Of a DNA stretch of 32,000 nucleotides, positions 1 through 32,000 are shown one piece after another (the stretch's first letter is position 1; every line of letters starts with the position of its first letter). The stretch covers positions 4,106,497-4,138,496 of the forward strand of contig NC_003902.1 in assembly GCF_000007145.1 (NCBI RefSeq), in the 5' to 3' direction. The position numbers and the translations under genes were made by a program. The notes under the pieces are model-generated. The model worked only from the letters and a program-made list of their open reading frames with translations. It made no database searches and was not told the DNA's origin. This DNA comes from Xanthomonas campestris pv. campestris str. ATCC 33913. Lineage in GTDB: Bacteria; Pseudomonadota; Gammaproteobacteria; Xanthomonadales; Xanthomonadaceae.

Positions 1-1140
1 TTCGAAATCCTGGTAGAAGCCCGGCAGTTTGATGATGCCGATCCGGCGCTGTGGCACGTCGCCACTGGCCGGCAGCGTGATGGTCTCGCCCTTGGCAGCC
101 TGTTCGGCCAGGCGCACCTTCTGCCGCGTCAGGGTCACGGTGCGGTGCGTGCCGTCGATGCCCAGCTCGGCCGGGATGTACTCCAGGCGCACCTGGGTGT
201 CCTTGCTGCCGCGGATCTTGGCAACCACGTCATCGATGCGCCAGCCGATCACATCTTCGATGGCGCCGCTCTTGGCCTGGCCAACGCCAACGATGCGGTC
301 GCCCGGCTTGAGCGTGCCGTCCACCGCGGCCGGACCACCCGGGATCACCTCGCGGATCACCACCATGTCGTCCTGCTTCTGCAGCTGCGCGCCGATGCCT
401 TCCAGCGACAGCGACATCTGCTGATTGAAGGTTTCGGCCGTGCGCGGCGTGAAGTAATCGGTGTGCGGGTCAACTGCATTGGTGTAGGCGTTGAGGAAAA
501 ACTGGAACGCGTCTTCTCCCTTCAGTTCATTGACCGAATCGGCCAACGTGGCATAGCGCTTGTCCAGCGTCTTGCGGATGTCGTCCGACTTCTTGCCGGC
601 CAGCTTCAGGCGCAGCCAGTCGTTCATCACCGACTGCCGCCACAGCACGTCCAGTTGCTTGTCGTCGGCTGCCCACGGCACGTCCTTGCGGTCGTACTCG
701 AACTTCTCGCTGCCGGTGAAATCGAAATCCTGCTTGAGCAGTTCGCGCGCGTATTTGACGCGCTGATCGACACGCTTCTTGTAGACCGAAAACACCTGGA
801 ACGCCGGCTCCAGATTGCCGCCGCGCAGCGCATCACCCACGCCCGCCTGCAGCGGCGCGAACGCATCCACATCGGCCTGGGTGAAGAATTGCTTGCCGCC
901 GTCCAGCGTCTCCAGATACCGCTTGAAGACGTCCTTGGACATCGCCTCGTCGAGGGTACGCGGGCGATACGCATACCGGCTGTCCGAGAGCAACCCGTAG
1001 ACCAGTTTGGTCGCCGTCGCCTGTTCGGGCGTGGCCGCGGCAGGCAGCGCCGTGTCCGCACGCGCCAGCAATGCCATCGGAGTGGTGAGCACCAGTGCCA
1101 GCAGGCCGGCCTTCAGGGACGCAGAAACGTTGTAGGTCAT
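1..1140 (-). CDS. prc: Tail-specific (C-terminal processing) protease Prc, N-terminal 380 codons; the 3' end runs off the window start
   Basis: Absent from the ORF track because it has no in-window stop. My reverse-strand translation from ATG (complement of 1138-1140) gives MTYNVSASLKAGLLALVLTTPMALLARA (signal peptide) ... FLNAYTNAVDPHTDYFTPRTAETFNQQMSLSLEGIGAQLQKQDDMVVIREVIPGGPAAVDGTLKPGDRIVGVGQ ... VTLTRQKVRLAEQA. This is colinear with the N-terminal and PDZ regions of E. coli Prc as I recall it. Track ORF 145..1182(+) is its antisense shadow. Confidence 0.85.
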   Translation of the reverse strand, partial: MTYNVSASLKAGLLALVLTTPMALLARADTALPAAATPEQATATKLVYGLLSDSRYAYRPRTLDEAMSKDVFKRYLETLDGGKQFFTQADVDAFAPLQAGVGDALRGGNLEPAFQVFSVYKKRVDQRVKYARELLKQDFDFTGSEKFEYDRKDVPWAADDKQLDVLWRQSVMNDWLRLKLAGKKSDDIRKTLDKRYATLADSVNELKGEDAFQFFLNAYTNAVDPHTDYFTPRTAETFNQQMSLSLEGIGAQLQKQDDMVVIREVIPGGPAAVDGTLKPGDRIVGVGQAKSGAIEDVIGWRIDDVVAKIRGSKDTQVRLEYIPAELGIDGTHRTVTLTRQKVRLAEQAAKGETITLPASGDVPQRRIGIIKLPGFYQDFE

Positions 1141-1363
1141 CGAATGGCTCTCGGCACGGGGCCGATGAAAGAAGGGCGGTGATCGGATGTGACAGCATGA
1201 CAGTGCCGAAAGTTGCTGGCGTTGTCATCCGCTGGCTGAATCAGCCTAGCTCCGGGCATGTAGCAGATTGTGAACGCGCCCGTACCCTCGGCACGCTGGC
1301 CCGGATACGACACGGCCCCGCGCACTGCGCAGGGCCGTGATGCACACACCGATGCAGTTGGGC

Positions 1364-2377
1364 TCAGGCGGCGACGCCGGCACCGGCAGCCTGGCGGTCG
1401 GCGTGGTACGAGGAACGCACCATCGGGCCGGACGCCACGTGGCTGAAGCCCAGCGCATTGCCGTACTCCTCCAGCGCCTTGTATTCCTCCGGCGTCCAGT
1501 AGCGCATCACCGGGTGGTGGTGCGGCGTGGGCTGCAGGTATTGGCCGATCGTGATCATGTCCACATCGTGCGCACGCAGGTCGCGCAGGGTGACCTGCAC
1601 CTGCTCCATCGTTTCGCCCAGGCCGAGCATGATGCCGGACTTCGTGGCGATGGTCGGGTGCTGCGCCTTGAAGCGCTGCAGCAGCGTCAGCGACCACTGG
1701 TAATCGGCACCGGGGCGCACGTTCGGGTACAGGTCCGGCACGGTTTCAATGTTGTGGTTGAACACGTCCGGCGGGCTGGTGGCCAGGATCTCCAGCGCGC
1801 GGTCCATGCGGCCCTTGCCACGGAAGTCCGGGGTCAGGATCTCGATCCGGGTCTTGGGCGCGCTGGCGCGGATCGCCGAGATGCAGTCGACGAAGTGCTG
1901 GGCACCGCCGTCGCGCAGGTCGTCGCGGTCCACGCTGGTCACCACCACGTACTTCAGGCCCATGTCGGCCACGGTGGTGGCCAGGCTGGCCGGCTCGCTC
2001 GCATCCGGCGGCTTGGGCCGACCATGCGCCACGTCGCAGAACGAGCAGCGCCGCGTGCACACCTCACCCAGGATCATGAAGGTGGCGGTGCCGTGGCTGA
2101 AGCACTCGTGGATGTTCGGGCAGCTGGCTTCTTCGCAGACCGTGACCAAGCGGTTTTCGCGCAACTTGGCCTTGAGGTTCTGCACCGCGTTGCCGGACGG
2201 GATCCGCACCCGGATCCACGACGGCTTGCGCAGCACCGGCGCGTCGACGAACTGCACCGGCGAGCGGTTGATCTTGTCGCCACCGATCTGCTTGACGCCG
2301 GTCTGCAGCGACGCAGGTGCGGCGGTGTCGCCGGAGACGACCTGCAAGGGAATGGAGCGGGCGATAGGCTGGGTCAT
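1364..2377 (-). CDS. lipA: Lipoyl synthase (radical SAM)
   Basis: Internal start MTQPIARS (ATG = complement of 2375-2377) within track ORF 1364..2941. Carries [12 protein letters not shown] and the radical-SAM [10 protein letters not shown] cysteine motifs, with full-length LipA colinearity (337 aa). The upstream part of the 525-aa ORF is Arg/Gly/Ala junk overlapping lipB. Confidence 0.95.
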
Positions 2378-2391
2378 GACGGTACGGGCGC

Positions 2392-3090
2392 TCAGGCCGG
2401 AAGCGAAAGGTCGGGCAATGCGGAGGTGGGCTGCAACACGAGGCCGAACTGGCGCGCCAGCTGGTCGAGCAGCACCGCCTTGACGGCGTCCATCCCGGAG
2501 GGGCCGCCCAAGTCTAGCACCGAGGTCACCTGCAGATCCTGGTAGCCACACGGGTTGATGCGGTGGAACGGTTCCAGGTCCATCGCCACGTTGAACGACA
2601 GCCCATGGAAGGTGCAGCCGCGGCGTACGCGGATGCCGAGCGCGGCGATCTTCGCCCCGCCCACATACACGCCAGGCGCGCCATCGCGGCGCTCGGCCAC
2701 AATGTTCCACTCGTCCAGCGTATCGATCAGGGCCTGCTCGATCTTGCACACATAGTCGCGCACACCGATCTTGAGTCGGCGCAGATCCAGCAGCGGATAC
2801 ACCACCAGCTGGCCAGGGCCGTGGTAGGTCACCTGCCCGCCGCGATCGACCTGCAGCACCGGAATCTCGCCCGGAGCCAGGACATGCTCGGGCTTGCCGG
2901 CCTGCCCCAGAGTAAACACCGGCGTATGCTCGACCACCCACAGCTCGTCGCCGGTGTGCTCGTCACGTGTATCGGTGAAACGCTGCATTGCACGCCAGAC
3001 CGGGGCGTAATCCTGCATGCCCAGGTCGCGGACCTGCGCCGGCAAGGGCAACACCGGGGCCACGACAGGCTCGGCCGCTACAGCGTCCAC
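2392..3090 (-). CDS. lipB: Octanoyltransferase (lipoyl(octanoyl) transferase)
   Basis: 232-aa ORF with LipB-typical blocks: [59 protein letters not shown]. It lies immediately upstream of lipA. The start is GTG at 3090, and the exact start is uncertain. Confidence 0.93.
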
Positions 3091-3356
3091 TTCACTTCCG
3101 GGTGCTCGCGCAGCGCTTGATGCGCGGAGTCGAACTGCTCGCGGGTGTCGGCCCGAAAGCCGATCCGGACCGAGACGTATTTGCCACTGGAGGAGTGCTT
3201 CCAGCTGATGCTTTCTTCCAGCAGTTCAACGCCGGTAGCGGCAAGCAGGCGCGGGAGTTCGGTTTCCAGCCCGCGCTCGGCCGTGCCCATGGCGCTGAGC
3301 TCGAAGGTGCCGGGAAACTGGAAGCCGTGATCGGGGTTGTCGGAGCTGATTTCCAT
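3078..3356 (-). CDS. ybeD: YbeD/DUF493-family small protein
   Basis: 92-aa product from the internal ATG (complement of 3354-3356): [24 protein letters not shown]...[34 protein letters not shown]. Size, the FPxxFxxK/A-MG motif and the position directly upstream of lipB match the conserved ybeD-lipB-lipA arrangement. It overlaps the lipB start by 13 nt. Confidence 0.75.
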
Positions 3357-3427
3357 CCGCCCATTATCGGGCCGCCTGGCGGCAAACCCAACCCTGCCCT
3401 GTCGCACCGCCTGTCGCAGATAGCAAA

Positions 3428-3448
3428 ACGGGGCCCAGTGGGCCCCGT
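3428..3448 (-). terminator. Rho-independent terminator downstream of the CsgG-like gene
   Basis: 9-bp GC-rich stem acggggccc / gggccccgt with a 3-nt loop. Read on the minus strand it is followed by TTTTGC. It sits 34 nt past the stop at 3482. Confidence 0.6.
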
Positions 3449-3481
3449 CGTTTCACACTAAATGTGCATCTTGCGGACGAC

Positions 3482-4465
3482 TTACTTGGACAGTTCCAGC
3501 ATGGCCGACGACACCCAGCCGCGGTTGCCCATTTCGTCTTCGACTTCCCACATGACGCCTTCCTTGGTGCCGGTGGGGTACAGCATCATGCCCGGCTCCA
3601 GCGTACGCACTGCTGCGCCCGAGCCCTTGGCATTGGCCAGCAAACGGCCCGCACGGGTCACGGTGACTGCCTGCTGGGCATTGGACGCTGCGGCATTGCC
3701 GGACAGACCACCCAACTGGCTGACGATATCGGTGTAAGCCTGCAGATACGCCAGCGTGATCACCTGGCCGATCTCGGTATTGGCATAACCGCCAGCACCG
3801 GCAGCGCCGTAGTCGCTACCGCCGAACACATTGCCGCGCGCGCCCCAGCCGAGGTCGGTCTTTTTGGCATTGCCTTCAGCCATTGCGACCTGCTCGGACG
3901 AGCGCACGTCGGTGATGGTCAAGACCACATCGGCGGTCTTCTTGCTTAGATTCAACCCACCCACCAGATTGCCGGCGTTACCGCCAACCAGACCGCCCAA
4001 CATGCCGGCAATGGCGCTGCCACCGGCATTGCGGTTCTGCGAGATGAGGTCCGGCGTCATCACATAATCGGCCGCGCGAATCTGCCCCTTGCCCATATTG
4101 GAGCGCGCGCGCAGGTCGCCATTGGCGGCCATGTCGCGCTCGCGCTGCGAGGCAGCCATGCCGGCACCACGGTCCACCAGGGTGAAGCAGCGCGACCGGT
4201 TCACGAAGACCTTGATCAGCTTGGAGGGCGCAGGCAATTGCTGACCCGACCACCAGTTGACGGCGTCTTCCGGCTCAATCACCGACAGGCTGCCCAGGGG
4301 CTTGGCGCACACCGGGATCTGCGCGACGGCATCTTTCCGCTGGTCCTGCGCGGATCCCTTGAAGGCGTCCTTCAGCCCGGCGGACGCCGGTGCACTCACG
4401 CTGGCCAATGCAATACCCAGCACGCTGGACAGTACCGCCGCGCTCACAGAAATCGTCTTGCTCAT
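3482..4465 (-). CDS. Exported CsgG/HfaB-like protein with C-terminal bacterial SH3 domain
   Basis: 327 aa. It has an N-terminal signal peptide (…ASVSAPASA/G) with no lipobox Cys. The central region resembles the CsgG fold pattern (LSVIEPED…KVFVNRSRCFTLVDR…GQIRAADYVMTPDLIS…ADVVLTITDVRSSEQV) and includes a Gly-rich loop. The C-terminus (TVTRAGRLLANAKGSGAAVRTLEPGMMLYPTG…GWVSSAMLEL) looks like SH3_3. Family assignment rests on motif recollection only. Confidence 0.55.
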   Translation of the reverse strand: MSKTISVSAAVLSSVLGIALASVSAPASAGLKDAFKGSAQDQRKDAVAQIPVCAKPLGSLSVIEPEDAVNWWSGQQLPAPSKLIKVFVNRSRCFTLVDRGAGMAASQRERDMAANGDLRARSNMGKGQIRAADYVMTPDLISQNRNAGGSAIAGMLGGLVGGNAGNLVGGLNLSKKTADVVLTITDVRSSEQVAMAEGNAKKTDLGWGARGNVFGGSDYGAAGAGGYANTEIGQVITLAYLQAYTDIVSQLGGLSGNAAASNAQQAVTVTRAGRLLANAKGSGAAVRTLEPGMMLYPTGTKEGVMWEVEDEMGNRGWVSSAMLELSK

Positions 4466-4786
4466 GTTGTTCCCCTAACACCTGCGCCGCCGTGGGCGAA
4501 CGCGATCCGTTGGTAATGAAATAGCCTGCTGCAGGCCGCCGTTCCTTGGGGCTAGTTCCCCCGGGGCGGATCATATGCTATTAGCGCGCGAAATTCATGG
4601 CAGCGGGCTCATGCCCGCCGTGCAATTCGCGCCGACGGACCTCCCGAGCGCGATAGAACGAACTGGTCCGCACATGCAGTCATGCCCGCCACGGCAGGCG
4701 CTGCATCATGCAGCCCATGTTCACGCGGCGCAGCAGTGGCCGCAGGCACCTTTGCCGCATCCTGTCCCTCCTGTACCGGGTCCTCC

Positions 4787-5848
4787 ATGCTCCGACCGCG
4801 CGCGCTGTCCGCTGCCTTGTTGCTTTCCCTCACCGGCCTGGCGCTGCCCGCGCTGGCGGCCGACCAGTGCGATTCCAGCCGGCTGGGTCGTACGCCGCCG
4901 GCGGTGAATTTCCGGGTCGACAACGACCTGTTCGGCGGCGAAGACCAGGACCAGGGCTATTCCAACGGCGCGTTGCTGACGCTGGTCTCGCCGAATCTGG
5001 TCGACTACACCGACGACCCGTGTTTGCCGCGCACGGCGCGCTGGGTCAACAGCTATCTGGAACGCCTGCATCCGGGCGAGTTCGATCAGCAGAACATGGT
5101 GTTCTCGATCGGCCAGGCGATCTTTACCCCGACCGACTACACCCGCCGCGACGTGATTCCGGACGACCGCCCGTACGCGGGCATCCTGCTCGCCAGCTTC
5201 GGCTACAACGCGCGTAACGACGCGCACCTGCGTACCACGCAGCTGCAGATCGGCGTGGTTGGCCCGTGGGCCTTCGCGCAGGAAGCGCAGGACGCCATCC
5301 ATGACGCGCTGGGTGACGAGAAATTCCAGGGCTGGGACAACCAGCTGCACAACGAGCCGCTGGTCAACCTCGTGCACGAGCGCATGCGCCGCTGGCCGGG
5401 CGATGCCACGGTCAACGCCGATGGTTGGGGCTGGGATGCGATTTCGCATTGGGGCGGATCGCTGGGCAACATGTCGACCCATCTCAATGCCGGCGGCGAA
5501 GTGCGCTTCGGCTGGAAGCTGCCGGATGACTTCGGCAGCACGCCGACCCGCCCGGCCGGCGAGAACACCGCACCCAGCCGCCTGGGCCGCGCAAGTGGCT
5601 GGTCCGGACATCTGTTCCTGACCACCGATGCGCGCTGGGTGATCCGCGACATCACCCTGGACGGCAACACCTTCCGCAACAGCCACAGCGTGGACAAGCG
5701 CCCGTTAGTCGGCGATGTCGGCTACGGCCTGGCGGTGATGTACGGCCGCTGGAAATTCGCCATCGCCCGCTACCACCGCACCCGCGAGTTCGAGACCCAG
5801 CGCGAGACCCCGGTGTATGGCAGTTTCACGATCAGCCGGATGCTTTGA
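4787..5848 (+). CDS. Lipid A deacylase LpxR-family (DUF2219) outer-membrane protein
   Basis: Start chosen at MLRPRALSAALLLSLTGLALPALA (ATG 4787), which gives a signal peptide. The blocks VDNDLFGGEDQDQGYSNGALLT, IFTPTDY…DRPYAGILL and the terminal beta-strand …YGSFTISRML fit the LpxR/DUF2219 pattern. The upstream 35 codons of the track ORF look non-coding. Confidence 0.72.
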   Translation: MLRPRALSAALLLSLTGLALPALAADQCDSSRLGRTPPAVNFRVDNDLFGGEDQDQGYSNGALLTLVSPNLVDYTDDPCLPRTARWVNSYLERLHPGEFDQQNMVFSIGQAIFTPTDYTRRDVIPDDRPYAGILLASFGYNARNDAHLRTTQLQIGVVGPWAFAQEAQDAIHDALGDEKFQGWDNQLHNEPLVNLVHERMRRWPGDATVNADGWGWDAISHWGGSLGNMSTHLNAGGEVRFGWKLPDDFGSTPTRPAGENTAPSRLGRASGWSGHLFLTTDARWVIRDITLDGNTFRNSHSVDKRPLVGDVGYGLAVMYGRWKFAIARYHRTREFETQRETPVYGSFTISRML

Positions 5849-5853
5849 AAGCT

Positions 5854-5937
5854 GGGAATAGAGAATCGGGAATTGGGAATGGGAACAGCAGGAGCGGCGC
5901 GCCGCTTTTACGATTCCCGATTCTCCACTCCCGATTC
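5854..5937. repeat. Heptamer-array inverted repeat element (GGGAATN arrays flanking a GC palindrome)
   Basis: The left arm is gggaatagagaatcgggaattgggaatgggaa (5854-5885). The centre is agcggcgcgccgct (5893-5906, a perfect palindrome). The right arm is cgattcccgattctccactcccgattc (5911-5937), an imperfect reverse complement of the left arm. The same family recurs at 24008-24470, 25338-25659 and 30579-30608. Confidence 0.85.
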
Positions 5938-5940
5938 AAC

Positions 5941-5970
5941 AAAAAAAGCCGGCTTTCGCCGGCTTTTTTG
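5941..5970. terminator. Bidirectional rho-independent terminator between the LpxR-family gene (+) and dacC (-)
   Basis: The sequence is aaaaaaAGCCGGCtttcGCCGGCTtttttt. The stem is flanked by an A7 run on one side and a T6 run on the other, so either strand reads as hairpin plus U-tract. It sits between convergent stops (5848 and 5971). Confidence 0.85.
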
Positions 5971-7182
5971 TTATTCGGATTCCCACCACATCCAGAAGGC
6001 GTCCCAGAGGCGCTTGAAGAACCCGCCCTCTTCCACCGCGTTGATCGCCACCAGCGGTGCCTGCGCGATGACCTTGCCTTCCAGGCTGACCTTGACGGTG
6101 CCGACCTGCTGGCCCTTCTTGATCGGCGCCTGCAGGTTCTTGGCCACTTCCATGCTGGGCTTGAGGTCTTTGTAGCGGCCACGCTGCAGACTGACCAGCA
6201 GCGGCTGGGCCACGCCCAGTTGTACTTCGTCCTGCTCGCCCTTCCAGACCTTCTGCTTGGTCACCACCTTGCCCGGTGCGTACAGGCTGTGGGTCTCGAA
6301 GAAGCGGAAGCCCCAGTTGAGCAGCGCCAGGCTGTCATCGGCACGCTGGCGCTCGGAGGTGTCGCCCATGACCACGGCCACCAGCCGCTGGTCGCCACGC
6401 TTGGCCGAGCTGAGCAGGCAGTAGCCGGCTTCGGAGGTGTGGCCGGTCTTGATGCCGTCCACGGCCGGGTCGCGCCACAACAGCAGATTGCGGTTGTTCT
6501 GCTTGATGGTGCCGACCTGGAATTCCTTGATCTTGTTGTAGGCGTAGGTCTCGGGGTAATCGCGCACCATCGCACGGCCGAGCATGGCCAGATCGTAGGC
6601 GCTGGAATGGTGGCCCTCGGCGCTCAACCCATGTGCGTTGACGAAGTAGGAGTTCTTCATGCCGATCTTGGCGGCGTAGCTGTTCATCAGCGAGGCGAAG
6701 GCTTCTTCGCTGCCGGCGACATGCTCGGCCAGCGCAATCGCGGCATCGTTGCCGGACTGGATCGCCATGCCCTTTTCCATGTCTTCCAGACGCGCAGTCT
6801 GGTTGACCGGGAAGCCGCTGTAGCTGCCGTCGGTGCCGGCACCGCCCTCGCGCCAGGCGCGCTCGCTCATCATGACCTGGTCGTCGCGGCTGATCTTGCC
6901 GTTCTTGATCTCGGCCGCCACCACGTAGGAGGTCATCACCTTGGTGATGCTGGCCGGCGCCAGTTCCTGGTGGATGTTCTCACCGGCGAGCACCTGCCCG
7001 GTGGCGTAGTCCATCAGGATCCAGGACTTGGACACGGCCGGTGCCGGTGCCGGCGGAACCGGCAATGCCGCCGGAGCGGTCGGCGCGGCAGCGGCGGGGG
7101 TCGGCTGCGGCGCAGGGGTCTGTGCGCAGACCAGGCCGAACGCGAACGTGGCCACGGCAGCGGCGGCGAAGCGGAATTTCAT
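5971..7182 (-). CDS. dacC: D-alanyl-D-alanine carboxypeptidase, PBP5/6 class
   Basis: 403 aa with a signal peptide. It carries SITKVMT (SxxK), SGND (SxN) and KTGHT (KTG) motifs and a PBP5 C-terminal domain. Whether it is the dacA or dacC paralog cannot be decided from sequence alone. Confidence 0.9.
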   Translation of the reverse strand: MKFRFAAAAVATFAFGLVCAQTPAPQPTPAAAAPTAPAALPVPPAPAPAVSKSWILMDYATGQVLAGENIHQELAPASITKVMTSYVVAAEIKNGKISRDDQVMMSERAWREGGAGTDGSYSGFPVNQTARLEDMEKGMAIQSGNDAAIALAEHVAGSEEAFASLMNSYAAKIGMKNSYFVNAHGLSAEGHHSSAYDLAMLGRAMVRDYPETYAYNKIKEFQVGTIKQNNRNLLLWRDPAVDGIKTGHTSEAGYCLLSSAKRGDQRLVAVVMGDTSERQRADDSLALLNWGFRFFETHSLYAPGKVVTKQKVWKGEQDEVQLGVAQPLLVSLQRGRYKDLKPSMEVAKNLQAPIKKGQQVGTVKVSLEGKVIAQAPLVAINAVEEGGFFKRLWDAFWMWWESE

Positions 7183-7310
7183 TGAAGAACGACTCCTGAC
7201 GGGCCCGAAGGCTGGGTAATGCGAAATTGTAAGGGGCCACAGCGATCAGGGCGATGCGCACTGGCGTCGCGCCTGACCGAAGTTCAGCCCCGCTCAGGCG
7301 CGCAGGGCGC

Positions 7311-8657
7311 TCAATTGGCCACGATCTGCGGGCGGCCGAAGCCCAGCCCGGCAATGCGCTGCGCGATTTCCGAGGCATTGGCGTGGTCACGTGCGTTCAC
7401 GCGCAGGCGCCACAGGGTGCGCCCGCCGCTGACGATGTCGCTGACGCTGGCACCGGCAATGCCGGCCGAGGCCAGCTGTGACAGCGCGCGGTTGGCGTTC
7501 TCGCGGCTGGCGAAGCTGGCGACCTGCAACAGGATGTCGCCCAGCGCGGCTTCGGCGGCGGTCGGCGGCTTGGCAACGATGACCGGAGCGGCAGGACGCG
7601 GCGCTGGCGGAGCATCCGGCGTCCTGGCCACCGCCACGGTGGTTGCCACGGCGGCGGCAGCGGCCGGGCGCGGCGTGGCCGCTGTCGGTTTGCCGGTGGC
7701 CACGCGCACGCCCTGCGACTTCATCCACGCATCGAAATTGTCGGCATTGCCCGGCTGCCGCGAATCGGCCACCCGGTAACGCCAGCGCTCGCCCATCGGC
7801 ACTGGCGCTGCGGCCGTGCCGGTGGCTGGCGGGCGGGCAGTGGTGCCGCGGGCGGGCAGCTGTTGCACCAGGCTGTCGATCTGGCTGCTGGCAGCCGGTT
7901 TGGCCGCGGCCACGGTGGTGACCGGCGCGATGCCGCTACGGCGCTTGGCCAGCAGATTGGCGTTGTCGGCTTCGGTCAGGCCGCGTACCTCGACATTACC
8001 GGTGCCCTTGCCGGTGATCCCCAGCTTCACCGCAGCGGCGTAGCTCAGGTCGATGACCCGGCCATCGTGGAACGGCCCGCGGTCATTGACGCGCACCACC
8101 ACCGATTGCCCGTTGTCGGTATTGGTCACCAGCGCAAAGCTGGGCAGCGGCAGGGTCTTGTGCGCAGCGGTGAAGGCGTACATGTCGTACACCTCCTTGT
8201 TGGAGGTCAGCCGGCCGTGGAACTTGCTGCCGTAGTACGAGGCGGTGCCGCGTTCGACATAGTCGCCGGGGTTGTCCATCACCACGTAGCGCTTGCCCAG
8301 CACTTCATACGGCGAGCGATTTCCCACCGCCGAGCGCGGCTCGTTGCTGACCAGCGGCTCGGGAATGCAGGCCACGTTGGGCACGTGGTCCGGGGTGGAG
8401 TCCTTGACGCCGGGTTTGTACAGGCCGCCGGCGGTGTAGTCGCCGCGCGTGGAGGGGTCTTCCTTGGCGGCGGCATACGGCGAGGTGGACGGGCAGCCGG
8501 TGGCGACATGCGCCGGCCCCTTGCCCTCTACCTTGACGCCCTTGATCGCGCCATTGCCGCCGTTGCCGGCGGTTTTCTTCGGTGCACTGCTACAGGCCGC
8601 CAGCCCGAGCATCAATGCCATCGGGATCAGCCACTTGGGACCTGTGATGCTGTTCAT
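7311..8657 (-). CDS. rlpA: Septal ring lytic transglycosylase RlpA (DPBB domain + C-terminal SPOR domain), lipoprotein
   Basis: Has a lipobox LGLAAC|SS. The DPBB block is GTASYYGSKFHGRLTSNKEVYDMYAFTAAHKTLPLPSFALVTNTDNGQSVVVRVNDRGPF. The SPOR-like C-terminus is LLQVASFASRENANRALSQL…WRLRV. Its ATG overlaps the mltB stop (ATGA at 8654-8657). Confidence 0.9.
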   Translation of the reverse strand: MNSITGPKWLIPMALMLGLAACSSAPKKTAGNGGNGAIKGVKVEGKGPAHVATGCPSTSPYAAAKEDPSTRGDYTAGGLYKPGVKDSTPDHVPNVACIPEPLVSNEPRSAVGNRSPYEVLGKRYVVMDNPGDYVERGTASYYGSKFHGRLTSNKEVYDMYAFTAAHKTLPLPSFALVTNTDNGQSVVVRVNDRGPFHDGRVIDLSYAAAVKLGITGKGTGNVEVRGLTEADNANLLAKRRSGIAPVTTVAAAKPAASSQIDSLVQQLPARGTTARPPATGTAAAPVPMGERWRYRVADSRQPGNADNFDAWMKSQGVRVATGKPTAATPRPAAAAAVATTVAVARTPDAPPAPRPAAPVIVAKPPTAAEAALGDILLQVASFASRENANRALSQLASAGIAGASVSDIVSGGRTLWRLRVNARDHANASEIAQRIAGLGFGRPQIVAN

Positions 8658-9793
8658 GCCGGGGGTAACTCCTTGCCGGCGATGGCCTCGGACAGCTGGA
8701 ACACGGCCATCGCATACATCTTGGAAATGTTGTATCGGGTGATCGCGTAGAAGTTCTGGAAGCCCAACCAGTACTGCTTGCCGTTGGCATCATCCAGCGT
8801 GATCGGCGTGGCGGTGCTGCCGGCAACCACCGGCGCGTTGGGCTGGTAGCCGCGCGCAGACAGATCGGCCAGCGTGTACACCGGCGACCAGTCGGTGGGG
8901 TTGAACTCCTCGCGCCCCGCAGCCAACGTGGCCGGCACGGCGACCTGACCATCGCGCACCCAGCCGCCCTTCTTGACGAAGTAATTGGCGATCGAGGCGA
9001 AGACGTCGTCGTGATCGGTGAACAGATTGCGCTTGCCGTCGGCATCGCCGTCGACCGCGAACTGGCGGTAGCTGGACGGCATGAACTGGCCCATGCCCAT
9101 GGCGCCGGCATAGCTGCCGATCAGGGTGGTGACGTCGAGTTGCTCTTCCTTGCCCAGTGCGAACAGCTGGCCGAGTTCATCGCGGAAGAACAGCTCGCGG
9201 CGCACTTCGCGTTCGAGCTTGGCTGGGTCGCCGCTGCGCGGGTAGCGGAAGGCCAGCGTGTACAGCGCGTCCAACACACGGTATTTGCCGGCGTTGCTGC
9301 CGTAGCTGGTTTCCACCCCGATGATGGCCACAATCACCTGCGCCGGAACACCGGTGGCGGCTTCCACCTTGCTCAGCTCGGCGCGGTGCTCGGCCAGGAA
9401 CTTGCGGCCGCCGTCGATGCGCGCCTGGGTGATGAACATCGGCCGGTATTCGTTCCACGGCTTGACCCGCTCGGCCGGGCGCGACATCGCGGTGACGATC
9501 GCATCCTTGAACTGGGCTTGTGCCAGCACCGCTTCGATCTGCGCCGCGTCGATGCCGTACTTGGCCGCGGTGTCACGCACGAAGTTGGCGCGTGCGATCT
9601 CGAACGGCACCGGGGTCAGGTCCACCGGCGGCAAGGCCGGCGCTTCGGCCGCCGCACTGGCGGGCGCAGCGGGAGCAAGCGGCGGCTTGGCCGGCGGCGC
9701 ACTGGCGGCCGGAGGCGCAGGTGGAGGGCTGGGCTGGGTCGCGCAAGCGACTAGGCCGAGGGTGAGCAGGCAGGTCAGTGTGCGTCGAATCAT
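8654..9793 (-). CDS. mltB: Lytic murein transglycosylase B family lipoprotein
   Basis: Start chosen at MIRRTLTCLLTLGLVAC (ATG = complement of 9791-9793; lipobox LVAC). MltB/Slt2 blocks include VIVAIIGVETSYG, GSYAGAMGMGQFMPSSY and FASIANYF. The upstream 32 codons of track ORF 8654..9889 are discarded. Confidence 0.88.
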   Translation of the reverse strand: MIRRTLTCLLTLGLVACATQPSPPPAPPAASAPPAKPPLAPAAPASAAAEAPALPPVDLTPVPFEIARANFVRDTAAKYGIDAAQIEAVLAQAQFKDAIVTAMSRPAERVKPWNEYRPMFITQARIDGGRKFLAEHRAELSKVEAATGVPAQVIVAIIGVETSYGSNAGKYRVLDALYTLAFRYPRSGDPAKLEREVRRELFFRDELGQLFALGKEEQLDVTTLIGSYAGAMGMGQFMPSSYRQFAVDGDADGKRNLFTDHDDVFASIANYFVKKGGWVRDGQVAVPATLAAGREEFNPTDWSPVYTLADLSARGYQPNAPVVAGSTATPITLDDANGKQYWLGFQNFYAITRYNISKMYAMAVFQLSEAIAGKELPPA

Positions 9794-10147
9794 CGGCCGA
9801 GGGTAACAGAGACCAGATGAACTTCTGGCAATAAGGCCATGAAACGCAAGAACTTTAGGTCTTGTCAAGGCAGGGCGCAGCACGGGCACACCCTCGCTGC
9901 GACTGCCGGCGAGCGGGCATGGGCATGGAAGAACTGCGAGAGCGAACAGATGGGCCTGGTTGCCGCGACTGCCGGTCGCGGCTGTCGCGTGCCGCCTCTG
10001 GCATCACCTTCCGTGACACCTCACCAGGTGCGACCGGCTTCCGGCCGCACCTGGATGGGATACATCAACTGAAAGCAGTTCGTCCAGGCAGGTCGACCTG
10101 CTGCCGGTAAGTTGCGCAGCCCCGGTGACCCACCGCACCCAGTCCGA

Positions 10148-11548
10148 TCACAACGCAGGAAAGTGCGGTGCGCTCGAGCAGGTCGGGATGCTGCCGGCAA
10201 GCTGCACGGTGCTGGTGGTGACATTGGTGCCGGTCGGCACGAGCTCGCTGCTGCTCAGCCCGATCCGCGCATTGCTGGCGGTGACGGCCTTGTTGCCTGT
10301 CGCAACATTGGCAAGCACCAGGTCCAGCGGTGTCTGCTCGTTATAGCCTTCCAGGATCCAGCCCTTGCCCTTGAGACCCGCATCGCCGGTGGTCCGCAAG
10401 CCATTGACGACAATCTGGCTGAAGGTGGGCGCGGTGCCGCTGCCGCCGCTGGAATAGAACGGGTTGATCACCAGCGGGCTGGTGACGCCGTACAGGCAGG
10501 TATTGCGATAGGTAATCAGACTGACCGGGCCGCCCTTGGCGATGCTGGTCTTGATGCGCAGACCGTTGTTGTCGGTGCTGCGGTTGCCGGCATCGTCGCT
10601 GGCGGTGATGGCAGTGGAATCGACCAACACATTGCTGACGCCGGACATCACCTCGCTGCCGATCGAGATGCCGTGCGTGCCGTAGCAACGATTGTTGCGC
10701 AAGGTGATGTTGCCGGACTTGGAGGCGATGGTCTTGATCGCCACGCAATCGTCGCCGCCCATCACATCGTTATCGAACACGGTTGCGTTGACCACGCTAT
10801 CCAGGTCCAGGCCATCGGTGTTGGGGCTGGTCGCTGGCGACTTCACCCGCGTGCCCCAGATGGTCAGGCCATCGACGATATGCGCGAAGAAATGGAAGTA
10901 CGCCGCATTGATCAGATTGACGTTGTAGAGCGTAAATGCGCTGGAATTCTGCACCTTGATCAGGTCCGGGCTGTTCTGCACCTGGTTGGCCTTCTTGGCG
11001 TTCTCGCCGAACTCCCACCACGTGGTGCTCTTGCCGAGCATGGTCAGGTCACCACGGCCATCGATGGTGCCCTGGCGCCCACCGATGCGCACACCCATCA
11101 CACCGGACCTGGTGCCCTTGACGCTGATCAACGGCAGGCATCCGCCACTCTTGGAACCGGCCGTGCCGCAGCCACTGCCGTAATCGGCGGGGTTACGCGA
11201 GCCGTACACGGTGACGCCCTGATCGACCACCAACGTCACGCCAGTAGGAATCGACAGCGGCCCGGTCAGGAACGCGTTGCCCGCGCCCGCCGTCAGCAGC
11301 ACGCTGCCATTCTTCCCCGCACACGCGGTCAGTGCGGCCTGGATGTTTTTGGTATCGGGCGGCGCACTTTCCAATGCCGCCGCGAACTGGCGCGCGCTAG
11401 CCGTGTGCTCGGCCTTTACCGCCTGGCAGGTCGCCGGAATACCAGGCTCGGAGACTGCACGACCATCGCCGGTTGCCTGGGTGATGGCGCTCGCCTGTGA
11501 GGCAAGCGAAAGACAAAGACCGCCGATGGCGGCAGCAAGCAGTTTCAT
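10148..11548 (-). CDS. pglA: Secreted GH28 endo-polygalacturonase
   Basis: Start at MKLLAAAIGGLCLSLASQASA (ATG = complement of 11546-11548; signal peptide). GH28 signature motifs are present: SPNTDGLDL (NTD), GGDDCVAIK (DD), GTHGISIGS (G/HG) and GLRIKT (RIK). A PIP-box promoter lies upstream. Confidence 0.9.
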   Translation of the reverse strand: MKLLAAAIGGLCLSLASQASAITQATGDGRAVSEPGIPATCQAVKAEHTASARQFAAALESAPPDTKNIQAALTACAGKNGSVLLTAGAGNAFLTGPLSIPTGVTLVVDQGVTVYGSRNPADYGSGCGTAGSKSGGCLPLISVKGTRSGVMGVRIGGRQGTIDGRGDLTMLGKSTTWWEFGENAKKANQVQNSPDLIKVQNSSAFTLYNVNLINAAYFHFFAHIVDGLTIWGTRVKSPATSPNTDGLDLDSVVNATVFDNDVMGGDDCVAIKTIASKSGNITLRNNRCYGTHGISIGSEVMSGVSNVLVDSTAITASDDAGNRSTDNNGLRIKTSIAKGGPVSLITYRNTCLYGVTSPLVINPFYSSGGSGTAPTFSQIVVNGLRTTGDAGLKGKGWILEGYNEQTPLDLVLANVATGNKAVTASNARIGLSSSELVPTGTNVTTSTVQLAGSIPTCSSAPHFPAL

Positions 11549-11629
11549 GACGTAGTCACCCGAAGAAGAAGAGACGCGTGCCGTTCGGGGGCGACGCAGC
11601 GCCCAGGGAACCAACACGGTGAATGGCGC

Positions 11630-11690
11630 ACTCTACAGCGCGTCGACCGGGGGCGATGGCAGCGCGCGAACCGGCTGCCGTGCAAACGAA
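11630..11690 (-). promoter_or_regulatory. PIP box (HrpX-type plant-inducible promoter) plus -10-like hexamer for pglA
   Basis: The minus strand reads TTCGT (11690-11686), then exactly 15 nt, then TTCGC (11670-11666). After 30 nt comes TAGAGT (11635-11630, fitting YANNNT). This matches the consensus TTCGB-N15-TTCGB-N30-32-YANNNT. It lies 118 nt upstream of the pglA ATG. Confidence 0.7.
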
Positions 11691-12475
11691 GCAGCATGCC
11701 ACCGCGCTTCCTTGTTGCTACCAAGTGCGCAGATCCACGTGGTCAGCAAGTTAGTGCGTGGCGTTACTTGGCAAGGAAACGATCCACTGCGGCTAGTTGC
11801 GGCGCATGCCCGGCTGAGCGGAACTTCCGCAAGGCATGCCGCCGACATTACCCTGCCTCGCAGAGGGCCATCCAACACAGGCGGCGCGTCGCTTCAAAGT
11901 AAGGTCAACCACCGCCATCACTGGCAGGCGCTTCTGACATCGCCTGCTGCTGAGAGCGCGCAGCAAGCGTCATCACCGGGCCCGTAGGCTCCTTGTCGAT
12001 CTCCTCGCGCTCGCGCTGGAACTGCACCATCTCCTGCGCCCGTTGCTGATCCATTGCCTCCGTTTTTTGCAAGGTTTCAGTCATGCCGGGCGATGGCGTA
12101 TTGAGCGCGGTTTCCGAATGGAATCCCAGCGTTTTGCCAAAGACAAAGGCCACATCATCTTGGATGGTTACTTTCCGGAGTTCATCCGCGCGCTCAATCC
12201 CCGATTCTTTGACGGCTTGAAGCACTTCGGCCGTTTTCTCATCAGATGTGCCCCTGGGGAGCTGTGCCTGGATGGCGGAGAACAATGCGTAATCCCGATG
12301 ATCAGAGGGAAACGCCTGCTGAGCGACATCTTGGGATGGCCTGATTTGCTCGACCCGATCCTCATCGTTCACGCCTGCGTTTGAACGCCCGCCAGTCCCA
12401 CCAAAGCCAGGCGATGACGTATAGGAGGACGACGCGCGCTCAGGCAAGACGATCTGTGCCGGCACTTCGCTCTGA

Positions 12476-12511
12476 GTTGGCGTTGGCGTTGGCGTTGGCG
12501 TTGGCGTTGGC
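12476..12511. repeat. Hexanucleotide SSR (GTTGGC)x6 encoding a (PT)6 linker
   Basis: Six perfect tandem copies were counted on the plus strand. They translate on the minus strand as PPTPTPTPTPTPTQ inside the effector pseudogene. A shorter relative (tggcgttggcgttggcg, ~13765-13785) encodes APTPTPQ. Confidence 0.9.
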
Positions 12512-13434
12512 GGCAATGTTGCCTGCATCGCTTCTTGCTGCTCTGCCTGCAATGGAACAGCCGATGGCGCATCGTTCTGTGGCGTGCCTACTCGGGCTTG
12601 CTGCTCGCTGCCCTGCTCCACCGGCCCATTTGCCGATGCCGGCGCTATGGGTTTCAAAGCTTCTCGGCGCGCATGTTGTGCCTGGGACAACGCTTCATCC
12701 AGCTCTTGTCCGGCAACGCCCGTTGCCGGCAAACCTTGGTCTTGCTGGAACTGTCTCACGGCATGTTCGGTCTCCGAACCGTAGTGCCCGTCTTGCGGCA
12801 CGGCCTGCCCGTTTGGACCACGCGCATCTACTTGCTGCAAGCGATATTGCAAGAACTCGACTTCTTGCCCCCGGTCGCCCAGGCGCAGCCCTTCCACTTC
12901 ATGCGATGAGCGCGGTGTTGCGGCAGCTGCCTGAGTAGGCGCTTGATTGGGGACGGTCGAAGCGGATGATGCTGATCCAAGGTTCGGCGCAGATGCGCCC
13001 GCCAAGGCTGGGCCCACTGCCTCTGCCCTCGGCTGGACTGCGCCGGCTGTCGGGGGTGCCCCAACCTCAGGTGCTTGGGTCTCTTGGGGTTCTCGTTGCG
13101 GGACAGGTTCGGGCTTCGGTTCGGCAGGCTTGGCGACCGGGCGCACGTCTTCCTGCAGAGACGCGTTGACGGATGTAGCCACCGCGACAGGAGCAGGCGT
13201 TGCCGCCTCCGCAGCAGCAGGCGCATCGGGTGTACGTGCAACGTCTCGATCTCGCTGCGCATCAATGGCCGCCTGAGGTGCTCGGGTTTCATCCACATGC
13301 GGGGCGGTAACCGTTGTCGCCGCAAAGCTTGCGGCTTGCTGCGCTTCTTGCGTAGGCACACCTTGCCGATTAGCCTCCCGCAACGCTTGCTCGTAAGCAT
13401 CGCGCTCTTGGGGCGACTGTGCGTCAATGCGTTG

Positions 13435-13450
13435 CTCCGGCGCTCCGGCG
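13435..13450. repeat. 8-bp perfect tandem duplication (ctccggcg x2; CGCCGGAG x2 on the coding strand) causing the effector frameshift
   Basis: The plus strand at 13435-13450 reads ctccggcgctccggcg. Both reading frames encode …GAPE across it. Deleting one copy fuses …SLRQEQPPSAGAPE to QRIDAQSPQERDAYEQALREANRQG… in frame. Confidence 0.9.
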
Positions 13451-15736
13451 CACCGGCCGAAGGCGGTTGCTCCTGCCGAAGTGACTGCACCTCGCTGAGT
13501 GCCTGATGGATATCGTCGGTGCTGGTCATTGCTGCAACACGCACCGCACCATCGGCGTCACGGCTCAGATGCTGGATGGGGCTGTACACCGAGTATTGCG
13601 CGGTCGTATCACGCTGCAACGCCAAAGAGCTGGTCGCGGCATCGATCCCGTTTGCCTCACGTGTCCGTTGCACCGCAAGCTGGATCGCGCCTGCGGTCTG
13701 GGCATTGGGCGCAACGCCATAGGCGGCATAGGCCGCTTCGGTATTGGCCTGATCTTGTTGCTGTGGCGTTGGCGTTGGCGCTTGCCTTGCCGGCATCTGT
13801 GCCAACGCCTGCCCGTGCTGCTCCAATGCCGGTTGCAAGCGTTCGCGCGTTGCATTGAGTTCTGACGGGACATTGCCTTCGGCAGCAACACCATCATGCC
13901 GCCACTGATCTTGCGTATCGCGCTGATACTGCTTGCCGTCCGAGGCTTGCAGTGAGTCTGGGTTCAAGGCTGCCTGCACGGCTGATGGCACGGGGCCAAA
14001 ATCGTCCCATCCATTGCGCTGATAGGCAGTCTGATAAGTCGCTGCAATTGCAGCTGGGCCACGGGCAATGTTGGCGTCCACCACCTGGGCTGCTTGTTGA
14101 TCCAACCCGGCACTGCGCTCGGGGCTTGCCGGATCAACCGTCCAGACGGGCCGCTCGTTCCTATCGACTTCGTCGGCGATCATCCGGGACCACTGGCCAC
14201 TTGCCGGATCATGCCGCCAATCCCGTGCGTAAAGATGCGCAGCATCTGCCTCACTGGATGGCTGCACATAGGGGTTACTGGGTTGCACCTTGCCAAGCGC
14301 CTGCTCGGTCGCTTCGCTACTGGCGTGATAGTTCAGCTCGCGCGCTTTTTCGGGCAGTGCGAACATGGCCTGCTTCTGCGGTGCATCGACGCTATCGTTG
14401 GGAAGATCGGCCTTTTCTTGGCGCAACCACTGGTTGCCATTGAACTCCCAGCTCACGCCCTGCTTGTCAGTTTGTGTATAGATCTGGCGGTTGTCCCAGA
14501 GCGTCACGGCCTTGTCGGCAGCAGCACTGAACAGATAACCATCGGCCACCACCAGCGCGACGGGCCCGGCGCCGGTTGTGCCAACCACGGCAGCGGCGGC
14601 GGTGCCTCCCGCCCAGCCGCCTATGCCTCGGGCACTAAAGTGCAGCGCTTCTGACCGCGCAGCGGTAAGGTTGTCTTGCGCCAACAGCGTGCCAACACGC
14701 TCTCCGGTTTGCGACGCATCGTAGGCAGTGGCGGCAACGCCCAAACCCGCAAGCCCTGCTGTCATCCCGGCGCGACGCAAGCCTGGGATCTCCGGCTCAG
14801 GCACAGGCACGCGTGCAGGCGGAGCCCCTGGCCGCACGAGTTCATCAATGGTGGCAATGCCTTCCAGCCGGCTGTTCACGCCGTCACTGACGTGTAGCTC
14901 GGCGTGCTCAGCAAGCACTTGCTCCTGAACGGCGGGGGCGGCGTTGGGGATGTCTTGCACATGCGCCGGTAGATCGCGGTGCCAATCGACCTGTTGTTGC
15001 CAGCTTTCGCGCAGTACTTGGGTGACCGCTGGATCCTTGAACCACGCATTGCGCGCCGCTTCCAGTGCCTGCCCGGGCGGACGTGCATCGGTGCGGCTAT
15101 CGTAAACCTCGGCACCCTGGCGGTTGAAGATGCGTACGGGCGCCGTGGTCTGGGCATGCACCGTGTCCAGGCTGATCGGCAGCCTGGTGTAGACGACCTC
15201 GCGATGACTTTCGGGCACGTAGCGGCCGTAGCCTTCCCGATCGAGCTGCTGAGAAAACCTGGAATCGACGCCATGCTCGCTTTCCAGCTTGTGCGCGGCC
15301 ATTGCACGCACCTCGACGTCATAGCCGCGCGATTGCAGATCCTTGATCAGTTCCGCGCTCCACTGGCCATTGCTGAGCGTGGTGTCGAAGATCAGGTTCT
15401 TCTTGCCTTCGATAGTGACTTGCAGCAGTTCATCGGCCCATTGGCTGGCATCGGAGTGGGTGTAGCCAGACCAGGTGTAGGGGTGGGCATTGCGCAGGGC
15501 GGACACTTCGGGGTGAGCGTTACGCAATTCATCCGGATCGATCAGGACGACATCCCTGCCTAGCTCGACGTCTGCAGCTCTTGCGAGACTTCCTTTTCCC
15601 GAGCCAGGTTGCCCAGCGAGGATGATCGCCTTGGGGTGTTCGAAGGACGTTTTTGTCTCCAGTGCGGCATCATCAAGAATCTTCTGCTCAAATAATCTGC
15701 GATGCTCGACATTATCGAGACGGGATTCCTTTTCGT

Positions 15737-16381
15737 TCATATCAAAGACTCCTTGTGCGTCTCGATGTAATTCCACAGCTGATCTAGATCCGACATTCCG
15801 CGATTTCTCGATCTTGCATGGCGGGTCAAACGTTCTTTTTCTTCAGCCATTTTTACGGCGTTAGCATCACCGCTAGCGTGCGCAAGATCGAGTTCCTCGC
15901 GGGCTTCGGAGATGAAAGACTCAAGCCTTCCTTCCAACGCCCAGATGGCTCCATCGAACGGAATCAACGGATTTGGCTTCCTGATGTAATCATCGAGAAC
16001 ATCCTGCAAGCGCTGAATCAACTCGGGATAGTCTCTCAGTAGCTCACGCAATTTCTGCGGCACAGGAGGCGCAGGCAAGCCGTTTTCAATGGAGGGAGGC
16101 ATGGGCTTCGACATGGCAGGATCTTTCCTCTTAGGCATGGGCACGCGCGGCGCAGTGTGCGCATTGTCATCCAGTGCAGGGACCGGCTGCACCGGCTGCA
16201 CCCACGGTGCCGGCTTGGGTTTGCGCTTGACATGCTCCAGCAAGCCGCCATGCGGCAGCGGGCCTAGCTCGCGCTGCGTGCGTTCATTGATCAGTTGCAA
16301 ATCGCGCAGCAGCTGTGCGGCACGCGTCTCGGCTAAGCGCTGCGCCAATGCGATGTAATGGGAGCCTGATGTATCGCTCAT
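15737..16381 (-). CDS. Hypothetical 214-aa cytoplasmic protein, candidate cognate immunity/antitoxin for the zeta-like toxin
   Basis: Has an ATG (complement of 16379-16381) with a GAAGGAAG SD. Its stop TGA overlaps the toxin ATG (ATGA at 15737-15740). No signal peptide or lipobox. A Pro-rich middle is followed by a helical-looking C-terminal half (PVPQKLRELLRDYPELIQRLQDVLDDY…ISEAREELD) shared with the 140-aa ORF upstream. No family recognised. Confidence 0.6.
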   Translation of the reverse strand: MSDTSGSHYIALAQRLAETRAAQLLRDLQLINERTQRELGPLPHGGLLEHVKRKPKPAPWVQPVQPVPALDDNAHTAPRVPMPKRKDPAMSKPMPPSIENGLPAPPVPQKLRELLRDYPELIQRLQDVLDDYIRKPNPLIPFDGAIWALEGRLESFISEAREELDLAHASGDANAVKMAEEKERLTRHARSRNRGMSDLDQLWNYIETHKESLI

Positions 16382-16503
16382 ATGGGCTTCCTTCTGCAGA
16401 TGCCGCTGGAGAATAACCGGCTTCAGTAAAATGGTGTCGCATGGCTAACATTGCGATATCCATTTTTTAATATTCTATTGTAAATGCGATCCATCAATGC
16501 CGA

Positions 16504-16926
16504 TCATTTTCCTCGTGAGACGAGGTATTTAACGACAGGAGAAAGATCGGAAAAATAGCCGCGGTATACTGGAAATGCTGAAAAATCCCTGAACTTTTTT
16601 TCAGCTAATTCGCAAGAAAAATCGATTTTTATCTGGTCAACTGCTGATTTAGAAAGCCTAACGTCTTTAGCTACAGCATCAAGTTCTTGCGATGCTTCAA
16701 TGTGAAATTTATTTAATTCAGCACAAACCATATCCATCAACCTTCTGTAAGCCGGGCCGTATTTCTCCCTCGAGAATTCGCCACCTGGCAATTTTTCCGC
16801 GAATTGATCAAAAGCATCTTGCAACCTCGATAAATATGTAGGATAACTTCTTAATATTTTGTATAACTCCAGTGGGATTGGGTAGCGTAAATCACGATCC
16901 AGAGGTTCGTTTTCATCGACTAGCAT
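16504..16926 (-). CDS. Hypothetical 140-aa protein, paralog of the C-terminal half of the 214-aa ORF (second immunity-like gene)
   Basis: Has an ATG (complement of 16924-16926) preceded by GGAAGGAG. It lies in the most AT-rich stretch of the window. The shared motif is PIPLELYKILRSYPTYLSRLQDAFDQF … IEASQELD, against PVPQKLRELLRDYPELIQRLQDVLDDY … SEAREELD in the 214-aa ORF. No signal peptide. Confidence 0.6.
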   Translation of the reverse strand: MLVDENEPLDRDLRYPIPLELYKILRSYPTYLSRLQDAFDQFAEKLPGGEFSREKYGPAYRRLMDMVCAELNKFHIEASQELDAVAKDVRLSKSAVDQIKIDFSCELAEKKFRDFSAFPVYRGYFSDLSPVVKYLVSRGK

Positions 16927-17013
16927 CTCAACACTCCTTCCACGTTTGCGTACCAGGCGCAGGAACTAACCGTCTCTCCATATCCCATAGCACTTTTTTA
17001 TAAAAATTAATTG

Positions 17014-18024
17014 TTACCATGCCGCCGTAGACATTAAGGCCTTAACTTCTGCTTTAGGTAACAGCCGCTTCGTGAAGTAAGCATCTTCGTAATACTTGAT
17101 CTTCTCGCAGAGCACCGGGCTTGGGATGCCTTCATAGAGGAAGACTTCCTTATCAAAACCCATCGCCTTCAACTCCTGCGGCAGCATCAAGGCGCGGCGC
17201 TGCTCGGTTTCTGAATAAGACACGCTGCTTTGCTTGCCACTGGTTTGCGACTTGTTCTTCTTGCGCACCGTGGTGTAGCCGAGCATGTCCGAGTAGTCGT
17301 TGGCGTCTTGCTGCTCGCGCGGGGCATAGACGATTTGCAAGGCGTGGTTGGTGATGATGGTGCGCGAGACATCCTTGCCATAGGTCGCGTCCAGCTGCGC
17401 CATGCTCTGGATGATCGGTAGCAAGCGAATGTTGTAGCCGGCCATGTAGCTCACCGCGCTTGCAATGATGTCGACCCGGCCGATGGACGTGAACTCGTCC
17501 ATCAGCAACAAACACTGGTGTTCGAGCACCGGGTTGTTCTGCGGCAGCTCTTTGGTGTTGAGGTTGATGAGCTGACTAAACAGCAAGTTGATCAACAGGC
17601 GGCTTTCGGCAAGCTTGTTCGGCTGGATGCCGATGTAGATGCTCATCTTCTTCTTGCGCACATCAGTCAGCAGGAAGTCGTTGTCGCTGGTTGACGCATC
17701 CAGGATCGGATTGATGAACTGGTTGAGCGGTTCCTTGAACGTGCCCATGATCGAGGCGAAGGTCTCTTCGGCTTGCGAGAGCAAATTGTCAAAGGCTGTC
17801 TTTGCGTCACGACCCAGGAAGTCGCGCTGCGAGAGCTTTTTGAGGTAGCCCTTCAAGTCGCTGCCATCTCCCGACGACACGCGATAGAGCATTCCAAGGG
17901 TTGGAAACATCCAGGTGTCTTTGGGGTGCTCGCGCTTGATCTGATCATCGAGGCTATCGAACAGATAGAGCGTAAACGCCATGAAGGCGTTGCGGGCCTG
18001 GCTCACCCAGAACTTTTGGGCGTC
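17014..18024 (-). pseudogene. virD4: virD4/traG-type T4SS coupling protein, C-terminal fragment (IS-disrupted)
   Basis: Part of track ORF 17014..18225. From codon GAC at 18024 it reads DAQKFWVSQARNAFMAFTLYLF … LLLMDEFTSIGRVD (Walker B-like) … NIRLLPIIQSMAQL … MLPQELKAMG, typical of the TraG/VirD4 C-terminal two thirds. Residues encoded by 18025-18225 are read-through from the IS. Confidence 0.85.
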
Positions 18025-18056
18025 CGACGTCCCCCCGCCCTGAGTAGCGGCCTGGT

Positions 18057-18908
18057 TTAGAGTCCGGGGTTGATGATATCGGTGTTTGCCAGATGTTGGG
18101 CATAAGCAGCCGGGGTCATGCCGCCGATTGCTTTCTTGGGTCGGTCCTCGTTGTATTCGCGTCGCCAGCGTTCGATTTCGGTGCGCGCGTGCAGTAACGT
18201 CGGGAACCAGTGCTCGTTGAGGCATTCGTCGCGCAGTCGGCCGTTGAAGGATTCGACGTAGGCGTTCTGGTTCGGTTTGCCTGGCTGGATGAGCCGTAGT
18301 TGCACATTACGGGCATGCGCCCAGGCGACCATCGCCTTACCGCAAAACTCCTTGCCGTTGTCAGTGCGGATCACCTTCGGCAAACCGCGACTGTGCGCCA
18401 GTCGGTCCAGCACGCGCGTCACCCCGTGCCCGGAGATCGCGCGCTCCACTTCGATGGCGACCACTTCGTGGGTTGCATCGTCCACGATCACCAGACACTT
18501 GATCACCCGGCCTTCGGCGGTGCGGTCGAACACAAAGTCCATCGACCACACCTGGTTGGCCTGCGATGGCCGCAGCAGCGGTTGACGCTCGCCTATTGGG
18601 ACCTTCTTGCGCTTGCGGCGGCGCACTTGCAGCTGCTGCTCGCGGTACAACCGTTCCACACGCTTGTAGTTCACGATGCGCCCTTCTTGCCGCAATTTGA
18701 GATAGATCATTCCCACGCCATAGCGGCGATGGCGATGTGCCAACGCACAGATGCGTTCGCGCAGTTCGCCATTGCGATCTTCGCGCGGGCAATACCGCAG
18801 TGCACTGGCGCTCATGCCGATCACTGCCAACGCACGACGCTCGCTGGCACCACGCCCGATCCATTCGCGCACCAGCGTCCGACGCGCCGGTGCGCTTACC
18901 ACTTTTTT
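18057..18908 (-). CDS. IS3-family transposase OrfB (DDE integrase core), expressed as OrfAB by -1 frameshift
   Basis: The slippery heptamer A AAA AAG is the complement of 18902-18908, and the OrfB frame is -1 relative to OrfA there. The product reads KKVVSAPARRTL… WSMDFVFD … IRTDNGKEF … YVESFNGRLRDECLN (D, D, E region). The first ~58 codons of track ORF 18057..19082 merely overlap orfA. Confidence 0.88.
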   Translation of the reverse strand, partial: KKVVSAPARRTLVREWIGRGASERRALAVIGMSASALRYCPREDRNGELRERICALAHRHRRYGVGMIYLKLRQEGRIVNYKRVERLYREQQLQVRRRKRKKVPIGERQPLLRPSQANQVWSMDFVFDRTAEGRVIKCLVIVDDATHEVVAIEVERAISGHGVTRVLDRLAHSRGLPKVIRTDNGKEFCGKAMVAWAHARNVQLRLIQPGKPNQNAYVESFNGRLRDECLNEHWFPTLLHARTEIERWRREYNEDRPKKAIGGMTPAAYAQHLANTDIINPGL

Positions 18909-19165
18909 CGCAGTGCATCCTTGATCAGGTCGTTCTCGAACAGCTGCTCGGCCAGCAACTTCTTCAGCCGCGCGTTCTCGGACTCTAGGTCCTTGAGCCG
19001 CTTGGCATCGGGCACGCTCATCCCACCGAACTTGCTGCGCCACAGGTAGTACGAGGCCTCGCTGAAGCCATGCCGCCGGCACAGGTCCTTGATGGCGACG
19101 CCGCTTTCGGCTTCGCGCAGAAAGCCGATGACCTGCTCGTCAGTAAAACGTTTCTTCACGTCCAA
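18896..19165 (-). CDS. IS3-family transposase OrfA (HTH)
   Basis: 89 aa: MDVKKRFTDEQVIGFLREAESGVAIKDLCRRHGFSEASYYLWRSKFGGMSVPDAKRLKDLESENARLKKLLAEQ, the classic IS3/IS407-group OrfA with a leucine zipper. It ends …CGA AAA AAG TGG TAA. Confidence 0.9.
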   Translation of the reverse strand: MDVKKRFTDEQVIGFLREAESGVAIKDLCRRHGFSEASYYLWRSKFGGMSVPDAKRLKDLESENARLKKLLAEQLFENDLIKDALRKKW

Positions 19166-19227
19166 TCTCCTCGGGGTAGGGAATTGGACTCCAAACTGAG
19201 GCGCTACTCAAAATTGGGGGGACGTCG

Positions 19228-19921
19228 CGTCAGAGCCATCCGGGTAGAGCATCGCCGCAACACTCATCAGATCCGACACGCGAAACGCCGGGTCCGGTGA
19301 GATATAGCTGAGCGGGTTCCAACGGTGGGTGCGCCCGTCTTCCGCGAACGGGTTAAACAAAAAGACTTCCTGGCCTTGGCTCTTGCGCCAACCCGAGGTC
19401 AGGTCGAAATTCTCCTGCTTGATGTCCAGAACGACCACCGATCCTTGGTAGTCGAGCAAATTGGGAATGACGATGCCCACGCCCTTGCCCGAACGCGTGG
19501 GCGCGGCCAGGATCACAAACTGCTGACCAGGCAAGCGCACCACCTTGCCGCCGTGCTTGCCAACCACAATGCCGGTTGGCGACGGTTTGAGCATGTCCTT
19601 CTTGGCCAGATCACTGCCGGAGGCAAAGCGCGCGTCGCCATGCAATGCGGCCGCCTTTGGCTTGAACAGCGGGATCAGCAGCGCGATCCAGGCCAGCAGC
19701 GGCACGCCGAAGCCTATGGCACCAGCCAGCTTGATCTTGCTGGCATAGGGAGCGAACTGCGGGAGGTCGAGCGCTTTGACGTAAGACCAGTAAGTGTCGA
19801 CGCTGAGCGGCGCAGCCACCTTCAACAGCATCAAGATCAACTGACCGGAGAAGAAAATTCCCGCGATTGCTGCGAGCAGCAACAGGCCGAATGCAGCGAC
19901 TATCCTGAGATTACTGCTCAC
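19228..19921 (-). pseudogene. virD4: virD4/traG-type T4SS coupling protein, N-terminal fragment (IS-disrupted)
   Basis: GTG start at 19921 with AAAGGAA upstream. It has two N-terminal TM segments (IVAAFGLLLLAAIAGIFF; AIGFGVPLLAWIALLIPLF), the Walker A ILAAPTRSGKGVGIVIPNLL, and then VVVLDIKQENF. The sequence ends …MLYPDGSDA at the IS junction. The track ORF runs 7 more codons into the IS, to 19208. Deleting the IS plus one TSD copy restores a 566-aa ORF. Confidence 0.88.
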
Positions 19922-20057
19922 CGTGCGATTCCTTTCATCGGTCCTTGACTCGTCTACCAGCGTAAGCCGTCTTCCAGATTACAGGGTCAGCACCCGCTGA
20001 CTGTCAGGAAGCTCTACCAGCCATGCAAGATTTTCTGCCAGGTCTGCCTTGCAAGGC

Positions 20058-20199
20058 ATGAGGATTAAGAGCGGCTAACAAAACGTAGCGAGCAGTCGTC
20101 AGGTGGGTGCGGACGGCGCGGAGGAACCGGAGTGTACGTGGGTACATGAGGATTCCGAGCACCGGCCGCGCCCGCCTGACGGCTGCGCAGTAGTTTTGA
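20058..20199. repeat. ~142-bp long imperfect palindrome, copy A of a two-member family
   Basis: The arms are agagcggctaacaaaacgtagcgagcagtcgtcaggtgggtgcggacggcgcggaggaaccggagtgtac and gtacatgaggattccgagcaccggccgcgcccgcctgacggctgcgcagtagttttgatagctgctct, roughly three quarters complementary by eye. It is colinear with 25402-25547. It sits between the virD4 start and the rodA stop. Confidence 0.75.
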
Positions 20200-20317
20200 T
20201 AGCTGCTCTAAGGTGCCAGTTACTGCACTGATCAGCCTCTCTTGACGAGTCCACAGCGCTCATTTGCAAAGGCCGGCATTGCGAAAATTGGCTATTCGGG
20301 CACAGCGGCCGACAGCC

Positions 20318-21436
20318 TCAGTACCCGTGCACCGGTCGATGCGATTTCACCGCCATCACCAGGCCCAGCCCTGCCAGCAGCGAGACCGCCGAGGTGCCGC
20401 CGTAGCTCATCAGCGGCATCGGCACACCGACCACCGGCAGCAGGCCGGAGATCATGCCGCCGTTGACCAGCACGTAGACGAAGAACGCCAGGCCAGTGGC
20501 GCCGGCGATCAGGCGCGAATAGGTGTCGCGTGCCTGCGAGGCGATCCACAGGCAGCGGCCGATCACCACCAGGTAGAGCGTCAGCACCGTGGCCACGCCG
20601 ATCCAGCCGAATTCCTCGCTGAGCACCGAAAACGCAAAGTCGGTGGTCTGTTCGGGGATGAAGTTCAGGTGCGACTGCGAGCCCAGCCCCCAGCCCTTGC
20701 CGTTCAATCCGCCAGAGCCAATGGCGATCTTGGACTGGATGATGTTCCAGCCGGCGCCGAGCGCATCGTTTTCCGGGTTGAGGAACATCATGATGCGGTC
20801 CTTCTGGTATGGCCGCAGCAGCCAGAACCAGGCCACCGGCGCCGCGGCCGAGACGCCGCCGACGCCCACCGCCACCCACCACCACGGCAGGCCGGCCAGC
20901 AGCAGCACGAACACGCCGCTGGCGGCGATCAGCACGCCGGTGCCGAAGTCCGGCTGCAACATGATCAAGGCGGTAGGCACGCCGATGATCACGCAGGTGA
21001 CCAGCACGGTGGAAATGCGCGGCGGCAATGGCATGCGGTGCAGATACCAGGCCGCCATCATCGGCAGGCTGATCTTGAGCAGCTCGGCCGGCTGCAGGTA
21101 GAACAGCTTGAGATCCAGCCACTGGCGGCCGTATTTGCCGGTGCCCAGCGCGAACACCGCCAGCAGCGGCAGCATCGACAAGCCGTACACCCACGGCGTC
21201 CACGCGCGCAGGCGCAGCACCGACATGCGCGAGATGCCCCACATTGCCGCCGCGCCGATGGCAAAGCGCACGCCTTGCGCCATCACCAGGTGATCGCCGT
21301 TGGCGGTGCCGCCGGCGCTCTTGAGCACCGACAGGCCGATCACCATCAGCGCGGCCAGCGCCAGGCACAGCACCCAGTCCAGGCTGCGGGCGAAGCGTGC
21401 GGCCAGATCCACCAGCCAGCGCAGGATGTCGCTCAC
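20318..21436 (-). CDS. rodA: Peptidoglycan glycosyltransferase RodA (SEDS family)
   Basis: 372 aa, polytopic, with FtsW/RodA/SpoVE blocks (QPAELLKI, PDFGTGVLI, IPEQTTDFAFSVLSEEFG, GLLPVVGVPMPLMSYGGTS). The GTG start overlaps the mrdA stop. Confidence 0.93.
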   Translation of the reverse strand: MSDILRWLVDLAARFARSLDWVLCLALAALMVIGLSVLKSAGGTANGDHLVMAQGVRFAIGAAAMWGISRMSVLRLRAWTPWVYGLSMLPLLAVFALGTGKYGRQWLDLKLFYLQPAELLKISLPMMAAWYLHRMPLPPRISTVLVTCVIIGVPTALIMLQPDFGTGVLIAASGVFVLLLAGLPWWWVAVGVGGVSAAAPVAWFWLLRPYQKDRIMMFLNPENDALGAGWNIIQSKIAIGSGGLNGKGWGLGSQSHLNFIPEQTTDFAFSVLSEEFGWIGVATVLTLYLVVIGRCLWIASQARDTYSRLIAGATGLAFFVYVLVNGGMISGLLPVVGVPMPLMSYGGTSAVSLLAGLGLVMAVKSHRPVHGY

Positions 21437-23493
21437 CGGTCGGTCTCCGAGACAGTGTCCGGCACGTCCGGAATCACCGGTTGCGCGGGGCGGTTGGGAT
21501 CCAGGGCCACGGCCACCTGGCCGATCACCACCGGCAATTCGTCCAGCGCCGCAGCGGCGGCATCGCCTTGCTGGCGCGCATCGGTGGCGCCGGCCTCGAA
21601 CTGGTTCACGCCGACCGCGGTCATGCCCAGCTCGCTATCCAGCGGCTCCAGGCCTTCGGGCAACTTGCCGAGCAGCCAGGCATCGAAGATCTTGCGCGCG
21701 ATCGGCGCGGCCGAACTGGTGCCGAAACCGCCACCTTCCACCGCCACCGCGACGGCGATGACTGGGTTGTCGGCAGGGGCAAAACCCACGAACAGGCCGC
21801 GGTGGCGCAGATGCAAGGGCAGGCTGCGCGGGTCCACGGCAGCCACGCCGCGGCGGCTGACCACCTGCGCGGTGCCGGTCTTGCCGGCCATTTGGTACGG
21901 CGCGCCAGGGGTGATCGCATAGCCGGTGCCGCCCGGGCGCATGGTGTCCATCATGCCCTCGCGCACCACCTGCAGATGGGCGGCGTTGGCGCTGATCGGC
22001 TTGCCCGGCGGCTGGATCATCGGCTGCCAGGGGTGGTCGAACCCGGTACGTTCTTCCAGCACCAGGTGCGGGCGCAGCAACAGGCCGCCGGCAATGGCCG
22101 AGACCCCACGCACGAGCTGCAGCGGCGTCACTTTCCAGTCGCCCTGGCCGATGGCGATGTTGACCGTGTCGCCCGGGTACCAGCGCTCCTTGCGGGTCTT
22201 GTACTTGTAGGCCGGCGACGGCAGGATGCCGCCGATTTCGCCCAGCAGATCCACCCCGGTGGGCTGGCCGAAGCCGTATTCGCCCATGTAGTGGTCGAAG
22301 CGGTCGATGCCCATGTCCACCGCCAGGCGGTAGTAATAGGTATTGACCGACTGGGCGATCGACTTGCGCAGATCGGTCCAGCCATGCCCGCCACGGTGCG
22401 AATCGCCCCAGCCACGGCTGACGCCCGGCAGATAGAACATGCCGGTGGAGAGCACGCGGTCTTCCGGGCGGCGCAGCCCGCTGTCCAGGCCGGCCAGGGC
22501 GATCAACGGCTTGAGCGTGGAGCCCGGCGCCACGCCACCGAGCACCAGCCGGTTGAACTGCGGCCGCGAGGGGTTGTCGTTGAGTGCCTTGAAGTCGGTA
22601 TGCGAGATGCCGTTGACGAACAGGTTGGGGTCGTAGCTGGGCAGGCTGACCATGCCCAGGATCTCGCCGGTGCGCGGGTCCATCGCGATCGCCGCACCTT
22701 CGTGTTCGCCGAACGCGGCCACCATCGCGCGCTGCAGGTCGGCATCGACCGACAGGCGCAGGTCTGCGCCCGATTGCGGCGCCACCCGGCCCACCGTGCG
22801 GATCGCCCGGCCCTGCACGTTGGTTTCCACCTGTTCGTAGCCCACCTGGCCGCGCAGGTCCTGTTCGTAATAGCGCTCCAGCCCGGACTTGCCCATGTGG
22901 GTGAGCGCGGCATTGCCCTCGCCCAGCACCGCCAGGTCCTTTTCGTCGATGCGCCCAACGTAGCCAATGATGTGCGCAAACAGCGGCCCGTACGGGTAGC
23001 GCCGGGTCAGGTACGGCTCCAGCTCCACGCCGGGGAAGCGCCAGCGCTCCACCGCGAAGCGCGCCATCTCCTCATCGCTCATGCGCAGCTTCAGGGTCCC
23101 CGGCAAGAAGCTGCGGCGGGCCTTGCGCTCGCGGTTGAAGCGCTCCAGGTCCTCGGGCGCGATGGGGATCACCTTGCCGAGCGCGGCCAGCATGGTCTCC
23201 ATGTTCTCGACCTTGTCCGGGGTCACGTCCAGGCGGAACGCCGGCACGTTCTCGGCCAGCAGCCGGCCGCTGCGGTCGTAGATCATGCCGCGCCCAGGGA
23301 CCACCGGACGCGGCTTGATGCGGTTGGCCTCCGACCGGGTGGCATAGACCTCGTGGTCGAGCACCTGCAGCTTGAAGTACCAGCCGCCCAGCCCGACCAG
23401 GCACAGCACCACCATCACAAAGCCCAGCACCGCGCGGCGGCGGAACTGCTCGGCCTCGGCGTGCGGATTCTTGGGGTGGCGACGCCCGTGCAT
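21433..23493 (-). CDS. mrdA: Penicillin-binding protein 2 (elongasome transpeptidase)
   Basis: 686 aa with an N-terminal TM anchor. PBP dimerisation and transpeptidase domains carry GSTLKP (SxxK), SVN (SxN) and AGKTGTA (KTG). Located upstream of rodA and downstream of mreD. Confidence 0.93.
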   Translation of the reverse strand: MHGRRHPKNPHAEAEQFRRRAVLGFVMVVLCLVGLGGWYFKLQVLDHEVYATRSEANRIKPRPVVPGRGMIYDRSGRLLAENVPAFRLDVTPDKVENMETMLAALGKVIPIAPEDLERFNRERKARRSFLPGTLKLRMSDEEMARFAVERWRFPGVELEPYLTRRYPYGPLFAHIIGYVGRIDEKDLAVLGEGNAALTHMGKSGLERYYEQDLRGQVGYEQVETNVQGRAIRTVGRVAPQSGADLRLSVDADLQRAMVAAFGEHEGAAIAMDPRTGEILGMVSLPSYDPNLFVNGISHTDFKALNDNPSRPQFNRLVLGGVAPGSTLKPLIALAGLDSGLRRPEDRVLSTGMFYLPGVSRGWGDSHRGGHGWTDLRKSIAQSVNTYYYRLAVDMGIDRFDHYMGEYGFGQPTGVDLLGEIGGILPSPAYKYKTRKERWYPGDTVNIAIGQGDWKVTPLQLVRGVSAIAGGLLLRPHLVLEERTGFDHPWQPMIQPPGKPISANAAHLQVVREGMMDTMRPGGTGYAITPGAPYQMAGKTGTAQVVSRRGVAAVDPRSLPLHLRHRGLFVGFAPADNPVIAVAVAVEGGGFGTSSAAPIARKIFDAWLLGKLPEGLEPLDSELGMTAVGVNQFEAGATDARQQGDAAAAALDELPVVIGQVAVALDPNRPAQPVIPDVPDTVSETDR

Positions 23494-23496
23494 GGG

Positions 23497-23982
23497 TTAC
23501 TTCTTGCTCCGCTTGCCCAGCCGCACTGCATCCAGCAACACGAACACCGGCGGCCACAGCGCCATGCCGAGCAGCGGCGCCCACCAGTAGCTCCATGGCA
23601 GGGTGGGCTCACCCACCGCCAGATGCACCGCCGAGGAGACGATACGGTCGTTGAGCAATAGCCCGCCGATCGCCAGCGCCTGCTGAGAGATCGGGAAAAA
23701 GCGCATCCGCGCGCGGAAGCGCTGCAGGATGAAGGTCATGATCACCAGCCGCAGCGCCTGTTCGCCAAGCAGACCGCCATACAGCAGGTCGGCCAGCACC
23801 CCGGCCACGAACGCCGCGCCAAGCCCTACCCGGTCCGGCTCCTCGATCACCCAATAGGCCAGCACCAGCGCCAGCCAGTACGGGCGCAGCGGCTGCACCA
23901 CCGCCGGCAGCGGCAGCAGCCCCAGCACCAGCGCGATCATGATGCTGACCGGCAGGATCCAGCTGTTGCGCATGCGGCTCAT
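23497..23982 (-). CDS. mreD: Rod shape-determining protein MreD
   Basis: A 161-aa polytopic membrane protein in the conserved position between mreC and mrdA. Its start overlaps the mreC stop by 4 nt. Confidence 0.85.
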   Translation of the reverse strand: MSRMRNSWILPVSIMIALVLGLLPLPAVVQPLRPYWLALVLAYWVIEEPDRVGLGAAFVAGVLADLLYGGLLGEQALRLVIMTFILQRFRARMRFFPISQQALAIGGLLLNDRIVSSAVHLAVGEPTLPWSYWWAPLLGMALWPPVFVLLDAVRLGKRSKK

Positions 23983-25328
23983 TGGTCCGTCTCCGTGGGA
24001 GACGGCCGGGAATCGGGAGTCGGGAGTCGGGAATCGATAGGAGCAGTGCTCTGCGGCGGTGAGGCGCTGCGGTTGCCCGTTCCCGATGCTGCATTCCCTG
24101 ATGCCCGTGAGCCCTGCGGCGACGCCGGGCGGGAATCGGGATGCTGGATGCTGGATTCGTTCGATGCAGGAGGACGGGCAGGCAGACTTGTCGGGCGGCT
24201 GGGCGTCGGCGCGCTGGCCGGCTGTGCGCCAGGCGTGGCTGGTGTCGGCGCGGACTGGGCGCGCGGCGCGGCGCCGATATTGGTGGCGGTGGCGGTTGTG
24301 GCACCAAATGCCGCGCCCGCCGTCGGGCGTGCCGGATCGGTCGCCGCACTGGAACCGCCAGCCGCCGGCGTGCGCGGGGCTGCAGTCACCGGCATGTTCG
24401 CTGGCGCAGTGGTGTCTGGCGCGACACTGCCGTTGCCGTTGCCATTCCCAATTCCCGACTCCCCATTCCCAGCCCCCACCGCCACCCGCAGCGGCTTGCC
24501 GGCACGCAGCAACAGCACATCGCGGCCGCGGTCGAGCTTGGCGGCGGGGGTGAGTTCGCCGACCAGGAAGGCGTGGGTGTCGTCCGGATGCAGTTCGGAC
24601 ACCTTGCCGACCGGGAAGCCGGCCGGGAACCGCCCGCCCAGGCCGGAGGTGACGATCTCATCGCCCACCTGCACGCCGGCGCTGAGCGGGATGTCGCGCA
24701 GTTCGAGGCGGTCGCCGCGGCCGTAGACGATCAGGCGCACGCCGTTGCGCGCCACGCTGACCGGCACCGCATGGTCCGGGTCGGTGAGTAGCAGCACGGT
24801 GGAATGCAGCGGCGTCACTTCGATCACCTGCCCCATCAGCCCACCGGCGTCGATCACCGCCTGGCCCATCAGCACGCCGTCGCGGCTGCCGGCATCCAGC
24901 AGCAGGCGTTGTCGGGTGGGGTCCAGGTCGATATCCAGGATGGGCGCCAGCTGCACGTCCAGGCCGCGGCGCTCGGCCACGTTGAGCAGTTCCCGCAGCT
25001 GGGCGTTGTCCAGCGCAGCGGTCTGCAGGCGGGTGAGGCGCGCATTGGCCACCAGCAGCTGGTTGCGCAGCGCGCGGGTCTCTTCCACCAGTTGGGCGTG
25101 GGTCGCGGCGTTGTCGCGCACCTGCGAGCCGATCCGGCCCGGCAACCCCGCCACCGCCCACACCGGCTGGATCAGCAGATTGGCCTGCAGGCGCAGCTGG
25201 CTCAGCCAGCCACCGCGGCTGTCGAGCGCAATCAGCACGACCGCCAGCACCAGATAGACCAGCAGCCGCAGCGTGGAGGTGACTTCGCCCGGGCGGGAGG
25301 CGACAGGAGGACCGGCGTAGGAGGGCAC
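23979..25328 (-). CDS. mreC: Rod shape-determining protein MreC with an unusually long (~165 aa) low-complexity C-terminal tail
   Basis: The N-terminal ~285 aa are canonical MreC: a TM segment, a coiled coil (LRNQLLVANARLTRLQ) and beta-barrel blocks (VIDAGGLMGQVIEVTPLHSTVLLLTD, VTSGLGGRFPAGFPVGKV). The tail is P/A/S/T/G-rich and contains three heptamer-repeat blocks. The start is GTG at 25328 and is not certain. Confidence 0.88.
   Translation of the reverse strand: MPSYAGPPVASRPGEVTSTLRLLVYLVLAVVLIALDSRGGWLSQLRLQANLLIQPVWAVAGLPGRIGSQVRDNAATHAQLVEETRALRNQLLVANARLTRLQTAALDNAQLRELLNVAERRGLDVQLAPILDIDLDPTRQRLLLDAGSRDGVLMGQAVIDAGGLMGQVIEVTPLHSTVLLLTDPDHAVPVSVARNGVRLIVYGRGDRLELRDIPLSAGVQVGDEIVTSGLGGRFPAGFPVGKVSELHPDDTHAFLVGELTPAAKLDRGRDVLLLRAGKPLRVAVGAGNGESGIGNGNGNGSVAPDTTAPANMPVTAAPRTPAAGGSSAATDPARPTAGAAFGATTATATNIGAAPRAQSAPTPATPGAQPASAPTPSRPTSLPARPPASNESSIQHPDSRPASPQGSRASGNAASGTGNRSASPPQSTAPIDSRLPTPDSRPSPTETDQ
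24008..24470. repeat. GGGAATC-type heptamer blocks embedded in the mreC 3' coding tail
   Basis: gggaatcgggagtcgggagtcgggaatcg (24008-24036) and gggaatcgggatgctggatgctggattcg (24131-24159) are in one orientation. ccattcccaattcccgactccccattccc (24442-24470) is in the opposite orientation. This is the same polarity layout as the intergenic elements. In frame they translate as IDSRLPTPDSRP, …ESSIQHPDSRP… and GNGESGIGNGNG. Confidence 0.85.
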
Positions 25329-25337
25329 TTTCAGGGC

Positions 25338-25659
25338 CGGGATTGGGGAATTGGGAGTGGGGAATCGGAGAGCGCTGTGCCGCCCTCGGTGCGGTTGAGG
25401 CTAAGCGCGGCGAACAGACCGTAGCAAGCAATCGTCAGGCGGGTGCGGACAGCGCAGAGGAGCCAAAGCGCAGGGGGGGGTCCATGAGGGTTTCGAGCAG
25501 CGGTCGCGCCTGCCTGGCAGCTGCGCAGCGGCGTTGTTCGCTGCTCTACAACTCACATTGGCGGAGCTCACCTCGGCGGGAGCGCATCGAAACGGCGCAG
25601 GGCCGCAGGCAGGGAATGGTTTGACGATTCCCCACTCCCGATTCCCGATTCCCGTCCCC
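25338..25659. repeat. Composite intergenic element: inverted heptamer arrays bracketing palindrome copy B
   Basis: The left array is gggattggggaattgggagtggggaatcggag (25338-25370). The right array is cgattccccactcccgattcccgattcccgtcccc (25625-25659). The interior 25402-25547 is colinear with 20058-20199. The element fills essentially the whole mreB-mreC spacer. Confidence 0.8.
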
Positions 25660-25660
25660 A

Positions 25661-26851
<1,191 letters not shown>

Positions 26852-26983
26852 TCACCCTGAACATGGCAAGCGCGTCTGGCCCTGGCCGGCCGCAGCCGTT
26901 AACCTTTGCGCCGCGGCGCCCGCGCCGTCCCGCTGCCATGCCCGGCAATTGGCGGCTATTTCCCTACGCAAAGGCCTGACTCG

Positions 26984-27916
26984 ATGTCCGCACTGATCTG
27001 TGGTTCCCTCGCCTACGACACCATCATGGTGTTCCCGGACCAGTTCAAGAACCACATCCTGCCGGACAAGGTGCACATCCTGAATGTGTCGTTCCTGGTG
27101 CCGCGCATGCGCCGCGAGTTCGGCGGTTGCGCCGGCAACATCGCCTACAACCTGCATCTGCTGGGCGGCGCGCCGATCCCGATGGGCACGGTGGGCCAGG
27201 ATTTCGGCCCCTACCGCGAGCATTTCGAGACGCTGGGCATCGACCTGTCGCGCGTGAAGATCATCGATGACCTGTTCACCCCGCAGGCGTTCATCACTAC
27301 CGACCACGACAACAACCAGATCACCGCCTTCCATCCGGGCGCGATGATGCGCAGCTACGAGAACCACGTGCGCGACGTGCCGGGCGTGACCCTGGGCCTG
27401 GTGGGCCCGGACGGGCGCGAAGGCATGATCCAGAACGCGGAAGAGTTCGCTGCCGGCGGCATCCCCTTCATCTTCGATCCCGGCCAGGCCATGCCGTTGT
27501 TCAACGGCCCGGAGCTGCGCGAGTTCATCGAGCAGGCCGACTACGTGGTGGTCAACGACTACGAGTCCAACCTGCTGCAGGAACGCACCGGCTGGAACGA
27601 GCAGGACATCGTGTCGCGCGTGCAGGCCTACATCACCACGCAGGGCCCGAAGGGCGCGCTGGTGCACACGCCCGAAAAGACCTACGACATTCCGCCGGCG
27701 CACGAGCGCCGCGTGGTCGACCCCACCGGCTGCGGCGACGCCTTCCGCGCCGGGCTGATCTACGGCATCCAGCACAACTACGACTGGCTGACCATCGGCC
27801 GCATGGGCAACCTGATGGGCGCGCTGAAGGTGGAGCACCCGGGCACCCAGAACCAGCGCTTCGACTTCGCCGAGTTCAACGACCAGTTCAAGCAGCAGTT
27901 CGGCTACGCGCTGTAA
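26984..27916 (+). CDS. PfkB-family carbohydrate/nucleoside kinase
   Basis: Start at MSALICGSLAYD (ATG 26984), 310 aa. It has the N-terminal GG motif region (EFGGCAGNIAYNL) and the PfkB signature-2-like DPTGCGDAFRAGLIYG. The substrate cannot be called from sequence. Confidence 0.85.
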   Translation: MSALICGSLAYDTIMVFPDQFKNHILPDKVHILNVSFLVPRMRREFGGCAGNIAYNLHLLGGAPIPMGTVGQDFGPYREHFETLGIDLSRVKIIDDLFTPQAFITTDHDNNQITAFHPGAMMRSYENHVRDVPGVTLGLVGPDGREGMIQNAEEFAAGGIPFIFDPGQAMPLFNGPELREFIEQADYVVVNDYESNLLQERTGWNEQDIVSRVQAYITTQGPKGALVHTPEKTYDIPPAHERRVVDPTGCGDAFRAGLIYGIQHNYDWLTIGRMGNLMGALKVEHPGTQNQRFDFAEFNDQFKQQFGYAL

Positions 27917-28595
27917 GCACGCAGCGGCGCCGCAGGGTGCTGATGCGGTTGTAAGTGCATGACCTGGCTCCGCGCGCCGTGGCGGCGGCGCCGGCGTTGC
28001 GTGTAATGGTTGCTGCGAGGCGCACTGGTAGCTCATGCACCGATGTCCCGGTCAAATACGTTTGGCCGTGGCGATAGTGGGTTCGCCCGTGGCGATGGCG
28101 CGGGTGTGCATCTCCCCCGCCCGCCTCGTCCCCTTCTTCCCCATCCGAAGTGATCGGGACAGTCGATTGCGTGGGACAACTCAGCACGGCGGCGAGCCGC
28201 TGCCTGCGGCTGCCGATCTGCTACGGCGGGCAGTGGCAATGGCAATGGCACAGCGCCGGCATCAAGTCATGCGCACCAGGTGTCCAAGGCCGCGAAACAG
28301 CAGTTCGGCTAAAACGCCGTCGTCCTGCGTAAAGCCCGCGCAAGCTTGCAGTGCATTGCAGCGAACTCAGCAATAGCAGCGTGCCGACTTCGCCGAGTGA
28401 TAACGGCTGCTGTGGTCGCCCTATCCGTGCAAACCGCCGTTGCGCGCGTCATCCCACCGCGCCAGCCGTGGTCCGGCCCGCCATACCGCAGCAGGCATTG
28501 CGTCACCGCCGTCGCGCTTTGCTGCGATGCGGTTTGAGCATGGGCCCGGTTTGTGTCTCTACTGGCGCCTCGCGCCCTTCGAGGAACGCTGGCCC

Positions 28596-30569
28596 ATGTC
28601 CGAGCCGAGCGTTGTGGCCAGCACCTCCATCGTCCTGCCGGAGATCGAGCCGGAACTGCTCCAGCAGATCCGCCGGCTGCGCGATATCGCGCCGCTGGCG
28701 GCTCCGCTGTCGCGTTCCTGGCGTCGCTGCCTGGAGGACTACGCCTTGTTGCCGGAGGCGCTGCCGGACCCGATGGTGCATGACGCCCTGCATGTGCGCG
28801 AGCGCCAGCAACGCCTGGGCGATGTCCTGCGGATCGCCCGGGTGGAGATGGAAAACCTCTACGAGCAGATCGCCGGCAGCGGCTATGCGGTGATCTTTGC
28901 CGACGCCGACGCCACCGTGCTGCACAGCGTGCACGACCCTACCCTGCTGCGCGAATTCCGCCAGGTGGGCCTGTTTGCCGGCGCCAGCTGGGCGGAGCGC
29001 CATCAGGGCACCAACGGGCTGGGCACCTGCGCGGCCGAGCGCACCGCGGTGAGCGTGCACCGCGGCGAGCATTACCTGACCCGGCACCTGCCGCTGTCGT
29101 GCTGCAGCGCGCCGATCCTGGACGCGCACGGCGGGCTGCTGGCGGTGCTGGATGCCTCCACCCCCAATGCCCAGGACGGCAAGCAGATCCAGCGCCATAC
29201 CGTGGCGCTGGTGAGCATGTCGGCGGCGCAGATCTCGCGCTCGCACTTCCTCAACCAGTTCGGTCACGCCTTCATCCTGCGCTTCCACAGCCGCCCGGAG
29301 TTCGCCGGCCTGCTGCATGAAGCACTGATCGCCATCGGTGCCGATGGCCGCGTGCTGGCCGTGAACGAGGCGGTGCTGGAGCAGCTGGGCAAGCTGGACC
29401 GCAGCCAGCTGGTGGGCCGCGACATCTCGCAGGTGATGCAGCTGGACTTCGACACCATCGAGCACCGCGCCGGCAGCGATGCCGGCACCTTGTGGTCGAT
29501 CCGTTGCGCCTGCCACGGCCGCCGCTTCTATGCGCTGGTGCGGCCGCCGCGTGCGCGCCCGGCGCTGCCGGCAGTGGGCGGGCCGGCACAGCCGGCCACG
29601 GAAACCGAATTGAATCCTGGCGAGCATGTCGGTTCGGATCCGCGCATGCGCCACAACCTGGCCAATGCGCTGAAACTGGCGGCGCACCGCGTCTCCATCC
29701 TGCTGCGCGGCGACACCGGCACCGGCAAGGAGGAGTTTGCCAAGGCCGTGCACCGCGGTTCGCCCTGGGCAAGCGGCGCGTTTGTGGCGATCAACTGCGC
29801 GGCCATTCCCGAGGCGCTGATCGAAAGCGAATTGTTCGGCTATGCGCGCGGCGCATTTACCGACGCCGCGCGCGAAGGCCGCCACGGCAAGTTGCTGCAG
29901 GCCAGCGGCGGCACCTTGTTTCTGGATGAAATCGGCGACATGCCGCTGCCGTTGCAAAGCCGCCTGCTGCGTGTGCTGGAAGAACAATGCGTTACCCCAC
30001 TCGGCAGCGAGCGTGCGGTGCCGCTGGAGTTGCACGTGATCAGCGCCAGCCACCGAGACCTGGCCCAGCGCGTCTCCGCGGGCGAGTTTCGCGAAGACCT
30101 GTATTACCGACTCAACGGCGTGGTGCTGCATCTGCCGCCCTTGCGCGAGCGCAGCGACAAGGCCGAGTTGATCCGCACCCTGCTGCGCGAAGAGAACAAC
30201 GAGCGCGGTGTCCGCATCAGCGAAGAGGCCATGCACAAACTGCTCAGCTACGCGTGGCCCGGCAATCTGCGCCAGCTGCGCAACGTGCTGCGCACCGCCG
30301 CGGTGCTGTGCAGCGATGCGGTGATTCGCCTGCCCAACCTGCCGCAGGAAATCGTCGATGCCGGCAGTGCGCCGTGCCTGGTCGATGGCCGCGCCGTGGC
30401 CGCCGACGACATGCCCGGGCGCGTGGCGCTGGACCAGGCCGAGCGCCTGGTCCTGCAGCAGCAGCTCGAACGACACCGTTGGAATGTCAGCCGCACCGCT
30501 GACGCGCTGGGCATCAGCCGCAATACGCTGTATCGCAAGCTGCGCAAGCATGGGTTGGAAACGGGGTGA
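28596..30569 (+). CDS. Sigma54-dependent transcriptional activator, AcoR-like (GAF-type sensor + AAA+ + Fis-type HTH)
   Basis: Start chosen at MSEPSVVAS (ATG 28596). AAA+ core motifs are ILLRGDTGTGKEEFA (Walker A), ESELFGYARGAFTDA (a GAFTGA-loop variant reading GAFTDA), GGTLFLDEIGDMPL (Walker B) and WPGNLRQLRNVL. The C-terminal HTH is VSRTADALGISRNTLYRKLRKHG. The N-terminal region resembles AcoR-type GAF sensors. Confidence 0.88.
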   Translation: MSEPSVVASTSIVLPEIEPELLQQIRRLRDIAPLAAPLSRSWRRCLEDYALLPEALPDPMVHDALHVRERQQRLGDVLRIARVEMENLYEQIAGSGYAVIFADADATVLHSVHDPTLLREFRQVGLFAGASWAERHQGTNGLGTCAAERTAVSVHRGEHYLTRHLPLSCCSAPILDAHGGLLAVLDASTPNAQDGKQIQRHTVALVSMSAAQISRSHFLNQFGHAFILRFHSRPEFAGLLHEALIAIGADGRVLAVNEAVLEQLGKLDRSQLVGRDISQVMQLDFDTIEHRAGSDAGTLWSIRCACHGRRFYALVRPPRARPALPAVGGPAQPATETELNPGEHVGSDPRMRHNLANALKLAAHRVSILLRGDTGTGKEEFAKAVHRGSPWASGAFVAINCAAIPEALIESELFGYARGAFTDAAREGRHGKLLQASGGTLFLDEIGDMPLPLQSRLLRVLEEQCVTPLGSERAVPLELHVISASHRDLAQRVSAGEFREDLYYRLNGVVLHLPPLRERSDKAELIRTLLREENNERGVRISEEAMHKLLSYAWPGNLRQLRNVLRTAAVLCSDAVIRLPNLPQEIVDAGSAPCLVDGRAVAADDMPGRVALDQAERLVLQQQLERHRWNVSRTADALGISRNTLYRKLRKHGLETG

Positions 30570-30578
30570 CTGAGCGGC

Positions 30579-30608
30579 GGGGATTGGTGATTGGGGATTG
30601 GGGATTCG
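30579..30608. repeat. Heptamer array (GGGGATT type), solitary half-element
   Basis: ggggattggtgattggggattggggattcg lies 10 nt after the activator stop. No obvious inverted partner was found nearby. Confidence 0.7.
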
Positions 30609-30762
30609 TCAAAGCCAAGGCAGTGGCTTTGCGCTGACATTTAGAGCGATCAACACAATTATTTCTTGGCCATCAGACGGGTGGTGCTGTGGCCGTGTGC
30701 GGCGTTTGTCATGCGCGCATGTCGCGATTGCGGAGCGGGTGCTCTGGGCTTAGCTGCAGGGC

Positions 30763-30864
30763 CCTTGCCCGCCCACCATCGCGGGACACGCTGCAAGTAC
30801 GTCCTTGTAAGCTCTTACGCGGCATCCATGCCGCGTAAGGTCCCGCGACGGTGAGCGGGCAAGG
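30763..30864. repeat. REP-like nested-hairpin element, copy C
   Basis: The outer arms are ccttgcccgcccaccatcgcgggac and gtcccgcgacggtgagcgggcaagg. The inner hairpin is a perfect 12-bp stem, cttacgcggcat-cc-atgccgcgtaag (30814-30839). It is colinear with the reverse complement of 31854-31960. Confidence 0.75.
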
Positions 30865-30920
30865 ACCAGTGGAGATGGTCGGTGTGCATGGTGCAAGCAA
30901 TGCTTGACGTGGGTTGCTTA

Positions 30921-31769
30921 GAACCTGTTCACGATCTTTCCTGATCAGTGCAGACTATGCGGATGCGCCAAAAGACCTATCCGAGTGACATGAGCCGGGA
31001 GCAGTTCGAACACGTGCTGCCGATTCTGGAACAAGCGCGTAAGCGCACCAAGCCACGCCGTGTGGATATGTATGAGGTGTGGTGCGCAGTGTTGTACGTG
31101 CTGCGAACCGGTTGCCAATGGCGAGCGCTACCCAGCGACTTTCCGAAGTGGCGAACCGTGCACTCGTACTTTGCCAAGTGGAGCGAGTGCGACGATGAGG
31201 GAGTGAGCCTGCTGGAGCAGGCACTTAAAAAATCAGGTTGGCGTGGCCCGCGCCAGACAGGAGCGCAACGCTTGCACCAGGTTCTTGATCGTGGACGCGC
31301 AGAGCGTAAAGAACACGGACACAGCAGGGCAAAAGGGATATGACACGGGCAAGAAGGTGTCGGGCATCAAGCGGCATATCGCTGTTGATACTCAGGGATT
31401 GCCCCATGCAATCGCGGTGACGACGGCGGAGGTGACCGACCGCAAAGGTGCGCTGCAAGCGTTGGAGCGCTGCCAGTCAAAGTTGACGCATGTACAAACC
31501 TTACTGTGCGACAGCGGTTACACCGGAGTACGGTTTGCCGACGGCGTGCGAGAGATTTTAGGCGAACAGCTCACGGTGCAGATTGCCAAGCGCAGCGAAC
31601 TGCACACCTTCAAGGTCATGCCCAAGCGATGGATCGTCGAGCGTAGTTTTGCTTGGCTGGAGAAGAACCGAAGGCTATGGAAGAACTGCGAGCGCAAACT
31701 CAACACCAGCCTGCAGTTCATCCATTTGGCCTTCTTGGCACTATTACTCAGAAGATCGTGAACAGGTTC
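30921..31769 (+). mobile_element. IS5-family (IS427/IS1031-like small subgroup) insertion sequence, 849 bp
   Basis: It has perfect 18-bp terminal inverted repeats: gaacctgttcacgatctt (30921-30938) and aagatcgtgaacaggttc (31752-31769). Direct TTA flanks it at 30918-30920 and 31770-31772, a putative 3-bp TNA-type TSD. It encodes a DDE_Tnp_1-type transposase in two frames. Confidence 0.85.
30948..31761 (+). CDS. IS5-family transposase, split into two overlapping frames (orfA 30948..31343, orfB frame to 31761)
   Basis: OrfA reads MRQKTYPSDMSREQFEHVLPILEQARKRTKPRRVDMYEVWCAVLYVLRTGCQWRALPSDFPKWRTVHSYFAKW (the DUF4096-like N-terminus of IS5 transposases). The orfB frame reads …FLIVDAQSVKNTDTAGQKGYDTGKKVSGIKRHIAVDTQGLP…LLCDSGYTG…RWIVERSFAWLEKNRRLWKNCERK (DDE). 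The frames meet at the A6 run 31227-31232, and orfB is +1 relative to orfA. Confidence 0.8.
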
Positions 31770-31853
31770 TTAGATAACCGCGCGTCCGATCATTTTCTCA
31801 ATGAAAGCCGAGCAAAGGACAAGATTTCAAGAAAACAACCGACCAACTCCAAG

Positions 31854-31960
31854 GTGCGGTGTCCTCGCCGCTTGCGGGACCGTGTGGCGGCACGGATGCC
31901 GCCACCGAGCCCCCAGGGACGGGTTCACGGCGTGTCCCGCGAGCGGTGAGGGCACCGCAC
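31854..31960. repeat. REP-like nested-hairpin element, copy D (inverted relative to copy C)
   Basis: The outer arms are gtgcggtgtcctcgccgcttgcgggac and gtcccgcgagcggtgagggcaccgcac. The inner hairpin is gtggcggca-cgga-tgccgccac (31884-31905). Its reverse complement shares cgcgggacacgc…cgtcc…gcggcatccRtgccgc…ggtcccgc with copy C. Confidence 0.75.
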
Positions 31961-32000
31961 TGCCGATCAGCGCGACACGCGGCCCTCCAGAGACCGCCGA

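Follow-up and report, generated by a model that had tools for sequence, protein, structure and literature searches.

Mobilizable elements such as the plasmid CloDF13 (TaxB) and integrative mobilizable elements (IMEs) with a relaxase and a type IV coupling protein (T4CP) encode a coupling protein themselves and rely on a borrowed mating channel. In T6SS auxiliary clusters, an orphan vgrG/PAAR gene is combined with adaptor, effector and immunity genes. For the X-T4SS, the bacteria-killing type IV secretion system of the Xanthomonadales, effector/immunity pairs (X-Tfe/X-Tfi) are known in Xanthomonas citri, Stenotrophomonas and Lysobacter (Souza 2015; Sgro 2019, PMC6536674; Oka 2022, PMC8740702). 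A literature search found neither a published T4SS counterpart of the T6SS auxiliary clusters nor a published description of a cassette consisting of VirD4, immunity and toxin genes. The initial annotation of the locus studied here, which called its arrangement not a described architecture, thus stands as far as describing papers are concerned, but analogues do exist in CloDF13 and the T6SS auxiliary clusters.

The locus lies in a 32,000-nucleotide stretch of Xanthomonas campestris pv. campestris DNA (the window). Its three-part module is real, intact in many relatives and often located on a mobile element; in the present strain it has decayed.

An accessory island between rodA and pglA

A low-GC insert of ~8.6 kb (window positions 11734-20317) is located between rodA and the PIP-box/pglA promoter (Table 1). 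Homology to genomes with an empty site breaks at ~11733 on the left and at 20317 on the right (it ends at 20315-20317); the right edge is the rodA stop codon, and the left edge abuts the pglA promoter, whose PIP box is kept in the empty-site genomes. The conserved flanks listed in the initial annotation are all present: mltB, rlpA and dacC beyond the PIP-driven pglA, and mrdA and mreDCB beyond rodA. The island was also described there as compositionally different and AT-richer; its GC content is indeed 0.585, compared with 0.655 and 0.679 in the flanks (1-kb flank windows: mean 0.667 +/- 0.025), and its tetranucleotide correlation with the flanks is 0.83, compared with 0.98 from flank to flank. 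The AT extreme, formerly placed at 16.4-17.1 kb, needs a slight correction, the sliding profile having its GC minimum of 0.46 at 16.2-17.2 kb. Alignment of the interval revealed an empty rodA-pglA site in X. arboricola and one citri-group strain, where pglA lies ~320 bp from rodA, and another, different insert in X. vasicola. Together with the deviant composition, these sites support the proposal that the interval is an accessory island and not core.

Table 1. Features of the island and its immediate flanks (window coordinates)
Feature	Position	Strand	Evidence and remarks
pglA polygalacturonase (GH28), left flank	10148-11548/11617	(-)	Pfam Glyco_hydro_28 E 3e-42
PIP box of pglA, imperfect, TTCGT-N15-TTCGC	11666-11690	(-)	direct sequence reading; just outside island
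Toxin gene, 3' frame	11905-13435	(-)	Pfam PG_binding_1 E 5e-14
Toxin gene, 5' reading frame	12828-15740	(-)	970-aa product as it stands; Pfam Zeta_toxin E 3.4e-60
Toxin-frameshifting tandem 8-bp duplication, GCGCCGGA x2	13436-13451	(-)	alignment to intact alleles
214-aa ORF, leader + one helical module, intact	15737-16381	(-)	stop overlaps toxin start (ATGA; toxin starts 15740)
140-aa ORF, single immunity-type helical module, intact	16504-16926	(-)	no Pfam family; GC 39.7%
virD4, 3' part	17014-18024	(-)	Pfam T4SS-DNA_transf 6e-69, TraG-D_C 3e-28, TrwB_AAD_bind 7e-21
IS1404 (IS3 family), 1203 bp	18025-19227	(-)	99% identity to annotated IS1404 on Xanthomonas plasmids; Pfam rve/HTH_21
virD4, 5' part, codons 1-231	19228-19921	(-)	Pfam T4SS-DNA_transf E 1.7e-35
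sX9-like sRNA element	20073-20147	(-)	Rfam RF02228, 96.8 bits; inside 396-bp rodA-virD4 spacer; seen at X. campestris loci only
rodA, right core flank	20318-21436	(-)	Pfam FTSW_RODA_SPOVE E 4e-98

Both key genes carry independent inactivating lesions, as initially annotated: an IS in the coupling protein gene and an 8-bp duplication in the huge toxin gene. The 5' part of virD4 holds both N-terminal hydrophobic segments and Walker A (PTRSGKG), the 3' part the all-alpha domain, Walker B (MDEF) and the TraG-D_C region. The intervening IS1404 copy ends in perfect 12-bp inverted repeats and is flanked by a 4-bp target duplication, GACG, at 18021-18024 and 19228-19231; its removal in silico together with one GACG yields a 566-codon virD4, identical to an intact allele at 564 of 566 positions. 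The split allele also occurs in strain 8004, where the 237-aa read-through product is identical. In silico deletion of one GCGCCGGA copy from the toxin gene likewise restores one continuous ORF of 1275 codons, free of further stops. Its 5' frame encodes the Zeta-toxin kinase domain (aa 25-217), a Gly-rich hydrophobic segment at the hydropathy peak (aa ~326-405) and a conserved middle region, its 3' frame a Pro/Ala-rich linker, PG_binding_1 (about 12700-12873), a (Pro-Thr)n repeat and the C-terminal domain (11908-12327). The P-loop of the Zeta domain is GKG, not GK[ST], a point against the auxiliary-cassette reading proposed below.

The two small ORFs reported as paralogous, immunity-like genes are present, the shared part being limited to one ~100-aa module (31% identity overall; BLAST E 8e-7 over 30 residues). 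X. hortorum has, at the same position, an ORF with 67% identity to the 140-aa ORF, and variants in the 90% cluster of the 140-aa ORF occur on several hundred contigs of X. campestris (351, 141, 100 and smaller counts). The 214-aa ORF occurs with its exact sequence in 1194 collection blocks, and its homologues are found upstream of Zeta-type toxin alleles only; judged by position and co-variation alone, it is the probable cognate immunity protein of the toxin. The structure model of the immunity ORF was poor (pLDDT 63), with no structural match. With virD4 split and the toxin deprived of its PG-binding and signal domains, but both immunity ORFs intact, the locus can act in the present strain at most as an immunity island.

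The orphan VirD4 clade and its cargo

In the whole window, tblastn with VirB1, 4 and 7-11 detects no virB genes (nothing better than E 0.05), in line with the reported absence of virB1-virB11, and none lies within 10 kb of virD4 genes of the orphan clade at 28 loci. The genome-wide search for virB genes suggested in the initial annotation locates, in strain 8004, a canonical virD4-virB7...virB4 cluster 1.1 Mb from the IS-split copy (uvrB-virD4-virB7...virB4 at 1.95 Mb). Orphan VirD4 proteins share >=88% identity with each other, whereas identity to the virB-linked VirD4 encoded in the same genomes is 72% (89% within the core NTPase region); canonical VirD4 of Xanthomonas is closer to that of Stenotrophomonas (79%) than to the orphan clade. 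The presence of both the canonical cluster and a 72% paralogue in 8004 makes the window virD4 a second paralogue, not the remnant of a deleted locus. The clade is under purifying selection (dN/dS 0.085-0.107, about 0.09) and extends over at least 12 species of Xanthomonas, where two copies are often present; of about a dozen such species checked, nine are X-T4SS-positive in PMC6536674 Table 1, the listing being in several cases for a different strain of the species.

Wherever the sequence downstream of an orphan copy is readable, immunity genes come next, and then a toxin of ~1200-1280 aa, in which the N-terminus is variable and the C-terminal two-thirds are conserved. The toxin type varies together with the immunity type: Zeta goes with the 214-aa family and AHH-like with Imm11; the Luteimonas toxin has a Tle1-like domain. 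The three-part unit is found beside rodA, tRNA-Ser, tRNA-Gly and other core genes and on mobile islands, at >=5 chromosomal sites. At 12 of 20 loci outside X. campestris, virD4 is directly preceded by a MobA/MobL relaxase gene, two small ORFs and an HTH regulator gene, with integrase homology in 8 of these 12, and the locus of Luteimonas, the nearest outgroup, has integrase and MobA homologues as well. Cassettes stripped of relaxase and integrase occur at >=5 sites, and their VirD4 is under strong purifying selection; the window copy likewise lacks both genes.

The toxin C-terminus, initially described as resembling a VirD4-recognition domain, does not match Pfam XVIPCD (PF20410) even at E<=10, nor any PDB entry by sequence, profile or Foldseek. 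Its relation to canonical XVIPCD emerges from hhalign (Prob 96-97%, E 2.5e-10) and from the AF2 model (pLDDT 89), which predicts a helix-helix-strand-strand-strand (a-a-b-b-b) topology, the same order as that reported for the XAC2609 XVIPCD (PMC8740702). The domain is found on 198 representative clusters, always at the extreme C-terminus of proteins with typical X-Tfe enzymes; 9 of 95 also match PF20410, and the ~10-residue insertion that canonical XVIPCD has between helices 1 and 2 is absent. The toxin C-terminus is thus, at the level of profile-profile comparison and predicted fold only, a divergent XVIPCD subfamily.

Function and origin of the cassette

We consider it fairly probable that the island is an auxiliary X-T4SS cassette of a virB-unlinked second VirD4, at least one immunity gene and a polymorphic effector. 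With the >=5 sites, the integrase/relaxase islands and the 8004 cluster, the earlier reading of a portable coupling-protein, cargo and immunity cassette for a T4SS encoded elsewhere fits best. Such a cassette could operate in the following manner: its VirD4 may recruit the effector via the C-terminal signal and pass it to a VirB channel encoded elsewhere, in 8004 presumably that of the uvrB-virD4-virB locus. The N-terminal part of the effector would be an interchangeable toxin; the one present here is a Zeta-type kinase, which would be expected to phosphorylate UDP-GlcNAc and to stop cell-wall synthesis. It is followed by the Gly-rich hydrophobic segment, the peptidoglycan-binding domain and the divergent XVIPCD-type signal; the 214-aa protein encoded upstream would shield the producer and its kin. 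In other Xanthomonas species the family rides on integrase and MobA/MobL-relaxase islands, whereas the copy at the rodA-pglA hot spot is a stripped one. VirB10 is thought to be contacted by the N-terminal membrane region of VirD4; since this region is only 22-30% (residues 1-40) and 60-65% (residues 41-100) identical between orphan and canonical proteins, docking on the same channel is an assumption.

Alternatively, VirD4 could primarily serve DNA transfer, as the coupling protein that works with MobA/MobL in an integrative mobilizable element, the toxin-immunity pair being cargo or an addiction module that VirD4 does not recruit and the window copy a stranded fragment. The frequent MobA/MobL neighbour suggests a DNA-transfer role, the integrase-bearing loci including that of Luteimonas fit such an element, and Zeta/epsilon pairs are classical plasmid-addiction modules. 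In X. euvesicatoria, moreover, a chromosomal X-T4SS-type VirD4 promotes plasmid transfer (PMC10432156). The initial annotation had named a conjugative-plasmid affiliation with relaxase partners as evidence against its own proposal; this applies insofar as MobA/MobL lies beside most non-campestris copies, but the orphan protein is clearly a member of the VirD4 family of the X-T4SS. We regard this alternative as unlikely: the ~1275-aa toxin combines a PG-binding domain with an XVIPCD-like domain found only at the C-termini of antibacterial enzymes, the swapping of heads with matching immunity genes (Imm11/AHH-like) is a hallmark of interbacterial polymorphic toxins, and the relaxase- and integrase-free cassettes persist at >=5 sites with strong purifying selection on VirD4. 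DNA transfer and effector recruitment are not mutually exclusive roles of VirD4.

Truncation of an X-T4SS has a precedent in X. euvesicatoria 85-10, which has only virD4, virB7-9 and virB6 copies (PMC6536674, PMC10432156), and intact immunity ORFs next to broken virD4 and toxin genes would suit the second initial reading, in which virB deletion reduced a T4SS locus to a final remnant that was retained because of its immunity genes. This reading is disfavoured and very improbable, given the canonical cluster elsewhere in 8004, the separate orphan clade, the absence of virB genes at all 28 loci, the recurrence of the unit beside various core genes and on mobile islands, and island edges without a scar of further genes. 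Of the decay or on/off switching envisaged initially, decay stands. Reversible switching, in which slipped-strand gain and loss of 8 bp and precise IS excision toggle the weapon, would be compatible with the exact tandem duplication, whose removal restores the frame, and with the exact restoration of virD4 by IS excision. However, the repeat has two copies only, every frameshifted strain examined has the same duplication and belongs to one lineage (99.7% identical), and the intact toxin alleles lie in a lineage 3-5% divergent from it; the 970-aa product, annotated as 'zeta toxin family protein', is found on >400 contigs, a 1275-aa member of that cluster on two. Other strains have different, additional lesions (other IS sites; 774-aa and 696-aa truncations), and switching is thus highly unlikely. 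Intact alleles, the existence of which had been left as a question, are provided by the many relatives with an intact cassette.

Comparison with known systems

Like Zeta/epsilon (PezT/PezA), the auxiliary cassette pairs a kinase domain of the Zeta_toxin family (E 3e-60) with a small helical protein whose gene lies directly upstream; however, its toxin is the head of a 1275-aa secreted-type protein with a GKG P-loop, and the cassette has no Epsilon_antitox or PezA homology. T6SS auxiliary clusters are analogous in placing a loading or specificity component with cargo and immunity gene away from the main apparatus, and in keeping orphan immunity genes, but they serve another secretion machine, and VirD4 is an ATPase receptor, not a spike component. 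With CloDF13 and IMEs, the cassette shares a channel-less coupling protein and, in relatives, a flanking MobA/MobL relaxase and tyrosine integrase, both missing from the window copy; in contrast to them, its coupling protein stems from the protein-secreting, bacteria-killing X-T4SS family and is tied to a toxin/immunity pair. Canonical VirD4 (XAC2623; Xcc XCC/XC virD4 upstream of virB7) has the same T4SS-DNA_transf, TrwB_AAD_bind and TraG-D_C domains and Walker motifs, whereas the orphan clade is distinct, virB-unlinked, divergent in the N-terminal membrane region and present in multiple copies per genome.

The X-Tfe/X-Tfi pairs resemble the cassette in having an antibacterial domain that varies at the N-terminus (X-Tfes with Zeta-toxin heads have already been listed), a PG-binding domain, a ~120-aa C-terminal signal domain with a Gln-rich tail, and an immunity gene that directly precedes the effector gene and overlaps its start; effector fragments caused by a frameshift are also known among them (XAC1164/XAC1165). 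The cassette differs in that its signal forms a separate subfamily (PF20410-negative, without the helix 1-2 insertion), its effector is physically coupled to its own virD4 paralogue, and the cassette as a whole is mobile and polymorphic at the toxin head.

An accessory island between rodA and pglA

Over 12 kb, the window matches CP075146.1 at 99.975% identity. Between rodA and pglA, which are only ~320 bp apart in genomes with an empty site (X. arboricola and a citri-group strain), it carries an insert, the limits of which are set by comparison with these genomes. The GC content of this island is 0.585 as compared to 0.655 and 0.679 in its flanks, and the tetranucleotide correlation is 0.83 between island and flanks as opposed to 0.98 between the two flanks. 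Together with the empty sites in relatives, these values bear out the initial annotation, which had described an AT-rich accessory island between cell-wall genes; the feature is real.

With an X-T4SS locus (criteria in Sgro et al. 2019, PMC6536674), the island shares the chromosomal location, being bounded by the core genes rodA and pglA, but it does not hold the twelve class-A subunit genes, including VirB7 with its C-terminal N0 domain. No VirB homologue is found anywhere in the 32-kb window. A promoter and terminator scan of the island gave nothing exceeding shuffled expectation, and a search of the whole island against plasmids returned the insertion sequence (IS) as the sole match. The Xanthomonas sRNA family sX9 is matched twice in the window. 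Both matches are present again in a further X. campestris locus (L004); empty sites, and loci beside rodA in other species, lack both.

Features of the window and, with locus labels (L), of loci fetched from other genomes
Feature	Position	Strand	Remarks
Flank genes dacC, rlpA, mltB, pglA (GH28)		-	one side of the island
Flank genes rodA, mrdA, mreDCB		-	other side of the island
PIP box, imperfect	11666-11690		TTCGT-N15-TTCGC, read from sequence
Island	~11734-20317		
140-aa ORF			follows virD4; GC 39.7%
214-aa ORF			follows the 140-aa ORF
Toxin			follows the 214-aa ORF
(CGCCAA)n repeat	~12483-12512		encodes (Pro-Thr)n in the toxin linker; copy number varies among X. campestris strains, always in-frame
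Toxin frameshift	13436-13451		exact tandem GCGCCGGA x2
Zeta P-loop GQPGSGKGS	~15590-15620		toxin aa 41-51; Gly after Lys, where Zeta toxins have Thr or Ser
GC minimum of the island	16.2-17.2 kb		0.46
sX9 (RF02228), strong match	20073-20147	-	96.8 bits; rodA-virD4 spacer of the island, ~150 nt upstream of virD4
sX9 (RF02228), weak match	25409-25485	-	45.2 bits; between mreB and mreC
Second IS, IS5/IS4 type	30948-31761	+	two overlapping transposase ORFs; low-GC stretch (0.585) at the window end
Fused two- or three-unit immunity ORFs	L014:11695-12684, L018:10285-11274, L026:11623-12990		X. nasturtii, X. hortorum
HlyD protein and C39-peptidase ABC exporter	L016:16099-19640		bacteriocin-export type pair; likewise in L013, L018, L019, L020, L022, L023, L024
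GH6 cellulase gene and IS fragments	L107:4490-10000; also L108		rodA-pglA spacer of X. vasicola

A second VirD4 paralogue

The virD4 gene of the island, on the minus strand like the small ORFs and the toxin gene, is interrupted after codon 231 by IS1404 (1203 bp, IS3 family), which encodes a transposase with an rve core, ends in perfect inverted repeats of 12 bp and is flanked by a target duplication, GACG. Its excision in silico yields 566 codons, 564 of them identical to an intact allele. The restored protein has the makeup of a VirD4/TraG coupling protein (T4CP): T4SS-DNA_transf, AAD and TraG-D_C domains, with Pfam matching both halves, N-terminal membrane segments and the Walker motifs PTRSGKG and MDEF.

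A VirD4 scan with one genome per species resulted in 80 loci, of which 20 form a tight clade together with eight X. campestris loci. The members of this orphan clade, which share at least 88% identity among themselves and 93-97% with the query, occur in X. nasturtii, hortorum, cannabis, prunicola, floridensis, euroxanthea, dyei, euvesicatoria, phaseoli, pisi, arboricola and one further species, in several genomes as two copies, and no virB genes are located within 10 kb of any of these loci. A dN/dS of 0.085-0.107 places the orphan clade under strong purifying selection. The orphan proteins share just 72% identity with the virB-linked VirD4 encoded in the same genomes; in the one canonical locus checked, the gene order is virD4-virB7-8-9-10-11-1...4. 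The hypothesis that this divergence is concentrated in the all-alpha domain was rejected: it is spread along the protein and maximal in the N-terminal membrane part.

The missing virB genes had been read in two ways, the island being either a portable cassette of coupling protein, cargo and immunity that uses a T4SS encoded elsewhere, or the remnant of a deleted T4SS locus. Strain 8004 bears on the choice between them. Look-up of the 237-aa virD4 fragment, identical in the window and in 8004, ties both loci to one assembly: the IS-split orphan locus is situated at 0.83 Mb, and uvrB-virD4-virB7-8-9-10-11-1-2-3-4 at 1.95 Mb, consistent with He et al. 2007 (PMC2246292) and Sgro et al. 2019 (PMC6536674). 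The virD4 of the island is a second paralogue, which speaks against the remnant, and the portable cassette is favoured. Membership in a conjugative-plasmid clade, the other objection to this reading, does not hold either: the orphan VirD4 is 70-78% identical to the chromosomal Xanthomonadales VirD4 homologues in the scan, including virB-linked X-T4SS copies and proteins from Lysobacter, Luteimonas and Pseudoxanthomonas, and is closer to them than to conjugative-plasmid T4CPs; a second T4CP, in locus L082, is just 23% identical. On these identities, the orphan VirD4 can be placed firmly in the X-T4SS VirD4 family and not in a plasmid clade. In the model strains Xe 85-10 and Xac 306, VirD4 is single-copy (PMC10432156). 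Further VirD4 copies with no detectable virB neighbours are seen in L034, L049 (Pseudoxanthomonas sp. CF125) and L030 (Stenotrophomonas sp. C3), two of them followed by low-GC ORFs or a short ORF bearing an XVIPCD, the C-terminal signal domain of X-T4SS effectors (X-Tfes). Pairs of an orphan VirD4 and an effector may thus be widespread outside Xanthomonas.

Toxin, immunity genes and C-terminal signal

Removal of one copy of the duplicated 8-bp unit from the toxin gene restores 1275 codons with no further stop. The encoded protein has a Zeta_toxin head (E 3e-60); then come a hydrophobic, Gly-rich stretch, a central region that is conserved, PG_binding_1 and, at the C-terminus, a domain of ~120 aa. 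The GKG variant of the P-loop is kept in all intact toxin alleles of other species. The stop of the 214-aa ORF overlaps the toxin start (ATGA), and, as is typical of X-Tfes, a variable N-terminal antibacterial domain is combined with an immunity-type gene directly upstream. Neither small ORF is recognisable as an Epsilon- or PezA-type antitoxin, as a Zeta/epsilon pair would include, and neither matches a Pfam family. The two had been called paralogous, which applies in a limited sense, to one helical module of ~100 aa that they have in common, and not beyond it. A structure model of this module from a 2-row alignment is helical and of low confidence (pLDDT 63), with no meaningful match in the PDB.

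In all orphan copies with readable downstream sequence, virD4 is followed by one or more immunity genes and then by a toxin of ~1200-1280 aa, the last two-thirds of which are conserved (80-92% identity), while the immunity genes upstream co-vary with the N-terminal domain: (i) the Zeta head pairs with the 214-aa family, the module being present once, twice or three times fused per ORF, and a multi-unit ORF resembles an immunity array that has been condensed into a single protein; (ii) a head with a weak AHH-nuclease match pairs with Imm11 (E 1e-57 to 1e-66); (iii) one further head type has no assigned family. The nearest outgroup, a Luteimonas MAG, carries a Tle1-like lipase head. The cassette follows the logic of polymorphic toxins, inverted in that the trafficking signal is C-terminal.

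The C-terminal domain had been taken for a VirD4-recognition domain. By the Pfam test it is no XVIPCD, since PF20410, the Pfam family of the XVIPCD, does not match the toxin C-terminus even at E<=10 (Lysobacter X-Tfes, as positive control, score 100-120 bits), and neither phmmer nor profile searches of the PDB with the domain gave an XVIPCD entry. A word-indexed search for homologues retrieved nine close relatives only, and an exhaustive HMMER search was needed; it located the domain in 198 representative clusters, always at most 12 residues from the C-terminus, in proteins that also contain PG-binding, lipase, GH19, M23, Tle1-like or lysozyme domains, with named bearers in Stenotrophomonas and Lysobacter. 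PF20410 also matches 9 of 95 homologues of the domain, and hhalign aligns 42 such domains to 34 canonical XVIPCDs with Prob 96-97% and E 2.5e-10, the chief difference being that a ~10-residue insertion between the first two helices is missing. In an AlphaFold2 model (pLDDT 89), the domain is arranged as α1-α2-β1-β2-β3, then a long helix. A Foldseek search of the PDB with this confident model gave nothing below E 0.2; the argument for the fold is accordingly one of topology, as the predicted order of elements matches the helix-helix-strand-strand-strand published for the XAC2609 XVIPCD NMR structure (PMC8740702). Because of the hhalign result, the PF20410 matches among homologues and the predicted topology, and despite the PF20410 and PDB nulls, the domain is assigned, by profile and model, to a divergent subfamily of XVIPCDs, here called 'type B', as a homologous relative that the Pfam test does not include.

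When an HMM for each signal type (A, canonical; B, divergent) is run on all fetched loci, the two types separate cleanly. In every orphan-clade locus, VirD4 is immediately followed by a type B effector, and the same holds for one Luteimonas, one Stenotrophomonas, one Pseudoxanthomonas and two Luteibacter loci; type A effectors form arrays upstream of the large main VirD4 clade. Both kinds of VirD4, one copy apiece and with effectors to match, coexist in Luteibacter sp. OK325 and in E-22. In a neighbour-joining tree (no bootstrap), the VirD4s linked to type B branch outside the clade linked to type A. Adjacency in this small sample is suggestive of a tie between signal type and VirD4 type.

Mobility, decay and relation to known systems

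Outside X. campestris, 12 of the 20 loci have the same arrangement: virD4 is preceded by a MobA/MobL relaxase gene, a pair of small ORFs and an HTH regulator gene, and followed by the immunity gene(s) and the toxin. Eight of these 12 show integrase homology further upstream (L016, for example, has Phage_integrase and MobA_MobL, the latter at 1.4e-31), and in nine the toxin is followed by an HlyD protein and an ABC exporter with a C39 peptidase; GC3 is low throughout the mobile-island region. X. euroxanthea and X. euvesicatoria ATCC 11633 are among the carriers of the form with integrase and MobA. The window contains neither integrase nor relaxase, and its island does not qualify as an integrative mobilizable element. 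Such stripped cassettes adjoin rodA in X. campestris, X. hortorum, X. phaseoli and one further species; others reside beside tRNA-Ser or tRNA-Gly or between core genes. There are no tRNA genes in the window, and att-type repeats were found neither at the edges of the island nor next to the copies linked to tRNAs. The rodA-pglA spacer, occupied by other genes in X. vasicola, appears to be an insertion hot spot; in Pseudoxanthomonas, rodA directly adjoins mltB.

The two lesions had been interpreted as recent decay or on/off switching. The 8-bp duplication is common to all frameshifted strains examined, which constitute one lineage, and the intact toxin alleles belong to a lineage 3-5% divergent from it. 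Intact alleles are present, for example, in the X. campestris assemblies GCA_943912745.1 and GCA_000589935.1 (L003 and L004). The IS1404 allele of virD4 is on seven contigs only; in further strains, virD4 is interrupted by different IS insertions, the toxin gene has an IS in its 3' end, or shorter truncations occur. A single shared duplication in one lineage, with varied additional lesions, argues for decay and against switching. Toxin products of 970 aa are encoded on >400 contigs, while the exact 214-aa ORF sequence is listed in 1194 collection blocks and variants of the 140-aa ORF cluster on several hundred contigs, a pattern that fits repeated weapon loss with immunity retained. The window copy is a decayed example and probably acts as no more than an immunity island. 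In X. campestris pv. campestris, this accounts for a pseudogene locus, annotated 'zeta toxin family protein', that is widely conserved, and it points to immunity kept after weapon loss.

A more far-reaching reading of the portable cassette, possible but rather unlikely in our judgement, is that the orphan VirD4 and the type B XVIPCD form a receptor-signal pair orthogonal to canonical VirD4/XVIPCD. It draws on the position of type B, in every scanned locus, downstream of VirD4s outside the type-A-linked clade and on the two Luteibacter genomes with both VirD4 kinds and matching effectors. The cassette would then be the plug-in of a mobile element (integrase, MobA relaxase, VirD4, immunity and toxin) that hijacks the resident X-T4SS channel, moving itself and firing its own toxin, and would represent a living intermediate between conjugation and bacterial killing.

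If a second, mobile VirD4 paralogue is indeed wired to its own polymorphic effector, added receptors could widen substrate choice, toxin cassettes could spread among species with their own means of loading, and a testable handle on signal reading by coupling proteins would be available; a relaxase-linked form would also bear on the proposal that killing T4SSs originate from conjugation systems (PMC7777525). The current assumption for the X-T4SS is one VirD4 per system, reading all effectors via a single XVIPCD signal. In the literature, covered incompletely so that an earlier description is possible, we found no account of a virB-unlinked VirD4 paralogue clade, of its fixed linkage to a polymorphic variant-signal effector, or of such a VirD4 on a relaxase/integrase island. 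Zeta-headed X-Tfes, upstream genes for their immunity proteins (X-Tfi) and frameshifted X-Tfe fragments have been described before. Mobilizable elements that encode a T4CP themselves, such as CloDF13, and the auxiliary clusters of T6SSs are functional analogues; the cassette family is a variant of X-T4SS effector systems.

Follow-up and report, generated by a model that had tools for sequence, protein, structure and literature searches.

The kinases closest to the one described here are the zeta toxin of pSM19035 and PezT of Streptococcus pneumoniae, UDP-GlcNAc kinases that show the same full-length PF06414 match and have an antidote gene directly upstream. A zeta-like kinase is also known as a secreted Xanthomonas effector, namely AvrRxo1, the NAD kinase delivered as a type III effector by Xanthomonas oryzae. 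For the X-T4SS, the bacteria-killing type IV secretion system, it has been shown that the XVIPCD of an effector (X-Tfe) is needed for secretion and binds the all-alpha domain of VirD4 (PMC8740702). The canonical X-Tfes XAC2609 (X. citri) and TfcB (S. maltophilia, PDB 7r6s) have periplasm-acting GH19 heads, whereas TfdA of Stenotrophomonas maltophilia (protein 20845), verified as a substrate of the X-T4SS, is a DNase with a GHH nuclease head that acts in the cytoplasm (PMC11253643). XAC3266 of X. citri, which is grouped with Smlt4382 of S. maltophilia as an AHH X-Tfe, is a VirD4-binding effector and predicted nuclease whose XVIPCD is an outlier in BLAST searches; with TfdA and XAC3266 at hand, the contrast to "periplasm-acting" effectors drawn in a preliminary description of this DNA is dated. 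The same applies to its proposal of a new toxin class for this system: Zeta Toxin (PF06414) already appears among the domains of bioinformatically identified X-Tfes in the Figure 5 legend of the Sgro et al. 2019 review (PMC6536674), and hundreds of RefSeq orthologues are named "zeta toxin family protein". Polymorphic toxins of the CDI and Rhs types resemble the loci compared here in their constant delivery backbone, swappable toxin domains with matched immunity, orphan immunity genes and AHH-Imm11 pairing.

We analysed a stretch of 32,000 nucleotides (the window) from Xanthomonas campestris pv. campestris and consider, with a probability of about 0.6, that the locus it contains is a worn-down copy of a horizontally acquired cassette of a virD4 paralogue, one or more immunity genes and a polymorphic toxin, acting by the mechanism set out below. 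Unlike CDI and Rhs systems, this cassette encodes its own coupling ATPase and is arranged in mirror image: since its secretion signal sits at the C-terminus, the variable toxin domain is N-terminal and the immunity gene lies upstream. Unlike in zeta and PezT, the kinase forms the ~220-aa head of a 1,275-aa secreted-type protein, and the 214-aa protein encoded upstream is unrelated in sequence to epsilon and PezA.

Two lesions in the locus

The features of the locus, all on the minus strand, are the following:

11905..15740, minus: toxin pseudogene, 1,275 aa after removal of one 8-bp copy, a 970-aa truncated product as is
11908..12312, minus: C-terminal domain assigned to the XVIPCD superfamily, aa 1141-1275, now out of frame (hhalign, AF2 topology, Foldseek, profile search)
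12700..12873, minus: PG_binding_1, aa 954-1011 after repair, currently out of frame (Pfam PF01471, E 5.7e-14)
13436..13451, minus: frame-shifting 8-bp tandem duplication, GCGCCGGA twice, common to loci L003 and L004 and not in L001, L002 and L006
13461..14483, minus: conserved central region, aa 420-760, common to all head variants
14505..14768, minus: Gly/Ala-rich segment, aa 325-412, where the toxin is most hydrophobic
15090..15668, minus: zeta/PezT-type kinase head, aa 25-217 (Pfam PF06414, E 4.7e-60)
15369..15389, minus: FDTTLSN at the position of zeta E116 and GTXR (G117-T121) by alignment, reading D119-T-T-L-S-N
15531-15542, minus: catalytic Asp D70 in IDPD (alignment to zeta and PezT)
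15588-15614, minus: Walker A with K49 (alignment to zeta and PezT)
15737..16381, minus: 214-aa candidate cognate immunity protein, stop overlapping the toxin ATG (ATGA), no signal peptide
16504..16926, minus: 140-aa ORF, distant relative of the immunity module, GC3 0.34
17014..18024, minus: virD4 paralogue, 3' part (Pfam T4SS-DNA_transf, profile positions 137-461; TraG-D_C; TrwB_AAD_bind)
18025..19227, minus: IS3-family element of 1.2 kb splitting virD4 (orfA 18896-19165; orfB with rve domains), 4-bp direct repeat CGTC on both sides
19228..19921, minus: virD4 paralogue, 5' part (Pfam T4SS-DNA_transf, profile positions 19-140)

The toxin gene runs from an ATG at 15740 to a stop at 11905-11907 and is split into two overlapping ORFs (12828..15776 and 11905..13383) by the tandem duplication. 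The 1,275-aa effector of the preliminary description is restored solely by deleting one GCGCCGGA copy: the window itself encodes a 970-aa product of 763 authentic residues and an out-of-frame tail, devoid of the PG-binding and secretion domains. The toxin is 99% identical to an intact 1271-aa protein (P0001). The duplication is also present in two other contigs. In public X. campestris pv. campestris data, 35 member sequences form a cluster (P0064) that the 970-aa product closely matches, out-of-frame tail included; the recurrence of both in other data from this pathovar indicates a real lineage mutation and not a read error.

The second lesion affects the virD4 paralogue, which lies 1.3 kb from the toxin gene. 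The presence of a coupling protein gene next door was thus correctly noted before, but it is interrupted by the IS3-family element and is distinct from the virD4 of the virB operon. An intact 566-aa VirD4 paralogue is present in L001 and L003, while L002 carries the same IS inserted independently at another virD4 site. The system in this window is dead, given the 8-bp duplication in the toxin and the IS3 element in virD4; in X. campestris loci, where the gene order is rodA, virD4, 140-aa ORF, 214-aa ORF and toxin, intact and broken genes occur in all four combinations. The insertion point in X. campestris pv. campestris lies between rodA and mltB, whilst in X. arboricola and X. hortorum the trio of virD4, small ORF and toxin is found in another context, at a locus without virB genes. 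There are likewise no virB genes within the window; according to the literature, the X-T4SS of X. campestris pv. campestris is encoded elsewhere, and many strains have a fragmented X-T4SS or none. The pseudogene and the disrupted virD4, the separate toxin-linked clade of the paralogue and the interchangeable heads were all missed in the preliminary description.

Domains of the repaired toxin

The N-terminal head covers positions 3-198 of the 199 in the Zeta_toxin profile at 202.9 bits (Pfam cut-off 22.3), and the motifs from which a zeta/PezT-lineage P-loop kinase had been proposed, AIILAGQPGSGKGS (aa 38-51), IDPDELR (aa 67-73) and IFDTTLS (aa 117-123), are all found in the repaired translation, so that this assignment stands. 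The kinase aligns to zeta (1GVN, E 2.8e-20) and to PezT (E 1.3e-11), and the family profile retrieves both from the PDB (4e-34 and 1e-25), with no match to AvrRxo1 even at E<=1. In the alignment K49, D70, R161 and R173 are kept, corresponding to the Walker A Lys, D67, R158 and R171 of zeta. GTXR is the UDP-GlcNAc-binding motif of zeta (PMC6362051): the toxin instead has T-T-L-S, with D119 in place of E116, and hence neither the G nor the R is conserved. The FDTTLSN string also occurs in Stenotrophomonas and Lysobacter homologues and in the family consensus. Judged by alignment, this is a kinase with its ATP site and catalytic Asp kept and the GTXR motif gone, and consequently its substrate is probably not recognised as zeta toxins recognise UDP-GlcNAc; this loss does not prove a different substrate. 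The earlier caution that the substrate cannot be read from sequence holds. A literature search found no experiments on any zeta-headed member of the family.

The hydrophobic segment that follows (Kyte-Doolittle maximum 1.75 at aa 381-399), modelled by AF2 with low pLDDT, may be a glycine zipper or insert into membranes, and the same region of AHH-headed sister toxins gives weak, sub-threshold matches to Gly-zipper, DUF6861 and C19orf12. The central region is 85-93% identical to sister proteins with other heads and is modelled (AF2 pLDDT 85-96) as repeated units of beta-sheet and a long helix, for which no fold match was found in the PDB (best probability 0.30). The large central region of TfdA was reported to resemble zeta toxin family proteins of Xanthomonadales (PMC11253643, 2024); the likeness to TfdA is known from this description, and the paper, in contrast to what is seen here, describes no PG-binding domain in TfdA. 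PG_binding_1 itself, previously taken for a repeat, is present as a single domain.

The C-terminal domain is less easily placed. Its ~135 aa yield no Pfam match, PF20410 (X-Tfes_XVIPCD) included, even at E<=10, and the closest relative of the domain reaches 17.2 bits against the PF20410 cut-off of 24.9, whereas the XVIPCDs of XAC2609 and TfcB pass this profile. Nevertheless, the domain is colinear with canonical XVIPCDs (hhalign probability 96.2%, E 2e-9), its AlphaFold model (pLDDT 85-94) exhibits the topology alpha-alpha-beta-beta-beta with a long helix, and its best fold match in the PDB is TfcB 7r6s (Foldseek probability 0.98, E no better than 0.02, query-normalised TM-score 0.38), other matches remaining at a probability of 0.33 or below. 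A profile built on this type of C-terminus (type X) matched 298 clusters, nearly all at the extreme C-terminus; the N-terminal domains in the 98 clusters scanned include Lipase_3, GH19, M23, Tle1-like, NlpC/P60, lysozyme and Zeta_toxin, and 11 of these 98 match PF20410 as well. Membership of the XVIPCD superfamily, which the preliminary description had put forward from motif order, is thus supported by alignment, fold, the TfcB match and these related C-termini on heads typical of X-Tfes, with the PF20410 search empty. Compared to XAC2609 and TfcB, two insertions of ~10-12 residues are missing and there is an acidic, Gly-rich extension at the end (…ASDGGG) where most XVIPCDs have Arg: the failed PF20410 search and the Arg-free C-terminus both count against the proposed cassette and effector.

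Immunity genes, heads and the VirD4 clade

The 214-aa protein has no Pfam or PDB match. Its C-terminal module of ~110 aa, however, recurs in Stenotrophomonas (45% identity, E 7e-25) and in Lysobacter (46%, E 4e-22), in both cases encoded upstream of toxins with a zeta head. The module is thus conserved at this position in three genera, was present with all zeta-headed homologues that we examined and, among the loci compared, adjoins zeta heads only. The 140-aa ORF shares a 30-aa motif with the 214-aa protein (43% identity) and is 27% identical over ~70 aa to the Stenotrophomonas and Lysobacter modules; it is probably an orphan immunity gene. A 67% homologue of it is found at the same site in X. 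hortorum beside an AHH toxin, and orphan immunity genes are also present in head-swapped loci. Three kinds of N-terminal head occur in the toxin family: the zeta kinase; an AHH-like nuclease, whose Pfam match of 20.2 bits stays below the cut-off of 22.3 and upstream of which Imm11 is strongly matched; and a head of unknown kind, upstream of which lies a 151-aa ORF. The AHH-headed sisters share their kind of head with XAC3266 and Smlt4382 and have the same backbone as the toxin here, with a VirD4 of the same clade adjoining; Stenotrophomonas AHH effectors, unlike the toxin here, have canonical PF20410 domains, and a place for XAC3266 in this backbone family is an unverified candidate lead.

The linkage to VirD4 was scored over 87 loci wherever the contig extends far enough. 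A VirD4 at least 94% identical to the paralogue is always followed by a toxin that shares the central region, the PG-binding domain and the C-terminus with the one here, while VirD4s of 72-74% identity are followed by virB7 to virB11. Both kinds coexist in the genome of X. euvesicatoria ATCC 11633 (L018 and L021 together with the canonical L073), as they do in X. prunicola, X. dyei and X. floridensis. The toxin-linked VirD4s, those of Luteimonas, Stenotrophomonas and a Lysobacteraceae MAG included, group in a neighbour-joining tree as one clade apart from all virB-linked VirD4s. On a metagenome contig, a VirD4 with 90% identity to the cassette type is followed by Imm11 and this by an AHH toxin; the C-terminus of that toxin shares 60% identity with that of the toxin here.

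Delivery of the toxin and competing explanations

In the mechanism that we favour, the intact form found in other strains, a toxin of ~1,270 aa, would be made in the cytoplasm and kept inactive by the protein of the overlapping upstream gene, which has no signal peptide. The XVIPCD-type C-terminal domain would be recognised by a VirD4 coupling ATPase, for which the paralogue of the same cassette is the likeliest candidate, and the toxin would reach a neighbouring bacterium via the X-T4SS VirB channel, whose genes lie elsewhere in the genome. Passage of the N-terminal head to the cytoplasm may be aided by the PG-binding domain, the Gly/Ala-rich segment and the central region, and the zeta/PezT-type kinase would phosphorylate an essential nucleotide-like metabolite using ATP.

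It is conceivable, though we judge it clearly less probable, that the canonical VirD4 of the virB operon serves the toxin as it would any ordinary X-T4SS effector, with the cassette VirD4 as a redundant passenger of the island that plays no special role in recognition. The superfamily membership of the C-terminal domain fits this, and the zeta-headed homologues of Stenotrophomonas and Lysobacter have no adjacent virD4, which means that the head itself does not require a private VirD4. Within one genome, cassette VirD4s share ~95% identity, and so the linkage may reflect movement as a unit and not functional need. Two-hybrid assays have shown binding of AHH-headed X-Tfes, XAC3266 among them, to the operon VirD4 of X. 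citri and to its all-alpha domain (PMC8740702), an argument that is relevant only if XAC3266 has the same type of C-terminus. Against this stand the strict linkage at every checkable locus, across four genera and three head types, with a VirD4 clade of its own, and the intact Walker A and Walker B of unbroken paralogue copies. Furthermore, divergence from canonical VirD4 is concentrated in the transmembrane part, aa 240-290 and aa 480-510, and aa 240-290 map (on TrwB) inside the all-alpha domain, where substrate is presumed to bind. A point against the mechanism that we favour is that the transmembrane region has diverged most, which gives no obvious support for docking onto the same VirB machine.

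A role in DNA mobilisation appears improbable: here the paralogue would be the coupling protein of an integrated mobilisable element, working with a relaxase on DNA, and the kinase, not secreted, would form with the upstream gene a cis-acting, zeta/epsilon-like addiction module that stabilises the island. Zeta/epsilon and PezAT are indeed classical toxin-antitoxin modules, and the candidate antidote gene here is directly upstream and overlapping; GC content is low (0.49-0.57 across 15-18 kb versus ~0.65 in the flanks), some cassettes in X. arboricola and X. hortorum lie near MobA/MobL relaxase and integrase genes, and a published model has X-T4SS effectors arise from plasmid toxins by fusion to domains that bind coupling proteins (PMC7777525). 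However, the protein is 1,275 aa long and neither its PG-binding domain nor its XVIPCD-type C-terminus has a part to play in such a module, AHH nuclease and Imm11 on the same backbone are a signature of interbacterial polymorphic toxins, and the rodA site holds no relaxase in X. campestris or X. hortorum. In addition, the VirD4 shares 72-79% identity with X-T4SS VirD4s that secrete proteins and is but distantly similar to TrwB (E 2e-4), and the upstream protein lacks similarity to epsilon or PezA. Least probable by far is a plant-directed effector phosphorylating NAD in host cells: AvrRxo1, a comparison also drawn in the preliminary description, offers the precedent of a Xanthomonas zeta-like kinase with an antitoxin-like partner, yet it differs from the toxin here in secretion route and architecture and no profile-level relation was detected. 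With the kinase beginning at residue ~25, an N-terminal type III signal would have no space, the domain of secretion type is T4SS-like and sits at the C-terminus, and family members are also found in Lysobacter and Stenotrophomonas, which are non-pathogens.

Whilst the toxin class was already catalogued, there appears to be no earlier description of its close pairing with a private VirD4. What is new about this family thus seems to be its genomic context: a virD4 clade outside the virB operon, together with immunity and a head-swapped toxin.

The rodA–mltB island, its lesions and its allele states

The core genes of the window (mreB, mreC, mreD, mrdA, rodA … mltB, rlpA, dacC … lipB) are interrupted between rodA and mltB by an island with a GC content of 0.49–0.57, against about 0.65. 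Read on the minus strand, the island carries virD4, a 140-aa ORF, a 214-aa ORF, the toxin gene and a GH28 gene; the last of these, polygalacturonase-like and located at 10148-11617 between the toxin gene and mltB, has the same placement in two other X. campestris contigs (L001 and L003). No virB genes were found in the 32-kb window; an X-T4SS locus of X. campestris pv. campestris has been reported in the literature and is fragmented in some strains. The parts of the toxin and virD4 genes are as follows:

Features of the toxin and virD4 genes in the window
11905..13383, minus strand: toxin ORF 2, 492 aa; overlaps ORF 1
12828..15776, minus strand: toxin ORF 1, 982 aa; part of one gene with ORF 2
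13436-13451, minus strand: 8-bp tandem duplication, GCGCCGGA x2; frame switch point, found by reading all three frames
17014-18024, minus strand: virD4 3' part; T4SS coupling domains, split gene
18025-19227: IS3-family element, 1,203 bp, with a 4-bp direct repeat; splits virD4
19228-19921, minus strand: virD4 5' part; T4SS coupling domains, split gene

The preliminary description had presented the toxin as a 1,275-aa effector, yet it is not encoded as such: the 8-bp duplication leaves a product of 970 aa, in which 763 authentic residues are followed by about 207 out-of-frame residues. Deletion of one GCGCCGGA copy restores a single 1,275-aa ORF with its ATG at 15740 and its stop at 11905-11907, and it is this repaired protein that we analysed. 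An error in sequencing would account for such a frameshift, and was ruled out by the occurrence of the identical duplication and out-of-frame tail in independent assemblies: the homologue P0064 is the 970-aa product with the identical junk tail, within a 35-member cluster from X. campestris pv. campestris. As the duplication also recurs in two other contigs, with intact alleles exhibiting a single in-frame site, the frameshift is a real, inherited lesion. An intact allele of 1,271 aa (P0001) is 99% identical to the window toxin; in the linker that leads to the C-terminal domain, the window has a (Thr-Pro)6 repeat (12475-12510) with two units more than in P0001, a small length polymorphism.

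The coupling protein gene is likewise broken, with the T4SS-DNA_transf, TraG-D_C and TrwB_AAD_bind domains present in two pieces and no single intact virD4 ORF in the window; in L001 and L003, virD4 is intact as a 566-aa ORF. Comparison of the X. campestris contigs revealed every combination of lesions: both genes are intact in L001, the toxin is intact in L002 with virD4 disrupted elsewhere by a 99% identical copy of the IS, and virD4 is intact in L003 with the toxin frameshifted. Since the same 1.2-kb IS3-family element is thus found at two virD4 sites in two X. campestris lineages (window 18025-19227; L002 6643-7847), virD4 appears to have been inactivated repeatedly and independently. Over 15 kb, the window and L003 share 99.6% identity, which indicates that the duplication preceded the IS insertion. 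With toxin and virD4 both inactivated here, the window is best annotated as a pseudogene locus, and the toxin gene very probably represents a zeta-headed X-Tfe superfamily member that has become a pseudogene. Near the window end (31243-31761), a 172-aa ORF with a DDE_Tnp_1 transposase domain probably belongs to an IS5-type element, and a second mobile element within 32 kb is consistent with an IS-rich genome. A promoter and terminator scan over 11.5-20.4 kb returned fewer sites than were obtained with shuffled controls.

Domain architecture of the toxin

The proposal of a zeta-toxin-type kinase head was borne out by Pfam, with Zeta_toxin (PF06414) matching aa 25-217 of the repaired protein over profile positions 3-198 of 199 (E 4.7e-60; 202.9 bits, cut-off 22.3). 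AAA_33 showed a weaker match over the same P-loop, and the best NCBIfam match was PezT, far under its equivalog cut-off. Against PDB sequences the head retrieved zeta (1GVN, E 2.8e-20) and PezT (E 1.3e-11), values that improved to 4e-34 and 1e-25 when the family profile was used against PDB chains; AvrRxo1 was absent from this profile search at E<=1, so that AvrRxo1-type kinases show no detectable sequence relationship to the toxin head at this threshold. In the alignment to zeta, the Walker A motif GQPGSGKGS with K49 (zeta K46), the catalytic aspartate D70 within IDPD (zeta D67, which deprotonates the substrate) and both R161 and R173 (zeta R158 and R171) are conserved, with zeta E100 and E116 exchanged for aspartate (D103 and D119). 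The GTXR motif (zeta G117-T121), reported to be necessary for UDP-GlcNAc binding (PMC6362051), is not kept: the aligned residues are T120-T121-L122-S123-N124, and the string FDTTLSNGQW is identical in homologues from Xanthomonas, Lysobacter and Stenotrophomonas. The conserved lysine, aspartate and arginine residues together with the replacement of GTXR by TTLSN mark the protein as a kinase of the zeta lineage whose catalytic apparatus is intact and whose substrate pocket is specific to the family. Judged from these motifs, there is an even chance that the substrate is a molecule other than UDP-GlcNAc. The target metabolite is open to experiment, as the substrate-binding motif departs from that of the UDP-GlcNAc kinases studied so far.

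Beyond the head, the region of aa 325-412 is Gly/Ala-rich, forms the most hydrophobic part of the toxin and is modelled at low confidence; the corresponding region of sister proteins gives weak glycine-zipper-type Pfam matches. It is followed by a central region (aa 420-760; window 13461-14483) that was predicted at pLDDT 85-96 to contain four repeats of a small beta-sheet and then a long helix. No fold relative of this region was found in the PDB, the best matches being Whirly/MRP-like sheet-plus-helix proteins at a probability of <=0.30, and the model may thus represent an undescribed fold. TfdA from S. maltophilia combines a GHH nuclease head and an XVIPCD with a large central region of indeterminate function, which has been reported to be similar to Xanthomonadales zeta toxin family proteins (PMC11253643); by analogy with this likeness, we infer that the toxin backbone would serve toxins that must reach the prey cytoplasm. 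As for the PG_binding_1 repeat (PF01471) of the preliminary description, the domain is present (aa 954-1011, E 5.7e-14; 52.5 bits against a cut-off of 23), albeit as a single copy.

The C-terminus had been likened to the XVIPCD, the signal domain of X-T4SS effectors, on the basis of its motif order, and this assignment proved right in substance, although the Pfam model PF20410 was not reached. PF20410 gave no match to the toxin C-terminus even at E<=10, in the same run in which the canonical Stenotrophomonas homologue P0114 scored 116.6 bits; P0098, the closest relative of the window type (~60% identical), scored 17.2 bits against a cut-off of 24.9. An HMM built from 16 PF20410-positive C-termini gave only 15 bits for the toxin C-terminus, a result that is suggestive and not decisive. 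A sequence search with the C-terminal 213 aa against PDB chains produced chance matches only, and the yield of a word-indexed homologue search, queried with the C-terminal 153 aa, was limited to seven fragments, all of the same family. A colinear multiple alignment with canonical XVIPCDs could nonetheless be built motif by motif (H-x-D-x-A-L-F/Y; S-D/E-E…AK…G-I/L…D; V…V…G; T/A-P…E-S/T; the Gln-rich stretch), from which the toxin type differs in lacking two insertions of ~10-12 residues, and hhalign scored the C-terminus at 96.2% (E 2e-9) against canonical XVIPCDs and at 99.1% against the Lysobacter type. In a 165-aa segment, AlphaFold2 predicted two helices (38-47, 54-67), three strands (75-81, 84-89, 95-99) and a long helix (107-137), with a core pLDDT of 85-94. 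Foldseek against 350,542 PDB chains ranked 7r6s at the top with a probability of 0.98, in absolute terms a weak match (E 0.02, TM-score 0.38), all remaining matches being at <=0.33; 7r6s is TfcB, a T4SS effector from S. maltophilia, whose C-terminal domain is an XVIPCD.

The wider family of this variant C-terminus, here called type X, becomes visible only by exhaustive profile search: against 1.84 billion representative proteins, the type-X profile matched 298 clusters at E<=1e-3, in proteins of ~60-1,400 aa and nearly always at the extreme C-terminus. In the 98 clusters scanned with Pfam, the domains found were PG_binding_1 (30), Lipase_3 (10), PG_binding_3 (7), GH19 (6), Zeta_toxin (4), Tle1-like phospholipase (4) and M23 (3), along with lysozymes, NlpC/P60, Mbeg1-like, glucosaminidase and SLT domains: this N-terminal repertoire is the X-Tfe domain list of the 2019 review. 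PF20410 itself was also found in 11 of the 98. Four independent lines (the colinear alignment with its hhalign score, the AlphaFold2 fold, the Foldseek match and the 298 clusters) place the toxin C-terminus, by prediction, in the XVIPCD superfamily; by its sequence, it is a variant that Pfam PF20410 under-detects. The tail of the toxin (…SEAPASDGGG) is acidic and rich in Gly, in contrast to the Arg and small or hydrophobic residues at the end of most XVIPCD tails (PMC8740702); a similar Gly-rich extension is present in the canonical homologue P0113. Three zeta-headed proteins of metagenome or genome origin (P0095, P0100 and P0107) apparently possess two secretion-type domains in tandem: their precomputed PF20410 hit lies outside the last 170 aa, such that a seemingly internal canonical XVIPCD is followed by a Lysobacter-type C-terminal domain.

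Immunity genes and the toxin-linked VirD4 clade

Within the toxin family, the backbone is 85-93% identical from residue ~330 onwards and carries one of three N-terminal heads: the zeta kinase; an AHH-like nuclease (20.2 bits, under the AHH cut-off of 22.3) with an upstream Imm11 match (E 1e-66); and a third head of ~290 aa, which has no Pfam match and is accompanied by its own 151-aa ORF upstream. In the window, the stop of the 214-aa ORF overlaps the toxin start in an ATGA (15737-15740). The C-terminal ~110 residues of this protein form a module (PPVPxxLxExLxxYPExIxRLQ…AxWxLEGRLxxFxSEA) that in Stenotrophomonas (45% identity, E 7e-25) and, as two tandem copies, in Lysobacter (46%, E 4e-22) likewise lies upstream of zeta heads; in the loci compared, it was found only beside zeta heads. 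No match to the 214-aa protein was obtained in Pfam or the PDB, nor any to epsilon or PezA. Taken together, the sequence comparisons make it likely that this protein is the immunity protein of the toxin. By inspection, no signal peptides were seen in the immunity proteins, which fits with a cytoplasmic site of action.

In other Xanthomonas the module is present as fused double and triple repeats, which look like arrays of immunity specificities joined in single proteins; examples are a 455-aa ORF with three modules (L025 11623-12990) and a 239-aa ORF with two (L005 9285-10004). The 140-aa ORF of the window (16504-16926) is a distant relative of the same module; its GC3 is 0.34 in a genome of GC3 ~0.8-0.9. 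X. hortorum has, likewise at the rodA site (L008 11785-12207), a 67% homologue of this ORF, accompanied by an orphan third-head immunity gene and Imm11 before an AHH toxin: orphan genes of this kind are typical of polymorphic toxin loci in which immunity genes have been displaced. In X. arboricola (L005 14034-18460) and X. hortorum (L006 13988-17499), the cassette of virD4, immunity gene(s) and toxin is followed by an AprE/HlyD-like adaptor and a C39-peptidase ABC exporter, with a Pesticin-domain protein after the cassette in X. arboricola only; the island there gathers several antibacterial systems.

In order to place the neighbouring virD4, 80 VirD4 loci from a scan of one genome per species were sorted by tblastn and Pfam. 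VirD4s that are 94-98% identical to that of the window are followed, wherever the contig extends far enough, by small ORF(s) and a toxin of ~1,200-1,275 aa exhibiting the central region, PG-binding domain and C-terminus of the window toxin, with no virB genes downstream in the available sequence. VirD4s of 72-74% identity are instead followed by virB7 (with an N0/TcpQ-like domain, as is typical of X-T4SSs), virB8, virB9, virB10, virB11, virB1 and virB4. Both kinds coexist in X. euvesicatoria ATCC 11633, which has two cassettes in addition to the operon virD4, and the situation is comparable in X. prunicola, X. dyei and X. floridensis; one paper gives VirD4 as single-copy in both X. euvesicatoria 85-10 and X. 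citri 306. When 85 VirD4s were placed in a neighbour-joining tree, those linked to a toxin formed one clade apart from every virB-linked VirD4, a clade that takes in a Luteimonas MAG, Stenotrophomonas and a Lysobacteraceae MAG and whose sub-clades within Xanthomonas mostly track the head type. The alternative that the virD4 gene of the window is a relocated gene of the X-T4SS operon is ruled out by its identity (72-74%), its gene context and this tree. Walker A and Walker B are intact in toxin-linked VirD4; its differences from operon VirD4 cluster in the transmembrane part and in residues 240-290 and 480-510, the former of these two stretches mapping within the all-alpha domain (alignment through TrwB).

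One metagenome contig adds a further case: it encodes a VirD4 with 90% identity to the cassette type, followed by Imm11 and by a toxin with 60% identity to the window toxin at the C-terminus. No virD4 adjoins the zeta-headed homologues that have a canonical XVIPCD (Stenotrophomonas) or a Lysobacter-type C-terminus. In Stenotrophomonas sp. C3 (L029 10001-13300), an apparent minimal cassette contains a toxin-linked VirD4, after which come similarity to the third head and, close behind, similarity to the type-X C-terminus; it lacks both the long central region and the PG-binding domain, and the ORF calls are fragmentary. On the strength of this pairing, the proposal that the VirD4 paralogue is the dedicated coupling protein of the adjacent toxin has close to an even chance of being correct. 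A more far-reaching version is tentative, and we consider it rather doubtful as a whole: the clade could act as a private adaptor, with a co-evolved XVIPCD variant, to any resident X-T4SS, delivering a zeta head that would act in the cytoplasm on a substrate other than UDP-GlcNAc. No description of a second VirD4 clade was found in the searchable literature, which is itself incompletely covered.

Relation to known systems and significance

The locus shares with X-Tfes an immunity gene directly upstream that often overlaps the toxin gene, as well as a C-terminal domain carried on diverse antibacterial heads. It equally resembles polymorphic toxin systems in its constant backbone, swapped toxin domains, matched immunity and orphans (in L008 and the window). 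In zeta/PezT systems, an epsilon- or PezA-type antitoxin lies upstream, whereas the toxin studied here is preceded by an unrelated overlapping gene of its own module family; and while canonical X-T4SS VirD4 adjoins virB7-virB11, the window virD4 is without virB neighbours and belongs to a separate clade. The suggestion of a new toxin class for the bacteria-killing T4SS could not be upheld, as the architecture is already catalogued: Zeta Toxin (PF06414) is among the bioinformatically found X-Tfe domains in the Figure 5 legend of Sgro et al. 2019 (PMC6536674), and the orthologues go under the name 'zeta toxin family protein' in RefSeq. Our literature search found no experimental work on a zeta-headed X-Tfe. 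Published VirD4-binding data exist for XAC3266 and XCV1120, and no tie of the toxin family to these proteins was found in paper supplements, cluster names or a homologue search with the AHH-headed sister. As far as we checked, there is apparently no earlier description of the VirD4 clade linked to the toxins, of the mirror-image polymorphic organisation, of the family of immunity modules or of the loss of GTXR.

Our overall reading, to which we assign a probability of roughly 0.6, is that of a decayed cassette comprising a zeta-headed toxin, its immunity protein and a VirD4 paralogue. Its significance is limited in that the window instance is doubly inactivated and that all functional steps are ones we infer. 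Natural strains nonetheless offer a ready genetic series, with both genes intact, virD4 broken by the IS, the toxin frameshifted, or both. If intact alleles work as proposed, the bacteria-killing T4SS would deliver a nucleotide-kinase poison to the prey cytoplasm, which would add to its arsenal of envelope-degrading enzymes and nucleases. Under the same proviso, the strict pairing of effector and VirD4 suggests that T4SS substrate selection may be extended by a second coupling protein, an idea that bears on the evolution of effector repertoires and on engineered T4SS delivery: were the VirD4 clade indeed a private adaptor, effector repertoires would grow by matched signal-receptor pairs and not by effectors alone.

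Follow-up and report, generated by a model that had tools for sequence, protein, structure and literature searches.

A candidate family of cytoplasmic immunity proteins encoded upstream of one clade of zeta-type kinase toxins in the Lysobacterales

[quoted passage not shown] Its minus strand carries an open reading frame of 214 codons (positions 15737..16381, ATG start, stop codon included), a putative cognate immunity gene for the zeta-type toxin encoded immediately downstream. A Shine-Dalgarno-like GAAGGAAG (16387-16394, minus strand, read from the sequence) is found 5 nt ahead of its ATG. At its other end the gene overlaps the toxin gene by an ATGA (15737..15740, minus strand), in which the TGA of the 214-aa gene occupies 15739-15737 and the toxin ATG 15740-15738; the minus-strand junction reads ...TTG ATA TGA, with the toxin ATG AAC... 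one base out of register. The toxin Shine-Dalgarno, AAGGAG (15749-15754, minus strand), falls 8 nt ahead of the toxin ATG, still within the final codons of the 214-aa gene. A first-pass annotation, made from the letters of this DNA, had described both the coupled frame and the embedded ribosome-binding site, and reading the sequence again bears it out. A promoter/terminator scan, which says little here since it returned no promoter-like site and a sole terminator-like site on the plus strand, found no minus-strand terminator-like site across 11700-17200. We infer that the two genes share one transcript.

The 214-aa protein is 100% identical to a hypothetical protein of X. campestris pv. raphani, and a homolog search returned 46 homologs, with conservation that crosses genus boundaries. 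It has no cysteine, which makes a lipobox impossible, and its highest 19-residue Kyte-Doolittle mean is 0.79, indicating that it has neither a signal peptide nor a membrane helix; the first-pass annotation had likewise seen no signal peptide or lipobox. AlphaFold2 predicts three regions, all encoded on the minus strand. A long helix (aa 4-39, 16265..16372, pLDDT ~90) opens a basic N-terminal module (pI 9.9 over residues 1-100), and is followed by a Pro-rich linker (aa 40-104, 16070..16264) that is predicted to be disordered (pLDDT 40-59) and holds the proline-rich string quoted in the first-pass annotation, proline making up 28% of residues 40-108. The C-terminal domain (aa 105-214, 15740..16069) is modelled as a bundle of helices at 109-114, 119-134, 141-170, 173-190 and 200-213 with pLDDT >90, in keeping with the helical C-terminal domain expected earlier, and the conserved columns of the family alignment within it read PPVPQKLRELLxDYPExIxRLQ...PFDxAIWALE...SEAREEL. 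The front part of the protein also occurs elsewhere: a second protein (P0043), whose gene precedes a PF09994 (Tle1-like) toxin gene, is 61% identical over its first 92 aa and has a different C-domain. Sequence comparison thus indicates that the N-terminal helix and the Pro-rich linker are a separate module, almost confined to Xanthomonas and common to the partner of an unrelated toxin. Used alone as a query, this module returned fragments only.

As now read, the toxin gene spans 12828..15740 on the minus strand and encodes 970 aa from the ATG at 15740, an assignment based on Pfam Zeta_toxin and on comparison with intact alleles. Its zeta/PezT-type kinase domain (aa 25-217, 15090-15668, minus strand) matches Pfam Zeta_toxin at E=3e-60; the closest solved structures are zeta (1GVN, E=6e-20) and PezT (2P5T), and the Walker A motif GQPGSGKG and the IDPD motif can be aligned with theirs. 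A Gly/Ala-rich hydrophobic stretch is seen in the hydropathy profile at about aa 325-410. Downstream of ~13436 the frame is no longer authentic. At this point there is an 8-nt tandem duplication (GCGCCGGA x2, 13436..13451, minus strand) that puts the gene out of frame compared with the 1272-aa allele of pv. raphani, which is intact. We rejected the duplication as the sole cause of the frameshift, since the same duplication is present in an ‘intact’ X. campestris pv. campestris (Xcc) allele, where an extra 2-nt deletion ~280 nt downstream has re-opened the frame. The authentic C-terminal part is left detached (11905..13383, minus strand), with a PG_binding_1 domain (12700-12873, minus strand, Pfam E=5e-14); in the intact alleles at L063, L066 and L068 it is contiguous with the kinase.

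Toxins of this family are 885-1330 aa long and have XVIPCD or PG-binding domains, the XVIPCD (PF20410) being present in the homologous toxins at L004, L017, L045 and L058. The C-terminal domain of the window toxin is common to the Lysobacter and Vulcaniibacterium zeta toxins and shares 32% identity (E=4e-15) with a module of L058. Neither the window and other Xcc toxins nor those of Lysobacter type gave a Pfam XVIPCD match, even at E up to 10; pairwise BLASTP of this domain against XVIPCD gave no significant match, and hhalign gave E=0.011 with a probability of 4%. Since a Pfam XVIPCD match is lacking, X-T4SS delivery of the window toxin would be argued from its homologs and from the neighbouring VirD4 gene.

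Upstream of the 214-aa gene lies a gene for a 140-aa diverged paralog of the immunity domain (16504..16926, minus strand), the upstream member of a two-gene array. The relationship is seen in a 30-aa motif match (E=8e-7) and an hhalign probability of 95.8% over 66 columns, and in X. phaseoli a clear second immunity copy, 34% identical, occupies the same position. The GC content of the paralog gene is very low (0.40; GC3 0.34). Next comes a gene for the coupling protein VirD4 (17014..19921, minus strand), split by an IS3-family element into fragments at 19208-19921 and 17014-18225, with the IS open reading frames at 18057-19165 (Pfam rve/HTH_21). Both fragments match Pfam T4SS-DNA_transf, TraG-D_C and TrwB_AAD_bind, and in other strains VirD4 is intact (566 aa). 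Judged by its sequence, the export route is broken in this strain, VirD4 being interrupted and the toxin C-terminal part detached. Since both the kinase domain and its immunity gene remain whole beside broken export parts, the pair probably now acts like an addictive toxin-antitoxin module in this strain.

The family to which the 214-aa protein belongs is, by sequence, defined solely by residues ~105-214. It comprises 191 clusters at 50% identity, most of them ~115 aa long, and most members are entirely without the N-terminal module. The first-pass annotation had noted that the protein is much longer than epsilon/PezA-type antitoxins; the part that defines the family is ~110 residues. No family was assigned to either the 214-aa or the 140-aa protein by Pfam, NCBIfam or PADLOC, and Pfam-A searched with 58 family members gave just scattered single matches with E >0.01. 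A profile search of PDB sequences returned nothing below E=0.08, all matches being at chance level, and no antitoxin among them. Foldseek, one of the checks proposed by the first-pass annotation, found no PDB match to the AlphaFold2 model at E <=0.001; the best were generic helical proteins with E >=0.3, and 1GVN and 2P5T were absent from the 50 matches listed. A search of the plasmid collection gave no match. These searches agree with the earlier failure to recognise a family, and indicate that the family is unclassified and matches no known zeta-toxin antidote.

A survey of gene neighbourhoods, also proposed at the outset, was carried out in both directions. In the forward direction, a genome scan seeded with the immunity-domain peptide only gave 56 loci in Xanthomonas, Stenotrophomonas, Lysobacter, Luteimonas, Arenimonas, Rhodanobacteraceae, Vulcaniibacterium and others. 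At 43 of these the family member sits directly upstream of a zeta-domain gene (40 with a full zeta domain, 3 with a zeta fragment), so that homologs lie mostly beside toxin genes and not, as would have spoken against the initial proposal, mostly away from them. In the 40 full loci the zeta-domain gene starts about -11 to +18 nt from the immunity gene stop, and a 4-nt overlap recurs at 29 of the 43 junctions; given this recurrence at independent loci and the cross-genus conservation of the protein, the arrangement in the window is not due to chance. The other 13 loci have no intact adjacent zeta gene, and 10 of them belong to a diverged Stenotrophomonas subfamily found beside a HigA-like gene. 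From their context these diverged copies look like orphans, and they could have another role.

In the reverse direction, a metagenome scan seeded with the zeta domain only gave 80 loci. Where the zeta domain was at least 41% identical to that of the window toxin, the immunity domain was directly upstream in every case (42/42), and where the identity was 26-39% it was upstream in none (0/38). Taken together, the two surveys show, at the level of sequence, that the immunity domain and one clade of zeta kinases co-occur essentially one-to-one across the Lysobacterales. Pairwise identities between immunity domains are correlated with those between zeta domains (Pearson 0.56, 40 pairs), which is weak evidence since co-inheritance alone would yield such a correlation. 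The first-pass annotation had put the gene forward as a candidate new immunity or antitoxin family coupled to a zeta-type toxin, and an unclassified family with strict two-way linkage to one zeta clade is what we find.

Copy number and gene exchange point in the same direction. Tandem arrays of 2-4 copies of the immunity domain occur among the genome loci; Solilutibacter has repeated units of an immunity gene and a ~77-aa toxin stub, and Stenotrophomonas has orphan diverged immunity copies with no toxin downstream. By their gene content, such arrays, orphans and toxin-stub units are the behaviour expected of immunity genes. In X. fragariae the same locus, before VirD4 and glucokinase, alternates between strains, which carry either a cassette of this C-domain with the zeta domain or one of an unrelated C-domain with a Tle1-like domain. 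The swap keeps the N-terminal module of the partner, and its homology arms are the partner's first ~98 codons and the C-terminal part of the toxin; the zeta and Tle1-like toxins have a common ~500-aa scaffold that is 44% identical. Sequence comparison of these strains shows the immunity domain to be exchanged in step with the catalytic domain of the toxin. Polymorphic-toxin immunity genes such as CdiI and RhsI behave similarly, with diverged arrays, orphan units and toxin stubs, and toxin domain and immunity swapped as a cassette. Unlike in those systems, the orientation here is reversed, with the variable toxin domain N-terminal and the immunity gene upstream, which places the left recombination arm inside the 5' part of the immunity gene itself.

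On this sequence-level evidence we consider it probable, at roughly 80%, that the 214-aa protein serves in the cytoplasm as the cognate immunity protein, of the X-Tfi type, for the downstream zeta/PezT-type kinase toxin. Kinases of the zeta and PezT kind act in the cytoplasm and require a co-expressed inhibitor, as in epsilon/zeta and PezAT. The first-pass annotation, which set the protein against X-Tfis that are periplasmic lipoproteins, needs correcting here: cytosolic X-Tfis that lack a lipobox are already on record, among them XAC3267, the partner of the AHH nuclease XAC3266 (PMC6536674), so that an X-Tfi in the cytoplasm is no novelty in principle. With neither signal peptide nor lipobox, as expected for an effector domain acting in the cytosol, the 214-aa protein would fall into this cytosolic subclass, if it is an X-Tfi (PMC6536674). 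Its gene resembles those of X-Tfis, the cytosolic XAC3267 in particular, in lying immediately upstream of, and co-oriented and probably co-transcribed with, that of a large multi-domain effector; the taxonomic range, the Lysobacterales, is also shared, and homologous toxins bear the Pfam XVIPCD. It differs from described X-Tfis in that it has no detectable sequence relationship to any of them, in its modular build, in which a portable module at the N-terminus is joined to a specificity domain that can be exchanged, and in that the XVIPCD model does not recognise the C-terminal domain of the window toxin.

The parallel drawn earlier with epsilon of pSM19035 and PezA of pneumococcal PezAT holds for gene order, the gene being directly upstream of that for a zeta-family kinase, and for the inferred role: by analogy, a small helical protein would bind directly to the kinase in the cytoplasm and so neutralise it. 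It fails for sequence and fold, since no similarity to epsilon or PezA was found and no superposition with them is among the 50 listed matches from Foldseek. With its 4-5 helices the bundle predicted here is the longer one, and it has no PezA-type HTH; the toxin is a probable ~1270-aa exported effector as opposed to a ~250-aa type II toxin. Since similarity to epsilon, PezA and known immunity families is lacking at both levels, homology offers no basis for carrying the inhibitory mechanism over. We propose that the helical C-domain would bind the kinase domain in the cytoplasm of the producer and keep it from phosphorylating a cytoplasmic substrate, by analogy with zeta/PezT UDP-N-acetylglucosamine, until the toxin is exported. 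An AlphaFold2 model of the immunity protein fused to toxin residues 1-257, made from the single sequence without an alignment, had a mean pLDDT of 41, too low to be informative. The protein may also shield sister cells that receive the toxin, and orphan and arrayed copies may guard against non-self variants.

We also considered whether the pair is primarily a chromosomal addiction module and not a weapon, with a bifunctional PezA-like antitoxin in which the C-domain neutralises and the basic N-terminal helix autoregulates the promoter. The gene order and overlap are those generally known from epsilon/zeta and PezAT, the first 100 residues are basic and contain a long conserved helix, and in this strain the kinase and its partner have outlasted the export parts. 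The N-terminal module is nevertheless absent from most of the family, neither Pfam nor NCBIfam finds a DNA-binding domain, the length and the XVIPCD or PG-binding domains of the toxins are the architecture of exported effectors and not of type II toxins, and the plasmid collection yielded no copies, all of which makes this explanation unlikely.

Somewhat less probable again is that the 214-aa protein acts in secretion as a chaperone or adaptor, in the way that VirE1 serves VirE2 or like the T6SS Eag and DUF4123 proteins, and keeps the toxin export-competent or passes it to VirD4 while immunity comes from elsewhere. A small, soluble, helical protein whose gene precedes that of its partner and is coupled to it would suit such a role, as would the position of the pair next to VirD4 in Xanthomonas and the N-terminal module common to the partners of two toxins with a common scaffold. 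Yet the C-domain tracks the catalytic domain of the toxin and not the shared scaffold or a C-terminal signal, and those Lysobacter toxins that have this scaffold and C-terminus are paired with short proteins devoid of the module. A chaperone would have no reason to occur as toxin-less orphans or in multi-copy arrays; of the 56 genome loci only 1 has VirD4 within 6 kb, and the immunity gene is the toxin's only conserved neighbour, which leaves no other able to supply immunity. That the frame is a functionless conserved passenger, such as a remnant carrying the toxin ribosome-binding site and promoter-proximal sequence, would fit its missing family annotation and the atypical base composition of the region, and is very improbable given that the protein sequence is conserved in at least 8 genera, that some residues are invariant and the fold is predicted with confidence, that the family has 191 clusters, and that orphan copies are maintained with no toxin downstream.

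Returning to the immunity protein, the N-terminal helix and Pro-rich linker would lie outside the neutralising unit and flank an exchangeable cassette of immunity domain and toxin domain. Binding of the module to the shared toxin scaffold was judged unlikely, since the Lysobacter toxins with that scaffold have partners without it. More speculatively, and we regard this as doubtful, the C-domain may be an undescribed inhibitor fold that differs from the epsilon/PezA mode, and the N-terminal module a functional portable handle for docking or recombination. Such a handle could tether a variety of immunity domains to one shared partner, for instance the export machinery or the neighbouring VirD4 paralog, which stands alone; alternatively, it could serve as a built-in recombination arm for the exchange of toxin/immunity cassettes.

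Zeta and PezT kinases poison cell-wall synthesis from within the cytoplasm and, to our knowledge, work on them has so far involved just two antidotes, epsilon and PezA, which are related to each other. The family described here would be a third, apparently unrelated antidote family for zeta kinases, tied one-to-one to one clade, and the antibacterial T4SS of the Xanthomonadales appears to deliver that clade. In the literature searched, a zeta-type X-Tfe class is represented only by a listing in the figure legend of a review, which gives Zeta toxin as an X-Tfe domain (PMC6536674), and by no study. The family offers as a resource a defined ~110-aa domain, more than 80 natural toxin/immunity pairs and one natural cassette swap, and bears on the route by which a T4SS effector, presumed to be delivered to the periplasm, gains access to a target in the cytoplasm. 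In genome annotation, a functional name could be given to about 190 clusters now called ‘hypothetical proteins’.

The 214-codon open reading frame lies on the minus strand at 15737..16381, and its ATG at 16381 is preceded by a Shine-Dalgarno sequence (GAAGGAAG, 16387-16394, minus strand) five bases upstream. Inspection of the same strand confirmed the overlap with the downstream toxin gene described in the first-pass annotation: the TGA stop of the 214-aa gene (15739-15737) and the toxin ATG (15740-15738) have the tetranucleotide ATGA in common (15737-15740), and an AAGGAG sequence (15749-15754) falls within the final codons of the 214-aa gene, 8 nt ahead of the toxin ATG. The product had also been described as having no signal peptide or lipobox. 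This holds, since the protein contains no cysteine and its highest 19-residue Kyte-Doolittle mean is only 0.79, so that on cysteine content and hydropathy it lacks a lipobox, a signal peptide and any membrane helix.

In an AlphaFold2 model built on a 28-sequence alignment (mean pLDDT 80), residues 4-39 form one long helix at the N-terminus (pLDDT about 90), residues 40-104 are a proline-rich linker predicted to be disordered (pLDDT 40-59), and residues 105-214 make up a C-terminal domain that folds as a compact set of helices (109-114, 119-134, 141-170, 173-190 and 200-213; pLDDT above 90). According to the alignments, the family is defined by the C-terminal domain only, for which the consensus is LPxPPVPQxLRExLKDYPExIxRLQ...PxFExAIWALE...SEARxEL. 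A full scan of 1.84 billion representative proteins found 191 clusters at E ≤ 0.001, and most of their proteins are of 110-125 aa, i.e. the bare domain; the N-terminal ~100 residues of the 214-aa protein are an addition nearly confined to Xanthomonas.

The window protein gave no match to Pfam or NCBIfam, 58 family members gave none to Pfam, and PADLOC returned no match. A profile search of PDB sequences gave a best E-value of 0.08, to an unrelated protein, and a Foldseek search of the model against the PDB gave a best E-value of 0.3, to generic helical proteins. Since the 50 listed Foldseek matches include neither epsilon (1GVN) nor PezA (2P5T), the likeness to epsilon drawn earlier stands for gene order and inferred role only; a family relationship found no backing in the family, PDB or Foldseek searches.

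Linkage to zeta toxins was surveyed in both directions. For the forward survey, one genome per species was scanned with a peptide pattern from the immunity domain alone. This returned 56 loci, every one in Lysobacterales or unclassified proteobacterial MAGs, including Xanthomonas, Stenotrophomonas, Lysobacter, Luteimonas, Arenimonas, Pseudoxanthomonas, Solilutibacter, Vulcaniibacterium and Rhodanobacteraceae. A full-length zeta domain starts about -11 to +18 nt from where the (last) immunity gene ends at 40 of the 56, a zeta fragment does likewise at 3 more, and 29 of these 43 junctions have a 4-nt overlap. The other 13 loci comprise ten from Stenotrophomonas, two immunity arrays (L038 and L043) for which no toxin was detected within 150 nt, and one degenerate array riddled with IS elements (L025). 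For the reverse survey, metagenome contigs were scanned with zeta-only patterns and the resulting 80 loci were searched with an immunity-domain HMM. The domain was directly upstream on the same strand at all 42 loci where the zeta domain is at least 41% identical to that of the window toxin, and at none of the 38 where identity is 26-39%; it was present at 39/39 of the loci that have at least 45% zeta identity and an upstream stretch of 350 nt or more. The family therefore pairs, essentially one-to-one, with a single zeta-kinase clade and not with zeta toxins generally.

The toxin gene in the window encodes a Pfam Zeta_toxin domain at residues 25-217 (E=3e-60). Its nearest solved structures are zeta (1GVN, E=6e-20) and PezT (2P5T), and its Walker A sequence GQPGSGKG and IDPD segment can be aligned with those of both. 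Compared with the intact pv. raphani allele of 1272 aa, the toxin frame is shifted by an 8-nt tandem duplication (GCGCCGGA twice, 13436-13451), and the authentic C-terminal part, which includes PG_binding_1 and another conserved C-terminal domain, now stands as a separate minus-strand ORF (11905-13383). Some X. campestris strains (survey allele L066) carry the same duplication together with a 2-nt deletion ~280 nt downstream (window ~13160) that re-opens the frame, so that roughly 90 codons between the two changes are not read in their original frame. After the kinase domain comes a hydrophobic stretch rich in Gly and Ala (GMTAGLAGLGVAATAY...GGWAGGTAAAAVVGTTGAGPVALVVADGY; toxin aa ~325-410, window ~14510-14765); it is also conserved in a Tle1-like toxin, and homologs give weak Pfam glycine-zipper matches. 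This could be a membrane-insertion element that brings the N-terminal domain into the target cytoplasm.

Upstream of the 214-aa gene, a 140-aa ORF (16504-16926, minus strand) carries the PxPxxLxxxLRxYPxxxxRLQ motif of the 214-aa protein (E=8e-7) and aligns to the family profile with an hhalign probability of 95.8% over 66 columns. It is a second, very diverged immunity copy; in X. phaseoli the same position is occupied by a clear second copy, 34% identical. GC3 is 0.34 in the 140-aa ORF and 0.56 in the C-terminal domain of the 214-aa gene, against 0.92 in the housekeeping neighbour rodA, and by base composition the immunity/toxin block is atypical for the host genome. The 140-aa paralog has a GC content of 0.40 in a 64% GC genome, yet occurs on 351 contigs, mostly X. 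campestris records, and looks to be a retained orphan immunity gene of foreign origin. Beyond it, the VirD4 coupling-protein gene (17014-19921, minus strand) is split by an IS3-family element (IS ORFs 18057-19165) into fragments at 19208-19921 and 17014-18225, and is uninterrupted in other strains. This VirD4 adjoins rodA/mrdA, not virB genes, and is only ~44% identical to the VirD4 beside the toxin loci of X. fragariae and X. cucurbitae; these proteins may be stand-alone VirD4 paralogs, each serving particular effectors. With VirD4 disrupted, the toxin C-terminal part detached, and the kinase domain and immunity gene intact, the pair in the window strain probably persists as an addiction module.

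The family also behaves in ways usual for immunity genes. Two to four tandem immunity copies precede a single toxin at many loci. In Solilutibacter pythonis (L027, L029, L050), repeated ATGA-joined units of an immunity copy and a ~77-residue zeta N-terminal stub stand ahead of one full-length toxin, which points to repeated recombination within the 5'-most ~230 nt of the toxin gene; these units recall the orphan modules known from CDI and Rhs loci. The ten Stenotrophomonas loci encode a diverged ~145-aa subfamily (33-43% identity) located after a HigA-like gene, with no toxin nearby, and these copies are probably orphan immunity genes. At L052-L062 the subfamily gene overlaps the end of the HigA-like HTH gene, after small conserved ORFs, and S. 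maltophilia has as many as three immunity-family loci per genome.

Two further Xanthomonas proteins, P0043 and P0046, are 61% identical to the window protein over their first ~92 residues and have an unrelated C-terminal domain; their genes lie directly 5' of a toxin with a Tle1-like (PF09994), not a zeta, domain at its N-terminus. This C-terminal domain (L071-L074) is of about 170 aa, contains cysteine and was matched by neither Pfam nor PADLOC; it is another putative immunity domain that is as yet unclassified. The zeta and Tle1-like toxins have about 500 central residues in common (44% identity), and X. fragariae strains carry either pair at one chromosomal position, immediately before VirD4 and glucokinase. 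Mapping of the allele boundaries by blastn identified a left homology arm (88% identity) made up of 119 bp of upstream sequence and the initial ~294 nt of the partner gene, and a right arm of the toxin C-terminal part, VirD4 and glk (93% identity). The variable segment between them is exactly the partner C-domain and the toxin catalytic domain, and therefore specificity resides in the C-terminal domain. The toxin domain and its partner domain are inherited and replaced as a single unit.

The N-terminal motif LLRDLxxINxRTxRELGPLPxGGLPVQxKRKP is kept at the protein level in all aligned ~200-aa members, and diverged copies in X. phaseoli, X. chitinilytica and metagenome contigs have it too; this argues for a function of the module. 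Handling of the toxin scaffold appears not to require it, because zeta toxins of Lysobacter that have this scaffold and C-terminal domain are paired with short proteins lacking the module; it may serve as a recombination arm, in autoregulation, or in docking to the neighbouring VirD4.

The substrate of zeta and PezT, UDP-GlcNAc, is cytoplasmic, and these kinases kill the cell unless an inhibitor is expressed with them. Because of this, and because the 214-aa gene is the sole conserved neighbour of the toxin, we infer that the C-terminal bundle would bind the kinase domain in the producer cytoplasm, blocking the kinase until export, and would likewise block incoming toxin in sister cells. Epsilon occludes the ATP/substrate cleft of zeta, and the bundle may act in a similar way. 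Delivery of window-type toxins is likely to be by the X-T4SS, the bacteria-killing secretion system of Xanthomonadales, given the adjacent VirD4, the taxonomic range, and homologous toxins in Rhodanobacter, Vulcaniibacterium and others that contain Pfam XVIPCD (PF20410). In the Xanthomonas and Lysobacter versions Pfam XVIPCD was not detected even with E-values of up to 10 allowed. Their C-terminal domain matches (E=4e-15) a second module, located after the true XVIPCD, in a Vulcaniibacterium toxin and may be a divergent secretion-signal variant. In the window it lies at 11908-12200, with the pattern D.A[LM]F..I....P......A......GI..A........D...V.G..PG......P.P....TL....A..QQ, and it is common to Xanthomonas, Lysobacter and Vulcaniibacterium zeta toxins (L021, L028, L030, L039, L058).

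Zeta toxin (PF06414) is listed among the domains of X-T4SS effectors (X-Tfes) in a figure legend, and cytosol-acting X-Tfes such as XAC3266 pair with immunity proteins (X-Tfis; for XAC3266 this is XAC3267) that bear no lipoprotein signal (Sgro et al., 2019; PMC6536674); in a 2024 mBio paper, zeta-toxin family members appear only as BLAST matches. Within the full-text literature covered, which leaves out most subscription journals, we found no characterisation of a zeta-type X-Tfe or its partner. Effector/immunity pairs, cytosolic X-Tfis included, are an already known kind. The proposal of a new immunity/antitoxin family is supported by the bidirectional linkage to zeta, the co-replacement and the lack of a match to known families, and we conclude that the evidence supports an uncharacterised immunity family for a T4SS-associated zeta-kinase clade. 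Since the linkage is clean in both directions, the architecture is modular and nature has already swapped the cassette, this family is a good experimental target.

Follow-up and report, generated by a model that had tools for sequence, protein, structure and literature searches.

An AT-rich immunity-like gene between virD4 and a candidate zeta-toxin effector gene in Xanthomonas campestris pv. campestris

Introduction

What is the role of a small protein encoded in unusually AT-rich DNA between virD4 and the gene of a zeta-type toxin, and why do two related genes stand upstream of one toxin? The locus lies in a 32,000-nt stretch of Xanthomonas campestris pv. campestris str. ATCC 33913 (NC_003902.1:4106497-4138496), here called the window. 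A preliminary description of this DNA took the 140-aa ORF in the AT-rich patch (ORF140) for a diverged paralog of the immunity-like domain of its 214-aa neighbor (ORF214). It likened the pair to an immunity-gene array built by separate acquisitions, in which ORF140 would be an orphan immunity gene against a related toxin from another lineage.

Zeta domains are UDP-GlcNAc kinase-type toxins that poison cell-wall synthesis. Bacteria-killing T4SSs have lately been recognized as a weapon of Xanthomonas, Stenotrophomonas and Lysobacter. Arrays of orphan immunity genes are known from the T6SS of Vibrio cholerae, the acquired immunity islands of Bacteroidales, cdiA-CT/cdiI orphan modules and Rhs systems.

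Organization of the virD4-toxin block

The gene order on the minus strand is mreC, mreD, mrdA, rodA (~20.3-25.3 kb), virD4, ORF140, ORF214, toxin, GH28, mltB, rlpA and dacC, with mreB further upstream according to an alignment to the annotated locus of Xanthomonas sp. LMC-A-07 (L001). The features discussed below are as follows.

17014..19921, strand -: virD4 coupling-protein gene, split by an insertion sequence (IS) into 19208-19921 and 17014-18225; Pfam T4SS-DNA_transf on both halves
~18028-19226: IS3-family element in virD4, ~1.2 kb; orfA 18896-19165, orfB 18057-19082; HTH_Tnp_1 and rve
16927..17013, no strand assigned: virD4-ORF140 spacer, GC 0.425, containing TTTTTATAAAAA at 16995-17006
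16934..16941, strand -: Shine-Dalgarno-like GGAAGGAG, read from the sequence, 7 nt upstream of the ORF140 ATG
16504..16926, strand -: ORF140, 140 aa, acidic N-terminus, predicted all-helical; deep-branching paralog of the ORF214 immunity-like domain
16382..16503, no strand assigned: ORF140-ORF214 spacer, 122 nt, GC 0.426
15737..16381, strand -: ORF214, putative cognate immunity protein (X-Tfi-like), its stop overlapping the toxin start (ATGA)
11905..15740, strand -: Zeta_toxin effector with an N-terminal Zeta_toxin domain (Pfam, 3.4e-60), PG_binding_1 (5e-14) and a Gln-rich C-terminal tail

The IS junctions were placed relative to the intact virD4 of LMC-A-07; in other X. campestris strains virD4 is intact (566 aa) or carries different IS insertions. 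The zeta domain of the toxin matches the zeta protein of 1GVN (2.3e-20) and PezT (1e-11) in the PDB. In the present strain an 8-bp tandem duplication (GCGCCGGA) near 13432-13443 shifts the reading frame of the toxin gene and parts the toxin domain from both PG_binding_1 and the tail at the C-terminus. This split form (970 + 311 aa) is common to about half of the sampled X. campestris loci, and an intact toxin of 1271-1279 aa is encoded in other strains of the species.

A search for an XVIPCD in the toxin C-terminus gave no match in Pfam and no sequence match in the PDB, with single sequences or profiles. The C-terminal ~100 aa and the Gln-rich tail are conserved among zeta effectors of Xanthomonas, Lysobacter, Marilutibacter and Vulcaniibacterium. 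Zeta_toxin has already been catalogued among X-Tfe toxin domains, and X-Tfi genes normally lie just upstream of their effectors (PMC6536674). On these features the neighboring toxin, which adjoins virD4, is a type IV effector candidate (X-Tfe-like).

The block virD4-ORF140-ORF214-toxin-GH28 (10148-20000) interrupts a cluster of cell-wall genes, with rodA on one side and mltB-rlpA-dacC on the other. It has no virB genes as neighbors, in keeping with the fragmented X-T4SS locus reported for X. campestris pv. campestris (PMC6536674).

In the window virD4 (IS) and the toxin gene (frameshift) are both broken, yet ORF140 and ORF214 have stayed intact. Intact immunity-like genes beside a broken virD4 and toxin would fit a defensive value that is independent of the resident weapon.

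Composition of the AT-rich patch

The preliminary description named 16.4-17.0 kb as the most AT-rich part of the window, and windowed GC values agree, reaching their minimum there (0.36-0.41 vs. ~0.65). GC is 0.407 at 16401-16800 and 0.450 at 16801-17200, with 0.50-0.73 over the remaining window; the lowest 300-nt value (0.363) is at 16451. The comparison of GC3 with the flanking genes, which had been proposed as a check, gave 0.34 for ORF140, 0.63 for ORF214, 0.59-0.68 for the toxin gene and 0.76-0.78 for virD4, against a mean of 0.845±0.05 for ten core genes of the window. Overall GC is 0.397 in ORF140 vs. 0.563 in ORF214, so that two tandem paralogs upstream of a single Zeta_toxin effector do indeed stand far apart in base composition. 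The spacer between them is of a length typical for gaps between immunity-array copies at other loci.

The perfect 12-nt palindrome TTTTTATAAAAA that had been reported in the virD4-ORF140 spacer exists, at 16995-17006 rather than at 16983-16994. When the 632-nt AT-rich patch is shuffled with its dinucleotides preserved, ~20% of the shuffles contain a perfect palindrome of 12 nt, and the orthologous spacer of LMC-A-07 lacks TTTTTATAAAAA; given a local-null probability of ~0.2 and no conservation in that ortholog, we rejected the palindrome as a regulatory site. A longer perfect palindrome of 14 nt (AAAAATCGATTTTT, 16617-16630) falls within the ORF140 coding sequence and is probably a by-product of AT richness. 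A simple scan of 15600-17200, which includes the virD4-ORF140 spacer, found no promoter or terminator sites, and an Rfam scan of 15500-17300 gave no match.

ORF214 and its immunity-like family

AlphaFold2 (AF2) models residues 105-214 of ORF214 confidently (pLDDT >90) as a helical bundle, preceded by a helix and a disordered linker (residues 1-100). The N-terminal extension (16094-16381, residues 1-95) comprises a helix at residues 5-39 and a disordered Pro/Lys-rich linker; extensions of this type are limited to Xanthomonas and a few Lysobacterales, most family members being 111-130 aa long and lacking it.

The C-terminal domain belongs to a family found in Xanthomonas, Stenotrophomonas, Lysobacter, Rhodanobacter, Solilutibacter, Vulcaniibacterium and many MAGs (Lysobacterales), and its ~115 aa carry the motifs PxPxxLxxxLxxYP...LQ, AIWxLEG and FxxEAxxEL and a C-terminal Tyr. 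The family had no match in Pfam or NCBIfam or, by profile search, among PDB sequences. When the pLDDT>90 domain of ORF214 was compared with the PDB by Foldseek, generic helical bundles were returned (best E 0.36, no match with E<0.1), and epsilon and PezA were absent among the best 50 matches listed. An epsilon-like fold for ORF214 is not supported, as Foldseek gave generic bundles only (E>0.3).

At 51 Lysobacterales loci, a family gene lies directly upstream of a Zeta_toxin effector gene, typically 2-50 nt away. The invariant adjacency and coupling, together with the epsilon/zeta and X-Tfi precedents, suggest that ORF214 would act as the cognate cytoplasmic inhibitor, binding and blocking the resident zeta kinase domain. 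By the same analysis the family as a whole appears to be an uncharacterized group of putative immunity proteins against zeta-type kinases, with no relationship to epsilon or PezA as far as searches show, and its definition is one outcome of this work.

Many of these loci hold more than one family gene. Tandem copies (2-4, with gaps of ~80-230 nt) occur in ~19 of the ~45 surveyed loci that carry a zeta-toxin match. Identity among copies within arrays is 40-81% (whole family: median 45%, minimum 28%), and the GC content of every copy is somewhat below that of its own genome. Zeta-toxin pieces are interleaved with the copies in 7 of the ~19 arrays (L010, L021, L028, L029, L030, L032 and L037). 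The pieces are mostly 5' fragments of ~80 codons upstream of one full-length zeta effector (e.g., L029 1-3019, L030 5971-8164); L037 is an exception, with a second full-length zeta domain and thus two full modules. The interleaving of immunity arrays with toxin 5' fragments suggests N-terminal toxin-cassette switching in X-T4SS effectors. We found no description of orphan X-Tfi arrays or of toxin-fragment arrays in the literature searched.

Homology of ORF140 to the ORF214 C-terminal domain

The core of ORF140 had been aligned by eye with the C-terminal half of ORF214, and this alignment holds under statistical tests of the kind then proposed. BLASTP finds 43% identity over 30 aa (E 8e-7), and none of 5000 shuffles reached the observed Smith-Waterman score (Gumbel p ~1.6e-6); the similarity is therefore statistically real. 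Profile alignment with hhalign (probability 96.5%, E 7.5e-10) spans 67 columns, including the later EASQELD/EAREELD match that had also been pointed out. With larger profiles (3 ORF140-type sequences vs. 81 copies of the ORF214-C-type domain) the probability rises to 98.6% (E 1.4e-15), and the 105 aligned columns run from residue 14 to residue 137 of ORF140 and take in nearly the whole domain; an HMM of the family matches ORF140 at 1.8e-6. Judged from these alignments, ORF140 is a very distant but genuine full-length homolog of the ORF214 C-terminal domain.

The distance is considerable, with merely 16-28% identity between ORF140-type proteins and each of the 81 family copies. The N-terminal PxPxxLxxxLxxYP...LQ motif, FxxEAxxEL and the C-terminal Tyr are kept in ORF140, and the invariant W147/E150 of AIWxLEG is replaced in all three ORF140-type proteins. 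ORF140 itself had no match in Pfam, NCBIfam or PDB sequences, and no DNA-binding domain was detected there. Its AF2 model is of low confidence (pLDDT 62) and contains five helices in the same order as in the ORF214 C-domain; at that confidence the model does not allow a fold search. Read by eye, the protein has neither a signal peptide nor a lipobox. This agrees with a target in the cytoplasm, which is what one would expect for zeta kinases and cytosolic X-Tfis (PMC6536674).

Conservation and distribution of ORF140

Homologs of ORF140 are encoded on several hundred X. campestris contigs from many strains and pathovars (pv. campestris including B100, raphani, papavericola), where they are always labelled 'hypothetical protein'. 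By far most of these contigs carry an intact copy. A few strains have truncated or disrupted alleles (variants of 74-131 aa), and at one X. campestris locus (L060) an IS lies between ORF140 and ORF214. Outside the species, LMC-A-07 has an ortholog with 67% identity at the corresponding position, and an exhaustive HMMER search recovered a full-length ORF140-type protein with ~30% identity from one metagenomic lineage (P0054/P0083). The homolog search and inspection of genomic contexts proposed earlier thus yielded orthologs at two depths with the same gene order. Against the LMC-A-07 ortholog, dN/dS is 0.17 at dS ~1.15, and the strong Shine-Dalgarno sequence that had been noted before the 140-aa ORF stands at its start (GGAAGGAG). 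ORF140 is a real, selectively maintained gene.

ORF140-type genes are nevertheless confined to very few organisms. Deep searches of 1.84 billion representatives by HMMER and of 5.8 billion clusters by profile, along with a scan of metagenome contigs, yielded the metagenomic lineage as the only new one, so that the type is present in just three lineages among ~15 billion proteins and 241 million metagenome records. The order ORF140-type gene, ORF214-C-type gene and zeta toxin recurs both in LMC-A-07 and in the unrelated metagenomic lineage (L005/L067), where both junctions of the three-gene module are ATGA stop/start overlaps. The ORF140-type gene is always distal, one or two genes from the toxin and never abutting it (window, L001, L005), within the same cluster and in the same orientation. 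No cognate toxin of the ORF140 type was found in the three lineages.

In the metagenomic lineage (L067 109-342, L005 426-2370) the module stands beside a divergent gene with a faint HTH_17 match that reads as an AlpA/excisionase-type regulator. There are hints that this module rides on a mobile element.

The site in Xanthomonas is a variable island. Between the window and LMC-A-07 the flanks are 94-100% identical, whereas the interior, which starts at the 3' end of virD4 and closes with the zeta domain (~17130-14800), is 47-80% identical or unalignable. At the protein level, identity is 67% for ORF140, 62% for the zeta domain and 36% for the proximal immunity protein. X. phaseoli lacks ORF140 at the rodA-virD4 site, where an ORF214-like pseudogene begins at the virD4 stop. 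X. bromi has an ORF214-like gene and an intact-looking zeta effector without ORF140, and the nearest relatives of the ORF214-zeta cassette of the window (X. bromi, X. axonopodis and X. cucurbitae) all lack an ORF140-type gene. The absence of ORF140 beside the closest relatives of the toxin indicates that it is dispensable for that toxin type.

Proposed role of ORF140 and alternative readings

Our preferred reading, to which we give a probability of roughly 0.5, is that ORF140 is an extra, non-cognate member of the superfamily, kept because it would neutralize a different zeta-type variant that competitors deliver. Between virD4 and the toxin there would be a small immunity island with ORF140 at its distal end, and cassette turnover drawing on a gene pool of lower GC probably introduced the gene or left it in place. 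The most likely role of its product is that of an additional ('orphan') immunity protein in the cytoplasm, as far as its sequence tells. On paper ORF140 looks as such genes do, having no adjacent toxin, being absent in X. phaseoli and showing a GC3 of 0.34, with its protective effect putative. It is ORF214, and not ORF140, that lies directly upstream of, and coupled to, the Zeta_toxin gene, and similarity to epsilon or PezA was seen for neither protein in Pfam or PDB profile searches, nor in the Foldseek search with the ORF214 C-domain.

The homology of ORF140, the purifying selection on it, its genomic arrangement, the mosaicism of the site and the presence/absence polymorphism are direct observations. 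We infer from them that ORF140 would bind a toxin, with a specificity of that binding, and would give protection. Whether the protection is directed at the toxin of another lineage is a further step, taken here conditionally because in X. citri the main reported task of X-Tfis is protection from self (cis) intoxication (PMC10933484); in that species a separate DUF4189 factor blocks kin attack (PMC10933484; bioRxiv 10.64898/2026.05.09.723464). The notion of an array built by separate acquisitions stands in part. The common tandem arrays, the different composition of ORF140 and its absence in X. phaseoli are consistent with assembly of the array through acquisition and turnover of cassettes, but ORF140 is far more diverged than the copies in such arrays.

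This divergence (16-28% identity vs. 40-81% for ordinary array members), along with the loss of AIWxLEG, counts against an orphan role, and so do the ATGA couplings from the ORF140-type gene through the proximal immunity gene to the toxin in L005, which look like an integrated operon. The lack of a cognate toxin in the three lineages, the truncated alleles and the low-confidence model of ORF140 are further points on that side.

The operon-like arrangement leads to a second reading, unlikely in our judgment, in which the ORF140-type protein is a stable accessory of a three-gene module, i.e., a second immunity subunit, a chaperone or adaptor to VirD4, or an omega-like regulator. Gene order is identical in X. 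campestris, LMC-A-07 and the unrelated metagenomic lineage; the clade is old (~30% identity between lineages) and under purifying selection, the AIWxLEG loss suggests a changed function, and between the window and LMC-A-07 the identity of ORF140 tracks that of the zeta domain and not that of the proximal immunity protein. This tracking rests on three taxa, however, and is confounded by organism relatedness. An accessory needed by the module is also hard to reconcile with the closest relatives of the cassette (the three species named above and X. phaseoli), which do without an ORF140-type gene, or with the occurrence of the type in three lineages only among all records searched, and ORF140 has no DNA-binding domain or other family match. 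The strictest form of this idea, a tripartite zeta module in which the ORF140-type protein is an obligatory third partner (co-inhibitor, secretion adaptor or autoregulator) kept since before the split between Xanthomonas and the L005 lineage, seems improbable to us.

ORF140 could alternatively be a relic, the immunity gene of an ancestral toxin-domain variant since displaced, which would now be evolving neutrally and decaying little by little within AT-rich DNA under xenogeneic silencing. Its distal position in a turnover-prone island would suit this, as would the shortened variants in some X. campestris, the IS beside the gene in L060, the failure of the scan of 15600-17200 to find a promoter-like site and the decay of the entire locus in the present strain. 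We regard the relic as doubtful: a dN/dS of 0.17 at this dS speaks against it, most contigs by a wide margin carry the gene intact, its strong Shine-Dalgarno sequence is kept, and its composition is unameliorated though both Xanthomonas alleles are old. A spurious ORF in AT-rich intergenic DNA, which the extreme composition, the empty Pfam and NCBIfam searches and the undetected promoter might suggest and which the preliminary description would have accepted had ORF140 lacked homologs and shown no expression, appears essentially excluded by the conservation pattern, with orthologs at 67% and ~30% identity keeping the frame over their full length, low dN/dS and profile homology to a widespread family (E 1.4e-15).

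Comparison with known systems

The arrangement is closest to the X-Tfe/X-Tfi pairs (Souza 2015; Sgro 2019, PMC6536674), in which the immunity gene likewise stands directly upstream of a large effector gene adjoining virD4 and is probably co-transcribed with it. Zeta_toxin is among the catalogued effector domains, and the lack of a lipoprotein signal on a cytosolic immunity protein agrees with a target in the cytosol (PMC6536674). The immunity family here differs in having no Pfam, NCBIfam or PDB relative, being apparently uncharacterized as far as searches show, and in contributing two paralogous genes for one effector.

As in epsilon/zeta and PezA/PezT, a small helical protein is encoded immediately upstream of a clear Zeta_toxin homolog, with overlapping stop and start. 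In contrast to those systems, ORF214 and ORF140 have no detected sequence similarity to epsilon or PezA, with no fold match for ORF214, and the toxin has the architecture of a secreted effector of ~1270 aa, unlike the plasmid-stability module of epsilon/zeta.

The orphan arrays of T6SS, CDI and Rhs systems resemble this family's loci in their tandem, diverged immunity paralogs beside one full-length toxin, the toxin fragments between copies, the atypical composition and the presence or absence from strain to strain. Delivery here is by a T4SS, however, and ORF140 is far more diverged than typical orphan copies. Unlike in CDI and Rhs, the toxin domain here is N-terminal and the immunity gene upstream, so that orphans pile up upstream, in mirror image.

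Orphan immunity genes are a known kind; what would be new is an example in an X-T4SS context and in an uncharacterized family of putative zeta-kinase immunity proteins. The maintained extra paralog, intact in a strain with a broken virD4 and toxin gene, and the multi-copy arrays are genomic evidence that X-Tfi-like proteins may also serve in defense against other lineages. If this is true, the arrays imply selection for trans-protection against non-kin, in contrast to the cis-only role reported for the X-Tfis of X. citri.

One further gene was seen at such loci. In LMC-A-07, an ORF of 191 aa (L001 10537-11112), without a family match in Pfam or NCBIfam, lies between the ORF140-like and the proximal immunity genes. 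A homolog with 50% identity in Marilutibacter maris (L041 6717-7157) likewise lies between two immunity-family genes, and the 191-aa ORF may be another passenger of immunity islands.
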